Assembly: GCA_977017645.1 (NCBI GenBank)
Contig: OZ360255.1
Coordinates: 20,708,001 to 20,771,433 of the forward strand
Length of the DNA stretch: 63,433 bases
Direction of reading: 5' to 3'
From: Torpedo marmorata
Taxonomy: Eukaryota
The notes below the pieces were generated by a model, which searched no databases, was not told the DNA's origin, and saw only the letters and a list, made by a program, of their open reading frames with translations. Below, in pieces: positions 1 through 63,433 of this stretch (positions are counted from its first letter, which is position 1; every line of letters starts with the position of its first letter). The position numbers were made by a program, and so were the translations under genes.

Positions 1-134
1 ATGTGTATTAGCATATCATAGAATTTTTATTGTATTATGCTATTTATGTAAATTTGCTCATCGTCCTGGAGAAACGCTATCTCGTCTTTACTGTGTATAT
101 GGTAATGAACGACAAATAAAGGTGACTTGACTTG
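1..134 (+). mobile_element. 3' tail of Rex1/Babar-like LINE
   Basis: Near-identical to the tail at 16110-16274, ending ACAAATAAAGG(TGACT)n. Confidence 0.7.
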
Positions 135-559
135 ATAACACCGGAGGTCAGGATTGTACCTGGGGCATTGGGGCTGTGAGGCAGTGGCTCTCCTCGCACA
201 GCCCCTCCTGTGCCATCAACGACCCTCGGAGTCCAAACTTAGTGTTTGACCATGCACCAGCACAGCACATCAAGAGTGAATGATTCTGGAAAGTAATCAC
301 TATGAAATATTTCCTTCATGGTTTTTATTAAAGTATTATGTCACTAATTTTGTTTCTAATTAATTGTCAATTTCTTTCCATCGCGCACCAATTATTCTCT
401 GTCTGAGAGACCAAAGTGCCCACCGGCCACTTCCTTGGCATTGCCAGGTGTTGAAGGGGCTGGGAGACAAGCAAACGGTCCATTATCCAAGAGCTGGAAG
501 CAGAAACCTTGCTGGTTCTGCTGACACGTAACCCTGGACCCAGAGTAAGGGGTGGTCTG

Positions 560-1045
560 TTTAGCACTGAGATGGAGAGACATTCCTTCACTCAGAGAGT
601 GATGAATCATTGGACTTCTCTTCCCTGGAGCGAGGCAGACTCGGTCATTAAGTTGGGGTGGCATGGTTAGCGTAGCTGTTAGTGCAATGCTATTATTACA
701 TCGCCAGCGACCCAGGTTCAAAATCTGGCGCTGTCTGTAAGGAGTTTGTATGCTCTCCCCGTGTCTGCGTGGGTTTCCTCCGGGTGCTTCAGTTTTTTTC
801 TCAAAAGCGTAAGGGCGTTGTAGGTTAATTGTTGCATTTGGCGGGCATGGGCTTGTGGGCTGGAAAGGCCTGTTACCATCTAAATGTAAAAAAAACTTAT
901 GTCAACACACAGACTATTGATTTCTGGACTAAGCGAATCAGTGTATAAAGGGATAGTGCTGGAAGATGGCATTGAGATAGAGTCTTAATAAATGGTGGAG
1001 CAAGTTTGGAGGGTGACCTATCCTACTCCTATTCCTTATCTTTGT
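560..1045 (+). mobile_element. Old degraded CR1 LINE 3' end, interrupted by a SINE
   Basis: Degenerate FxTEMRRxFFTQRVxNxWxSLP-coding segment and CR1-type tail on either side of the SINE at 655-895. Confidence 0.5.
655..895 (+). mobile_element. tRNA-derived V-SINE (HE1-like)
   Basis: A/B-box tRNA head, V-domain-like GGAGTTTGTA...CCCCGTGTCTGCGTGGGTTTCCTCCGGGTG, CR1-type tail. Confidence 0.85.
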
Positions 1046-1827
1046 ATCTTGGTACGTGGCCATGTTGGAAAAGTGAACCTTGAAACCACAACCATCTGGT
1101 GAGACCAATACCAATCTGGTCAAGACTTGTGACAGCCAAACTATCCTCGGTGGTGTCGATCGAGAGTCAGTTTCAGTGAACTAGCTGGTCTCTACCTACC
1201 TGGCAGTTTTAGGAGATGATCGTAGACTTCAGGAGGACCAGGAACGATCACCCTCCACTGCACATCAACAACTCTGTAGTGGAGAGAGTGGGGAGCACCA
1301 AGTTCCTTGGAGTTCACTTAACTAGTGACCTATCGAGGACACACAACATCTCCTCACTTGTCAGGAAGGTGCAACGGCGACTGCACTTCCTGAGAAGACT
1401 GAAGCGGGCCACCATTATGTCAACCTTCTACAGGAGCTCTATCGAGAGTGTCCTGGCCGGCTGCATTGCAGTGTGGTATGGTTGCTGCAGAGAAATAGAT
1501 TGGAGGTCAATCCACAGGACCATAGGAGTGGCAGAGAGGATCACTGGAGTCTCCCTCCTCCCCCCATTGACGTGATCTACTAGGATCGTTGTCTGAAGAG
1601 GGTGCACAAAATCGTTGAGGACCCATTCCACCCTGCACACAGCATCTTTCAGCTGCCCCTGTCAGGAAAGAGATACAGGAGTATCAGAGCCAGTACCACC
1701 AGGCTGAGGATCAGCTTCTTCCCACGGGCAGTGAGAATGCTGAATGACCAAAGGAACTGCTCACACTAACCATCCGAGACTCTCATATTCATGAAACAAT
1801 ATTTATTTATTTATTTATTTGTATATA

Positions 1828-3519
1828 CCGTATATTTCGGCGTATAAGTTGAGTCTTGAAACTCTCAAAAATCTCTCAAAAAATGGGGGTCGACTTATAC
1901 GCCAGATATACTTTTGAGACCTTAAATTCAACTCAAAAAACCGTTGGACACCGATTCGGAGTATAAGTCGACCCTTGAAAAACCAAAAAAAATCCCAACT
2001 ACAACAAATTTTCATGCTACCAGTATATTAGAACAAAATTTTTATTGAAAACAAACCACATTTAGAATCCTTCAAAATCACTATCACTATCATCGTCTGA
2101 GGCAAGCACATCCATACTCTCACTGTTTAAACAGTCATCGTACGGGTCCCAGTCTGCATCTGATGAGGCGGCTTCAGCTTCGTAGTCAGTGTCTCACAAT
2201 AAATCATCTTCCGTACCATCAATTGCACAAGAGATACCGCACTTTTTAAATGATTTTATTACAGTCTCTACTTTCATTTTATCCCATGCTTTGAGCACAA
2301 AGTCATACAGCACATCAAGCGATGCAGCACGCATTGCCCCGCCTTTTGTAAATGATTTTTCTGCTCTCGTAATCCATGTATTCCATTCTTCACGCACATG
2401 GTCTTTGAATGGCTTGTTCAAGCAGACATCGAGAGGTTGCAATAGAGACGTCAAACCACCTGGGATAACCGCCATGTAAGTATTATGTTGTGATAATCTA
2501 CTTTTAGTCTTCTCAGTTAAGTGGCTACGAAACATATCCCAGACCAGCAAACTCCGTTCCTTGCGTAAACCGCCTGGCCGCCTGTTCCACACATTGTCTA
2601 TCCATAGTTTTACACCATTTTCATCCATCCATCCTTTTTCATGAAAATGTACAAAAATACCTGCTGGGAATTTTATTTTAGGTTTAATTTTGTGTTTGAA
2701 GATTACCATGGGTCTTAACTTTGTCCTGTCGGCCATGCACGATAACACCACAGTAAACCTGGTCCTTTCATGTCCTGTACTCCTCGTTTTCACAGTTTTC
2801 ACACCTTTCCATTCCACTGTTCTATTGCCTATCATGTCAAAATTCATGGGGGTTTCGTCCATGTTTCCAATATTTGCCAATGCAAACTTGTGTTTCTGCC
2901 GGTTACGTATCATAAACTGGTGAAAACTTACAACTTTATGATCAAGATCTTTTGGTAGTTTCTGAGCAATTTTTGTCGTAAAACCAGATTTTTCCTGTTC
3001 ATGAAACGGTTGCACCAGCCTACTGTAGCTTCAAAATCTTTACTGAGTTCTGGGTGCGACTTTGCCCAGTTCAGTGCAAATGTTCTTATTTTATTTCGGG
3101 TGACTATGTAGCAATCTTGCCTCTGTTCACGTACCCATGCTGCGACGTGATTTTCCAACTCTGGCCAACGAGTGATTCCTCTTCTCATCGAACATTGCCT
3201 TTTTGGTATTTTTCTTAAAGTCTCTTCTTTCTTTCTCCAATCTCTTACCAACTTCTCGTCTATATCAAATTTTCTTGCAGCAGCACAGTTGCTGGATTTC
3301 TTGGCCATTTCTATTACTTTTAACTTAAAACTCGCTTCATACTTTCATCGTTTTGCTGGAGCCTCCATGATAACAACCACCCTCAGCCAACGCTCAACAG
3401 CTCAGTCATCGCGATTTTTGGGGGTCGACTTATATGCCCGATATATAAAACCATTTAAGTGAGGCTGAAAATTAGGACCTGACTTATCTGTCGGTCAACT
3501 TATACGCCAAAATATATGG
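1828..3519 (-). mobile_element. Full-length pogo/Passer-type (POGK-like, DD35D) DNA transposon
   Basis: 25-bp TIRs CCGTATATTTCGGCGTATAAGTTGA (2 mismatches), TA TSD at 1826-1827 and 3520-3521, subterminal GGGGTCGACTTATA repeats. Confidence 0.92.
2062..3368 (-). pseudogene. Disrupted pogo transposase (Brinker-like DBD + CENP-B HTH + DDE_1)
   Basis: ATG at 3368; stop at codon 8; frameshift near 2975; NMDETP, VWD-x35-D (QPLD); in-frame TGA at 2194; acidic tail ending DFEGF*; AATAAA at 2041-2046 on the minus strand. Confidence 0.9.
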
Positions 3520-3762
3520 TATGAATACTTGTCCTGCATATGTATTGTTTGTCTGTACGTGTGTTATGTCTGGTTGTGTGTCAGCGTGTTTTGCACTGAG
3601 GATAGGATAACACTGTTTCATTGGGTTGTACTTGTACAATCAGATGACAATAAACTTGACTTGACTTAGCAATATATGTTGACCTCATCACCTGGACTAC
3701 TCTTTCAGTCTTGTTTAGTTCCATGGGATATTTCAAATGGGGCCTTGGTGTAACCTGTACGC

Positions 3763-3894
3763 CAGTGGTTTTCAAACTTTTTCTTTCCACTCACATACCA
3801 CCTTAAGTAATCCCTTACTAATCACAGAGCACCTATGGCATCGGGATTACTTAAGGTGGAATGTGAGTGGAAAGAAAAAGTTTGAAAACCACTG
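3763..3894. mobile_element. 132-bp palindromic hAT (Charlie-like) MITE
   Basis: ~52-bp inverted arms CAGTGGTTTTCAAAC...GTTTGAAAACCACTG; same unit as in 11784-12157; TSD is decayed. Confidence 0.85.
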
Positions 3895-4096
3895 TCTGCG
3901 CCAATGATGTCAGCTTCACTCTCTCAATAGTTCATCAATAACCTTTAACCCAGCATTGAAAAAAAAAACAATCACTTTGGGAAAACACAAGGTACTTGAA
4001 TTTGGAGCAAAAAGCAATCTGTTGGAAGAACCCAGCATGTCGAGCTGGATCGTTGCTGGGGAAAGAAATTGCTGATGTTTTGGGTCAAACCCCTTT

Positions 4097-4310
4097 TAGA
4101 ACCATAGAACATTACAGCACAGAAACAGGCCCTTCGGCCCTTCTGTCAGTGCCGAACTATTATTTTACCTAGTCCTACTGACCTGCACCCAGTCCATATC
4201 CCTCCATACCCCTCCCACCCATGTACCTGTCCAAATTCTTCTTAAATGTTAAAATTGAGCCGGCATTCACCACTTCAGCTGGCGGCTCATTCCACACTCC
4301 CAACTACTGA
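4097..4310 (-). mobile_element. CR1/HER1-like LINE 3' tail
   Basis: CATAGAACATTACAGCACAGAAACAGGCCCTTCGGCCC tail motif. Confidence 0.75.
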
Positions 4311-4529
4311 AGAGGATTTTGTCGACTACTCCCACATTCCACACTCCCACTATTGATGAGTAAAATGTCGATAATTCATTTTCTCCTCATTGATCCTGCT
4401 GAGTTCCTCCGGCAGGTTGATTTCTGCATCATTTTAGGAAGATTGATCGGGGGTCTCAGGATAAAGTAACAGCCATTTAGGGTTGAGGTGAACTTCCTTC
4501 ATCCAGAGAGTAGGAATCTTTGCAATTTT

Positions 4530-4712
4530 GTACTTCAGTCCGTTCGTTTACATTTCTTTCTTTGCTTACATTTCTCTATTTGTTCAGGTATCTTTTTCTT
4601 GAGTACAGTTACACTACGACAAGTAGAAATTCTGCCTGGCCTGCAGGAAACAATCTCAGGGTTATATGTGGTGTCATGTATGTACGCTGACAACAAATTT
4701 GAACTTTGAACT
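4530..4712 (+). mobile_element. LINE 3' tail (Rex1-associated family)
   Basis: AATCTCAGGGTTxTATGTGxTGTCATGTATGTAC...TGACAAxAAA tail, also seen at ~8700, ~9780, ~22860 and ~24490. Confidence 0.65.
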
Positions 4713-5442
4713 TCAGTAGGGCGTGGATGCTCACTTTGGAATATATACTTAAGGTTGAGGTCAGTGAGTATTTGAACACCTGCAAATGGGGACAAGTGGG
4801 AGAGCTGAGGGACCAGCAGTGATAACAAATGCTGGAGCAAGTTTGATAGATTGAATAACCTACCCTGGATCCTCTTGCTACAACTCCTGTTGGGAGTAAA
4901 ATGATAGAGCAAACATTGAGGGGATTAAAAATGGCTGCGGCTTCTCTGTAAGAAGCATTTCATACATTTGTTTTGCTTTTACAAAGCAAGCTACGCTTTG
5001 CGTGGGCTGAAGATGACATGGTTGGTGTGAAGAAAAATTTCAAATGAAGACCATCGCCAATATAAATAATAGACAAGAGAAAAACACAACAGCTAACAAC
5101 TTCCATGATTACAGATTTTCAACGCTGTCTCAGGCGTGAATGGTGTCTGTTCTGTGAATTCATATTCCCCAGGAACCGGAATGAGATGAAGTGTCAACAA
5201 ATTCATTCACTTACATGAAAATGTCACAAGGGGAGGAGAACAAAATGATTTGCACAGCGGGAACCAGGGAAAGGGAAAGGCAAAGAAAGAGATGGGATGG
5301 AGAGATCCCAACCAAAACAGTGAGACTGTTTGGTACATATTTATTCATGAGTTGCAGGGAATTGCTGGGAAAGTAAAAAACACAAATGCTGGAGAAACTC
5401 AGCAGGTCAAACAGTGTCTTTTATGTAGCAAAGGTAGAAATA

Positions 5443-5483
5443 CATAACCGACGTTTCGGGCTTGAGCCCTTCATCAAAGTATG
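5443..5483 (-). ncRNA. Minimal hammerhead ribozyme-like motif in PLE tail
   Basis: TTGATGA-A-GGGC-TCAA-GCCC-GAAA-CGTC with a short stem I. Confidence 0.6.
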
Positions 5484-6449
5484 AGAAAATGCCGGCAGGC
5501 GTCCGGACAAAAGAGTGAGGGGGGAAGGGGGGATGGCAAAGGCAGGAGATGATAGGTGGAGAAAGGAGGGAGGGGACAGCAGCAAAGAGGGGGAGGAGGG
5601 ATGGCTGGGTGGGTGGAAAAAAACAGGAAGGGCAGGTGAGGGGGGAAGGGAAGGAAAAGACAAGTAGGTTTAGTGGAAAGCAGGAAAGTCAATGTTAATG
5701 CCGTCTGGCTGGAGAGTGCCCAGACGGAAAATGAGATGCTGTTCCTCCAATTTGCGGGTAGTCTGGGTGGGATAGTACATAAGGCCATGGACAGACATGT
5801 GAGTGTGGGAGTGTGACTCGGAATTGAAATGGCTGGCTACTGGGAGGTCGCTGTTGTTGCGGACGCAGAGGAGGTGCTCAGCGAAGTGATCTCCCAATCT
5901 ACAACTGGTCTCTCCAATGTAGAGAAAGCCACAAAGGGAGCACCGGATGCAGTAAATAAGTTCTCTGGATGTACAAGTGAAGTGTAGTTTCACTTGAAAG
6001 GCCTGTTTGGGGCACCGGACCGTGGTGAGGGGGGAGGTGTGGGCGCAGGTGTTGCACCTCCTCTCCGTCCGCAAGAACAGCGACCTCCCAGTAGCCAGCC
6101 ATTTCAATTCCGAGTCACACTCCCACACTCACATGTCTGTCCATGGCCTTATGTACTATCCCACACAGACTACCCGCAAATTGGAGGAACAACATCTCAT
6201 TTTCCGTCTGGGCACTCTCCAGCCAGACGGCATTAACATTGACTTTTCTGCTTTCCACTAAACCTGCTTGTCTTTTCCTTCCCTTCCCCCCTCACCTGTC
6301 CTTCCTGTTTTTTTCCACCCACCCAGCCATCCCTCCTCCCCCTCTTTGCTGCTGTCCCCTCCTTCCTTTCTCCACCTATCATCTCCTGCCTTTGCCAACC
6401 CCCCCTTCCCCCCCTCACACTTTTGTTCGGACGCCTGCCGGCATTTTCT

Positions 6450-6490
6450 CATACTTTGATGAAGGGCTCAAGCCCGAAACGTCGGTTATG
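6450..6490 (+). ncRNA. Minimal hammerhead ribozyme-like motif in PLE tail
   Basis: CATACTTTGATGAAGGGCTCAAGCCCGAAACGTCGGTTATG. Confidence 0.6.
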
Positions 6491-6814
6491 TATTTCTACC
6501 TTTGCTACATAAAAGACAGTTTGACCTGCTGAGTTTCTCCAGCGTTTGTGTTTTTTACTTCAACCACGGTGTCTACAGATTTTCGTGTTTTACTAATTGC
6601 TGGTAAAGCTCTGGTTTATTTCCCATTCTACTTGTGACTGAATTACATTCTGCTGAGTAACTTCCACAGAAAGTAACGTGTCGAAATTGTTGACAACTGG
6701 GGTAATTTATAGCTCATATCAGATAAAGATGGTTAATGCTTCCCTCTGAAAATTATTAGTAAATCAGGTGTTTATTACAACATTCCAATAATTTTTCGTA
6801 GCAATTAGTGATAA

Positions 6815-7600
6815 TACTGGACGACGAAGATTTTGCTTTCTGAACACTTGTGGGTGTATTTTATGGATTTTGGGATACTGATCACGAAAATCACCTTATA
6901 ATTTTCCTATCACATACCGTTTTTTAGATATAACTGATTTTTGTGATTTCCTGTCGTATTTTAAGTCTATTGTACTAGTATGTTGCTCACAAAGCAAACT
7001 GTTTTGGTCAGTCGAGGCATTTCTGGGCATGCATTCAGTGTAGGTACTATGCAAATGTTGTCTTAGGCCTGGGCATGCTTGGAAGGCATTTAAAGATGTT
7101 GTTGAGAATTTTCTTGGAAACTGCATCCAGCTGATTGACAACATGCTTCAAGCAGACAAAGCCATGAAGTGCAAAATGTAATTGAAAATTCATTTTCTTC
7201 ATTCGCACTTGGACTTCTTCCCTGCTGATCTTGGTGCAGTCAGTGATGAACATGGTGAAAGGTTTCACCAGGACATTGCGACCATGGAAAAGCAGTATCA
7301 GGGCAACTGGAATCCATCAATGCAGGCCAACTACTGTTGGATACTGACACGAGAGGCATCAGATGCTGAGTACAAACGAAAATCCGCGGCAAAACATTTT
7401 TAGGTTAGTTGAACTAACGCAATGTTTCAGCATCATGATGTGATTAAAAACACTAAATTCAATAAAAGTTAATTTAATGTTTTGCCTACGTGATACAGCT
7501 AATCTGAAATTATCTTTGTGTTCATCTTGAAGCTGTCTATCATAATCACCCATTTCTTTTCAGGAAGAAAACCTTTTGAAAAAAAAATTGTTGCTTAGTA
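6815..7600 (+). mobile_element. Chapaev3 (CMC superfamily) internally deleted DNA transposon
   Basis: Transposase C-terminal motif KIHFLHSHLDFFPADLGAVSDEHGERFHQDI; decayed CACTG...CAGTG-type ends; TAA on both sides. Confidence 0.8.
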
Positions 7601-7603
7601 TAA

Positions 7604-7830
7604 GAGAACATAGAATATTACAGCACATTCAGCCCACTGAGTCTGTGCCGAACATCAAGCACCCATTTACACTACTTCCCATCTCATCAACCCATCTCAT
7701 CTCATCAACCACCCCCAATCCCCCTGCCCACAGATTCGACCACTCGCCCACATTTATGGTGGCCAATTAACCAACCATCCCTCACATTTTTAGGCTGTGG
7801 AAGGAAACTGTACTTTGTTTTTACTGTCGT
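7604..7830 (-). mobile_element. Old SINE fragment with CR1-type tail
   Basis: CATAGAATATTACAGCAC tail and degenerate V-domain. Confidence 0.5.
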
Positions 7831-7989
7831 ACTATGCATTGGTTGACAAGCTGGACTGCTCGCAAAACAAACTTTTCCACTGTACCTGAGTACACGTGTC
7901 AACAAACCTGAACTTGAAACTGGAGAACCCAGAGGATCTCTGCGCTGTGAGGCAGTGGCTCTACCAGGGCACTATTGTGCCCCAGCCAA

Positions 7990-8772
7990 GTCACCATCTC
8001 GGAGGATCTTTCCTGGACCCAACGCGGTAATGGCATCGTGAAGAAAGCACGTCAGTGCCTCCACTTCCTCAGGAGTTTGCGGAGGTTTGGTATGAAATTG
8101 GAAACCCTGGCAAATTTCTACAGATGTGTGGTAGAAAGTGTGCTGACCGGCTGCATCACGGTCTGGTATGGGGACACCAATACCCCTGAGAGTAAAGCCC
8201 TGCAAAAGGAAGTGGACACAGCCCAGGACATCACAGGCAAAACCCTCCCCACCATCGAGAACATCTACAGGGAATGCTGCCGTCGGAGAGCAGCAGCAAT
8301 CATCAAGGATCCACACCACCCAGCACACGCTCTGTTCTCGCTGCTGCCATCAGGAAAGAGGTACAGGTGCCACAAGACTCGCACCACCAGGTTCAGGAAC
8401 AGCTGCTACCCCTCCACCATCAGACTCCTCAACGACAAACTCAATCAGGGACTTATTTAAGAACTCTTACTTTTGCACTTTGATATTTTATTTCTCTCTC
8501 TGTATTGCACAGTCAAAATTCTCAACAATATCTTTAAATGCCTTCCAAGCATGCCCAGGTCTAAGACAACATTTGCATAGCACCTACACTGAATGCGTGC
8601 CCAGAAATGCTTCGACTGACCAAAAAAGTTTAAATTTCTTTGTTTACATGTGTACATTGAGTCTTTTTTTTTTTGCACTGCTAATAAGTGGTAATTCTGC
8701 CTCAATCAGGAAAAAGAATCTCAGGGTTTTACGTGATGTCATGTATGTACTCTGAAAATAAATCTGAAATCT
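7990..8772 (+). mobile_element. Rex1/Babar-like LINE 3' fragment
   Basis: ISEDLSW...KKARQCLHFLRSLRRFG...LLPSGKRYR; tail; carries an inverted Chapaev3 patch at 8515-8625. Confidence 0.85.
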
Positions 8773-8774
8773 GT

Positions 8775-9105
8775 TTGGAGAGGAGATTTATTTGACGTAT
8801 ATAAGACAAGATGATAAGACAGCCAGCACCTTTTTCTCAGGACGACAATAGCAAGTACCAGAGGACATCTGTTTGTGAGTAGAGGAAAGTTTAGGGGAGA
8901 TGTCAGAGGTAAGTAATTTTTACGCAGAGGGTAGTGGGTGCCTGAAATTCATTGCCGGGGTTGTGGTGGAGGCTGGTACATTAGGGACATTTAAAAAAAA
9001 CCTCTTAGACAGGCATATGGAGCAAGAAAAATAGAGGGTTATGGGTGTATGATGGGGAAGGGCTAGATTGCTGTGGGCTGAGTGGTCTTTTCTCTGCTAT
9101 ATCTC
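8775..9105 (+). mobile_element. CR1 LINE 3' fragment
   Basis: TRGH...GKFRGDVRG...FTQRVVGAW-like remnants. Confidence 0.65.
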
Positions 9106-9531
9106 TCTGTGACTCAATTTTATTCCCTGAATTTAATTGCACATTGGGATTTGAACTCATGTCAGTGAAGGCCTCGTGTGCTGCTGAGATAGATAAACGG
9201 AGGGACAAAAGAGAGCGGCAGGAAGGGGAAAGGATGCATGGGGTTAAGTTAACAACCCGCCCCATTCACCCTTCAAAACAAAAGGCAAAGGAAATAGAGG
9301 CCCTTTGACTGAGCAAGACTAGGTTCACGACCACGTACAATAATGCGTTCATTCACTGCCACAGTTGTCAGTGGGGGGAACATTGTTCCAAGAACTGGAT
9401 ACTAATGAAACAATGAAAGTTCATTATTTCAACTGCCTGATCCGCGAAACCTAACCAATAATTTTATTTCAGAGTGCTGGGATAGAGTCAGAATCAGAAT
9501 CAAATTTTATTGTGATGAACATGTCAATGAA

Positions 9532-9693
9532 CATCTCCGTTTTCTCATACTTTGATGAAGGGCTCAAGCCCGAAACGTCGGTTATGTATTTCTACCTTTG
9601 CTACATAAAAGACACTGTTTGACCTGCTGAGTTTCTTCTTCATTTGTGTTTTTTACTTCAACCACGGTATCTACGGATTTTCATGTTTTACTT
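9532..9693 (+). mobile_element. PLE tail insertion with hammerhead motif (9546-9586)
   Basis: Same tail as 6440-6594; 12-bp duplication CATGTCAAT(G/A)AA at 9520-9531 and 9694-9705. Confidence 0.8.
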
Positions 9694-10114
9694 CATGTCA
9701 ATAAATTTGTTGTTTTGTGGCATTATGTATCTTTTCTTGCACTACTGATAAGTAGAGATTCTGCTGCGCCCACAGGAAAAAGAATCTCAGGGTTGTATGT
9801 GATGTCATGTATGTACTCTGGCAATAAATCTGAATTTTGAACTTTGATCAAGAAGACTACCCTGGACATGTGGGTTAACTCCCCAGCTCTTTCTCACATC
9901 TGTCCCAGGAAGGGTTTACAGAAGGCAAACTGATCCTCAGTTTAAGGACTCAATACACTGCAGTGTGACAAATCTTCAAATCCTGGAGCTGCTCTCCAAA
10001 GACATTTTCAACATAGATGAAGGGTTTTGGCTCGAAGCTTCGAGCATTGTTTTTCTCCCACTGATGTTGTTTGACCCACTGAGATCCTCCAGCAAATTGT
10101 GTTTAGCCTCATAT

Positions 10115-11222
10115 TTCAGAATCAGAATTTATTGTCATGAACATGTCACGAAATTTGTTGTTTTGCAGCAGCATCACAGTGCAAATATTGCTATGAATTA
10201 CATTTAAAAATAAATAAATTAGTGCAAAAGAAGAGAAAGTGAAGTAGTGTCTGTGGTTAAAACACAATGCTGGAGAAACTCAGCAGGTCAAACAGTGTCC
10301 TTTATATAGCAAAGATAAAGGTAAACGCAGAACTGAAATGGTTGACCCCCAAACAGGACTTTCAAGTGAAGCAACACTTCACTTGTGTATCCGCAGGATT
10401 GATTTACTGCATCCAGTGCTCCCTTTGTGGCCTTCTCTACATCGGAGAGACTGGGCGCAGATTGGGAGATCGCTTCGCTGAGCACCTTCGCTCTGTCCGC
10501 ACCAGTGACAAGGACCTCCCAGTGGCCAACCATTTCAGTTCTGCGTGCCACTCCCATGCTCACATGTCTGTCCATGGCATCATGTACTATCCCACCAAGA
10601 CCACCCGTAAATTGAAGGAACAACACCTGATTTTCCGTCTGGGCACTCTCCGGCCAGATGGCATTAACATCGACTTCCTCGGTTTCTGCAAACCTTCCCA
10701 TTCCTTCCCCCTGTCTTCTTTCCCTCAGCTCTCCACCCCCTTCCCTCTTTATTCACCTAGCCATCCCTCTCCCCCTGCATGTTGCTATGCACTCCCTCCC
10801 TTCTCCACCTATTACCTCCTGCCTTTTGCACCGTGTTCCTCCCCTCACGCCCCCCCCCCCCCTTACCTTTTCATTTGGGCGCTTGCCGATGTTTTTCTAT
10901 ACCTTGATGAAGGGCTCAAGCCCGAAATGTCGGATATGTATCTTTATCTTTGCTATGTAAAGTACACTGTTTGTCCTGCTGAGCTTCTCCAGCATTGTGT
11001 TTTCACTTCAACCATGGTGTCTGCATACTTTCGTTATTTACTAGTGTCTGTGGTTCATTGTCCATTCAGAAATCTGATGGCAGAGGGGAAGAAGCTGTTT
11101 TTGTACCGTTGGGTGTTCGTCTTCAGGCTCCTGTACCTCCTTCCTGATGGTAGCAGCGTGAAGAGGGCATGGCCTGGCTGGTGAGGGTCCTTGAGGATAG
11201 AGGCTGCTTTCTTAAGAGCAGT
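10115..11222 (-). mobile_element. Rex1-like LINE 3' end interrupted by a PLE
   Basis: Tail 10115-10258 and coding end 11042-11222 (KDPHQPGHALFTLLPSGRRYR). Confidence 0.8.
10259..11041 (+). mobile_element. PLE (GIY-YIG end + tail) with short inverted tail at its 5' side
   Basis: LIYCIQCSLCGLLYIGETGRRLGDRFAEH; perfect 14-bp TSD TAGTGTCTGTGGTT at 10245-10258 and 11042-11055. Confidence 0.9.
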
Positions 11223-11783
11223 TGTGGAGGGTGAAAGGAGAAGGTCTGCTCTGCTGTGAGCAGCTCGCAAAGTGACGTCACGCTTCTGTTTAAGAAAGAA
11301 TTTTCTAATTAAATGATTGGAAAATATGTATTCACATCAGCTAGTGGTTAATCAATGCTTATGGTAATCCACAACAGACTGAATCTACTTCCCTCAAAAG
11401 GTGCCTTAGGTCATGAATACACATTACTTAATCAGCAAGAGATAATTGGTGTGTGATTACCCAACACAATAAAGAAAGGTGTGATTACCAGCAGCCTGTT
11501 CTGAATGTAATGACTGTTCCAGCAAGTTTGAGTGATCAAAGAAATAAGACAAGAAAGCTGTAGGGAACAGATGGTGGAACATGAGCACCAATCTGGCCAT
11601 GTTTTTCCCTCTTGGGAATGTGCAGCCTCTTCGCATGCACCATTGAATTTCCTGCAAGAAGTTCTCAGAGGTGTAAGGCGGGTGCCTCATTTACGCACGC
11701 ATGTTGACTCGTACCTGTTTCACTCATCCTCCGAAAAGTGTATTGATCGCTTCCTCAGGAAAGTCATTCCACATCGTCTAAGT

Positions 11784-12157
11784 CAGTGGTTTACAAACTT
11801 TTTCTTTCCACTCACATACCACCTTAAGTAATCCCTATGCCATAGGTGCTCTGTGAATAGTAAGGGATTACTTAAGGTGGTATGTGAGTGGAAAGAAAAA
11901 GTTTGAAAACCACTGTTTTAATCGTACCTAATTGACTCGTTATGTGCACGGTTTCACAACTCCAAAGGAAATGGGCCAATGACAATTTTTCTCAAGCAAA
12001 ATATTTCAGTAACAATTGGGTCTAGAGCAATGGTTCTCAACCTTTTTTCCCACTCACATACCACCTTAAGTAATCCCTTACTAATCACAGAGCACCTATG
12101 GCATAGGGATTACTTAAGGTGGTATGTGAGTGGAAAGAAAAAGTTTGAAAACCACTG
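11784..12157. mobile_element. Composite hAT MITE: two inverted palindromic units around a 112-bp spacer
   Basis: Units 11784-11915 and 12028-12157; perfect 8-bp TSD GTCTAAGT outside the pair. Confidence 0.9.
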
Positions 12158-12229
12158 GTCTAAGTAAATCGACGATCCAAAAATAATTTCTCCATTTTAG
12201 CTTTGAATATAGCCTTGAATCTTAGCTTC

Positions 12230-12538
12230 GGGGCGGCACGGTTAGTGTAGGGGGTGGCACGGTTAGCATAAGGGCGGCACGGTTAGTGCAGTGGTTAGCG
12301 CAATGCTGTTACAACGCCACCGATCGGGACTGGGGTTCGAATCTCACGCTGTCTGTAAGGAGTTTGTATATTCTCCCTGTGTCTGCGTGGGTTTTCCCCG
12401 GGTGCTCCGGTTTCCTCCCACCATTCAAAACGTACCGGGGGTTGTAGGTCAACTGAGTGTAATTGGGTGGCAAGGTCTCGTGGGCTGAAATGGCCTGTTA
12501 CTGTGCTGTATGCCAAAATTAAAAAATGTAAAAAATTA
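12230..12538 (+). mobile_element. V-SINE with triplicated 5' head
   Basis: Three tandem GGG(C/T)GGCACGGTTAG starts, B box GGTTCGAATC, V-domain. Confidence 0.85.
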
Positions 12539-12879
12539 TACGCTCTGCGAAGAGGTGAGGGGGAATCATATCCCCACCTGCAATTCGGATGGTACTGCCC
12601 CTCCCAGGAAGATCCCACTTTTGGTCCCTGGGATGGTCTGGTTGGAACTGACACAGGATAGAGGGTACAGTTGGGCTTGTCGATCTTAGTGTGAGGGGAG
12701 GGGCTATTAATCTTGGTTATTCCCACTGCAGCAAAGTGTGTAGGCGACAGAAGGGGGTGAGCTTGACTGAATTGCTGTAATTTTATAGCAATATGTGCAC
12801 TGTGATGCTGCCGCAAAACAACGAATTTCGTGACATGTTCATGAAAATAAATTCTGATTCTGATTCTACTAATTACTCG

Positions 12880-13085
12880 AGTAAAACAGGAAAGTCTGCA
12901 GACACCGTGATTGAAGTAAAAACACAACGCTGGAGAAACTCAGCAGGTCAAAAGTGTACATTACATAGCAAAGATAAAGATACATAACCAACGTTTCGGG
13001 CTTGAGACCTTCATCAATGTATGAGCAAAATGTAGGCAGGCGCCCGAACAAAATGGTGGGGGTGGGGCGGGGTGGGGGTTGGGGA
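12880..13085 (-). mobile_element. PLE tail fragment with hammerhead motif (12983-13023)
   Basis: Reverse complement of the common PLE tail. Confidence 0.8.
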
Positions 13086-13742
13086 GGGCCATGTGGTCTA
13101 CTGACCACTCAATGGGAAGATGTGGCAACATGTCAGTCCTTTTCCAACCCACACCCTGCTCCCTTGTCAATCAGCCATGACCAGGGCAGGCTCAGTGAAT
13201 TTCCCCTCAGAGTAAAATTACTGAGACTCGAGCTGTACGTGGCTTCCCCAGATGCCCCGACTGACAGGCGTGATGTAGAGTCAATGGCCAGAGGCTGTAA
13301 GGAATGTGTAGCCAATGTCAGCTGACAAATATCTCTGACATTACTTTGCAGAGTCAGACTGCAATAAATTATTTCTTAAATTGTTTTTTTTTTCCAGAGG
13401 AATTACAATATTATGTATCTGAACAAGAATTAATGTGAAAACACACAATGCTGGAGAAACTCAGCAGGTCAAGCAGTGTCCTTTATATAGCAAAGGTAAA
13501 AATACATAACCGACGTTTCGGGCTTGAGACCTTCATCAAGGTATGGAAAAATGTCGGCAGGCGTCCGAGCAAAAGAGTGAGGGGGGGGGGAGGTGTGGTC
13601 GCAAAGGCAGGAGGTGATAGGTGGAGAAGGGAGGGAGGGGACAGCAGCGATCAAGGGGAGGAGGGATGGCTGGGTGAAGGGAGGGAGGAGAACTGGAAAG
13701 GGGAAGGGAAGGAGGGAGGGGGAAGAGGAGAGCAGGTTAGCT

Positions 13743-16274
13743 AAGGAGGCGATCTGGGAACTGTGTGGGGCTTTTGGTGAATTGCAGACCGAACCCTGAT
13801 GCACTGTTGATTATCGCTGGGGATTTCAACCAGGTGAACCTCAAGTCAGGGCTACCTAAATTCCATGAGTATGTGGACTTTGCTACGAGAGGGGCGATCG
13901 CGTTGGACCTTGTGTTTACAAACATTTCCGGCGTGTATCGGGCGGAGCCCCGCCCCCACCTCGGATACTCAGACCACATCTCTGTAATGCTAACCCCAGC
14001 ATACAGACCGCTCGTCAGATGCTCCAGACCAGTTCTGAAGCAGGTTAAAACCTAGCCAGCAGGTGCCATCCATGCACTTCAGGACTGCTTTGAGCGTACT
14101 GATTGGCACATGTTCAGGGAAGCAGCAACCGATGGCGACTGCATCAATCTGGAGGAGTATATGGCATCAGTGACTAGCTACATTAGTAAGTGTACTGACG
14201 AAGTCACTGTGCCGAAGACCATCATTACTTGCTCTAATCAGAAGCCATGGATGACTGCGGGGGTGCGTGTGCTGCTGAGGAGTCGAGTCTCTGCCTTCAG
14301 AGCGGGCGACAAGGTAACCCTAGCTATTGCAAGAGCCAAGCTGTCTAAGGCCATCAGGGAGGCAAAGCGTGCACATGCCCAGCGAATTCAGAGTCACTTT
14401 CAGGACAGCAAGTACACGCGAGGCATGTGGAAGGGCATTCAAGATATCACCAACCACAAGACCACACCATCTGCCTGTGCTGGTGATGCCTCCCTCCCAG
14501 ATGCACTGAACAACTTCTACGCGCGATTTGAGGCGAAAAATGATGTGGCAGCGAAGAAGACCACCTCTCCTCTAAACCACCAATTCCCCTTCCCCCCACT
14601 CTTTTGTTCGGACGCCTGCCTGCATTTCCTCATACTTTGATGAAGGGCTCAAGCCTGAAATGTTGGTTATGTATCTTTACCTTTGCTACATAAAGGACAC
14701 TGTTTGACCTGCTGAGCTTCTCCAGCATTTTGTGTTTTTACCTCTCCTCCAAATGATCAGGTGCTGTGTCTTACAGTGGCCGATGTGAGGAGAGTGTTAG
14801 GCAAGGTCAACCCACGGAAAGCTGCTGGTCCGGATAACATTCCCGGCAGAGTGCTCAGGGGATGTGCGGCTCAGCTGGTAGATGTTCTCACCGACATCTT
14901 TAACATCTCCCTGAGCAGCGCCGTGGTTCCAACATGCTTCAAAGCCGCCACCATCGTTCCTGTGCCAAAGAAGTCGTCAGTGTCCTGCCTCAATGACTAC
15001 CGCCCTGTCGCACTCACGTCTATCATCATGAAGTGCTTCGAGAGTCTCGTCATGGGGCACATTAAGCTCTTGCTGCCCCCCTCACTGGATCCCTGCAGTT
15101 CGCATATAGATCCAAATGCTCTACGGACGATGCCATCGCCACCACCCTTCATCTAGCCCTCACCCACTTGGAAAATAAGTTTGAATGCTGTTTATTGACT
15201 TCAGTTCGGCATTCAACATGATCATACCTCAGTACCTGATAGGGAAGTTGAGCTGGCTGGGCCTAAACACCTCCCTCTGTAATTTGATTCTAGACTGCCT
15301 GATGGGGAAACCTCAGGCAGTCCGGATCGGAAACAGCACTTCCAAGACCATTACACTGAGCACGGGGACCCCCCAGGTCTGTGTGTTTAGTCCATTGCTG
15401 TTCACTCTGCTGACTCATGACTGTGCAGCAAAACACAGCTTGAACCACATCATCAAGTCCGCTGATGATACGACCGTGGTGGGCCTTATCAGCAAGAACG
15501 ATGAGGTAACGGACTGGTGCAGAGCCAACAACCTGCATCTGAATGTTAATAAAACAAAAGAGATGGTTGTCGACTTCAGGAGGGCCCGGGGGGATCACTC
15601 TCCACTGACCATGGACGGCTCTACTGTTGAGGTCGTCAAGAGTACCAAGTTTCTTGGAGTGCACTTGGCGGAGAATCTCACCTGGTCCCTCAACACCAGC
15701 TCCATAGCCAAGAAAGCCCAGCAGCGCCTCTACTTCCTGCGAAGGCTGAGGAAAGTTCATCTCCCACCCTCCATCCTTACTACATTCTACAGGGGATGTA
15801 TTGAGAGCATTCTGAGCTATTGCATCACCGCCTGGTTTGGAAACTGTACCATCTCAGACCATAAGACCCTGCAGAGGATAGTGGGGTCAGCGGAGAAGAT
15901 AGTTGGGGTCCCTCTTCCTACCATGACGGACATCTATAACACACGATGCATGCGGAGGCAAATAATATTGTGAAGGACTTCTCACACCCCTCTTGTAAAC
16001 TTTTCTCCCTTCTGCCATCTGGAAGGAGGTACCGTAGCATTCGGGCCCACACGTCCAGATTGTGCAACAGTTTTTTCCCCAAGGCATCAGGCTCCTCAAT
16101 TGTTAGAACATATGTGTACTAGTATATCATGGATTTTTATTGTATTATGACTTAATATTTAACTCCTATTTGTGTAAATCTGTTCCATTGTCCTGGAGAA
16201 ACACTATCTCATCTTTACTGTGCACTGCATTAGTAATTATGGTATGAACGACAAATAAAGGTGACTTGACTTGA
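13743..16274 (+). mobile_element. Long Rex1/Babar-like LINE fragment (APE endonuclease end + RT), frameshifted
   Basis: IIAGDFN, LDLVFTN, SDH (APE); [26 protein letters not shown], (F/S)ADD (RT); (TGACT)n tail. Confidence 0.92.
14577..14739 (+). mobile_element. PLE tail inserted in the Rex1 LINE
   Basis: 14-bp TSD ACCTCTCCTC(T/C)AAA at 14563-14576 and 14740-14753. Confidence 0.85.
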
Positions 16275-17786
16275 TCTGGCTGGAGAGTGCCCAGACGGAA
16301 AATCAGGTGCTGTCCTCCAATTTGCAGGTGGTCTTGGTGGGATAGTACATAAGGCCATGGACAGACATGTGAGTATGGGAGTGTGACACAGAACTGAAAT
16401 GGTTGGCACTGGGAGGCCTCTGTTACTGTAGCGGACGGAGCGAAGGTGCTCAGCGAAGCGATCTCCCAATCTGCGCCCAGTCTCTCCGATGTAGAGAAGG
16501 CCACAAAGGGAGCACCTGATGCAGTAAATCAGACCTGCGGATACACGTGAAGTGCTGCTTCACTTGAAAGGCCTGTTTGGGGCCCCAGACCGAGGTGAGT
16601 GGGTGCAAGTGTTGCACCTCCTGTGGCCACAGGGGAAGGTGCCGGGGGTGCGATGGGTGGGGAGGGATGAGTGCACAAGGGAGTCACAGAGGGAACGGTC
16701 CCTATGGAAGGCAGAAAGGGGAGGAGAGGGGAAGATGTGTCTAGTAGTGGGATCCTGTTGTAAGTGTCGGAAATTCCGGAGGATAATGTGTTGGATGCGG
16801 AGGCTGGTGGGGTGGTAGGTGAGGATGAGGGGGACTCTATGTTTGTTGCGTCTGGGGGCACGGGGGGCCAGGGCAGATGAGCAGGAAATGTGGGTGAGGG
16901 CTGAGTTGATGGTGGTGGAGGGGAAGCCACGTTTGTGGAAGAAGGCAGACATTTCGGAAGATCTGGACTGGAAGACCTCATCTTGGGAACAGATGCGGCG
17001 GAGACGGAGAAATTGAGAGAAGAGGATGGAATCCTTGCAGGGGACAGGGTGTGAGGAAGCGTAGTCCAGGTAGTTGTGGGAGTTAGTGGGCTCGAAATAT
17101 AAGCTTGTCTCCCGAGATGGAGACAGAGAGATCCAGGAAGGGGAGAGTGTTGTCGGAGATGGACCAGGTGAGATCGGGGTGGAAGTTGGCCGCGAAGTGG
17201 AGGGTGGAAGTTGGCCGCGAAGTGGATGAAGTTGACAAGCTCATCGCGGGTGCATGAGGCAGCCCCGATGTGCGTTGACTTACCCCATATTGCATTTCTT
17301 ATAAGGCATCCTTCATGACCACAGTGCGTTCCTGAGCACTATAGATCCAATTAACGACTTGCAATGTGAAGCTGACAAAGTAATTCTGGAAACAGAGCAG
17401 CCAATCTGCACACAGCTCGCTCCCACAAAGAGCAATATGATAATAATCAGATGATTTGGAATCTCAGTTATGTTGAGTGAGGAATTCATGTTAACCAGCA
17501 GAGATAACCTTTCTGCTCTTAGAACCATGGAATGTTTTGCGTCCTGAAAACAGCCAACCATTTTAATTCCCCGCAACATTCCACAGGGGCATGTTTATCA
17601 TTCAGTGTCAGGGTGAAGCCAAATATAAACTTGAGGAATAACATATCATATTCTTCCTGAACAGCCTAAAACCCAATTAAATGAACATTGATTTTTCCAA
17701 TTTTAGGTAAAACCCCCAATCTCTGTCTGATTCCACTGCTTTTATCTCTTCTTTACCCACTCCTGTTCTTACTTTTCCTTATAACC

Positions 17787-17919
17787 NNNNNNNNNNNNNN
17801 NNNNNNNNNNNNNNNNNNNNNNNNNNNNNNNNNNNNNNNNNNNNNNNNNNNNNNNNNNNNNNNNNNNNNNNNNNNNNNNNNNNNNNNNNNNNNNNNNNNN
17901 NNNNNNNNNNNNNNNNNNN
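17787..17919. other. Assembly gap (133 N)
   Basis: Run of N. Confidence 1.
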
Positions 17920-17996
17920 ATTATTTAAACAATAATCTGATCTTCCAATTTCCTTCCAAAGTGGATAATCTCACATTTACCAACATTGTACTGCAT

Positions 17997-18843
17997 CTGG
18001 GCAAGGGTCTGGCAGATGGAGTACCATGTTGGTAAATGTGAGGTTATCCAATTTGGAATAAAAAATGAAAGATCAGATTATTATTTAAATGGCAAGCGAT
18101 TGCAGCATGCTGCCACGCAGAAGGACTTGGGAGTGTTTGTGCATGAATCGCAAAAGGTTGGTTTGCAGGTGCAGTAGGTTAACAAGAAGGCAAATGGAAT
18201 GTTGGTCTTATTGCTAGAGGGATTGAATTTAGGAGCAAGGAGGTTATGCTGCAACTGTACAAGGTACAGGTGAGGCTGCAACTGGAGTACTGCCTGCAGT
18301 TCTGGTCTCCTTACTTGAGGAAGGATGTAGTGCCTTTGGAGGTGGCGCAGAGGAGGTTCACCAGGTTGATTCCAGAGATGAGGGAGTTAGCCTATGAAGA
18401 GAGATTGAGTCGTCTGGGACTGTACTCATTTGAATTTAGAAGAATGAGAGAGGCTCTTACAGAAAGGTATAAAATTATGAAAGGCATAGATAAGATAGAG
18501 GTAGGTAAGTTGTTCCCATTGGTGGGGGAGACTAGAACTAGGGGACATAGCCTCAAGATCCAAGATAGTAGATTTAGGATGGAGATGAGGAGGAACTGCT
18601 TTTCCCAGAGGGTGGTGAATCTGTGGAATTCGCTGCCCATTGAAGCAGTGGAGGCTGCCTCAGTAAATATATTTAAAACAAGGTTGGACAGATTTTTACA
18701 TAGTAGGGGAATTAAGGGATATGGGGAAAAGGCAGGTAGGTGGAGATGAGCCTATCATCAGATCAGCCATGATCTCACTGAATGGCAGAGCAGGCTCGAT
18801 GGGCCGGATGGCCTACTCCTGCTCCTATATCTTATGTTCTTAC
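17997..18843 (+). mobile_element. CR1/HER1-like LINE 3' fragment
   Basis: LEYCLQFWSPYLRKD...QRRFTRLIP...TRGHSLKI...FSQRVVNLWNSLP; CR1 tail. Confidence 0.9.
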
Positions 18844-19728
18844 AGTATGTTTTTTCTCTCTCTCTGTCTCTCCATCTCTCCAACCTTATGTCCAATACCT
18901 TATCACCGCTTAGCCCCTCTGCAGCATCCCCACACCCTTTTAGTCCAACTTAATATCACTCCTTCCTACTTTAGTCTCAATAAAGGGTCCTGAATTGAGA
19001 CATTGATTTGTCCATTTTTCCCCACGGACGTTGTGTGACCTGCTGAGTCCCTTCAGTCTCTCAATGTTTTCTTCTGGCTTCATTGAATCACAGTCCCTAG
19101 CCCCAGCATTGCAACACTTTGCTGGCACTGCAGTCCGAGTAAGCTTCAGAGGTCAAGGTTAGCACTTTCTGTACAGAGGCAAGAATCATGAACATGAACT
19201 ATGACCTTTCATGTCCAAAACAACTACCAACCCCAGCACTGAGTACACCCAAGAATTTTTGAGGAAAAATGGGTACTCACAGGTACAACAGCTTCACCCA
19301 GCTTATTTGAAAGACTTAACTCATGACAGTTGAGAATGTTAGGCTTTTCCTTCTTAATGCAGAGAAGGAGGCCATTCAGCCTATCAAGGACAACACAGCT
19401 CCCAGTGAGAAGTAACTTTCACTGAGAGTTCTTTAACACCAGAAAAGTCGCATCAGTTCCATATCCCCCACCTATTTCTCTCAGGCATGTTCCTTATGAA
19501 TTTCCCACCTTCTCCCATGGCCACCGACACAAAGGATGATTTATAGCAGCAAATGAACCTCCCAGCACATCTTTGGAATTTGACTTGTTCATTGGGTATT
19601 GAGAGAACCGTTGAGGAACAATCACGGTGAACCACCTCTCTGTTTCTGAACACTGACACCGTCCTGATGAATGGAAAATGTTCACTCTTGTCCTCTGTGG
19701 ACTTTTTTTTGATGGAAAATGAGAAAGA

Positions 19729-19910
19729 ATATATTTAAGACAAGGTTAGATAGATTTTGACATCATAGGGGAATTAAGGGATATGGGGAAAAGGCAGGTA
19801 GGTGGAGATGAGCCTATCATCAGATCAGCCATGATCTCATTGAATGGCGAAGCAGGCTCGACGGGCCGGATGGCCGACTCCTGCTCCTATTTCTTATGTT
19901 CTTATGTTCT
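19729..19910 (+). mobile_element. CR1 3' tail
   Basis: Near-identical to 18668-18843. Confidence 0.85.
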
Positions 19911-20569
19911 AAGAAGAAAAACAATCAGACACAGCACATCAGTCAGTTACCATGGAGTGGGAAGCAGCGGTAAACCTGGCAACAGAATTGGAATTAACAT
20001 TTCAGGTTTATGCACTTCCATACAGGCCCCTTGCAAAAAGACCACCTCTACCTGTAAAGTTCATTGTTTCAGCTGCCTGATTTGTCGAACCTTTCCAGTA
20101 ATTTTATTTCAGATTTCTGGCATCTGCGGTATTTTGCTTTGGCTGAAATACTACCTTAAATCTGCTTCAACGATACAGTATAATTCATTCGAGGATTTGA
20201 CATCATGGAAAGAGATTTTCCTGCACAGCTAGTCTCAAGATAAACATTTTACTTATGCAGTGCACATTTGGCACATATTAAATATCTTATTTACCAAAAT
20301 TTAATCTTGATTACACGCCATTCATCATATAATGTATAATTACAACACTGCTCCTCAATAGTAATTGAAGCAAACCTGCCTGTAATTCACCAATTTTCAG
20401 CTCATAGCCATGTAAGTCATGTGACGACAGTGTTAGCATTGTAGGGATTAAGTATCATTATTCAAATGTCAAGTGGTGACTACTAGATCTTCATTTAAAC
20501 TTTTCCTGCAAAGTGTAATGTTCTATTATCATAATTTTTGCAGCTTTGAACTGCATCTCTGACAAATTT

Positions 20570-21404
20570 AGGGGTAACCATGGTTTATGAGCAGCGCTGC
20601 TTCTGGTGCGGATCCGCGGAGATCGGGGAGGGAACTCACTGTGCTCCCCTGCGGGGTCCAACCGCCCAGTCCGACTGCCGTTGGCTCTGTACAGGGTTTA
20701 CACGGCCTGTTTAAGGAGCCAACGGTGGTTTATTTTAAAATTCTGCGACCGCGGGGTCTGGGACCAAGATGGCGGCGCATATGATCGGCAGCGGCCTCGA
20801 GGGGGGTTGCAGACTCCAGGGAAGCAGAGGACTGGCACGGGGCACCAGAAAATGGGGAGACCACTCCCCGTTTGAGAAGGAGAAGCAGAGGAGATTACCC
20901 ACGGGACAGTGACCACGGCGGCGGACTAGCGAGGGGCTCTGCGGCTGAAGAACACACAGGCGACGGGCTGTTGGCGACTCGAGTCGACGAACCCACGCAG
21001 GCTGCGGGCTGCTGGCAACTGCGGTCAAAGGACTCACACCCGTCGGCGGACTGCTGGAGACTGCCTGGAGACTGGCTGAAGGGGTACCACGTATCTGAAC
21101 CGGGATGCAAGAGGGTGCTGGAGGCTTCTGATCGTGTCAGCGGTGTGCATCTGGAACTCGAGTTGCTGATGGTTTGGACTGAATACTGTGTGGCTGCAGA
21201 GGCTGTGGGAGCGCTGGAGGCGAATTCATGACACTCAGTGACCCTGGGGGGACTCTCTTTTGCTTCTCTTTCTCTGGCTGTAAGGGGCGCTGGACAATTT
21301 TTGCTGATAGCGAATCTTCGTCTGCCTTACAATAGACTAAAGGAAATTTCGTGCAATATCACATTTTCTGTTTTATTACATGACAATAAAATAATCTTGA
21401 ATCT
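20570..21404 (+). mobile_element. CpG-rich non-coding non-autonomous retroposon
   Basis: YY1-like CAAGATGGCGGC at 20765-20776, no credible ORF, tail CATGACAATAAA..TCTTGAATCT; second copy at 21731-22170. Confidence 0.65.
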
Positions 21405-21519
21405 AGTCCCTCTCTCTAGCCTTGAACTGACATACCTGGTGAAGTCAGAGCGGAGGTCTACCATAGAAATCATACGACTGGTTGCATCAGGACCTTGTTT
21501 GGAAACTCGAGTGCCCAGG

Positions 21520-21730
21520 AACCCAGAAGGTGGCAGACATGGCCAAGTCCATCACGGGCACAGACCTCCTGCTCATTGAAGACATCCACGTGAGGCGCTG
21601 CCTCAAGAAGGCAGCCAACATCATCAAGGACCCCATCACCCCGGTCACAACCTCTTCACACTGATACCTATGGGCAAAAGGTACAGATACCTGAAAATCA
21701 TTACCTCCAGGTTTAAGAGCAGTTTTTATC
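21520..21730 (+). mobile_element. Rex1-like LINE 3' fragment
   Basis: AKSITGTDL..IEDIH.RRCLKKAANIIKDP. Confidence 0.7.
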
Positions 21731-22170
21731 AAGATTCAAGATTTAAGATAGTTTTATTGTCATGTAATAAAACAGAGAATGTGATGTTACACGAAATTTC
21801 CTTTAGTCTGCTGTGAGGCATCAGCAAAAATTGCCCAGCGCCCCTTACAGTCAGAGAAAGAGAAGCAAAAGAGAGTCCCCCCAGGGTCACTGAGTGTCCA
21901 TGGATTCGTCTCTAGTGCTCCCGCAGCCTCCGCAGACACACAGACTTCAGTCCGAACCATCAGGAACCCGAGCTCCAGATGCACATCTCTGACGCGATCA
22001 GGAAGCCTGCAGCACCCTCTCGCATCCCGGTTCCGATACCTGGTACCCCTTCAGCCAGTCTCGAGCCAGACACCAGCGGTCCGCAGCCTGTGTGGATTCC
22101 TTGTCTCGAGTCACAAACAGCCCGCAACCTGTGTGTTCTTCAGCCTCTCGCTGGTCAGCCGACGTGGTCA
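21731..22170 (-). mobile_element. Second, 5'-truncated copy of the CpG-rich retroposon
   Basis: Reverse complement of ~20920-21404 with small indels. Confidence 0.75.
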
Positions 22171-22286
22171 CCATCCACTAACCTTTCCAACAACTGTCAG
22201 GTTCGTACACCTCCCGTACAACCCTAACAATAACACTACTCTAGGACCACCAAAGATTGATCTGCACTACCGACAGAGCACATTAT

Positions 22287-22545
22287 CGTATTTGCCGGCA
22301 TATAAAATGGTCCTTGAACATTAAAAATGTCACCCCAAAACCAGGGGTCATCTTATATGCCAAATACAAAATCCGAACCTTAACAGCGAAGTCTCAGCGC
22401 TCCCCCACGCCAAGTATAAAATCCGAACCTTAACAGCGAAGTCTCAGCGCTTCCCTGTGGGGTCCATCCGCCCAGTCCAACTGCCGTTGGCTCTGTACAG
22501 GCTTTAAACGGCCTGTTAAAGGAGCCGACAATGGTTTATTTATCT
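22287..22545 (+). mobile_element. Pogo/Passer-like left end fused to a segment shared with the CpG-rich retroposon
   Basis: TCGTATTTGCCGGCATATAA...GGGGTCATCTTATATGCC resembles the Passer TIR/subterminal motif; ~50-bp tandem duplication; 22445-22542 matches 20642-20735. Confidence 0.5.
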
Positions 22546-22603
22546 CCAAAGTGAATTCCAAGGGAACACCCTGATTCATCAGCTCGGAGATTTCATAAAC
22601 ATT

Positions 22604-22935
22604 ACTCGCACCACCAGGTTTAGGAACAGCTGCTACCCCTCTACCATCAGAATCCTCAACGAAAAAGTCAAATCAGAGACTCATTTAAGGACTCTTACTC
22701 GTGCACTTTATTGATTTTTCTTTGCTCTCTCTGTATTGCACAGTCAGTTTCATTTTCATTTTCAGTTTCATTCGTTACCTGTTAGCAGTTCTTTTGATTG
22801 TTTGCATGTTTACGCTGTGTACAGTTTGCTTTTTGTAATTCTGCTGCGCCCGCAGGAAAAAGAATCTCAGGGTTGTATGTGACGTCATGTATGTACTCTG
22901 ACAATAAATCTGAATTTGAAATCTGAATCTGAATC
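22604..22935 (+). mobile_element. Rex1-like LINE tail
   Basis: Matches 8377-8772 without the Chapaev patch. Confidence 0.8.
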
Positions 22936-23317
22936 TGGAGGAGTTTAATTAATCTCGGGAAGTGATCAGATGGCAGCTTAATCATGGTGAAGATCAAGTG
23001 AAACAGAACAATTGATATGATCTGGCAAACCGTACAAACATAGGTGCATTTCTATAGTGCCTTTTATGACTTCAGGACAGTGCAGTTAATGAAGAACATT
23101 GAATGTTGGAGTACAGAAAATCTAACTGCTCATTGACACCATAAAGATCAGTGAGATCATAACTATATTACGGAGAAAATAATCTTTGGTCACAAGTACC
23201 ATTTAAGGAATACACCGATGGCTGCATTCAATGCTCCACCACCAGAAATCAGTGACTTAAAATGAAGTCGAATTGGAGTCCCATTTCTAAACTTCTGCGT
23301 CTTTTGGCCAAAGATGT

Positions 23318-23545
23318 TCGAACATAAGAAAAAGGAGCTTGAGTCGGCCACCTGGCCCGTCGAGCCTGCTCCGCCATTCAATATGATCGTGGCTGGTCTG
23401 GCCGTGGACTCAGCTCCACTTACCCGCCTGTTACCCATTACCCTCAATTTACCTACTTGGGAACAAACTAGCTAATTCTGTCTTAAATGTACTTAATGAG
23501 GCAGCCTCCACTGCTTCCTGGGGCAGCTAATTCGACAGATGTGTC
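23318..23545 (-). mobile_element. CR1 3' tail
   Basis: GAACATAAGA...GGCCCGTCGAGCCTGCTCCGCCATTCAAT. Confidence 0.75.
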
Positions 23546-23573
23546 TGAGTATGACAGTTTATTGTTCTATATA

Positions 23574-23777
23574 CAGTAAAACCCCTGTTATCCAGAATTC
23601 AAGCAACTAGCAAAAATATCCCAGAAAATAAATAGGTAAAAATTACGGAAGTTTAAAATTGGCGCGCCTCGTCATTAGGTCGCCAATCCATGCAACACAC
23701 AATCTCAAGCAACTGGAAAATTCAGTTATCTGGCATCTACCAATCCCCATAGGTGCCAGATACCAGGGGATTTACTG
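23574..23777. mobile_element. Tigger/Tc1-mariner-type MITE
   Basis: TIR CAGTAAAACCCC...GGGGATTTACTG, TA TSD; relatives at 42839-43062 and 49618-50336. Confidence 0.85.
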
Positions 23778-23839
23778 TATAAGTACGAAGTACAATGCAC
23801 CAAAATTCTTACTTGCTGCAGCCATACAGGTACATAAGA

Positions 23840-24389
23840 TCATGGCTTGGCTTCGCGAATGAAGATTTAGGAAAGATCGTAGACATAGGCATGTCCTTCG
23901 AGCCTGCGCAATGGATTTTTTAGGTGGAGTGCAGTGTGTGCAGAACTGGACCCACCCTTTACACCCGGGGTTTATCTGCCATGGCCTAGCAAGCTGGGAT
24001 GGTGACAGCCAGGTCCTCGGGTTGTAGGTGTTACGTCGGAGTGTCCTTCTCCTAGATGGATGGCCTGACGAGGCTAACGAGCCCCATCTGCCCGGGTTTG
24101 AAATGAGGTTTCCTTCTCTTAGGCTGGCTGACAACCAAGGCTAACGAGCCCAGCCGACCCATCCAGTTATACCGCCGGACACTCGGTCGCTCCATGACGT
24201 AGCAAACTCAGTGAAAACGGGGGACACCTCGAGAAGGTGTTGCTTCGGACGCAGTAATGTAGGAGAGGCCATTTGCAGTGACCTCCTGCCCGGCAAACCA
24301 GACTGTGGTCACGCGGCGATCACTACACCGAGAAAGGAGAGGCGATGTATTACACGTGAACTTTCCCTGGGTGAGCGGGACATCAGGCC
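23840..24389 (-). mobile_element. Non-autonomous RTE-clade derivative (5' UTR joined to 3' tail)
   Basis: Perfect 13-bp TSD CAGGTACATAAGA; two copies of ...CTA(G/A)GAGAAGGA RTE 5'-UTR-like motif; tail AAATCTTCATTCGCGAAGCCAAGCCATGA; no ORF. Confidence 0.7.
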
Positions 24390-25003
24390 CAGGTACATAA
24401 GAGACACCATCAACAATTGTATGAATTAAATTACAACATGCCATGAGAGGAATAAAGAGATGATACATTTTATCCCGCAGAAAAAAGAACCTCAGGGTTG
24501 TATGTGATGTCATGTATGTACTCTGACAATAAATCTGAACTTTGAAGCTTTGAAATATAACAGGATAGATAAATAAATATTCACAGTTGCAGTTAGTGCA
24601 AAACACAAGTGATGTTTCAATAGTGCAGACAGATCTTTTGGTGGTCCTGACGTGGTTTAAAGTTTAGGCTTAGGGTTTAAGAGCTAATTGGGAACAAAAT
24701 CTGTTCTTGAAGCTGGAGGGGCTGGATTTCAGGCTTCTGTACCTTCTGCCTGGAGGTAGCAACAAGAAGAGGTTGTGACCAGGGTGACGGGGGTCTTTCG
24801 CAATGTTGACTGCCTTCTCACACAGATATTTTCAGTGCATGTCAGGTCGGTGCCCGTTTGGGACTTGGCGAAGTTTGCCACTTCCTGCAGTCTTCTGTAT
24901 TGCTCAGGGCTTGAGTTTCTGAGCCAGTGCCTGTGTTAGTAGTGTCAAAGAAAGGCTGAGGATTGCCCAGGACACGGGGATGATTGATTTAAATGGTTTT
25001 TTT

Positions 25004-25223
25004 TACAGCACGGTAGAAGCTGATTCTGGCCATTTAAACGCGCGCCGCCCGATTACACCCAAATTAACCTACAACCCCGTGCGTTTTGGGAGGTGGGAGG
25101 AAACCGGAGCACCCAGGGAAAACCCACGCAGACACGGGGAGAACGTACAAACTTCTTGCAGACAGCGCCGGATTCAAACCCAGGTCGCTGGCGCTGTAAT
25201 AGTATCGCGCTAATCGTGCCGCC
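25004..25223 (-). mobile_element. V-SINE
   Basis: tRNA head + V-domain + tail. Confidence 0.85.
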
Positions 25224-25697
25224 TGCAGTTTATGGGAATAGTTCCAGGGCCCACCTGAAAGGGCATGCAGGGCCTTCTTTAACAGGCCAGACAGCATCTA
25301 TGGAGAGAGAAACAGGTAATGGTACAGGTCACAAAATCTTTCCCAAGTCTTGAACCTGAAACCTTAGAACTCTGTTTCTCCTTCCACCACCCCTGACTGA
25401 CCTGCTGTTTCCACTGTTGTACCAGTTCCTTTGTTCCATCTGCAGCTTCTTTTGATTTACACATTGTTCGATTATCCAAATGATGTCATCTAGACTTCAC
25501 TCATGACACGGGACAACAAATTTTTTCAAAAGATTTGCTTCCTGAAAACAAATGGGGATTATGATAAACAACATCAAGTTGAACACAAAGATAATTTCAG
25601 ATTTGCTGTATCACGTAGGAAGTTGGAGAAACATTAAATTAACTTTTATTGAATTGAGCCTTAAGTGCATACTCGCCACAAATGTAACAGAATGTAT

Positions 25698-26517
25698 CAG
25701 ATTCAGAATCAGAATTTATTGTCATGAACAAGTCATGAAATTCAGTGTTTTGCGGCAGCATCATAGTGCAAACATTCATATTATAACCATCTTACGACAT
25801 TACTATAAGAAATTATAAATAATAGTGCACGAAAAGTAAGGCAGTGTCTTTGGTTCATTGATTATTCAGGAATCTGATGGCAGCGGGGAAGAAGCTTTCC
25901 TTGTGCCGTTGAGTGCTCGACTTTAGGCTCCTGTACCTTTTTCCCGATGGTAGCAGAGTGAAGAGGGCATGGCCTGGGTGGTGGGGGTCTTTGAGGATAG
26001 AGGCTGCTTTTTTGAGAATCCGCCTTGTGTAGATGTCCTCGATGGAGTGAAGTTTGGTGCCTGTGATGTCACAGGCCGAGTTAACAACCCTCTGGAGTTT
26101 ATTCTTGTCCTGAGAGTTGTCACCTCCATACCAGGCAGTGATGCAACCAGCCAGAATGCTCTCCACGGTACACCTGTAGAAGTTTACGAGAGTCTTTGGT
26201 GACATACCGAATCTCCTCAGACACCTCACAAAGTATAGCCGCTGGTGAGCCTTCTTTGTGATTGCATCAACGTGGAGGCTCCAGGACAGATCCTCGGAGA
26301 TGTTGACACCCAGGAATTTGAAGTTCTTGACCCTCTCCACGACTGAGCCCTCAATGAGGACTGGGTCATGTTCCCCTGACTTCCTCCTGAAGTCCACAAT
26401 CATCTCCTTGGTTTTGCTGACATTGACGCAAGGTTGTTGTCGTAACACCATTCAACGAGCTGATCTATCTCTCTCCTGTACGCTTCCTCATTGCCGTTTG
26501 TGATTCTGCCAACAGCT
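25698..26517 (-). mobile_element. Rex1/Babar-like LINE 3' fragment
   Basis: NVSKTKEMIVDFRR...FKFLGVNISEDLSW...LLPSGKRYRSL. Confidence 0.9.
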
Positions 26518-26590
26518 GTCACAGCTGTTGCGACATTGACAAAACATTTCTGCTGTATTGAATCTTCCTGAAGACAATAAATGCTATTGT

Positions 26591-27176
26591 TCTGTCCTGG
26601 AGCCTCCACGTTGATGCAATCACAAAGAAGGCTCGCCAGTGGCTATACTTTGTGAGGTGTCTGAGCAGATTCGGTATGTCACCGAAGACTCTCGTAAACT
26701 TCTACAGGTGTACCGTGGAGAGCATTCTGGCTGGTTGCATCACTGTCTGGTATGGAGGCGACAACTCTCAGGACAAGAATAAACTCCAGAGGGTTGTTAA
26801 CTCGGCCTGTGACATCACAGGCACCAGACTTCACTCCATCGAAGACATCTACATGAGGCGGTGTCTTAAAAAAGCAGCCTCTATCTCAAAGACCCCCACC
26901 ACCCAGGCCATGCATTCTTCACTCTGCTTCCATCGGGAAAAAGGTACAGGAGCCTAAAGATGAGCACTCAACGGCACAAGGACAGCTTCTTCCCCGCTTT
27001 CATCAGATTCCTGAATAATCAATGAACCAAAGACAATGCCTTACTTTTCGTGCACTATTATTTATATTTTTTTATAGTCATGTCGTATGATGCTTATAAT
27101 ATGAATGTTTGCACTATGATGCTGCCGCAAAACACCGAATTTCATGACTTGTTCATGACAATATATTCTGATTCTG
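26591..27176 (+). mobile_element. Rex1/Babar-like LINE 3' fragment (same subfamily, opposite orientation)
   Basis: Inverted homolog of 25711-26288. Confidence 0.9.
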
Positions 27177-27419
27177 TTAAGTACACAGAATCAACATGCA
27201 TTCAATCTATATCAATGTAATGCACAGCATCTGTATATGTGAACTGCTTTTATAGCCTTTCTGCATCTATCCTGACTAAACATGCCCAGGCCTAAGACAT
27301 TTGCATAGCACCTGCACTGAGTACATGCCCATCAATGCTTGGACTGACCAAAACAGCTTGCCTTGTAGGCAATATACTAGCAGACTTAAAATATGACAGG
27401 AAATCACAAAAAATAGGTT

Positions 27420-30400
27420 CACAAGATCACAAGATCACAAGATAAAGGAACAGAAGTAGGCCATTCGGCCCATCGAGTCTGCTCCGCAACTCCACCCTGA
27501 GCTAAACTGTTCTCACATCTGATTCCAATTTCCGGACTTTTCCCCATATCCCTTGATACCCTTACCAATCAGATACCTATCAATCTCCTCCTTAAAATCC
27601 CCCAATGATCGGGCCTCCACAGCTGTATGTGGCAATGAATTCTACAAATCCACGACCCTCTGGCTAAAGAAATTCCTCTTCATCTCTGTTCTAAATGGGT
27701 ACCTTCTAATTCTAAGACTGTGCCCTCTTGTCCTGGATTCACCCACCAAGGGAAACATCTTATTTCCATCTACTCTGTCCAATCCTTTCAGTATTCAAAA
27801 TGTTTCTATGAGATCCCCCCTCATTCTTCTATACTCCAATGAATACAGTCCAAGAGCCGCTAAACATTCCTCATATGTTAGCCCTTGCATTCCAGGAATC
27901 ATCCTGGTAAATCTTCTCTGTACTCTCTCCAACATTATTACATCCCTTCTAAGATAAGGGGCCCAAAACTGCACACAGTACTCCAAATGAGGTCTCACTC
28001 ATGCCCCACAGAGCCTCATCAACACCTCTTTACACTTATACACTATTCCTCTTGAAATGAATGCCAACATAGCATTCGCTTTCTTTACTGCCGATCCAAC
28101 CTGGTGGTTAACCTTTAGGTTATCCTGCACGATGACCCCCAAATCCCTTTGCACTTCCGAATTTTGAATTTTCTCCCCATCCAAATAATAATCTGCCTGT
28201 TTATTCCTCTTCCAAAATGTACAACCGTACATTTCTCAACATTGTATCTCATCTGCCATTTCTTTGCCCACTCTCCTAAGCTGTCCAAGTCTCTCTGCAA
28301 CCTTTCGGTTTCTTCAGCACTTCCTACTCCACCACCTATCTTGCTTTCATCTGCAAACTTAGCCACAAAACCATTCAATCCGTAATCTAAATCATCAATA
28401 TTCATTGTAAAAAGAAACGGCCCCAACACCGACCCTTGCGGAACACCACTAGTAACCGTCCCTTTATTCCCACCCTTTGCTTCCTGCCTATCAACCAATG
28501 CTCCACCCAATCTAATATCTCTCCTGTAATTCCATGGGCTCTCATCTTATTAAGCAGCCTCTTATGCGGCACCTTATCAAAGGCCTTTTGAAAATCCAAA
28601 TACACAACATTTACAGCCTCTCCCTTGACCATCCTACTTGAGATCACCTCAAAAAATTGCAATAGGTTGGTCAGGCAGGATCTTCCCTTCATGAAACCAT
28701 GCTGGCTTGGACCTATCATGTCATTCACCTCGAGGTATTTCATAACCTCGTCCTTGAGGATCGACTCCAATATCTTACCAACTGCCGACATCAGACTAAT
28801 AGGCCTATAATTTCCTTTTTTCTGCCTCCCTCCTTTCTTAAACAGCGGAACTACCTTTGTGAAATAAAACACGAAAATCTGTAGACACTGTGGTTGAAGT
28901 AAAAAACACAAATGCTGGAGAAACTCAGCAGGTCAAACAGTGACTTTTATGTAGCAAAGGTAGAAATACATAACCGACGTTTCGGGCTTGAGCCCTTCAT
29001 CAAAGTATGAGAAAATGCCGGCAGGCGTCCGAACAAAAGAGTGAGGGGGGGAAGGGGGGGAGTGGCAAAGTCAGGAGATGATAGGTGGAGAAAGGAGGGA
29101 GGGGACAGCAGCAAAGAGGGGGAAGAGGGATGGCTGGGTGGGTGGAAAAAAACAGGAAGGACAGGTGAGGGGGGAGGGGAAGGAAAAGACAAGCAGGTTT
29201 AGTGGAAAGCAGAAAAGTCAATGTTAATGCCATCTGGCTGGAGAGTGCCCAGACGGAAAATGAGATGTTGTTCCTCCAATTTGTGGGTAGTCTGTGTGGG
29301 ATAGTACATAAGGCCATGGACAGACATGTGAGTGTGGGAGTGTGACTCGGAATTGAAATGGCTGGCTACTGGGAGGTCGCTGTTGTTGCGGACGGAGAGG
29401 AGGTGCTCAGCAAAGCTATCTCCCAATCTACGACCGGTCTCTCCGATGTAGCCACAAAGGGAGCAGTAAATAAGTTCTCTGGATGTAAAAGTGAAGTGTA
29501 GCTTCACTTGAAAGGCCTGTTTGGAGCCACGGACTGTGGTGAGGGGGGAGGTGTGGGCGCAGGTGTTGCACCTCCTGTGGGCATAGGGGAAGGTGCCGGG
29601 GGTGCGATGGGTGGGGAGGGATGAGTGCACGAGGGAATCACGGAGGGAGCGGTCCCTGCGCAAGGCCGAGAGGGGAGGAGAAGGAAAAATGTATCTGGTG
29701 GTGGGATCCTGTAGTAAGTGCCGGAAATTCCGGCGGATAATGTGTTGGGTGCGGAGGCTGGTGGGGTGGTAGGTAAGGATGAGGGGGATTCTATGTTTGT
29801 TGCGTCTGGGGGCAGGGGGGCCCAGGGCAGATGAGCAGGAAATGGAGGAGATGCGGGTGAGGGCTGAGTTGATGGTGGTGGAGGGGAAGCCACGCTTGTG
29901 GAAGGATGGTGGTGGAGGAGAAGCCACGTTTGTGGAAGATGGCAAGCTACATTTGCGACCTTCCAATCCTCCGAAACCATGTCAGAGTCTATTGGTTTCT
30001 GGAAAATCATTTTCAATGCCTCCACAATCTCCAAAGCCACCTCCTTCAGAACCCGTGGGTGCACATCATCCGGTCCGGGAAACTTATCTCTCTTTAGTCC
30101 ATTCAGCTTTCCAAGCACTATCTCTCTAGTAATCCTAACTGTGCTTAATTCTATTCCCTGAGACCTCTATCAGGTATATTGCTATTGTCTTCCTCAGTGA
30201 AGACTGACGCAAAATACTCATTTAGTTCCTCTGCCATCTCTTTGTTACCCATTATAATTCCTCCAACATCATTTTCAATCGGTCCTATATCTACCCGTGT
30301 CTCACTTTTACCCTTTATATATGTATTTTAAAAACTCAGTATCCTTTTGTATGTTATTTGCCAACTTCCTTTCATAATTGATCTTTTCTTTCCTAATGAC

Positions 30401-30884
30401 TTTCTTTGTCTCTTTCTGTAGGTTTTTAAAAGTTTCCCAGTCCTCTGTTTTTCCACTAGTTTTTGCTTCTTTGTATGCCCTCCCTTTTGCTTTTATTTTC
30501 ACCTTAACCTCTCTAGTAATCCACATTTGTGCCATTTTTCCATTCATAATTTTCTTTTTTCTTGGAATATATTTATCCTGCACTTTCTTTATTTCTTGTA
30601 GAAATATAATCCAACGTTGCTCTGCTGTCCCTCCATCTAGCTTACTTTTCCAGTCAACTTGGGCCAGTTCTTCTCTCATACCACTGTAATTTCCTTTGTT
30701 CCACTGAAATATTGACACACCTGATCTCAGCTTTCCCTTTTAAAATTTGAAACTGAACTCAATCATATTCCAAAACCGCCGATCCCCTGGTGGGCTTATT
30801 GACAAGCTGTTCCAAAAAGCCATCCCTTAGGCATTCTACAAACTTTCTCTCCTGAGATCCAGTACCTTCCTGACTTTCCCAATC
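27420..30884 (-). mobile_element. Long CR1/HER1-like LINE fragment with RT, interrupted by a PLE
   Basis: GNYRPISL, QHGFMKGRSCLTNL, YLDFQKAFDKVPH, GVPQGSVLGP, KFADE, RPHLEYCVQFWAP; (CACAAGAT)n tail. Confidence 0.92.
28863..29946 (-). mobile_element. PLE (linker + GIY-YIG + tail with hammerhead motif)
   Basis: ORF 29199-29966; ~12-bp duplication CTAC(C/A)TTTG(T/C)GA at 28851-28862 and 29947-29958. Confidence 0.9.
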
Positions 30885-31486
30885 TAAAAAACGGTGCGTG
30901 ATAGGAAATGTTAAGGTGAATTTTGTGATCAGCAGCCCAAAATCTTCGTTGTCCAGTGTTATTAACCCTCCTTGTTGCCTATGTTAATGTTCCTTTCATT
31001 TTTACAAAGTGTTGTGTGATTGTAAAGGCAAAATAAAATACTTTACTGAAAGCAGATATTGGCAAGAACTTCTTTCAAAGGGTGATAAATGTTTGAAATA
31101 ATCTCTTGGACAAGATTCTGGAAAAATAGTCCGTGGGGCTATTCAGGGTACAGTTGGATATTACATTTTCTGGGTTAGTGCACTACAGAGAATAATTCTG
31201 ATGTGCTAAATGGTTTGTTGATGTGCTAAAATTCTTCAACTTGTTTTTATTTTATGAGACATGCCACCCGATCCTTCTCAGTATTGTTATATCCCACTGT
31301 AGGTTGGAAATGTAATGTGCCTTCATGCTAAGGGAGTGAAGATTAGCTTTACTTTATCATTTGAAGCTCGCCTAGACAGTTCACGGGCATCTGTGGAGCA
31401 GTTCAACAGAAAGTTCTGGAAAGACCACAGCGGCAGGCTCGGCTTGCCACAATAATCTGCCTCATGACTCAACCGTAATGCTGCTT

Positions 31487-31692
31487 GTAGTAAAAACACA
31501 GAAAGGCTTCAGGAACTCAGCAGGTCTTGCAGTGTCCACAGGAGGTAAAGATATACAGGTATTACCGACATTTGGGACCTGAGCCCTTCTTCAAGGTACG
31601 AGTTGCTCCGCTGCGAAATCTCTTCGAGGGATGCCTGCCCTGAAGAAGTTCTCCTCCTCTCACAGCGTCTGCAGAACTTTCGTGTTTTACTC
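31487..31692. mobile_element. Short PLE remnant with inverted tail
   Basis: Minus-strand tail 31487-31600 joined to plus-strand terminal extension ending TTTCGTGTTTTACT. Confidence 0.65.
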
Positions 31693-31699
31693 TGTAATG

Positions 31700-32128
31700 T
31701 TAAGTCAAGTCAAGTCAAGTTTATTGTCATCTGATTGTACAAGTCCAACCCGATGAAACAGTGTTCTCCGGTCCTCGGTGCAAAACATGCAGACACACAA
31801 CCAGACATAACACACACACAGACAAACAATACACATGCAGGAATAAGTATTTCATCTATACAAATAAATAAATCAATGTTGTTTCATGAATATGAGTTTC
31901 GGATGGTTAGTATGAGCAGTTCCTTTGTTCGTTAAGCATTCTCACTGCCTGTGGGAAGAAGCTGTTCCTCAGCCTGGTGGTGCTGGCTCTGATACTCCTG
32001 TATCTCTTCCCCGACGGGAGCAGCTGAAAGATGCTGTGTGCAGGGTGGAAGGGGTCCTCGATGATTTTGCGAGCCCTCTTCAGACAACGATCCCGGTAGA
32101 TCACGTCGATGGTGGGGAGGGTGACTCC
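31700..32128 (-). mobile_element. Rex1-like LINE 3' fragment
   Basis: RCLKRARKIIEDPFHPAHSIFQLLPSGKRYR; (AAGTC)n tail. Confidence 0.85.
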
Positions 32129-32474
32129 ATGCTTAAAATGCTGCTTGCACTGAGTGTAAAGTGAGCAGATTTCACGAATGGGACTTCCATTCCCCAGTCA
32201 GAGCAAGAACATTTCGTGACAATCTAATTTGCTTAACCACCAATGTAATCCTTTTCAAAGAATGGTCACTTGGCGTTGCAATGCTTTGTGTTTGTAGGTT
32301 ACACAGGAGGTTTTGAGGATCACGGAGAGGGTTGGGGTTCAGGTTCAGGCACATCTGCCAATTAAAAATCAGAATGTGCAAAGGAGTAAAGCGAGAGTGC
32401 ACAGAGACATCGGAGTGGTTGTGGCTGGTGGAGGATTCGGAGCTGAGGAGGGGCAAGGATATGGAGAGTTCTGT

Positions 32475-33034
32475 AGACTTTCTACAGGAGCTCTATCGAG
32501 AGCGACCTGACCGGCTGCATCACAGTGTTGCACGGTTGTTGCAGAGAAATGGATCGGAGGTCAATCCACAGGACCATAAGAGCGGAAGAGAGGATCACTG
32601 GGTCTCCCTCCACACCCCCCACCCCCATCGATGTGATCTACCAGGATCGTTATCTGAAGAGGGCGCGCAAAATCGTTAAGGACCCCATCCGCCCCGCACA
32701 CAGCATCTTTCAGCTGCTCCCATCAGGAAAGAGATTCAAGAGTATCAGAGCCAGAACCACCAGGCTGAGAAACAGCTTCTTCCCACGGGCAAGCAGACTG
32801 CTGAATGACTGATGAACTGCTCACACTGCTTATACAATCTCTCCAAGAATCTATTATTATTTAACAATATTGATTTATTTTTATATATATGTACTGCATA
32901 TAAATCACTTGTAAATATGTGTGCTATGTCTATCTATGTGTATGCATGATTTTACACCGAGGTCCGAAGAATGCTGTTACGTCCAGTTGTACTTTACAAT
33001 TGTATGATAAATAATAAAGTTGAACTTGAACTTG
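32475..33034 (+). mobile_element. Rex1-like LINE 3' fragment
   Basis: Same coding motif with a different tail variant. Confidence 0.8.
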
Positions 33035-33074
33035 AAAAGAGGAATTTTAGGGATAGGAAATTGGGCAAAAACGC

Positions 33075-33460
33075 ACTCAAATGCTGGAGGAACTCAGCCG
33101 GTGTTGCAGCGTCCATAGGAGGTAAAAATATACAGTATTGCTGATGTTTCGGGCCTGAGCCCTTCTTCAAGGAATAAGCAAAAAACAGGAAAGGTCAGAA
33201 TAATGCATATGCTGGCCTTGGGAGGAGTCCAGACCAACAAAAGGTGTTAATTGGATACGATAAGAGAAGAGGTGAGAATTGATTTTGGTTCTGTGAAAGG
33301 AGACAGAGGGAAAAGGGGAGAGAGACAGAGCTGGGGGAAAGGCGATTGAGGGAAGAAGTGGGGTGGGGGGGGGGGCAGTTTAACGAAAGCCAGAGAAGTT
33401 GATGTTAAGGACATCTGGTTGGTGGGTGTCCAGACGGAAGATGGAATATTGGGTAGCCTG
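33075..33460 (-). mobile_element. PLE tail (second subfamily)
   Basis: TTGAAGAAGGGCTCAGGCCCGAAA variant; homolog of 56265-56628. Confidence 0.75.
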
Positions 33461-34091
33461 GTACTGAGCAGCATTGAGCATTTTGCCAAATCATTAGTTC
33501 TCCCATTTCACAAAAACCACGCATTGTTCTGAGCTTTATTTGCTGTAAAATGATGCATAAAATGCTTTCATTGGACCTTTGGCTTTTACCTGTGAGGACG
33601 AGTGTTGGTTTCACTTCCAGTGCTTTCCATTTTGGCTGTGCTGAACAGATCTCTAAAGCATGATGTGCAGTCTCGGCAAGCGAGATCAATCCCTGGAGAC
33701 ATTAGAGTCGCCATATGCCATATTCTGGAGCAAAAAGCCATCTGCTGGAGGAACTCAGTGAGTCAGGCAGTGTCCATGGAGGGAAAGCATCAGGTGGGGG
33801 TTTTGAGTTGAGATCCTGCATCAGGGGACAGAGAGTATTGAGGGAAAATAGCCCTGTGTAAAGAAGTGAGAGGGAGTGGTGAGAGGGGCTGGCAGGTGAC
33901 AGGTGGAACCAGGTGAGGAGAGGGGATGATAGTCAGATGGTGAAGGAGGGGAAAGGGTGGAGTTGAGAAACAGCGGCAAGTAGGTGATAGAGGCAGTTAA
34001 GGAGAGAGAAAAAAAGGATGGAGTGAGGAGGAGGGAGGGGTGAGTGGAGGTGGAGACAAGAGGCCAGAAGGTGATAAATGGAGGCACAAAT

Positions 34092-34365
34092 GGTGGAACA
34101 GGTAGCATAGCGGTTAGCGCAACGCTGTTACAGCGCCAGCGACTGGTGTTCGAAAACGGCGCTGTCTGTAAGGAGTTTGTATGTCCTTCCCATGTCTGCG
34201 TGGGTTTCCTCTGAGTGCTCTGGTTTCCTCCCACCGTAGTAAAACATACAGAGTTTGTAGGTTAATTGGGGTATTTGGGCAGCACAGACTCGTGGGCCGG
34301 AAGAGTCTGTTACCGTGCTGCATATCAAAATTTAAATTAAAAAATTTAAATTTAAATTAAAAAAT
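34092..34365 (+). mobile_element. V-SINE inside an older PLE-tail remnant
   Basis: tRNA head, V-domain, AT-rich tail. Confidence 0.8.
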
Positions 34366-34739
34366 GCTGCAGAGTCTGATAAATAAGAAAGGTGATCGGT
34401 GAAACCAGGCCAGGGAGGAACGATGGCAGGTGGAACCCATTGGGGATGGGGATATCCCACCGGGATCCATCTGTTCTCGAACATTCCACCTTTGTCATCA
34501 CTGTATAGCTAGGGATAAATTTCTAAAAACAGGGAAGTGAATTTTCGGGATAGAATATTAACAGCATGGTACAAGAGCTGGGTACGTTTCTGAAAGGAAA
34601 GACATTTCAGAGTTACATGGAAGGTTGGGGAAAGGGGAAACAGAATTACTCGTGTACAGAACAGGACTCAATAAGCCAAATGGTCTCCTTTTTTGCTGTC
34701 CCAGTCTCTAATTCTATGAAGTAGTTTTTGGTAAGAAAA

Positions 34740-35178
34740 GACCATAAGATGATAAGACGTAGGAGCAGAAATAGGCTATTCAGCCCATCGAGTCTGCCCT
34801 GCCATTCAATCATGAGCTGATTCATTTTCCCACTCAGCCCCACTGCCCGGCCTTCTCCCCATAACCTTTGATGCCCCGGCTAATCAAGAACCTGTCAATC
34901 TCTTCCTTAAATACACCCAATGACTTGGCGTCCACAGCCGCCTGTGGCAACAAATTGCACAGATTCACCACCCTCTGTCTAAAGAAATTCCTCCGCATCT
35001 CTGTTCTAAGCGGACACCCTTCAATCCTGTAGTTGTGCCCTCTTGTCCTTGACTCTCCCTCCGTGGGAAACAACCTTTCTACATCTACTCTGTCCATGCC
35101 TTTCAACATTCAAAATGTTTCAATGAGATCCCCCCCATTCTCCTAAATTCCAACGAGTACAGGCCAAGAGCCGTCAAA
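34740..35178 (-). mobile_element. CR1 3' fragment
   Basis: KGMDRVDVERLFP...TRGH...RRNFFRQRVVNL. Confidence 0.88.
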
Positions 35179-35376
35179 GGAATGATAGCAAATCGGAGAA
35201 GATTGTTGGGTTGAAACGTTGCCACAAACATCTACATTGTTTGTGATGCTAGGCTTGTTAGGTGGAAAATTCCACATCCAAAGAATCTGGTGCAGAATCA
35301 TGTTTAAATTCAATACATTTTAATTTATTTCATGCTGTTAAAAATTAAGGAGCAATAATTTTTTGCTTGTAAAATC

Positions 35377-35411
35377 CTGACTGTAATTTGTTCTCCATCT
35401 TGTCGATGCAG
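35377..35411 (+). promoter_or_regulatory. Probable branch point / splice acceptor of the ELFN2 coding exon
   Basis: CTGAC followed by TTTGTTCTCCATCTTGTCGATGCAG|G, 316 nt upstream of the ATG; inferred. Confidence 0.5.
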
Positions 35412-35727
35412 GGATTACTGATGATGGAATGTTTGGACATCCTGGGACATCTCCCTTCAGAGTGAGGATCCAAGAATGAACCATTGCTAAAAAGAATGGG
35501 CTTGAATTGATCCTTTTGAAAAAGCGAAAAGATCGCAGGAAGAACAGAATTAACTTTGACTCCTTCTTCTTCACATGACTTTTATTTATCAAGTGCTTCC
35601 GTTTGTAAAAGCAATGAACACACCGATTCCTGGAACTGGCCTGATACTGCTGGCTATACCTGAAACTAAAGGTTGCCACTAGTTACGTTTAGACTTTGCT
35701 CAAAGGTCAGTGGCTGTCTTCTCAACA

Positions 35728-38061
35728 ATGGCCCCTGTCGGGCTGTGGGCTGCGATTGTTCTCATGAGCCAGTTCGGAAAAGTGTGTGGGGATTGCTGGC
35801 TGATTGAGGGGGAGAAAGGTTATGTTTGGCTGGCCATCTGCAGTCAGAATCAGCCTCCTTACGAGACGATACCTCAGCACATCAACAGCACTGTGCTGGA
35901 TCTCCGTCTGAATGAGAACAAGCTGAAGGTTCTCCTCTACAGTTCGCTCAGTCGTTTTGGCAACTTAACGGACCTGAACTTGACGAAAAACGAGATTAAT
36001 TACATTGAAGATGGGGCGTTTTTGGTTCAGTCGAACTTGCGTGTGTTACAGTTGGGCTACAACAAGCTGACGAACCTCACGGAGAACATGTTCCGCGGGC
36101 TAACCAGGTTGGAGTATATGTACGTCCAACACAACTTGATCGAGAGCATCTCTGTCAATAGTTTCTGGGAGTGCCCTAACCTTGTCAGTATTGACCTGTC
36201 CGCCAACAAGCTTGTGAGGCTGGAGGGCAACACCTTCACCAGCCTCAGTGGCCTTATGGTGTGCGAGCTGGCCGGCAACCCTTTCAACTGCTCCTGCGAG
36301 CTTGTTGGCTTTCTCAACTGGCTCGCCGAGTTCAACAACGTCACCAAGACCTACGACCGCCTTCAGTGTGAGAGTCCAGCAGAATATGCTGGCTACCCCC
36401 TCCTGAGTCTGAGACCCAACAGCCACCGGAACGCCATCACCCTCCTCGCTTCCTCCTGTCGGAATGGCGTGAAGATTGTTCCTTTCTCCACGCCCGTGGC
36501 TTCCAAAGATCCGGAGACCTATTCTTCGGGAATTAACCCAGCAGAATTCTCTTCCACGGAACCAATTACAACATTTACGTTGGACATTTCCAACAGCCCG
36601 ACCATCAAACTGCATCATGTGACCATCACTGGGGCCACGCTCGTGGTACAGATCCCTTCTCCTTACAGCAGAATGTATATTCTCGTCCAGTACAATAATA
36701 GTTACGTTTCTGATGTCACAAATCTACGCAATAGGAAGGAATACATAAAGTTGGAGAAACTGAAGGCCCTGACTGATTATACCTTCTGCGTGGCTTCCAT
36801 TCAGAAGTCCCAGAGGTTCAACCACACTTGCTTGACCTTTGCAACTCGAGGGCGGATGATAACTCAACCCTCCAATTCTTCCACCACCACGCATTACATC
36901 ATGACCATTCTGGGGTGTTTGTTCGGCATGGTGATCGTCCTGGGTGTGGTCTACTACTGTCTCCGGAAGCGAAGGATTCAGGAAGAAAAGCAGAAGTCCA
37001 TCAACGTTAAGAAAACCATCTTGGAGATGAGGTATGGACCTGAATCTGAGACCAGCAGCATGATACATCAGATGCAGAAGTTCCATGAGCAGCCCATCTC
37101 GGTGTCGAGGATGTCCTCTCTGCCATCGGTGCAGGGGGAGAAAGGGCAGTTCAAGCCGCTGGATATAAACGAGACCCCCAGGACCACCAAGGGTAACTAT
37201 ATTGAAGTCCGCACTGGGGAGTCCTTGGAACTCAATGAGGAGGAGGCCAAACAAGCAGACAATGGACAAGGGTCAACTGCAGAAATCTCTACCATTGCCC
37301 AAGAAGTGGACAAAGTCAATCAGATGATCAACAACTGCATTGATGCGTTGAAGTTGGATTCCGCCGCATTTATAGGCACCGATTCCGAGGTTTCCATTGA
37401 CCGTCAGATCACACCGAGCACCTCCTCCTCTCAGCTGGAGAGACCCGGCTTCCTCTCACCCACCTACAAAGAAGGGGTTTACCCACTGCAGCGTCAGAGC
37501 AGCGCGGACGCCACCAGGAAGCGTTGCAGTATCTCCTCCAGTGGCTCCGGGAAGAGCACGCGCGTCTTCAGCCTCGACCTTCCCGACCCTCCTTCCAAAG
37601 CCGAGTCAAAATACATCGAGAAGAGCACGCCGGCCCCCACCTCCTTAAAGCGTCTTCCTTCGGTGGCAGCGGGAGAAATCCACCATCTGGAGGTACAGCA
37701 AACCTACCACTGCAGTGAGCACCGCCACTCCTTCCCTGCCTTATACTGCGAAGAACACGGGGACAGTTTAAGCCAGAGGTCCGCGTTATTAAAGCCACTC
37801 TCCCGATCCAAAAGGGACTCTGTCTGCTCCCAGCTCTCTCCCAGGCACCAGTTCTCTGGATATTCTTCCAGCCCGGAGTATTCGTCGGAAAGCACTCACA
37901 AGATCTGGGAGAGGTTCCGTCCCTATAAAAAGCATCCACGGGAGGAGGTGTATATGGCCGCTGGACATGCCTTGCGGAAAAAAGTTCAGTTTGCTAAGGA
38001 TGAAGACTTACACGATATTTTAGATTATTGGAAAGGTGTATCTGCTCAACAGAAAATGTGA
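35728..38061 (+). CDS. ELFN2: Extracellular leucine-rich repeat and fibronectin type III domain-containing protein 2 (PPP1R29), 777 aa
   Basis: Signal peptide then DCWLIEGEKGYVWLAICSQNQPPYETIPQHINST, LRRs, LRRCT (NPFNCSC), FN3, TM (YIMTILGCLFGMVIVLGVVYYCL), PP1-docking KKVQF, C-terminus ILDYWKGVSAQQKM; YETIPQH, CELAGNPF and SAQQK favour ELFN2 over ELFN1; first ATG (ACAATGG) used rather than GTG 35710. Confidence 0.95.
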   Translation: MAPVGLWAAIVLMSQFGKVCGDCWLIEGEKGYVWLAICSQNQPPYETIPQHINSTVLDLRLNENKLKVLLYSSLSRFGNLTDLNLTKNEINYIEDGAFLVQSNLRVLQLGYNKLTNLTENMFRGLTRLEYMYVQHNLIESISVNSFWECPNLVSIDLSANKLVRLEGNTFTSLSGLMVCELAGNPFNCSCELVGFLNWLAEFNNVTKTYDRLQCESPAEYAGYPLLSLRPNSHRNAITLLASSCRNGVKIVPFSTPVASKDPETYSSGINPAEFSSTEPITTFTLDISNSPTIKLHHVTITGATLVVQIPSPYSRMYILVQYNNSYVSDVTNLRNRKEYIKLEKLKALTDYTFCVASIQKSQRFNHTCLTFATRGRMITQPSNSSTTTHYIMTILGCLFGMVIVLGVVYYCLRKRRIQEEKQKSINVKKTILEMRYGPESETSSMIHQMQKFHEQPISVSRMSSLPSVQGEKGQFKPLDINETPRTTKGNYIEVRTGESLELNEEEAKQADNGQGSTAEISTIAQEVDKVNQMINNCIDALKLDSAAFIGTDSEVSIDRQITPSTSSSQLERPGFLSPTYKEGVYPLQRQSSADATRKRCSISSSGSGKSTRVFSLDLPDPPSKAESKYIEKSTPAPTSLKRLPSVAAGEIHHLEVQQTYHCSEHRHSFPALYCEEHGDSLSQRSALLKPLSRSKRDSVCSQLSPRHQFSGYSSSPEYSSESTHKIWERFRPYKKHPREEVYMAAGHALRKKVQFAKDEDLHDILDYWKGVSAQQKM

Positions 38062-39819
38062 CTGGTCTCAAGACTGCACTAAGTTTACAGGAAACAAAAA
38101 CAAAATTGTAGGGGTTAATGGGTCCTTCTCATTTAATGTTTGGATTTTCTCATTTTACAAGTCCATAAAATGTCCCCTAAACATTTTATCACCAGCTCTT
38201 GATTTGCGGGCGCCCTTCCTCCCAGCACTCCCCTGTGATAATCTCGCCACTCGATCAGAACAATGGAAGGAATCGTGGCAGGATCACACAGACCTTTCAT
38301 TCCTGTTTCACCCTGCATTTAGATCATGGCTGATCTGGTCGCCCTTCTGTTCCCATAATCTCACCTTTCCCTAGAGCCCGAATGACTATTTTGTCTCGCC
38401 CTAAGTGACTTCCCCCTTTAAATTAACTTCAATGTGTTGTCAGTTTCTGAATTGGGGTGTGGGAGAGCAGAATCCTGTTAATGTGAGTTAAAATGGAAAG
38501 AGCTTTTCTCTTGAAAGGAAAGTATTTCCTTTGGGGTTGAGCATTGAAAATAAACTGGTGATGTAAGGGTTTCTTATTCGGGTAAAAGTTATTATCTGTA
38601 ACATTGGTAGTTTCGTTGTTCATAGAGGCACTAACCCATTGGGATTAACTAAAAGGTTAGTTACTGCAAAGAAATGTATTACACATTCTTTCCATTAACA
38701 TCACCAGCAATGCTCTACGAGGTAGTAGATCTTGAGAGCTCGAGGGTGGGTGGGAGTTGGGGGACATCGGAGTGTTGGAGGGGATGCAGGGTGGAGGTTC
38801 ACGCTCTCGTCTTTGATGGCCCACACTGGCCATGCATCACATCAGCCGCCCCGTTTTCATTCCCAGAAACCCAATTCCCTTTCTACAAAGTCGCAGCAGC
38901 ACGAGCTTCGTCTGGCTTGCTGCACTAATAGTCCTGACCGGCAAGTGAAACACTGACGGTCGGTTTTACGCTAATCGACCTGTTGGGAAAAGTGAGGGGA
39001 TGTGCACTCTGGGGCGGATTACACCCTGTCCGAGTGATCGCCTTGTTGAGGGTAACAGACAGTGTTCATTCCCAGATCCTTCACTTATCCATTCAGCCAG
39101 GTTGTGAACATCACCACCATTCACTCACCCACCTGCACCAAACATTGAAACATCTCTAAACAACACTCTCCACTTCCTATTTGCCTTGAGGATTAGAAAA
39201 CTGCACATCCTGGGTAGAAATTCATCCTTTATATTAAAAATGTTACCAATGGAGCACTGTCCGCTGCTTATGAAATCCAGCTCATGTATTTTGAATAGAA
39301 CCAAAATCACGGACAGAAATTAAAAGCGTGGAAATCGTTGTAAATGCATCTGGCACCACAAAAGGCAAATTTCTTAGTGTCCTGATCGAAACAGCCATTC
39401 GATTTCTAGCATACAATTTTGGTGACTGATTTGGAAAAGTAATTTCTTATCTTCAGAGTAGCGGGTCGTGGGTTTGTTGTGGTATCTCAGCACCTACCTC
39501 CGGTTTATTCCTCAGCGTAGGATGGGTGGATAAACATCAGCTGTTGGACCACTTTGAAGCTGAAGTCTATTGGACGAGGAAGATATTATTTGAGAGAAGT
39601 CTGGCATTGGTTCTGGAATTTTGGTCAACACTTCTCCTTCACCCTAGTGCAACCAATAAGAGGCTAGATAGTCATTCACAGGGAAATTAACTGCTGCATT
39701 TCTCTCCATGAATTGGTTGCAGATTACTTAAGCATTTAATGATAGGAGCTGTGTCAGAAATCTGAGCCGGGCTGCATTTTAACGAATGAGCAGTGTACTT
39801 GGTTTCTGAAAGTCAGTCA

Positions 39820-40520
39820 CAGAATCATAAAATCCATAGCACAACATAGGCCCTTCAGCTCACCGTTTCCATGCTGACTTTGATGCTCAGCGTTAATCCC
39901 ATTTGCCTGTATTTGTCCCAAATCCCTCTACACCTTTCTTATCTAATTACTTGTCCAAATACTGTTTAAAGGTAGCAATTGTTACCTGATTCTCCCACCT
40001 CCTCTGGAAGCTCATTTCTGATAACCACCACCCTCTGTGTGAAAAAAATAACTGTCAGATCTCCTCTAAATTTGACTCCTCTTGCCTTGAATCTGTACCC
40101 TGTAGTTCCAGATCCTGCTGCCCTGAGAAAAATACTATCTTACCTGTGTCTTTATAAACCTTGATAAGGTTACACCTCAGCCTTCTATGTTCCAGTGAGA
40201 ATAATCTCTCCTTGTAGCCCACCATTCCAGGTCACATCTTGGTGAATCTCTTCTGCACTCTCTCTATTGCTATCACATCCTTCCTGAAGTGCGGAGACCA
40301 GCCCTGAACACACTGTGGTCTAATCAAGTTTTTGTACAACTACATCCCAACGATCATGCCTTATCCAAGCATCCTAAATGCCTTCTTCGCTAACCTGTCA
40401 GTAATCTAGTGACGAGCATTCCAATGTCCTTCTGTATACCAATGCTCCTAAGGTTCCTATGTCCATCCAGAATTTCACTTCACAAAGTGCACTACCTCAT
40501 ACTTGTCTGGATTAAATTCC
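39820..40520 (-). mobile_element. Old CR1 3' fragment downstream of the ELFN2 stop
   Basis: CACAGAATCATA...GGCCCTTCAGCTCACC tail; degenerate FFTQRVV and QRRFTKM. Confidence 0.7.
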
Positions 40521-41728
40521 ATATTGGCCTTAATGAAATCACTTTTCAGAAGAAAAGTTCAATGCATGTACGACGGCATACGGCACATTTACTTCACACA
40601 AGAAAAAATGTCCTGACTCTTGACACCTCTCAGTCACTATATTTGAAACACTGCATAATAAGTGAATTAAACTTTTGTTAATGACAATGGACAGAGAGCT
40701 GTTCTATAAACCCCTGAGTGTTTGGCCAGCAGTTTTGGTGCTACCATTTTTCCTTGTTGGTCTGGACTAGATTTGAATGTTAAATGTGATGCCCTGTTCA
40801 TGCTGGAGAAAGAGCATTTACCGATTCGCTACACGTTTGGCCCCAGTCCGATTTCTCTTTCCCATTCAATTGCTCCAAACTTCCATCAATTTGGACTTTC
40901 TCACCCAATCTCGGGATGGTGTGAAGTCACAAATAATCCTCCCCCACCCCCCCCAAACCTAAGTTAGAATTCCTCTAGTTTACAGATGCTGTTTGCACAC
41001 CTCCGCCCAACCCTTGGAGGGCAGGAAGGAGAGGGGGGGGGGGTGGGGGGTAGGGGTGAGAGCCCAGAGGAAAAACGTGTCTTCCATTTCACCTTAAAAC
41101 AAACATCTCTCCTCCCACCCAATCAAAGTGCAATCTTCCCTTACAATGGTAGCTACAAATATTTTTTTATATATTTGCAAATCTCTTTTCTTCGTAATAC
41201 TTTAATGTGATTTTTAACAGATCACATATGTATATTGTTTTTCTGTTCTAATGAGAATGGAGGGTGCTTAACTCTTCCGAGGTCATCAGCTGCCACTTCT
41301 CAGACCTACATTAGTGCTAAAGGTTGACAGAAGGAATGGAACACTTGAATTTCACAGTGCATTTGAACTACACCACAATGAGGGAGATACGAAAATCCAC
41401 AGCCAATTGGCTGTGAAGATATCTGTGGAAAGTAGATGTGAGCAGGGTTTTGTAGGTCAAAGCAACCTCCCAATCACTGACAATAATTATTTGGTCATCT
41501 CGCTCAGAAAGGTTTGGGAAAGGGAGGTGGTTCTGCAGGAGAGCTTCCTTTTGCCGGTGTAGGAAAGTATCTGCACTTAATGACAAAGGGCTTTGGGAGC
41601 TGGTGTGAACCACATGGGAAATGATCGACCTCTGGTTGTACTCACTTCTTACACACTTGGTCCCATCCAGACTGTCAGGAGGTGGCTGTAGGGAGTGGGG
41701 AAACCTTGCATGCATTTAGTGCCCGTTA

Positions 41729-41734
41729 AATAAA
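41729..41734 (+). terminator. Candidate ELFN2 polyadenylation signal
   Basis: AATAAA in repeat-poor sequence 3.7 kb after the stop; unverified. Confidence 0.3.
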
Positions 41735-42471
41735 GGTTTCTCTCAGCCCAGCCCACCTCAGCTTGAGGACCTCAGCACTTGCCCCGAGCACAAAAGTAAA
41801 GAGTTTTGCTAAAACATGATGCAAGATGGATTGTGTCGACAAATGGAGTCAATGCTGTTTTGTTTCTGTGTGTGTGTTTTTTTACAGAAATAAGAATCTT
41901 TGTAGTCTCTTTAATTTATCACATAGACCTCTCGAGATAAGGTCAACCTGAACGCGTCAGAGCCTAGCACATTAGCCCAAGGCATGTCATACCTTCCATG
42001 CCCTTCACTACCTGTAAGTCATCTTAAGCATCTTACTGTATGAATGACTGCAAAGCTAAGAAATAGTGGCTGGAGTGGGAGCTGGTGTTAATCTCAGAGT
42101 TGTGTGGGGATCCATTAGGCTTTGCTTTGGATTATCAGCAGGGATATTTTCCTTTATTGAATTATAGTTCACTGCCAGTCGTTGATTATTTTCTGTACTA
42201 TCATTATATGCTTTAAAAAAGAAACGTTTAATTTAAGGTCAAACCTTGGGTATTGTGTATTTATGTGGAAGATTTGTAAAATGTGATCAAATCAAAAAAA
42301 GCAAACGTCCCAATGCAATATGGATAATTGCAATTTTCATCATGTTTCACCATCTTGGATCAGATGATGGAATGAACCTTGTCTCCCGTCCCCAGCACTG
42401 TTTTTTTCTGTGCAGACAGGAGGCATGCAGGGGCACAGAGAAATATTCAAACTGCCCATTAGAACTAATTA

Positions 42472-42696
42472 AAGGTTCCATTATTGTCACGTAATACTAC
42501 ATTTAGAATGTAACATACATGAAATTCTTTAATTTTTGTCTACCGTAAGGCAGACAGAGAGTCGCTACTTTGTCCAGCACCCCTCACAGAAACCTACAGC
42601 ACCTGGTGTTCCTAGGCGGTCTCCCCTCCAAGGGCTGATCAGTCCTGTGCCTGCTTAGCTTCCGAGATCTGACAATCCCAGTCATATTCAGGCTAT
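42472..42696 (-). mobile_element. 5S rRNA-derived SINE (SINE3-type)
   Basis: 42590-42696 aligns to 5S rRNA (GATCTCGGAAGCTAAGCAGG...GGAGACCGCCT.GGAA.ACC.GGTGCTGTAGG) followed by a LINE-type tail ending CGTGACAATAA. Confidence 0.85.
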
Positions 42697-42838
42697 TGCA
42701 TTGGTAATTTGTTTTCAAACCAATGATCAGTGGGAGATTGTGACAATTTCCAGATGAAGAAAAGCAGGAAAAAGAGACAGAAACTGCTGCATTATTTAGG
42801 CACAGTTTCATTTTGCACTTGCTCTATTTTTGCACATG

Positions 42839-43062
42839 CAGTAAAACCCCCGGTATCCGGCACCTATGGGGATTGGTAGATGCCGGATAAGTGAATTTGC
42901 GGTTGCTTGCGATTGCCAGTTGCGAGGATTGGAGAACTGACCGCTAGGGGGCGCCAATTTTAAATTTACCTATTTTTTTTACCTATTTATTTTCCGCGAT
43001 TTTTTTTTGCCGGTTGCTTGAGGCTGCCGGTTGTTGAATTCCAGATAAAGGGGATTTTACAG
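42839..43062. mobile_element. Tigger-type MITE
   Basis: Inverted homolog of 23574-23777. Confidence 0.85.
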
Positions 43063-43521
43063 TATTTCCATGGGATGTGGCTGTCGCAGGCAAAGCCAGC
43101 ATTTATTGTCCATCCCCAGGTGCCTCTGATCTGAGGAGGCAGTCAGTAGTCAACCATGTTGTCAGATTTGGAGCCTTGGGCAAGTCAAAACCAATTAAAA
43201 TTGGAAGATGTCTTTTCCTGGAGGACATATTTGTTACAACAACCTGGCAGCTTCAAACTTACCATCACATAAACCATTTCACCCAGATGCATTCAGTTAC
43301 TTAAATTGAAATATCCCAGCTGCCACACTGGAATTCAGACTTAGGGCCCCAGATCAAAGGTCTCTTGATACTTGTCCCATAACCTCTCCATGATCCGATC
43401 ACACCCCACTAAAGGGAGGAAGGGGTTTCCTGGCCGTTTTACCACCTGATTCAATGACACCTCAACTTGGCCTTTGACAGATGAATTAGTTTACAGAAAT
43501 CTCAGTAGCCAGTTGTGTACC

Positions 43522-44103
43522 TCAAGTCAAGTTTATTGTCATCTGATTGCACAAGTACAACCCGACGAAACAGCGTTCTCCGGTCTTCGGCGCAAAACAC
43601 GCAGACACACAACCAGACATAACACACACGCAGACAAATAATTCATATGCAGGACAAGTATTCATATCTACAAATAAATAAATAAATATTCTTTTGTAAA
43701 TATGAGAGTCTTGGATGGTTAGTGTGAGCAGTTCCTTTGGTCGTTCAGCATTCTCACTGCCCGTGGCAAGAAGCTGTTCCTCAGCCTGGTGGTGCTGGCT
43801 CTGATACTCCTGTATCTCTTTCCCGACGTGAGCAGCTGAAAGATGCTGTGTGCAGGGTGGAAGGGGTCCACAATGATTTTGCGCGCCCTCTTCAGACAAC
43901 GATCTCGGTAAGATCACATCGATGGGGGGAGGGAGACTCCAGTGATCCTCTCTGCTGTTCTTATGGTCCTGTGGATTGACCTCCGATCCGTTTCTCTGCA
44001 GCCACCGTACCACACTGTGATGCAGCCGGAACAGACACTCTTGATAGAGCTCCTGTAGAAGGCTGACATGATGGTGGCTGGTAGCCTTGCCCGCTTCAGT
44101 CTT
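43522..44103 (-). mobile_element. Rex1-like LINE 3' fragment
   Basis: Same subfamily as 1213-3668. Confidence 0.85.
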
Positions 44104-44939
44104 TTAGTTTGTACCTAACTTCGAAATGTTATTGTTGAGCGAATGTTTGGAATCTTGAAATAGGATAACTCTCTTGCAAAACAGATTAAATCAACACCTC
44201 ATCTTATTCTCCAGCATGAACGTGAATTGGCCTTCTGAAATTACATGGAAAAAGATCTATCCCTCCTTACAATGTGACCTTGGCTTTCAGATTCAACTTC
44301 ATTCCCTTAGCCTAGTCCTTGTAATGTTCCAACTTCTGTGAAGAGGGATTACTTTCATTCTCATCACACCGACCATTTAACACAGTGACTGAGTAAGATC
44401 GCTTTCAATGGAATCCCAGGACTTTATTGCATTTATTCAGGAATCGCACCAAGTTTTAATTTGCGGATCTAAATATATAATCTCTTCACATCACATTTCA
44501 CAGGAAAAAAAGTGCCAAACCAACATGGAACAATAAATATTCCAGAACAGGGGAAGGATCGGTCAATAGCACTAACGTGTAATCCCACTAATGTATCCTG
44601 GTACCCACCAACAGAAGGCTTTGTTTGATTTTACCATCTGTAACTTGTACCTGATTGTACCCACACCATGAATAAATGAGCCCTGTAACAGTTTTATGAC
44701 ATCTCTATTCTAACAGGGGTATGAACCCATGGAACATAAGGTGTGTACACTAGAGAGAAGGCCATTACTCCTGGGTAATTCTGTTGACATCCATTGCAGT
44801 ACAAAACTAGTCCCAGCACCCCAACACCTCCTTATAGCTTTGCATCCTCTGCCTCTTTGAACATTTTTTGTCGTTTTCATCCTGTTATCTCATCCTCAAC
44901 TACCCTTGGAATGAAATGTTCTGGGCTAAGTTATTTTAC

Positions 44940-45400
44940 ACCCGTTTAGACCATTTGTGAGATCCCATTTGGAATTCCACAAGCAGTTCTGGAGATACTT
45001 TGGGACAATCTTGGATGAGAACCTTGCAGTTTGAACAATACTGAGCTTTATGAGTTAAGTTCTGATGGTTCCAATTACATTTTATTAGCCTTTTGAGTGC
45101 AGGAGATTAAAAGTTGATCTAATTGTACTGGTTAAGCTGTTTAAAGGATTCGATGGAAATAACTTCCTCCAGTGGACGAGTCCAGAAGGAAGTCTTAGAA
45201 ACTTCAGAGGTGACATCATCCCCAAGAGCAAAGGAAATCGAAAACGCCCTTCATCAAATGGCAAATAAGACTGTGGTATAGGAGGGGGGAGTCCAAAATC
45301 TTGAAACTGAGATTTTTTGTTCCCACAGAGTTACATGAACAGGGTAGGAAGAGAGATGGGTTTAAGAAGCAGATCAGACTTTGAATGGCCTCTTCTGTTC
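44940..45400 (+). mobile_element. Highly degraded CR1 fragment
   Basis: Remnant VRSHLE..QFW...LSYE pattern. Confidence 0.45.
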
Positions 45401-45931
45401 CCCTTGACACCCCAATCAATGCTGCAAAAACCATCTGCATAAAAACACCTCTCGTATAACATGGGCCCAAAAGTGCAGTCAGCAGCCTGACCTGATGTGG
45501 CAGGTTCTCCACATCTTTGCTGACAAAGAAGCAAAGAAATGAAACAGGAAATTAGGATTTGCCTACCAAGAGTGAGAATGATAAATTTGAGACCTTTATT
45601 TTTCATTCATTTCTGCCAAAGGTGAATTATGCTCCATAATTTGTCTTTGTGGCAGAAGTACACTGGCTACTGTCTGTGTCTGACCTGTCCATTGCTGTTC
45701 CTGTTTGAGAAGCCCCTTTGGCACCGTCTCCCAAACCATTGAACTCATTCACGGTTTTATTTTCCACTCATCAAGCTGGCCCCAAAGGTCAGAGTTCATT
45801 CCACTGCTGCGATCAAAGTGTCGCTCTCCAGAGCTCCTATCTCAGCCACTTCAAACTCAGACGACAAGTTCCTTCTCCCCTACCCCGACAATAATGCATC
45901 GACCCCACCCTCTGAAGTGGATTGCTAACCC

Positions 45932-46283
45932 TCAGCCTTCTCGCCCACTGGTCTCGAGCTGAATCTGACTCCAGCTTATAAATATGTATAATTTCTGGTA
46001 GAGTGTTTGCACATTTTCAGTGACATTACTGTATGCCTTTAAATCCTGGATCAAGACGTTACTGTTTTTCAAATGGTCTTGTACTTCTCCTGTTCCTGCC
46101 ACCTCTTGATTGGTCCTCTGTAGCTTTTCCATCTCACAGAGTTCCACATGCTGCAACAAATGTAGAATGATGTTTGGGATCTTCCCCCAGGCTGGATAAT
46201 GTCTCTTCAGCAACACCAGAAATGGATCCATGGTAATCCGAAGTCCATTCTTAATGATGTTTTTAACTTTGGTCTTGTTCCAG
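45932..46283 (-). CDS. Putative terminal coding exon or small ORF of an unidentified helical protein
   Basis: T-rich acceptor ...TTTAG|C at 46284; 116 open codons in non-repeat DNA; ACCATGG at 46231; AATAAA at 45595-45600 (minus); no confirmed homology. Confidence 0.4.
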
Positions 46284-47471
46284 CTAAATTTATGCACCAA
46301 AAAAAAAAAACTATTGCAAAAGTAATCAAAATGTGAATTTTGTAATACAAAAAAAAAAGAGAAATGGTTCCGGGTAGGACGGGAGAAAGGGGGATTACAA
46401 GAAAACCAGAATTCCCCTCCCACCCACCGCCAACAGTGATCCGTTTATTGCATGGTGTAATGTATTTTCAGAACAGATTATCGTTGTGTACGTGACTGTT
46501 TGTCAACTTTGTTTATCGTGACAGACTGCTTTCCACAGTCCTGCTTGGAGCTGAGCAGAAAACAGGGATGGAGAAGAGAGAAAAATAACAGCCTTGTTAA
46601 AGTCCGGAGCAAATCAACTTGGCCCTGGTCCCCGGCTCAGTTGCCAGTGCGGCAAGTTATCCTCTGGTTGGGTTTGGAGAACAAGGGTTCATCCCCGCTT
46701 CTTTTAATTTTGGACACCTTCTAAACCATTTTGTTAATCTCCCTGCCAGTTAGCTGGTGGTTATAGCCATGGCAGTGTCTGGTCTTGACAAGGGGCGACC
46801 TGCTCGCTAGGGGAAGGAGGGTTTGGTTGAAGTTGTGAGCAGTTGGTTTGGACCCAGAATGGAATATTCCTTCTCTAAAGAGGCCAGTGAAAATAATACT
46901 CAACATGCCAGAATCTGCTCCTCAAACCTGACACTTCTTTATGGAGTTGAAGCCACTTTATGTATCCTTACTTCATCTCTCCCAAACCAGCAGTTGGAGA
47001 TGTATTATAACGGTCAGAGTAAATGTAGCATCAGCTTATCGATTAAGTGCTTGATTTTTTTTTCTTTCCAGTAGGACAGCTTAAACAATTGGCCTCATTG
47101 AAATTTAAATATTCAAGTGCACACAATTCCAGTGATCATGTTTTCAGTTTGAAACATCCTGGCTGTCGATTGTTGGCCTTTGCCTTCACACAACCAGAGG
47201 AGAAGGATTTGATTTTCTGCCCTCTTTGCTTTAAATTTACAACCCGAGTGAACTCTTGCTTCTGTGTTTCTCATTCGTCGGGAAGCAGACACACTCCACC
47301 TTCCCAGTCATCCTTTCATCTTGTGGGAACATCGAGCTGCCTTGTCAGGGGAAGTCTTGCCTTTCCATCTGGTCAAGATTCCTGACAATCAGAATTTGTT
47401 TTCCCCTGTTCAGCCACGGGCTGCGATGCAGGTGCCAGGGTCAAATTCATTGCCCCTCAACTGAGTGAGCT

Positions 47472-47719
47472 TTAGACATACATACATAAACATGCAACAT
47501 ACAGAACGGTAACAGGCCCTTTCGGCCCACGAGCCTGTGCCGCCCAATTACACCCAATTGACCCAAAACACGGTACGTTTTGAACGGTGGGAGGAAACCG
47601 GAGCGCCCGGAGGAAACCCACGCAGACAGGGGGAGAACGTACAAACTCCTTACAGACAGCGCGGGATTCGAACCCTCGTCGCTGGTGCTGTAACAACGTT
47701 GCGCTAACCGTGCCGCCCC
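47472..47719 (-). mobile_element. V-SINE (young, CpG-rich)
   Basis: Head, B box, V-domain, tail. Confidence 0.9.
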
Positions 47720-48262
47720 TTTGCTGGGATATTTCAGAGGAAAGGTAAGAGGCCAAGCAGGTTGTGAGTCTGGAATCACATATCGGCTAGTCTAGGTAAG
47801 GACTGTCTTCCTGAAGAATATTAGTCAGCCATGTGGGATTTTGGAACAATCCAGTTGTTAGAGGTTACAGATCTTGCTTTTGATCATAAATTTAAATCAT
47901 AAAATCGAGCTACTGCGTGGATATGCAAAGACACTCTGGATCAATATTCTAAAACTATCAAACAAAATACTAGAAGGCTCTTTTCATTAAGATCACGGCT
48001 GATCTGATTTTATCCTCAACCCAACCGTTGATTTCCCTAAAATCAAGAAGTCCATTGAATAATCTCAGTGCTCCACCTCCACAGCTTTCCGTAGTTGTGA
48101 ACTCCAATCAGTTTGAATCCCTGTGGGTGAAATCCCTCCTCATCTCCACCCTGACTAGGTAATGCCTCATCCTGAAATTAAGTACCCTAGATCACGACTC
48201 TCCCACCGAGGATCATTCTCCCCCCATCCACTCCGTTCAAAGAGAAATACGAAAGCTGTGGA

Positions 48263-48377
48263 GTAGACAAAGCATTGCCGGAGGAACTCAACAGGTCACA
48301 CAGCATCCATGGGGAGAAATGTTCTACCCGTGGATGCTGTCTGACCTGCTGAGTTCCTCCAGCAAGTGTTTGTCTGC
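48263..48377. repeat. Fold-back hairpin made from a PLE tail
   Basis: GGAGGAACTCAACAGGTCA.ACAGCATCCA...TGGATGCTGT.TGACCTGCTGAGTTCCTCC. Confidence 0.75.
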
Positions 48378-48421
48378 AACCTCCCTGTCAACCTCAGTTT
48401 GTTTAATTTTATTTTTTAACG

Positions 48422-48650
48422 TTAGAAGTACAGCACAGTAACAGGCCCTTCCGGCCCATGAGCCCACGCCGCCCAAATACACCCATGTGGCCAAAAAAAA
48501 CCTACTAACCCCGTACGTCTTTGGAACGTGGGAGGAAACCGGAGCACTCGGAGGAAACCCACGCAGACACGGGAACACGTATAAACTCCTTGCAGACAGC
48601 AGCGGATTCGAACCCGGGTCACTGGTGCTGTAATAGCACTGCACTAACCA
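48422..48650 (-). mobile_element. V-SINE
   Basis: V-domain and B box. Confidence 0.85.
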
Positions 48651-48684
48651 TCTTTTATTTCAATGAGATTGTTCAAGTTCATTT

Positions 48685-48815
48685 ATTATCCACCACCAGG
48701 GCTAACCAGAAACCAGGGTTGGACGCAGAGGTCCTTGTACTTCTCAGAGCTCGAGGTGCAGCCTTCAGGACAGGGGACAAGTTAGCACTAAGATCAGCCA
48801 GGGGTGAACTCTCCC
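48685..48815 (+). mobile_element. Internal Rex1 fragment
   Basis: ANQKPGLDAEVLVLLRAR..AFRTGDK, homologous to ~14230-14350. Confidence 0.65.
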
Positions 48816-48923
48816 ATTTTATTTTTGCTTTTCCATTCTTCTCAGAGCCTCGGCCTAATCTGCCTAATGTTTCCTTAAAGGATACACCCTTCAAAACTGC
48901 AATCAATCTCGTAAACCTTTTTT

Positions 48924-49142
48924 TTAGACATTCCACAAGGTCACAGGCCCTTTCGACCCATGAGCCTGTGCTGCCCAATTACACCCAATTGACCTACAAC
49001 CTCTGGTAAATTTTTGAACGGTGAGAGAAACCCACGCATACACAGAGAGAACGTACAAACTCCTTACAGACAGCGCCGGATACGAAAACAGGTCGCTGGT
49101 GCTGTAATAGCGTTGTGCTAACCGCTACACTAACCGTGCCGC
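48924..49142 (-). mobile_element. V-SINE
   Basis: Head and partly deleted V-domain. Confidence 0.8.
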
Positions 49143-49617
49143 TACCTTCTTAGCTCTGCCTCCAGGCCTGAAGTAAAGAGAGAGCAAAATAGTCTCAAAC
49201 ATAGACAAAGAAGTCCTGGTGGTGACGTTCTTGTTCCTGCACTCTACACCGTTGCACATAGTGAGTGGAGACTACACTCACTGCCTGGAAGGTTTTAAGT
49301 TACACGTATGTGCTAACCAGGGACCACTCCACCTTTGTTTGGTCAGGATAGCCACTAGTGACCTGGCCCTGGGCAAATGAGTGGAGAGCAGGAATGGATT
49401 GACAAGGGAGTAAGCACCACCCACTACACGACCATAGCAGGGAAGTGAAAAGCAAGAGGTGGTAATGGAAGGCGGAGAGGAGGGCATTACAGTTGAGGAA
49501 CAATATGGATCGGTGACCATATTAAATATTTCATCACTATTTTCAAATATTATAGGACAGGAACAGGCCTTTGGCCCATGTGTCTGTGCTGAACACGATG
49601 GCCAAATATTGAATGTA

Positions 49618-50336
49618 CAGAAAAACCCCTGGCATCCGGCACCTATGGGGATTGGTAGATGCCGAATAAGTGTATTTTCCAGTTGTTTGACACTTACTCT
49701 TGCAATGCCTGACTAATGCACCTGCATTAAGAATAAACAGTTTAAAAGACAAAAATACTATACTGTACTTACACTGAACAAACTTCACTTGCATGAATAT
49801 ATAAACCTTAAAGCATTTTACTTTATTTTCAATCACATTCTTTGAAAACATTTAACTGTCGCTGCATCTGCAGGTTCCTCCACCTCCACGGAGCCGCCCG
49901 AAAGATGAACAATAACGTTATAGATAATTAACCCCCCCTCCCCCTCAAGTTTACAGATAAAGCCTCTGACCAGGGCGACTCTTACTAAGCAGGGATAAGG
50001 AGACACTTTAAGAGAGTCACCCCAACGGCGAGCGGCATCAACCAGCTCTTCATCTTGGGCGACGCCATTGCTGTTTCACACAACTTTATTCAAACAGCTG
50101 CTACGAGCAAAACACGACCAAGGCACTCCGCTGGCTGAATATTTACTCCCATCTTCACCAAAGGTTTATGTGTTACTTCAAAGAACGTTTACTTTTAGAA
50201 TTTTAAACATGTATTTTTTTACCTATTATTTTATTCTTAATTATTTTAATTTAAAAAAAATTTATTTTCCTCGATTTTTTTTCCGGTTACTTGAGGCTTC
50301 CGGTTGCTTGAATTAAGGAGAACAGGGGTTTTACTG
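49618..50336. mobile_element. Longer (719 bp) member of the Tigger-type MITE family
   Basis: Same ends as 42839-43062, TA TSD, extra ~500-bp internal sequence. Confidence 0.8.
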
Positions 50337-50685
50337 TAAAATGAATCCATGTGAAGTGCACAGTTCCAATTTTTTTTTTGATTCGATAGTTAAGATGGTT
50401 ATACAATGTAACGTGGGTGGATCTGGAATGAACACTACCCACAAAATTTAGAACAAAACTAATGCTGAGTGGCCCACCCACATGCACAAAGGAGGATTTG
50501 AGGTCTGGGCCTGTACAGCCATGATTGCATTGAAGGTGGAATAGTCTCAAGGGGATGAGTGGCCTACTCTTGCTCCTGTTTTCTTGAGTTTTTGTGCTTT
50601 CAACTTCAGACATCTCACTTTATCATGGATCGCCCGAACTCCATGCCAAAATTTTACCTTCTGTTAAATGTCTAAATTTTAAATT

Positions 50686-50915
50686 TTAGACACTCAACAC
50701 GGTAACAGGCCGTTCCGGCCCACAAGCCTGTGCCACCTAAATACCCCAATTAACCTACAATGTTTTGAATGGTGGGAGGAAACCAGAGCACCCGGAGGAA
50801 ATCCACGCAGACATGGGGAGAACATACAAACTCCTTACAGAGGGCACCGGATTCGAACCCAGGTCGCTAGTGCTGTTATAGCATTGCGCTGACCGTTACA
50901 CTAACCGTGACACCC
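50686..50915 (-). mobile_element. V-SINE
   Basis: Head, V-domain, tail. Confidence 0.85.
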
Positions 50916-50949
50916 AATCTACCTCATTCGTATCTGAAGAATCAAAGTT

Positions 50950-52050
50950 AATTGAACATACAACAGAGAACGGTGCAGCACAATGTTGTGCCGACCTATA
51001 CAGTATAAACCTATTCCACCATCGATCTAATGCTTCCCTCCCTCACACCCATAACCTTCTATTTTTCTTACATCCATGTGCCTATCAGAAGCCCCTTTCA
51101 CACTGCCAAATAACATGGGTTGAACCGGGCAACTTAGTGGGTATTTAGCAGGTCACCTGGCAGTGTGAATGGTCCCAACCGGGAAGGGGGAGGTAAAAAT
51201 CAACCGGGCTCTGATACTTGGTAGGGGTTTGTATCAGAACCCGGCCGAGTTGACTCGGAATTGACTTGACTGCAATGTGAACGGCCAACCGGCTCTACTG
51301 GGTACCATTAGTGAGGTCAGTGCCTGTGTGCATGCATTAGTCTGGTAGTTTTAATATCAGTGCAGTTATATTTCACAGCGTGGCCGGCGGGGCTGTCAGC
51401 GCGCGGCCGGTGGAGCTGTCACAGAGCGGCCGGTGGAGCTGTTTGTGCGTACCTGTGCTTTAAATCATCTCAAGATTACTTATAATACCTAATACAATGT
51501 AAATGCTAGGTTGTTCTTCTTTACCCAGTCTGATCACAGAACGAGCATTAGTGCTCAGCCCAATGTCCTCTCAGTTCCCAAGTTTGAACAGTCTGAAGCC
51601 CACTGCAGTAGATTTTCCCACGGTCTTTTATACATTGAGCGCTTATGTGCTTTATTCCCGCTACGATTTCACTGCCCTGCGAGTACGTGATACGTCACTC
51701 GGGACGTCACCACTGGAGGTTGGGCCCCCCTTAGATTCGCGATATCCACATGAACCGGGTAATTCATGGTCCAGTGTGAACGGCTCACTGGGTACTGCAA
51801 CCTGGATCGTTTACTCGCCTATTTAGTGGGTTGCCAGAGTGAAAGGGGCTGTCTTCTGAATGTCCCTATTGTACCAGCCTCCACCACCTCCCCCCAGCAA
51901 TGCATTCCAGGCACCCACCGCTCTCTGAGTTTAAAAAACCTACCTCTGACGTCTCCCCTAAACTTTCCTCCACTTACCTTAAACATATTGGCCCTGGAAA
52001 ATAGGTGCTGGCTGTCCACCCTATCTATGCCTCTCATAATCTTATGCACT
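50950..52050 (-). mobile_element. CR1 3' fragment split by a DNA element
   Basis: Parts 50950-51089 and 51851-52050 (KIMRGIDRVDSQHLF, GKFRGDVRG). Confidence 0.7.
51090..51850. mobile_element. Non-autonomous TIR element, probably PIF/Harbinger-like
   Basis: TIR AGCCCCTTTCAC(A/T)CTG; subterminal CAGTGTGAA repeats; internal 3x GGCCGG(C/T)GG(G/A)GCTGT; no clear TSD. Confidence 0.6.
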
Positions 52051-53039
52051 CATATTATACACTAGAATTGTGCACTCTACCTGGTGAATGAGCCCATTTA
52101 GTTACCCAAACAACTGCAGACGCTGAAAATCTGAAGCAAAAATCGAAGATGGTGCAGGTCGGGCTTCATCTGTGGAGAGTGAAGCCAATGTTTCAGGTCA
52201 GGAAGCTTTATGAGGAGCTGCAATGTTGACTCTGTCAGCTTCTCCACCGACGCTGCCTGTCGGGATCAGTGTTTCTGGCTTTTCCCCTTTCTGCTCAGTA
52301 ACGCCCTGTGAAATATATCTCATCCAAAAGCTCGTCCAAACAGATATCCACATCCTTAGTTGAGAACGGTGGAGTGCAGAACTTTTTGAGACACAACCTT
52401 CTGTCAGAAATTGGGATGAAGGCTATCATATGACATTTCCCAAATTGTGGAATTCTGCTTGCTCCATCCTCGATCATTCCTGCATTTTTTCCATAATGTT
52501 CACTGAATTCCTACTTAATTGCTGTGATAACTCAGCTTCAAAAGCCAAGTGCAAAGTGTTCCACTTTCTAATTAAATCAAGGAAAAGCTGTCAACACCCT
52601 CTTCACTGTTTCAGTGTTATTTCTCCAAACAAGACCATTGATATTCATCATCACCCACTGCTGACCACCCCTTTCTGAACTCTTCGGCTTGATTAAGGCA
52701 GTATCCTATCAACATGACCACTCCATTAAAAGACTTTTTTAGCAAAGAGCAAGTACATTTTGTTCGGCCCAGGAAGTCGGTACCATGATTTACGTAAGAC
52801 TTTTGAAAAAGTTCCACTTGTAAAGATGTTCAGTGAACCCATGGTAAAGAATTCACAATCTTTCACTCTGCCCTGAAGAATTTCACAGCTAATCACATAC
52901 TAATTGATGTGTAGTCACTGTTATGTCGGAAACTCAGCACCCAATTTGGGCATGGGAATTTCTCACAAACTGCAAATCAACTACCGGTAGTTTCTTTTTT
53001 CTGCTGTAGTTGAAGAATGATTTTTTTGTCATCTGTAAT

Positions 53040-53228
53040 TTAGAGATACAGTAGGGTGACAGGACCTTCCCGTCCAAGTACACCGATGGGACCAATTAAT
53101 CTTGTAACCCTGTACATATTTGGAATGTGGGAGGAAATCACCTTGAGGAAACCCACGTGGACACGGGGAGAACGTACAAACCCCTTAGAGTCAGCGGCGG
53201 ATTCGAACATGGGTCACTGGCGCTGTAC
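53040..53228 (-). mobile_element. Diverged V-SINE
   Basis: Degenerate V-domain and B box. Confidence 0.7.
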
Positions 53229-53454
53229 AGTGATAAGATAATCGTTGCAAGGATGTCAGGGATAGCTAGTGCTTCCATTGGACAAAATATTTGTGTCAGG
53301 AACAATGAGAGAAAAAGAAGTGGGTGTGAAACACCTTGAATAATGTTGAAGGAGCTTAAAAGGTTGAATGGAATTCAAATCTTCTTCACATTTGTCCAGA
53401 CAAAGCAGAGTAGAAGCGACAGGATATTTAGTGTTCCAGTATTTTATTTTTAAA

Positions 53455-53609
53455 TTTAGACATACAGCACGGTAACAGGCCCTTCTGGCCCACGAGCCCG
53501 TGCCTCCCAAATACACCCAATTAACTTACAAGCCCCATCCGGTTTTTGGAGGGTGAGAGGAAACCGGAGCACCCGGAGGAAACCCACGCAGACACGGGGA
53601 GAACGTACA
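53455..53609 (-). mobile_element. 5'-truncated V-SINE
   Basis: V-domain and tail only. Confidence 0.8.
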
Positions 53610-54142
53610 GGCAGAATAGTGGAATGGGATCAGTGGGCCTCACGGACTGCTCCTTGAGAAATGTGCCAGTTCCTGCTTTCAACATCTTATCTCGTTGCTG
53701 ACAAATTTCGAAAGCCAACCGTATATGAGCGGTGGTCTGGGACCTCTGGGTCATGACTGCCAAACACAGCCTCGGGAATGGCCACATTGGAAGTGAAAGC
53801 AACTAGTCACGAGTGAAATAGAATCTGCCCGAACACTGTTTCTTCAGGAACTCTGGCAGAATTCCCACTCTTACACAGCACAATTACAAAAAATATTTTC
53901 TGTTTCAAACCGTGAAATTTTACTTTTTATTTATTGATATTTTCCTTCAATGGAAGTAGCTGCCAATATTTACCTCTTTGTCTCTAATTCCCCTTGAACA
54001 GTTCAGAATCAATCACATTGATGGGTCTGCAGTCATATAGTCCCGAGGAACATCAGTAATCAGATGCATTTTAAGATGTGCAGGGTGCTGTGTATCCAGC
54101 ATAGAGTTGATGGAGTTCATGTGGAAATAGAAATAATTGCAT

Positions 54143-54392
54143 GGCAGCACGGTTGGCGTAGCGGTTAGCGCAACGCCTTTACAGTGCCAGCGATTGGGAC
54201 CGGGGTTCAAACACCGCGCAGTCTGTAAGGAGTTTGTACGTTCTCCCCGTGTCTGCGTGGATTTTCTCCGGGGGCTCCGGTTTCCTCCCACTGTTCAAAA
54301 CGTACCGGGGGGTGTAGGTTAATGGGGTGTAAATTGGGCGGCACGGACACGTGGGCCGGAATGGCCTGTTACCGTGCTGTATGTATGTATGT
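54143..54392 (+). mobile_element. V-SINE
   Basis: Head, V-domain, (GTAT)n tail. Confidence 0.88.
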
Positions 54393-54437
54393 GAACAACC
54401 TAAACCCATTTCCTTGAAGCGTGATGAACTCCTGTGT

Positions 54438-56133
54438 CTTGACTTCAGATTCCCTGAACCGGACCGCATCATCTTCACCATGGATGTCCAATCCCTTTAT
54501 ATCTCTCTCCCCCACACAGAAGGTCTGAAAGCACTTAGCTTCTTCCTGGACCAAAGACCCGACCAGTCACCCTCTACCACCACCCTCCTCCGCCTGGCAG
54601 AACTTGTCCTCACTCTCAATAACTTCTCCTTCAACTCATCCCACTTCTTCCAAATCAAAGGAGTAGCCATGGGTACCCGCATGGGTCCCAGCTACGCCTG
54701 CCTGTTTGTGGGCTTTGTGGAGCAATCCATGCTGCAAGCCTACACAGGCAAGACCCCTCATCTCTTCCTCCGTTACATCGACGACTACATCGGGGCTGCC
54801 TCATGCACCCGTGATGAGCTTGTCAACTTCATCTACTTCGCATCCAACTTCCACCACGATCTCAAACTCACCTGGTCCATCTCTGATAACACTCTCCCCT
54901 TCCTGGATCTCTCTGTCTCCATCTCGGGAGACAAGCTTTCCACCGACATTTACTACAAACCCTCCAACTCCCACAATTATCTGGACTACACATCCTCACA
55001 CCCTGTCCCCTGCAAGGACTCCATCCCCTTCTCTCAATTTCTCCGCCTCCACCGCATCTGTTCCCAAGATGAGGTGTTCCACTCCAGATCTTCTGAAATG
55101 TCTGCCTTTTTCCACAAACGTGGCTTCCCCTCCACCACCATCAACTCAGCCCTCACCCGCATCTCCTCCATTTCCCGCTCATCTGCCCTGGCCCCCTCTG
55201 CCCCCAGACACAACAAACATAGAATCTCCCTCATCCTCACCTACCACCCACCAGCCTCCGCATCCAACACTTACTACAGGATCCCACCACCAGACACATT
55301 TTTCCTTCTCCTCCCCTCTCGGCCTTCCGTAGGGACCGCTCCCTCCGCGATTCACTCGTGCACTCATCCCTCCCCACCCATCGCACCCCCACCTTCCCCT
55401 GTGCCCGCAGGAGGTGCAACACCTGCGCCAACACCTCCCCCCTCACCACGGTCCAGGGCCCCAAACAGGCCTTCCAAGTGAAACTACACTTCACTTGTAC
55501 ATCCAGAGAACTTATTTACTGCATCCGGTGCTCCCTTTGTGGCTTTCTCTACATTGGAGAGACTGGTCGTAGATTGGGAGACCACTTTGCTGAGCACCTC
55601 CTCTCCGTCCGCAACAACAGCGACCTCCCAGTAGCCAACCATTTCAATTCCGGGTCACATTCCCACACTCACATGTCTGTCCATGGCCTTATGTACTATC
55701 CCACCCAGACTACCCGCAAATTGGAGGAACAACATCTCATTTTCCGTCTCGGCACTCTCCAGCCAGATGGCATTAACATTGACTTTTCTGCTTTCCACTA
55801 AACCTGCTTGTCGTTCCCTTCCCCTCCCCCCTCACCTGTCCTTCCTGTTTTTCTTCAGCTACCTAGCCATCCCTCCTCCCCCTCTCTGCTGCTGTCCCCT
55901 CCCTCCTTTCTCCACCTACCATCTCCTGCCTTTGCTACCCCCCTTCCCCCCTCACTCTTTTGTTCAGACGCCTACCGGCATTTTCTCATACTTTGATGAA
56001 GGGCTCAAGCCCGAAACGTCGGTTATGTATTTCTACCTTTGCTACATAAAAGACACTGTTTGACCTGCTGAGTTTCTCCAGCATTTTGTGTTTTTTACTT
56101 CAACCACAGTGTCTACAGATTTTCGTGTTTTAC
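54438..56133 (+). mobile_element. Longest PLE copy (Neptune-type RT + Cys linker + GIY-YIG + hammerhead tail), 5'-truncated
   Basis: MDVQSLY, GVAMGTRMGPSYACLFVG, RYIDD, LPFLD, C..RRCNTC, LIYCIRCSLCGFLYIGETGRRLGDHFAEH; deletion/frameshifts near 55250-55390; ~10-bp duplication TC(C/T)TGTGTCT. Confidence 0.93.
55987..56027 (+). ncRNA. Minimal hammerhead ribozyme-like motif in PLE tail
   Basis: Identical to 6450-6490. Confidence 0.6.
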
Positions 56134-56264
56134 TTCTTGTGTCTACTCTCTGCCCTGAAGAGCTGGCACTCTTCTCAGGGATCGGCCTTAAGCCAATTCT
56201 GCTCCACTTCAATATCTTGCTTGTTGCTTCACAATCAGAAAGGTTTCACCCATTCCAGGGTTCA

Positions 56265-56628
56265 ATGTCTTATTGACATTGACTCTCCCCCTCCCCCCTC
56301 TTCTTCCCCCTGTCGCCTTTCCCCCAGCTCTGCCTCTCTCTCATCCTTTTCCCCTCATTTTTTCACAGAGCCAAAACCAATTCTCACCTCTCCTCTTATC
56401 ATATCCAATTAACACCTTTTGTTGGTCTGAACTCTTCCCCCTGCCAGTCTTCAGTCTTTATTCTGACGCATTCCTGTTCTATGCTCATACCTTGAAGAAG
56501 GGCTCAGGCCCGAAACGTCAGTAATACATCTTTACCTTCTACGGACACTGCAAGACCGGCTGAGTTCCTCCAGCATTTACTGTGTGTTTTTACTACAATC
56601 ACAGCGTCTGCAGACTTTCATGTTTCAC
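56265..56628 (+). mobile_element. PLE tail, second subfamily, with hammerhead variant (56486-56527)
   Basis: CATACCTTGAAGAAGGGCTCAGGCCCGAAACGTCAG. Confidence 0.8.
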
Positions 56629-57392
56629 CCAATGTCTTATTGCCCTTTGCATGTGGCTGTCTGCTTTCAATGGCCATGTATGGCAAGCACCATCTTTGCT
56701 TCAACAAGTGCCTACTGACGTCAGAGGATTCATCCTCCAACTCTTCTTCCTGAGATTTGTGCACGTGGAGCATTCTCTGTCACATTGGGAGTCATTGTGG
56801 TGTCTCAGGGAAGAGGAGGGTGGACGACAGGCTTAGGTGAAGAGGGGTGGGGAGAAACACGAGTGGTCCTTGGGAATGAAGGTTTCTGGGCGGTATCACT
56901 CTGCAATTGCTGCTTCAGACTAATGCTTTACTAGGGAAAGGAAGTCAAGAAACTCAGATGCCCCAAAGCACTGGATCATCCGTATCTCCAGTGATGCCTT
57001 GGTTAATGATTTTAACGAGCTTTAGGAGAGGGAAGTATAACTGGTGCCGTTGATGTGGCTCTGAGTCATTCATCAGCCGTGAATTCTACTTAATCCATGG
57101 GTTTGAGTGGGAAACCAACAAGGTTTTGAGAGGAGGCCATCTTAGAAGAGGACGATGGCATGAGTATCTCAGGGTTTATCTGGGACCCTCACAGTTCTGA
57201 CTTTGACCTCTCGCTTCTTATGTGAAACTTGTCCAATGCCTTTTGTAGGTAAAACAGCACAATGCCGCACACCTTCCTGTTGCCCACCTTAAGATGATAA
57301 CATTGGGGAAGGTGAGATCAGACAGGCAGAATTCTCTCTGCTTTATACGGAACTCCTATCTCGTTGGGTGAATGGGGTAGGTGTCGTTGGTA

Positions 57393-57490
57393 ATAAAAAC
57401 ACACGAAATACTGGAGGAACTCAGCTGGTCATTTCAGCATCTATTGGAGACAAAGATATATTGCCGACGTTTCGGGCCTGAGCCCGAAAT
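57393..57490 (-). mobile_element. PLE tail fragment truncated within the hammerhead stem II
   Basis: GACGTTTCGGGCCTGAGCCCGAAA fold-back end. Confidence 0.65.
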
Positions 57491-57954
57491 TTGAAGGGGA
57501 GCCGTGAATTCTAAGGGGAGCCTGATCAACAGAAGTGGACAAATAGCAGGTGCTGATGGGGTGTGGTGAACGAGGGTGGGAAGAAACTCAAGTAGACCTG
57601 ATGAATAAATGGTCTCTTTCTGTGCTGTACATATTTGTTTTACGTTTTGATTTAAGATTCCTGTTTCTACATATTCGTTCGCTGGGGCTCCACAAGTAAA
57701 GATGCAGGTCGTGCCACCTCGCTGGGATTCTGCTGTCCCAAACTTCTATCCATTGACTTCATAAATCCTGACGAGTATCTCTGGCCCATGATGAAAGCCT
57801 GCCACTTGCTGTGCACCTTCGATGCTACCCTTTTATTCCAGGTCTTATGCATTTCTAAACACTCTTTTAACTTCTTGCTAAAATTTTGTACATTAGTCTC
57901 TGATTTGCTACTGAATTTGGAAACAGGATTTTCTCTTGTTCCGTTATTTTTAAT

Positions 57955-58235
57955 TTGAACAGTACAGGCCCTTTGGCCCTCGACGTTGTGCCGACCCATA
58001 TATTCCTTAAATAAAATATACTAAGCCCTCCCTACCCCATAACCCTCTATTTTTCTTCCATCCATGTGCCTGTCTAAGAGTCTTTTAAATGCCCCTAATG
58101 TTTCAGCCTCCACCACCATCCCTGGCAAGGCATTCCAGGCACCCACAACTCTGTGTAAAAAAACGGACCCCCTGATATCTCCCCTAAACTTCCCTCCCTT
58201 TACTTTGTACAGATGTCCTCTGGTGTTTGCTATGT
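57955..58235 (-). mobile_element. CR1 3' fragment
   Basis: TRGHLYKVKGGKFRGDIRG...RVVGAWNALP. Confidence 0.85.
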
Positions 58236-58887
58236 CATCTATTTTGCCCATAATGTTTCTTGACCCCTCTCATTCAGTCATCAGAATCAATCATTTATTT
58301 CCTCCTGTTCCCAGTGACTATCCCAACAAATAATGCCTTCATTAAACTATTTACAAACTGCACAGCACCCATTTAGTCTGCTCCATTGAGTTGCATGATG
58401 GTGCAGTCACCCATGTTACTGCCTTGCAGTCCCCGGGACACAGGTTCGATCCTAACATCAGGCGCTGTCTGTGCGGAGTTTTCATGATCTCTCTGTCACC
58501 CTATAGACGGACTCCCACCTTGTAAAGACATATTGGAGATTAATTAACTACTGTATAGGTAAGTGGCAAAAAAACTGAAGAGGAGGTGATGGGCTTGTGA
58601 GGGAGAATAAGTTGAAGGAATACAGGGAAGTAAGGAGAGGGAGATTGGGACTGATGGATTGCGCCCCTGGGCAGAATTACCTCATTTAGTCTCCGAGCAA
58701 GTAAGTAATTTAACTTTATTTTATGGATAGCGATTGTAGTTTGGAGAAATTGCCAACTTCTCTCCGTCAGAAAGGCCGTCCTGTTCTAGACAGGTGTTTG
58801 TAGGAGGGATTTGGGAAGGGATTCGACTTCATCAGATGTCAGCAGTGTTGGTCTCTATGAAGCAACACTTAAAAAGTGTCACGGAAC

Positions 58888-59280
58888 CAGCGTCGGCGCC
58901 AAGCGGGGGGCATTCGCGGGCATTGCCCCCCCAAGCGAGGTGCTGTGCCCCCCATCGCTTGCCGACAGACCCGCCACCGCCCGCGTCACTAGCGTGCGTC
59001 AAGCGTGACTAGTGTCTTAGCTTGATGCACGCTAGTGATTCTCCACCCGACCGCGTCACTAGCGTGTGACAAGCGTGACTCTCGACGCAATAAAAGCAGC
59101 GATTTCGGCTGCTACCGTTGGAGGGAATGGAGGTTTCCGTCCGTCCGGTAGGCAGCTAGCAGCACCCCCCCCACCCCCCCCCCCCATTGAGCGAGTTTAC
59201 GACTGTCGGACTGTGCCCCCCCTCCCGCCCCCCGGTTACCCTAATGTCCCCCTCTAACACTCGTTCTGGCGCCAACCCTG
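58888..59280. mobile_element. CpG-rich hAT MITE
   Basis: TIR CAG(C/G)GT(C/T)GGCGCCA; 8-bp TSD CAC(G/A)GAAC at 58880-58887 and 59281-59288. Confidence 0.85.
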
Positions 59281-59569
59281 CACAGAACTTTGTCACTGAT
59301 AAACAGTCTCGAGAAAGGGTCCTGATGTGGAATGCTGACTGACCTTTTCTGCCTCTGGATGCTGTCTGACCCATTGACTTCCTCCAGCGTCACATGGTTA
59401 ACTTAGTCATTGAAGAATAGGTGATCATGTTTTTGTCCACCTGGCTCCTTAACTCTGGAACTTCTTCCCAAGTTCTCACCTCCTTTATTTTTTAATATAT
59501 TTTTATTTTTTACTCACTCTTCTCCTTGAATCAACTTCGTGAAATGATTGGGTAATTTTTCATGTTAAT

Positions 59570-59808
59570 GTAGACACACAGCACAGTAACAGGCCCTTCC
59601 GGCCCACGAGCCTGTGCTACCTAAATACTCCAATTAACCTACAACCCCCCCCCCCCCCATACGTTTTGAACGGTGGGAGGAAACCAGAGCACCTGGAGGA
59701 AACCCACGCAAACACGGGGAGAACGTACAAACTCCTTACAGACAGCGCTGGATTCGAATGCCGGGTCGCTGGCTCTGTAATAGCGTCGCGCTAACCTCTA
59801 CGCTGACC
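59570..59808 (-). mobile_element. V-SINE
   Basis: V-domain, B box, tail. Confidence 0.85.

Positions 59809-63433: not shown

Follow-up and report, generated by a model that had tools for sequence, protein, structure and literature searches.

Is the stop-free frame that faces the tail of an ELFN2-like gene on the minus strand of the Torpedo marmorata genome the last exon of a gene and, if so, of what kind of gene? In a sequence-only reading of the 63,433-nt stretch analysed here (hereafter the window, part of contig OZ360255.1, our contig C78), the frame was proposed to encode helices B-D of a long-chain four-helix cytokine resembling IL-6 or, alternatively, a standalone protein of 99 residues. 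The two proposals differ in what the product would do and in where the gene would begin, and they are examined below together with the possibilities that the frame arose by chance or is a remnant.

Genomic setting

The plus-strand coding exon that lies tail to tail with the candidate is presumably ELFN2; the name follows the sequence-only reading, and the Fringe and galectin genes elsewhere on this contig fit it. The contig carries genes for a Hormone_1 protein (13.06 Mb), a Sec7-domain protein (18.48 Mb), a galectin (18.62 Mb), a Fringe protein (22.0 Mb) and a CARD protein (22.24 Mb), a set which we take to fit human 22q13 with changes in local order. As regards the tail-to-tail arrangement of CYTH4 and ELFN2 in mammals, which had been brought in for comparison, a Sec7-domain gene, at most a possible CYTH4, is indeed found on this contig; since it is 2.3 Mb away, the ray apparently does not share the gene order of mammals at this place. 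Elsewhere in the genome a Sec7-domain piece occurs in about 25 near-identical copies on many small contigs and on contig C53, many of them paired and with stops, which suggests that this piece was captured and spread by a repeat. In the literature, elfn2 is listed beside LGALS1/2 in Table 1 of PMC10343441, and no paper on a gene next to ELFN2 in cartilaginous fishes was listed by the literature searches.

The DNA beyond the window looks poor in genes. In the next 560 kb, the 290 frames examined out of 558 contained transposon domains and one NDUFB10 relic, a decayed minus-strand piece (L066:4513-4728; Pfam E 6.6e-14) with few genes around it and probably a pseudogene. A leucine-rich-repeat relic, also on the minus strand (L005:5757-6356), lies some 16 kb beyond the end of the window; it is frameshifted, G+C-rich and spread across three frames, and is here called LINGO-like, the LRR_8 match having an E of 0.035. 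Within the window, positions 61389-61901 hold a tandem repeat with a 30-nt unit, which has several open frames on either strand, no Pfam match and a strong minus-strand acceptor before it at 61957. Positions 51088-51849 form an element that has no local copy and in which, by eye, inverted repeats seem to mark the termini (around 51845 and 51092), with a TATA-like site inside it at 51632.

Signals around the candidate exon

The features of the locus are collected in Table 1. Direct reading of the minus strand recovered what the sequence-only reading had described, namely the TTTAG acceptor, the 116 open codons and their stop, the AATAAA about 330 nt further on, the ACCATGG context and the quoted peptide, with the additions that two T runs rather than one precede the acceptor (a T12 at 46310-46299 and, near 46359-46349, one of about T11) and that a nearer AATAAA is present. 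The location in non-repeat DNA was likewise borne out, the frame being outside any local self-repeat and single-copy in the 6.2-Gb genome by DNA, whole-protein and half-protein searches.

Table 1. Features of the candidate locus and its surroundings (window coordinates)
Feature	Position	Strand	Remarks
ELFN2-like coding exon	35728..38061	plus	tail to tail with the candidate
Second AATAAA	45595..45600	minus	332 nt 3' of the stop
First AATAAA	45756..45761	minus	171 nt 3' of the stop
Candidate terminal coding exon	45932..46283	minus	116 codons and TGA, after a single base that completes a phase-2 codon
Internal ATG	46229..46231	minus	ACCATGG context; 99-aa product
Intron 3' end	46284..46359	minus	two poly-T runs; AG at 46285-46284
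Alternative AG	46312-46311	minus	same phase
Strong competing acceptor	46550..46590	minus	score 7.7; then short open frames only
Candidate start and donor	46966..46976	minus	putative; ATG 46976-46974, two bases, GTAAGG; phase 2

The first exon base is 46283 and the acceptor is in phase 2. With a simple splice weight matrix, built on generic frequencies, the acceptor at 46284 has a moderate score of 2.1, within the top 14% of AGs under the first matrix; the same-phase alternative at 46310 reaches 3.4, and a phase-0 AG at 46275-46274 scores -3.6.

Coding character of the frame

The length of the frame alone is within chance expectation: in 30,342 unique bases, 6.45 stop-free frames of at least 116 codons were expected and 9 were seen, the corresponding values for at least 170 codons being 0.4 and 4. 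Nor is the amphipathicity of the peptide greater than its composition gives (residue shuffle p=0.10), a value close to that of a true LIF-like exon of the same genome (0.09). The make-up in residues and codons, by contrast, exceeds most of the nulls applied. Proline, serine, cysteine, arginine and glycine together account for 16.4% of the peptide, as against 31.8 +/- 4.4% in simulated stop-free frames, a content as low as this being obtained in 1 of 3000 simulated frames and in none of 2000 base-shuffled versions (p=0.005 for the true LIF-like exon), by a measure that was picked only once the peptide had been seen.

The codon statistics point in the same direction. The composition-free codon z was 3.5-3.9, ranking first among the 99 stop-free frames of nearby unique DNA and falling within the range of 16 real cytokine and hormone exons (1.9-5.1); the runners-up reached 3.48 and 3.29 and the null had a mean of 1.17 and a standard deviation of 1.10, so that the top z is about the expected best of 99. 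Under a codon model trained on 955 cytokine and hormone codons, the exon obtained +12.7 bits, inside the range of left-out controls (-9.5 to +19.5 bits), and the stretch of 54 codons that continues the frame upstream of the acceptor obtained -17.5 bits; the coding signal therefore begins at the acceptor. In the first 100 kb, the best coding-like segment so defined is the third, after two frames of the LINGO-like relic. A generic amino-acid odds score was flat (0.7 bits). A second codon model, from GPCR and filament genes, gave the frame -19 bits (rank 39 of 195) and the LIF-like control -64; it was discarded as a coding test, being dominated by G+C content and scoring true cytokine exons negatively.

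The coincidence of signals was also counted. Among the 94 runs of T10 or longer in 2.33 Mb, four lead to an AG followed by 100 or more open codons; two of these belong to the candidate exon and, among the remaining 92 runs, only two show the pattern, one of them being a real filament-gene exon. AGs sampled in low-copy DNA precede 116 or more open codons in 155 of 1128 cases, a proportion which is probably inflated by low-copy transposon frames. The terminal coding exon of the sequence-only reading is reasonably supported by the codon statistics and by the boundary at the acceptor. On these grounds a coding origin of the frame is considered likely; that it is part of a working gene is, by judgement and not by computation, held to be a little more probable than its contrary.

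Searches for relatives

No relative of the peptide was found in Pfam, where the E values of 0.04-0.4 represent noise only, in a PDB sequence search, in 5.8 billion proteins of 63-203 and 204-2000 residues, in 1.84 billion representatives searched without a word filter, or in the ESM Atlas, where recognition was 1687 as against the 2300 reached by most known families. Viral contigs, phages, Rfam and a PF01697 search gave no match either, and an exact look-up of the 99-aa product was negative in a collection from which the ELFN2 of the window is absent as well, so that this genome is not represented there. A metagenome match (L036; 41% over 54 residues) was rejected as a chance hit, found via its seed word, to the linker of a bacterial multicopper protein. 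The reach of these searches can be gauged from the LIF-like control, for which the same protein search returned one relative among four candidates, an 80%-identical Narcine protein (P0001). It follows that the word search is weak for fast-evolving cytokine genes, and also that a conserved, annotated orthologue of the candidate, if present in that ray at a similar identity, should have appeared.

The single-sequence AlphaFold model of the peptide predicts helices at residues 3-28, 36-61, 65-85 and 89-115 with low confidence (pLDDT 43, pTM 0.25), the LIF-like control giving three long helices with pLDDT 50 and pTM 0.39. Fold searches with the query returned generic matches, with no cytokine among those listed; with the control, LIF appeared at rank 10 with an E of 2.0, which means that the true control, from a family with an up-up-down-down four-helix bundle and long AB and CD loops, was not recognised as a cytokine either.

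Comparison with helical cytokines and other helical families

If the frame were the last exon of a highly diverged four-helix cytokine, it would carry helices B-D or B-E, its short upstream exons would have escaped recognition, and the secreted product would act on a receptor of the gp130 family or of class II. The peptide is all-helical and of the right size, the exon scores like real cytokine exons under the cytokine codon model, and fast-evolving cytokines are elusive, as seen with the LIF-like control, for which a single relative was found and the fold was not recognised. The optimal alignment to the terminal exon of the ray's own LIF-like gene is collinear over three helices, yet its score is 7 (p=0.90). 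Furthermore, the genome searches disclosed no convincing IL-11, CNTF, PRF family or G-CSF gene. According to PMC6238376, cartilaginous fishes possess three copies of gp130, a clade of G-CSF receptors and also CNTF; the genome search, a loose first pass with ten profiles (IL6, IL11, LIF_OSM, CNTF, PRF, GCSF, Interferon, IL12, IL10 and Hormone_1), also missed CNTF.

Nevertheless, the comparisons with the genome's own cytokines go against this explanation. The LIF-like, IL-6 and interferon exons of the ray do match Pfam (LIF_OSM E 4e-5, IL6 7e-6, Interferon 2e-11) and, in the LIF case, human LIF in the PDB (1.6e-7), whereas the candidate matches neither collection, and the locus is absent from the genome matches of all ten profiles. 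The acceptor is in phase 2, while all eight readable LIF, IL-6 and interferon acceptors are in phase 0, in agreement with the objection that had been raised at the outset. The 800 nt past the stop contain one ATTTA, compared with 3-15 in eight of eight immune-cytokine loci; the 3' flank of the Hormone_1 locus contains none. A signal-peptide or helix-A exon upstream is typical of the IL-6 family, the signal being absent in CNTF and CT-1, and none stands out upstream of the candidate between 46.3 and 100 kb, where short exons would be within the noise. Pairwise shuffle tests of the peptide gave p values of 0.49-0.67 with the ray's own IL-6 exons, 0.90 with the LIF-like exon and 0.54 with Narcine P0001. 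A likeness to helix D of IL-12p35 was dismissed by the same test (p=0.32), and any resemblance to IL-11, CNTF, IL-27p28 or G-CSF is presumed. Thus the proposal of IL-6-family helices B-D found no support in any comparison, be it with profiles, the PDB, own-genome exons, intron phase or AU-rich elements.

The individual likenesses deserve comment. The LIF/OSM (M17)-like gene on contig C11 (L034) shares with the candidate a terminal exon with several long helices and similar codon and residue biases, but it differs in its phase 0, its 151 residues, its cysteines, a long loop, five ATTTA motifs and its Pfam and human LIF matches. The IL-6 genes show amphipathic helices and a short I-x-x-G-hydrophobic likeness; unlike the candidate, they have separate phase-0 exons and the helix-B cysteine. 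At least two such genes form one cluster on contig C5 (133.9-134.15 Mb; L025-L028), in line with the IL-6 duplication reported in PMC6238376. Seven or so intron-containing type I interferon genes are clustered on contig C61 (45.95-46.07 Mb; L091-L101), and by eye those at L091-L096 offer an AW motif and a leucine-rich helix in the same register, with a fit to helices B-E; the candidate, however, lacks the CAW motif and is in phase 2, and the likeness was rejected (profile p=0.41, hhalign probability 0.3%, best of six pairwise p=0.055).

Outside the cytokines, the middle of the candidate looks by eye like a CARD, one of the death folds of six short helices, with no Pfam or PDB match to either CARD or DED, and a profile from 19 CARD domains of the same genome gave p=0.13, on which the likeness was set aside. 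From the internal ATG (46208-46231, minus), eight residues agree exactly with the N-terminus of human FADD (sequence as given in PMC9020135 and PMC12701987); the likeness ends there, the best DED match in the genome starts differently, and the agreement was judged a coincidence. BORCS8 and BLOC1S1 subunits, the best look-alikes in the ESM Atlas (0.81-0.82), are of similar size, helical and intracellular, but they are conserved families without an HMM match here, and a third of shuffled proteins reach the same score. The motif and spacing match to IL-6 that had first drawn attention is therefore not diagnostic: interferon and CARD can be fitted by eye equally well and both fail shuffling, so that pattern matching of amphipathic helices cannot discriminate in this case.

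No family is assigned to the peptide, and the IL-6 label should be dropped unless orthologues or cDNA bear it out. A diverged helical cytokine of some kind is, in our estimation, rather unlikely. Slightly more doubtful still is its most specific form, an unseen long-chain helical cytokine of rays, beyond the reach of profiles, with an atypical phase-2 intron and on a chromosome matching human 22q13, which might be a genome-duplication sister of IL-11, IL-27p28 or cardiotrophin lost in bony vertebrates or else a ligand of one of the extra gp130 copies or of the G-CSF receptor in cartilaginous fishes.

Gene model

Our tentative reading, which we would call possible rather than probable, is that the single-copy, coding-like frame forms most of a small gene, missed by annotation, for an all-helical intracellular binding protein of about 118 residues and not for a secreted cytokine. 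In the model proposed, a short first exon would end with the ATG and two further bases at 46972, from where splicing over a 688-nt intron would lead to 46283. The two exons would yield a product with no signal peptide and one cysteine, predicted to form four helices of 20-27 residues with short links between them, and one of the two AATAAA signals, at 45761 or at 45600, would set the end of the mRNA. Such a protein would presumably not leave the cell and would work through contacts with other proteins, a role guessed from its anatomy, and the gene would be small and either young or fast-evolving.

The donor (score 3.5), the nearest upstream to reach a score of 3, agrees with the acceptor in phase and has an in-frame ATG just before it. 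Since in-frame ATGs of this kind occur by chance at 48 of 751 donors (6.4%), with a second case at 50619, and the stronger acceptor at 46550 falls inside the proposed intron, the two-exon model is a lead and not a result. The standalone 99-aa protein starting at 46231 is a possibility, but the 17 codons before this ATG lie within the best coding-like segment, which favours a start further upstream. Between 46.3 and 100 kb, neither splice and codon scores nor signal-peptide and Pfam searches single out an exon on the minus strand, short exons being within the noise. Only four ATG frames with a hydrophobic start were found in the 54 kb upstream, none convincing as a signal peptide, and Pfam gave only weak rows on 142 upstream minus-strand frames (140 of the 167 listed plus two spanning a tandem repeat). 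Among these, Lipocalin_7 at 57670-58020 (E 0.007) was discarded as an upstream exon, one such row being expected in 142 tests, and an 87-nt phase 2-2 candidate exon at 49368-49282, with good splice sites, was discarded for want of a coding signal.

Two further explanations dispense with a working gene. The frame might be a chance opening in intergenic DNA, with poly-T, ATG context and AATAAA as independent accidents, for which speak its unexceptional length, the lack of a relative in any protein, structure, metagenome or viral search, a codon z near the best expected of 99 frames, an acceptor of moderate rank and the frequency with which sampled AGs precede frames of this length, inflated as that frequency probably is. 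Against it stand the residue make-up under both nulls, a coding-like segment that starts at the acceptor and the rarity of a T run, an AG and a long frame in succession, and we regard a chance frame as fairly unlikely, on a par with the diverged cytokine. Alternatively, the frame might be the relic of a once-coding piece (a pseudogene, a captured exon, a low-copy mobile element or a viral gene) that landed here and whose frame has so far stayed open. The gene-poor 600 kb beyond the window, with its frameshifted LINGO-like and decayed NDUFB10 pieces, would suit such an origin, as would two identical 12-nt direct repeats, at 46989-46978 and 45738-45727, between which lie the candidate ATG, the open frame and the nearer AATAAA, the second repeat following 17 nt after that signal. 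However, no poly(A) precedes the second repeat, and 3.4 kb of sequence is estimated to contain about one exact 12-mer by chance; searches of the genome by DNA and by protein revealed neither a parent nor another copy of the frame. The match to a transposon protein that had been named as evidence against a gene was looked for and not found, Transposase_28 (E 0.18) being noise, and there was no viral match. A relic is accordingly judged the least likely of the explanations considered, and the small intracellular helical protein is retained as our preferred, if tentative, reading.

Biological meaning

The candidate is probably coding. Should it encode a small orphan helical protein, it would represent another lineage-restricted gene overlooked by homology-based annotation, which is useful and unsurprising. 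According to PMC6238376, several helical cytokines that cartilaginous fishes had initially been said to lack were later found in them. If the candidate were a cytokine after all, it would bear on the question of which helical cytokines the ancestor of jawed vertebrates possessed.
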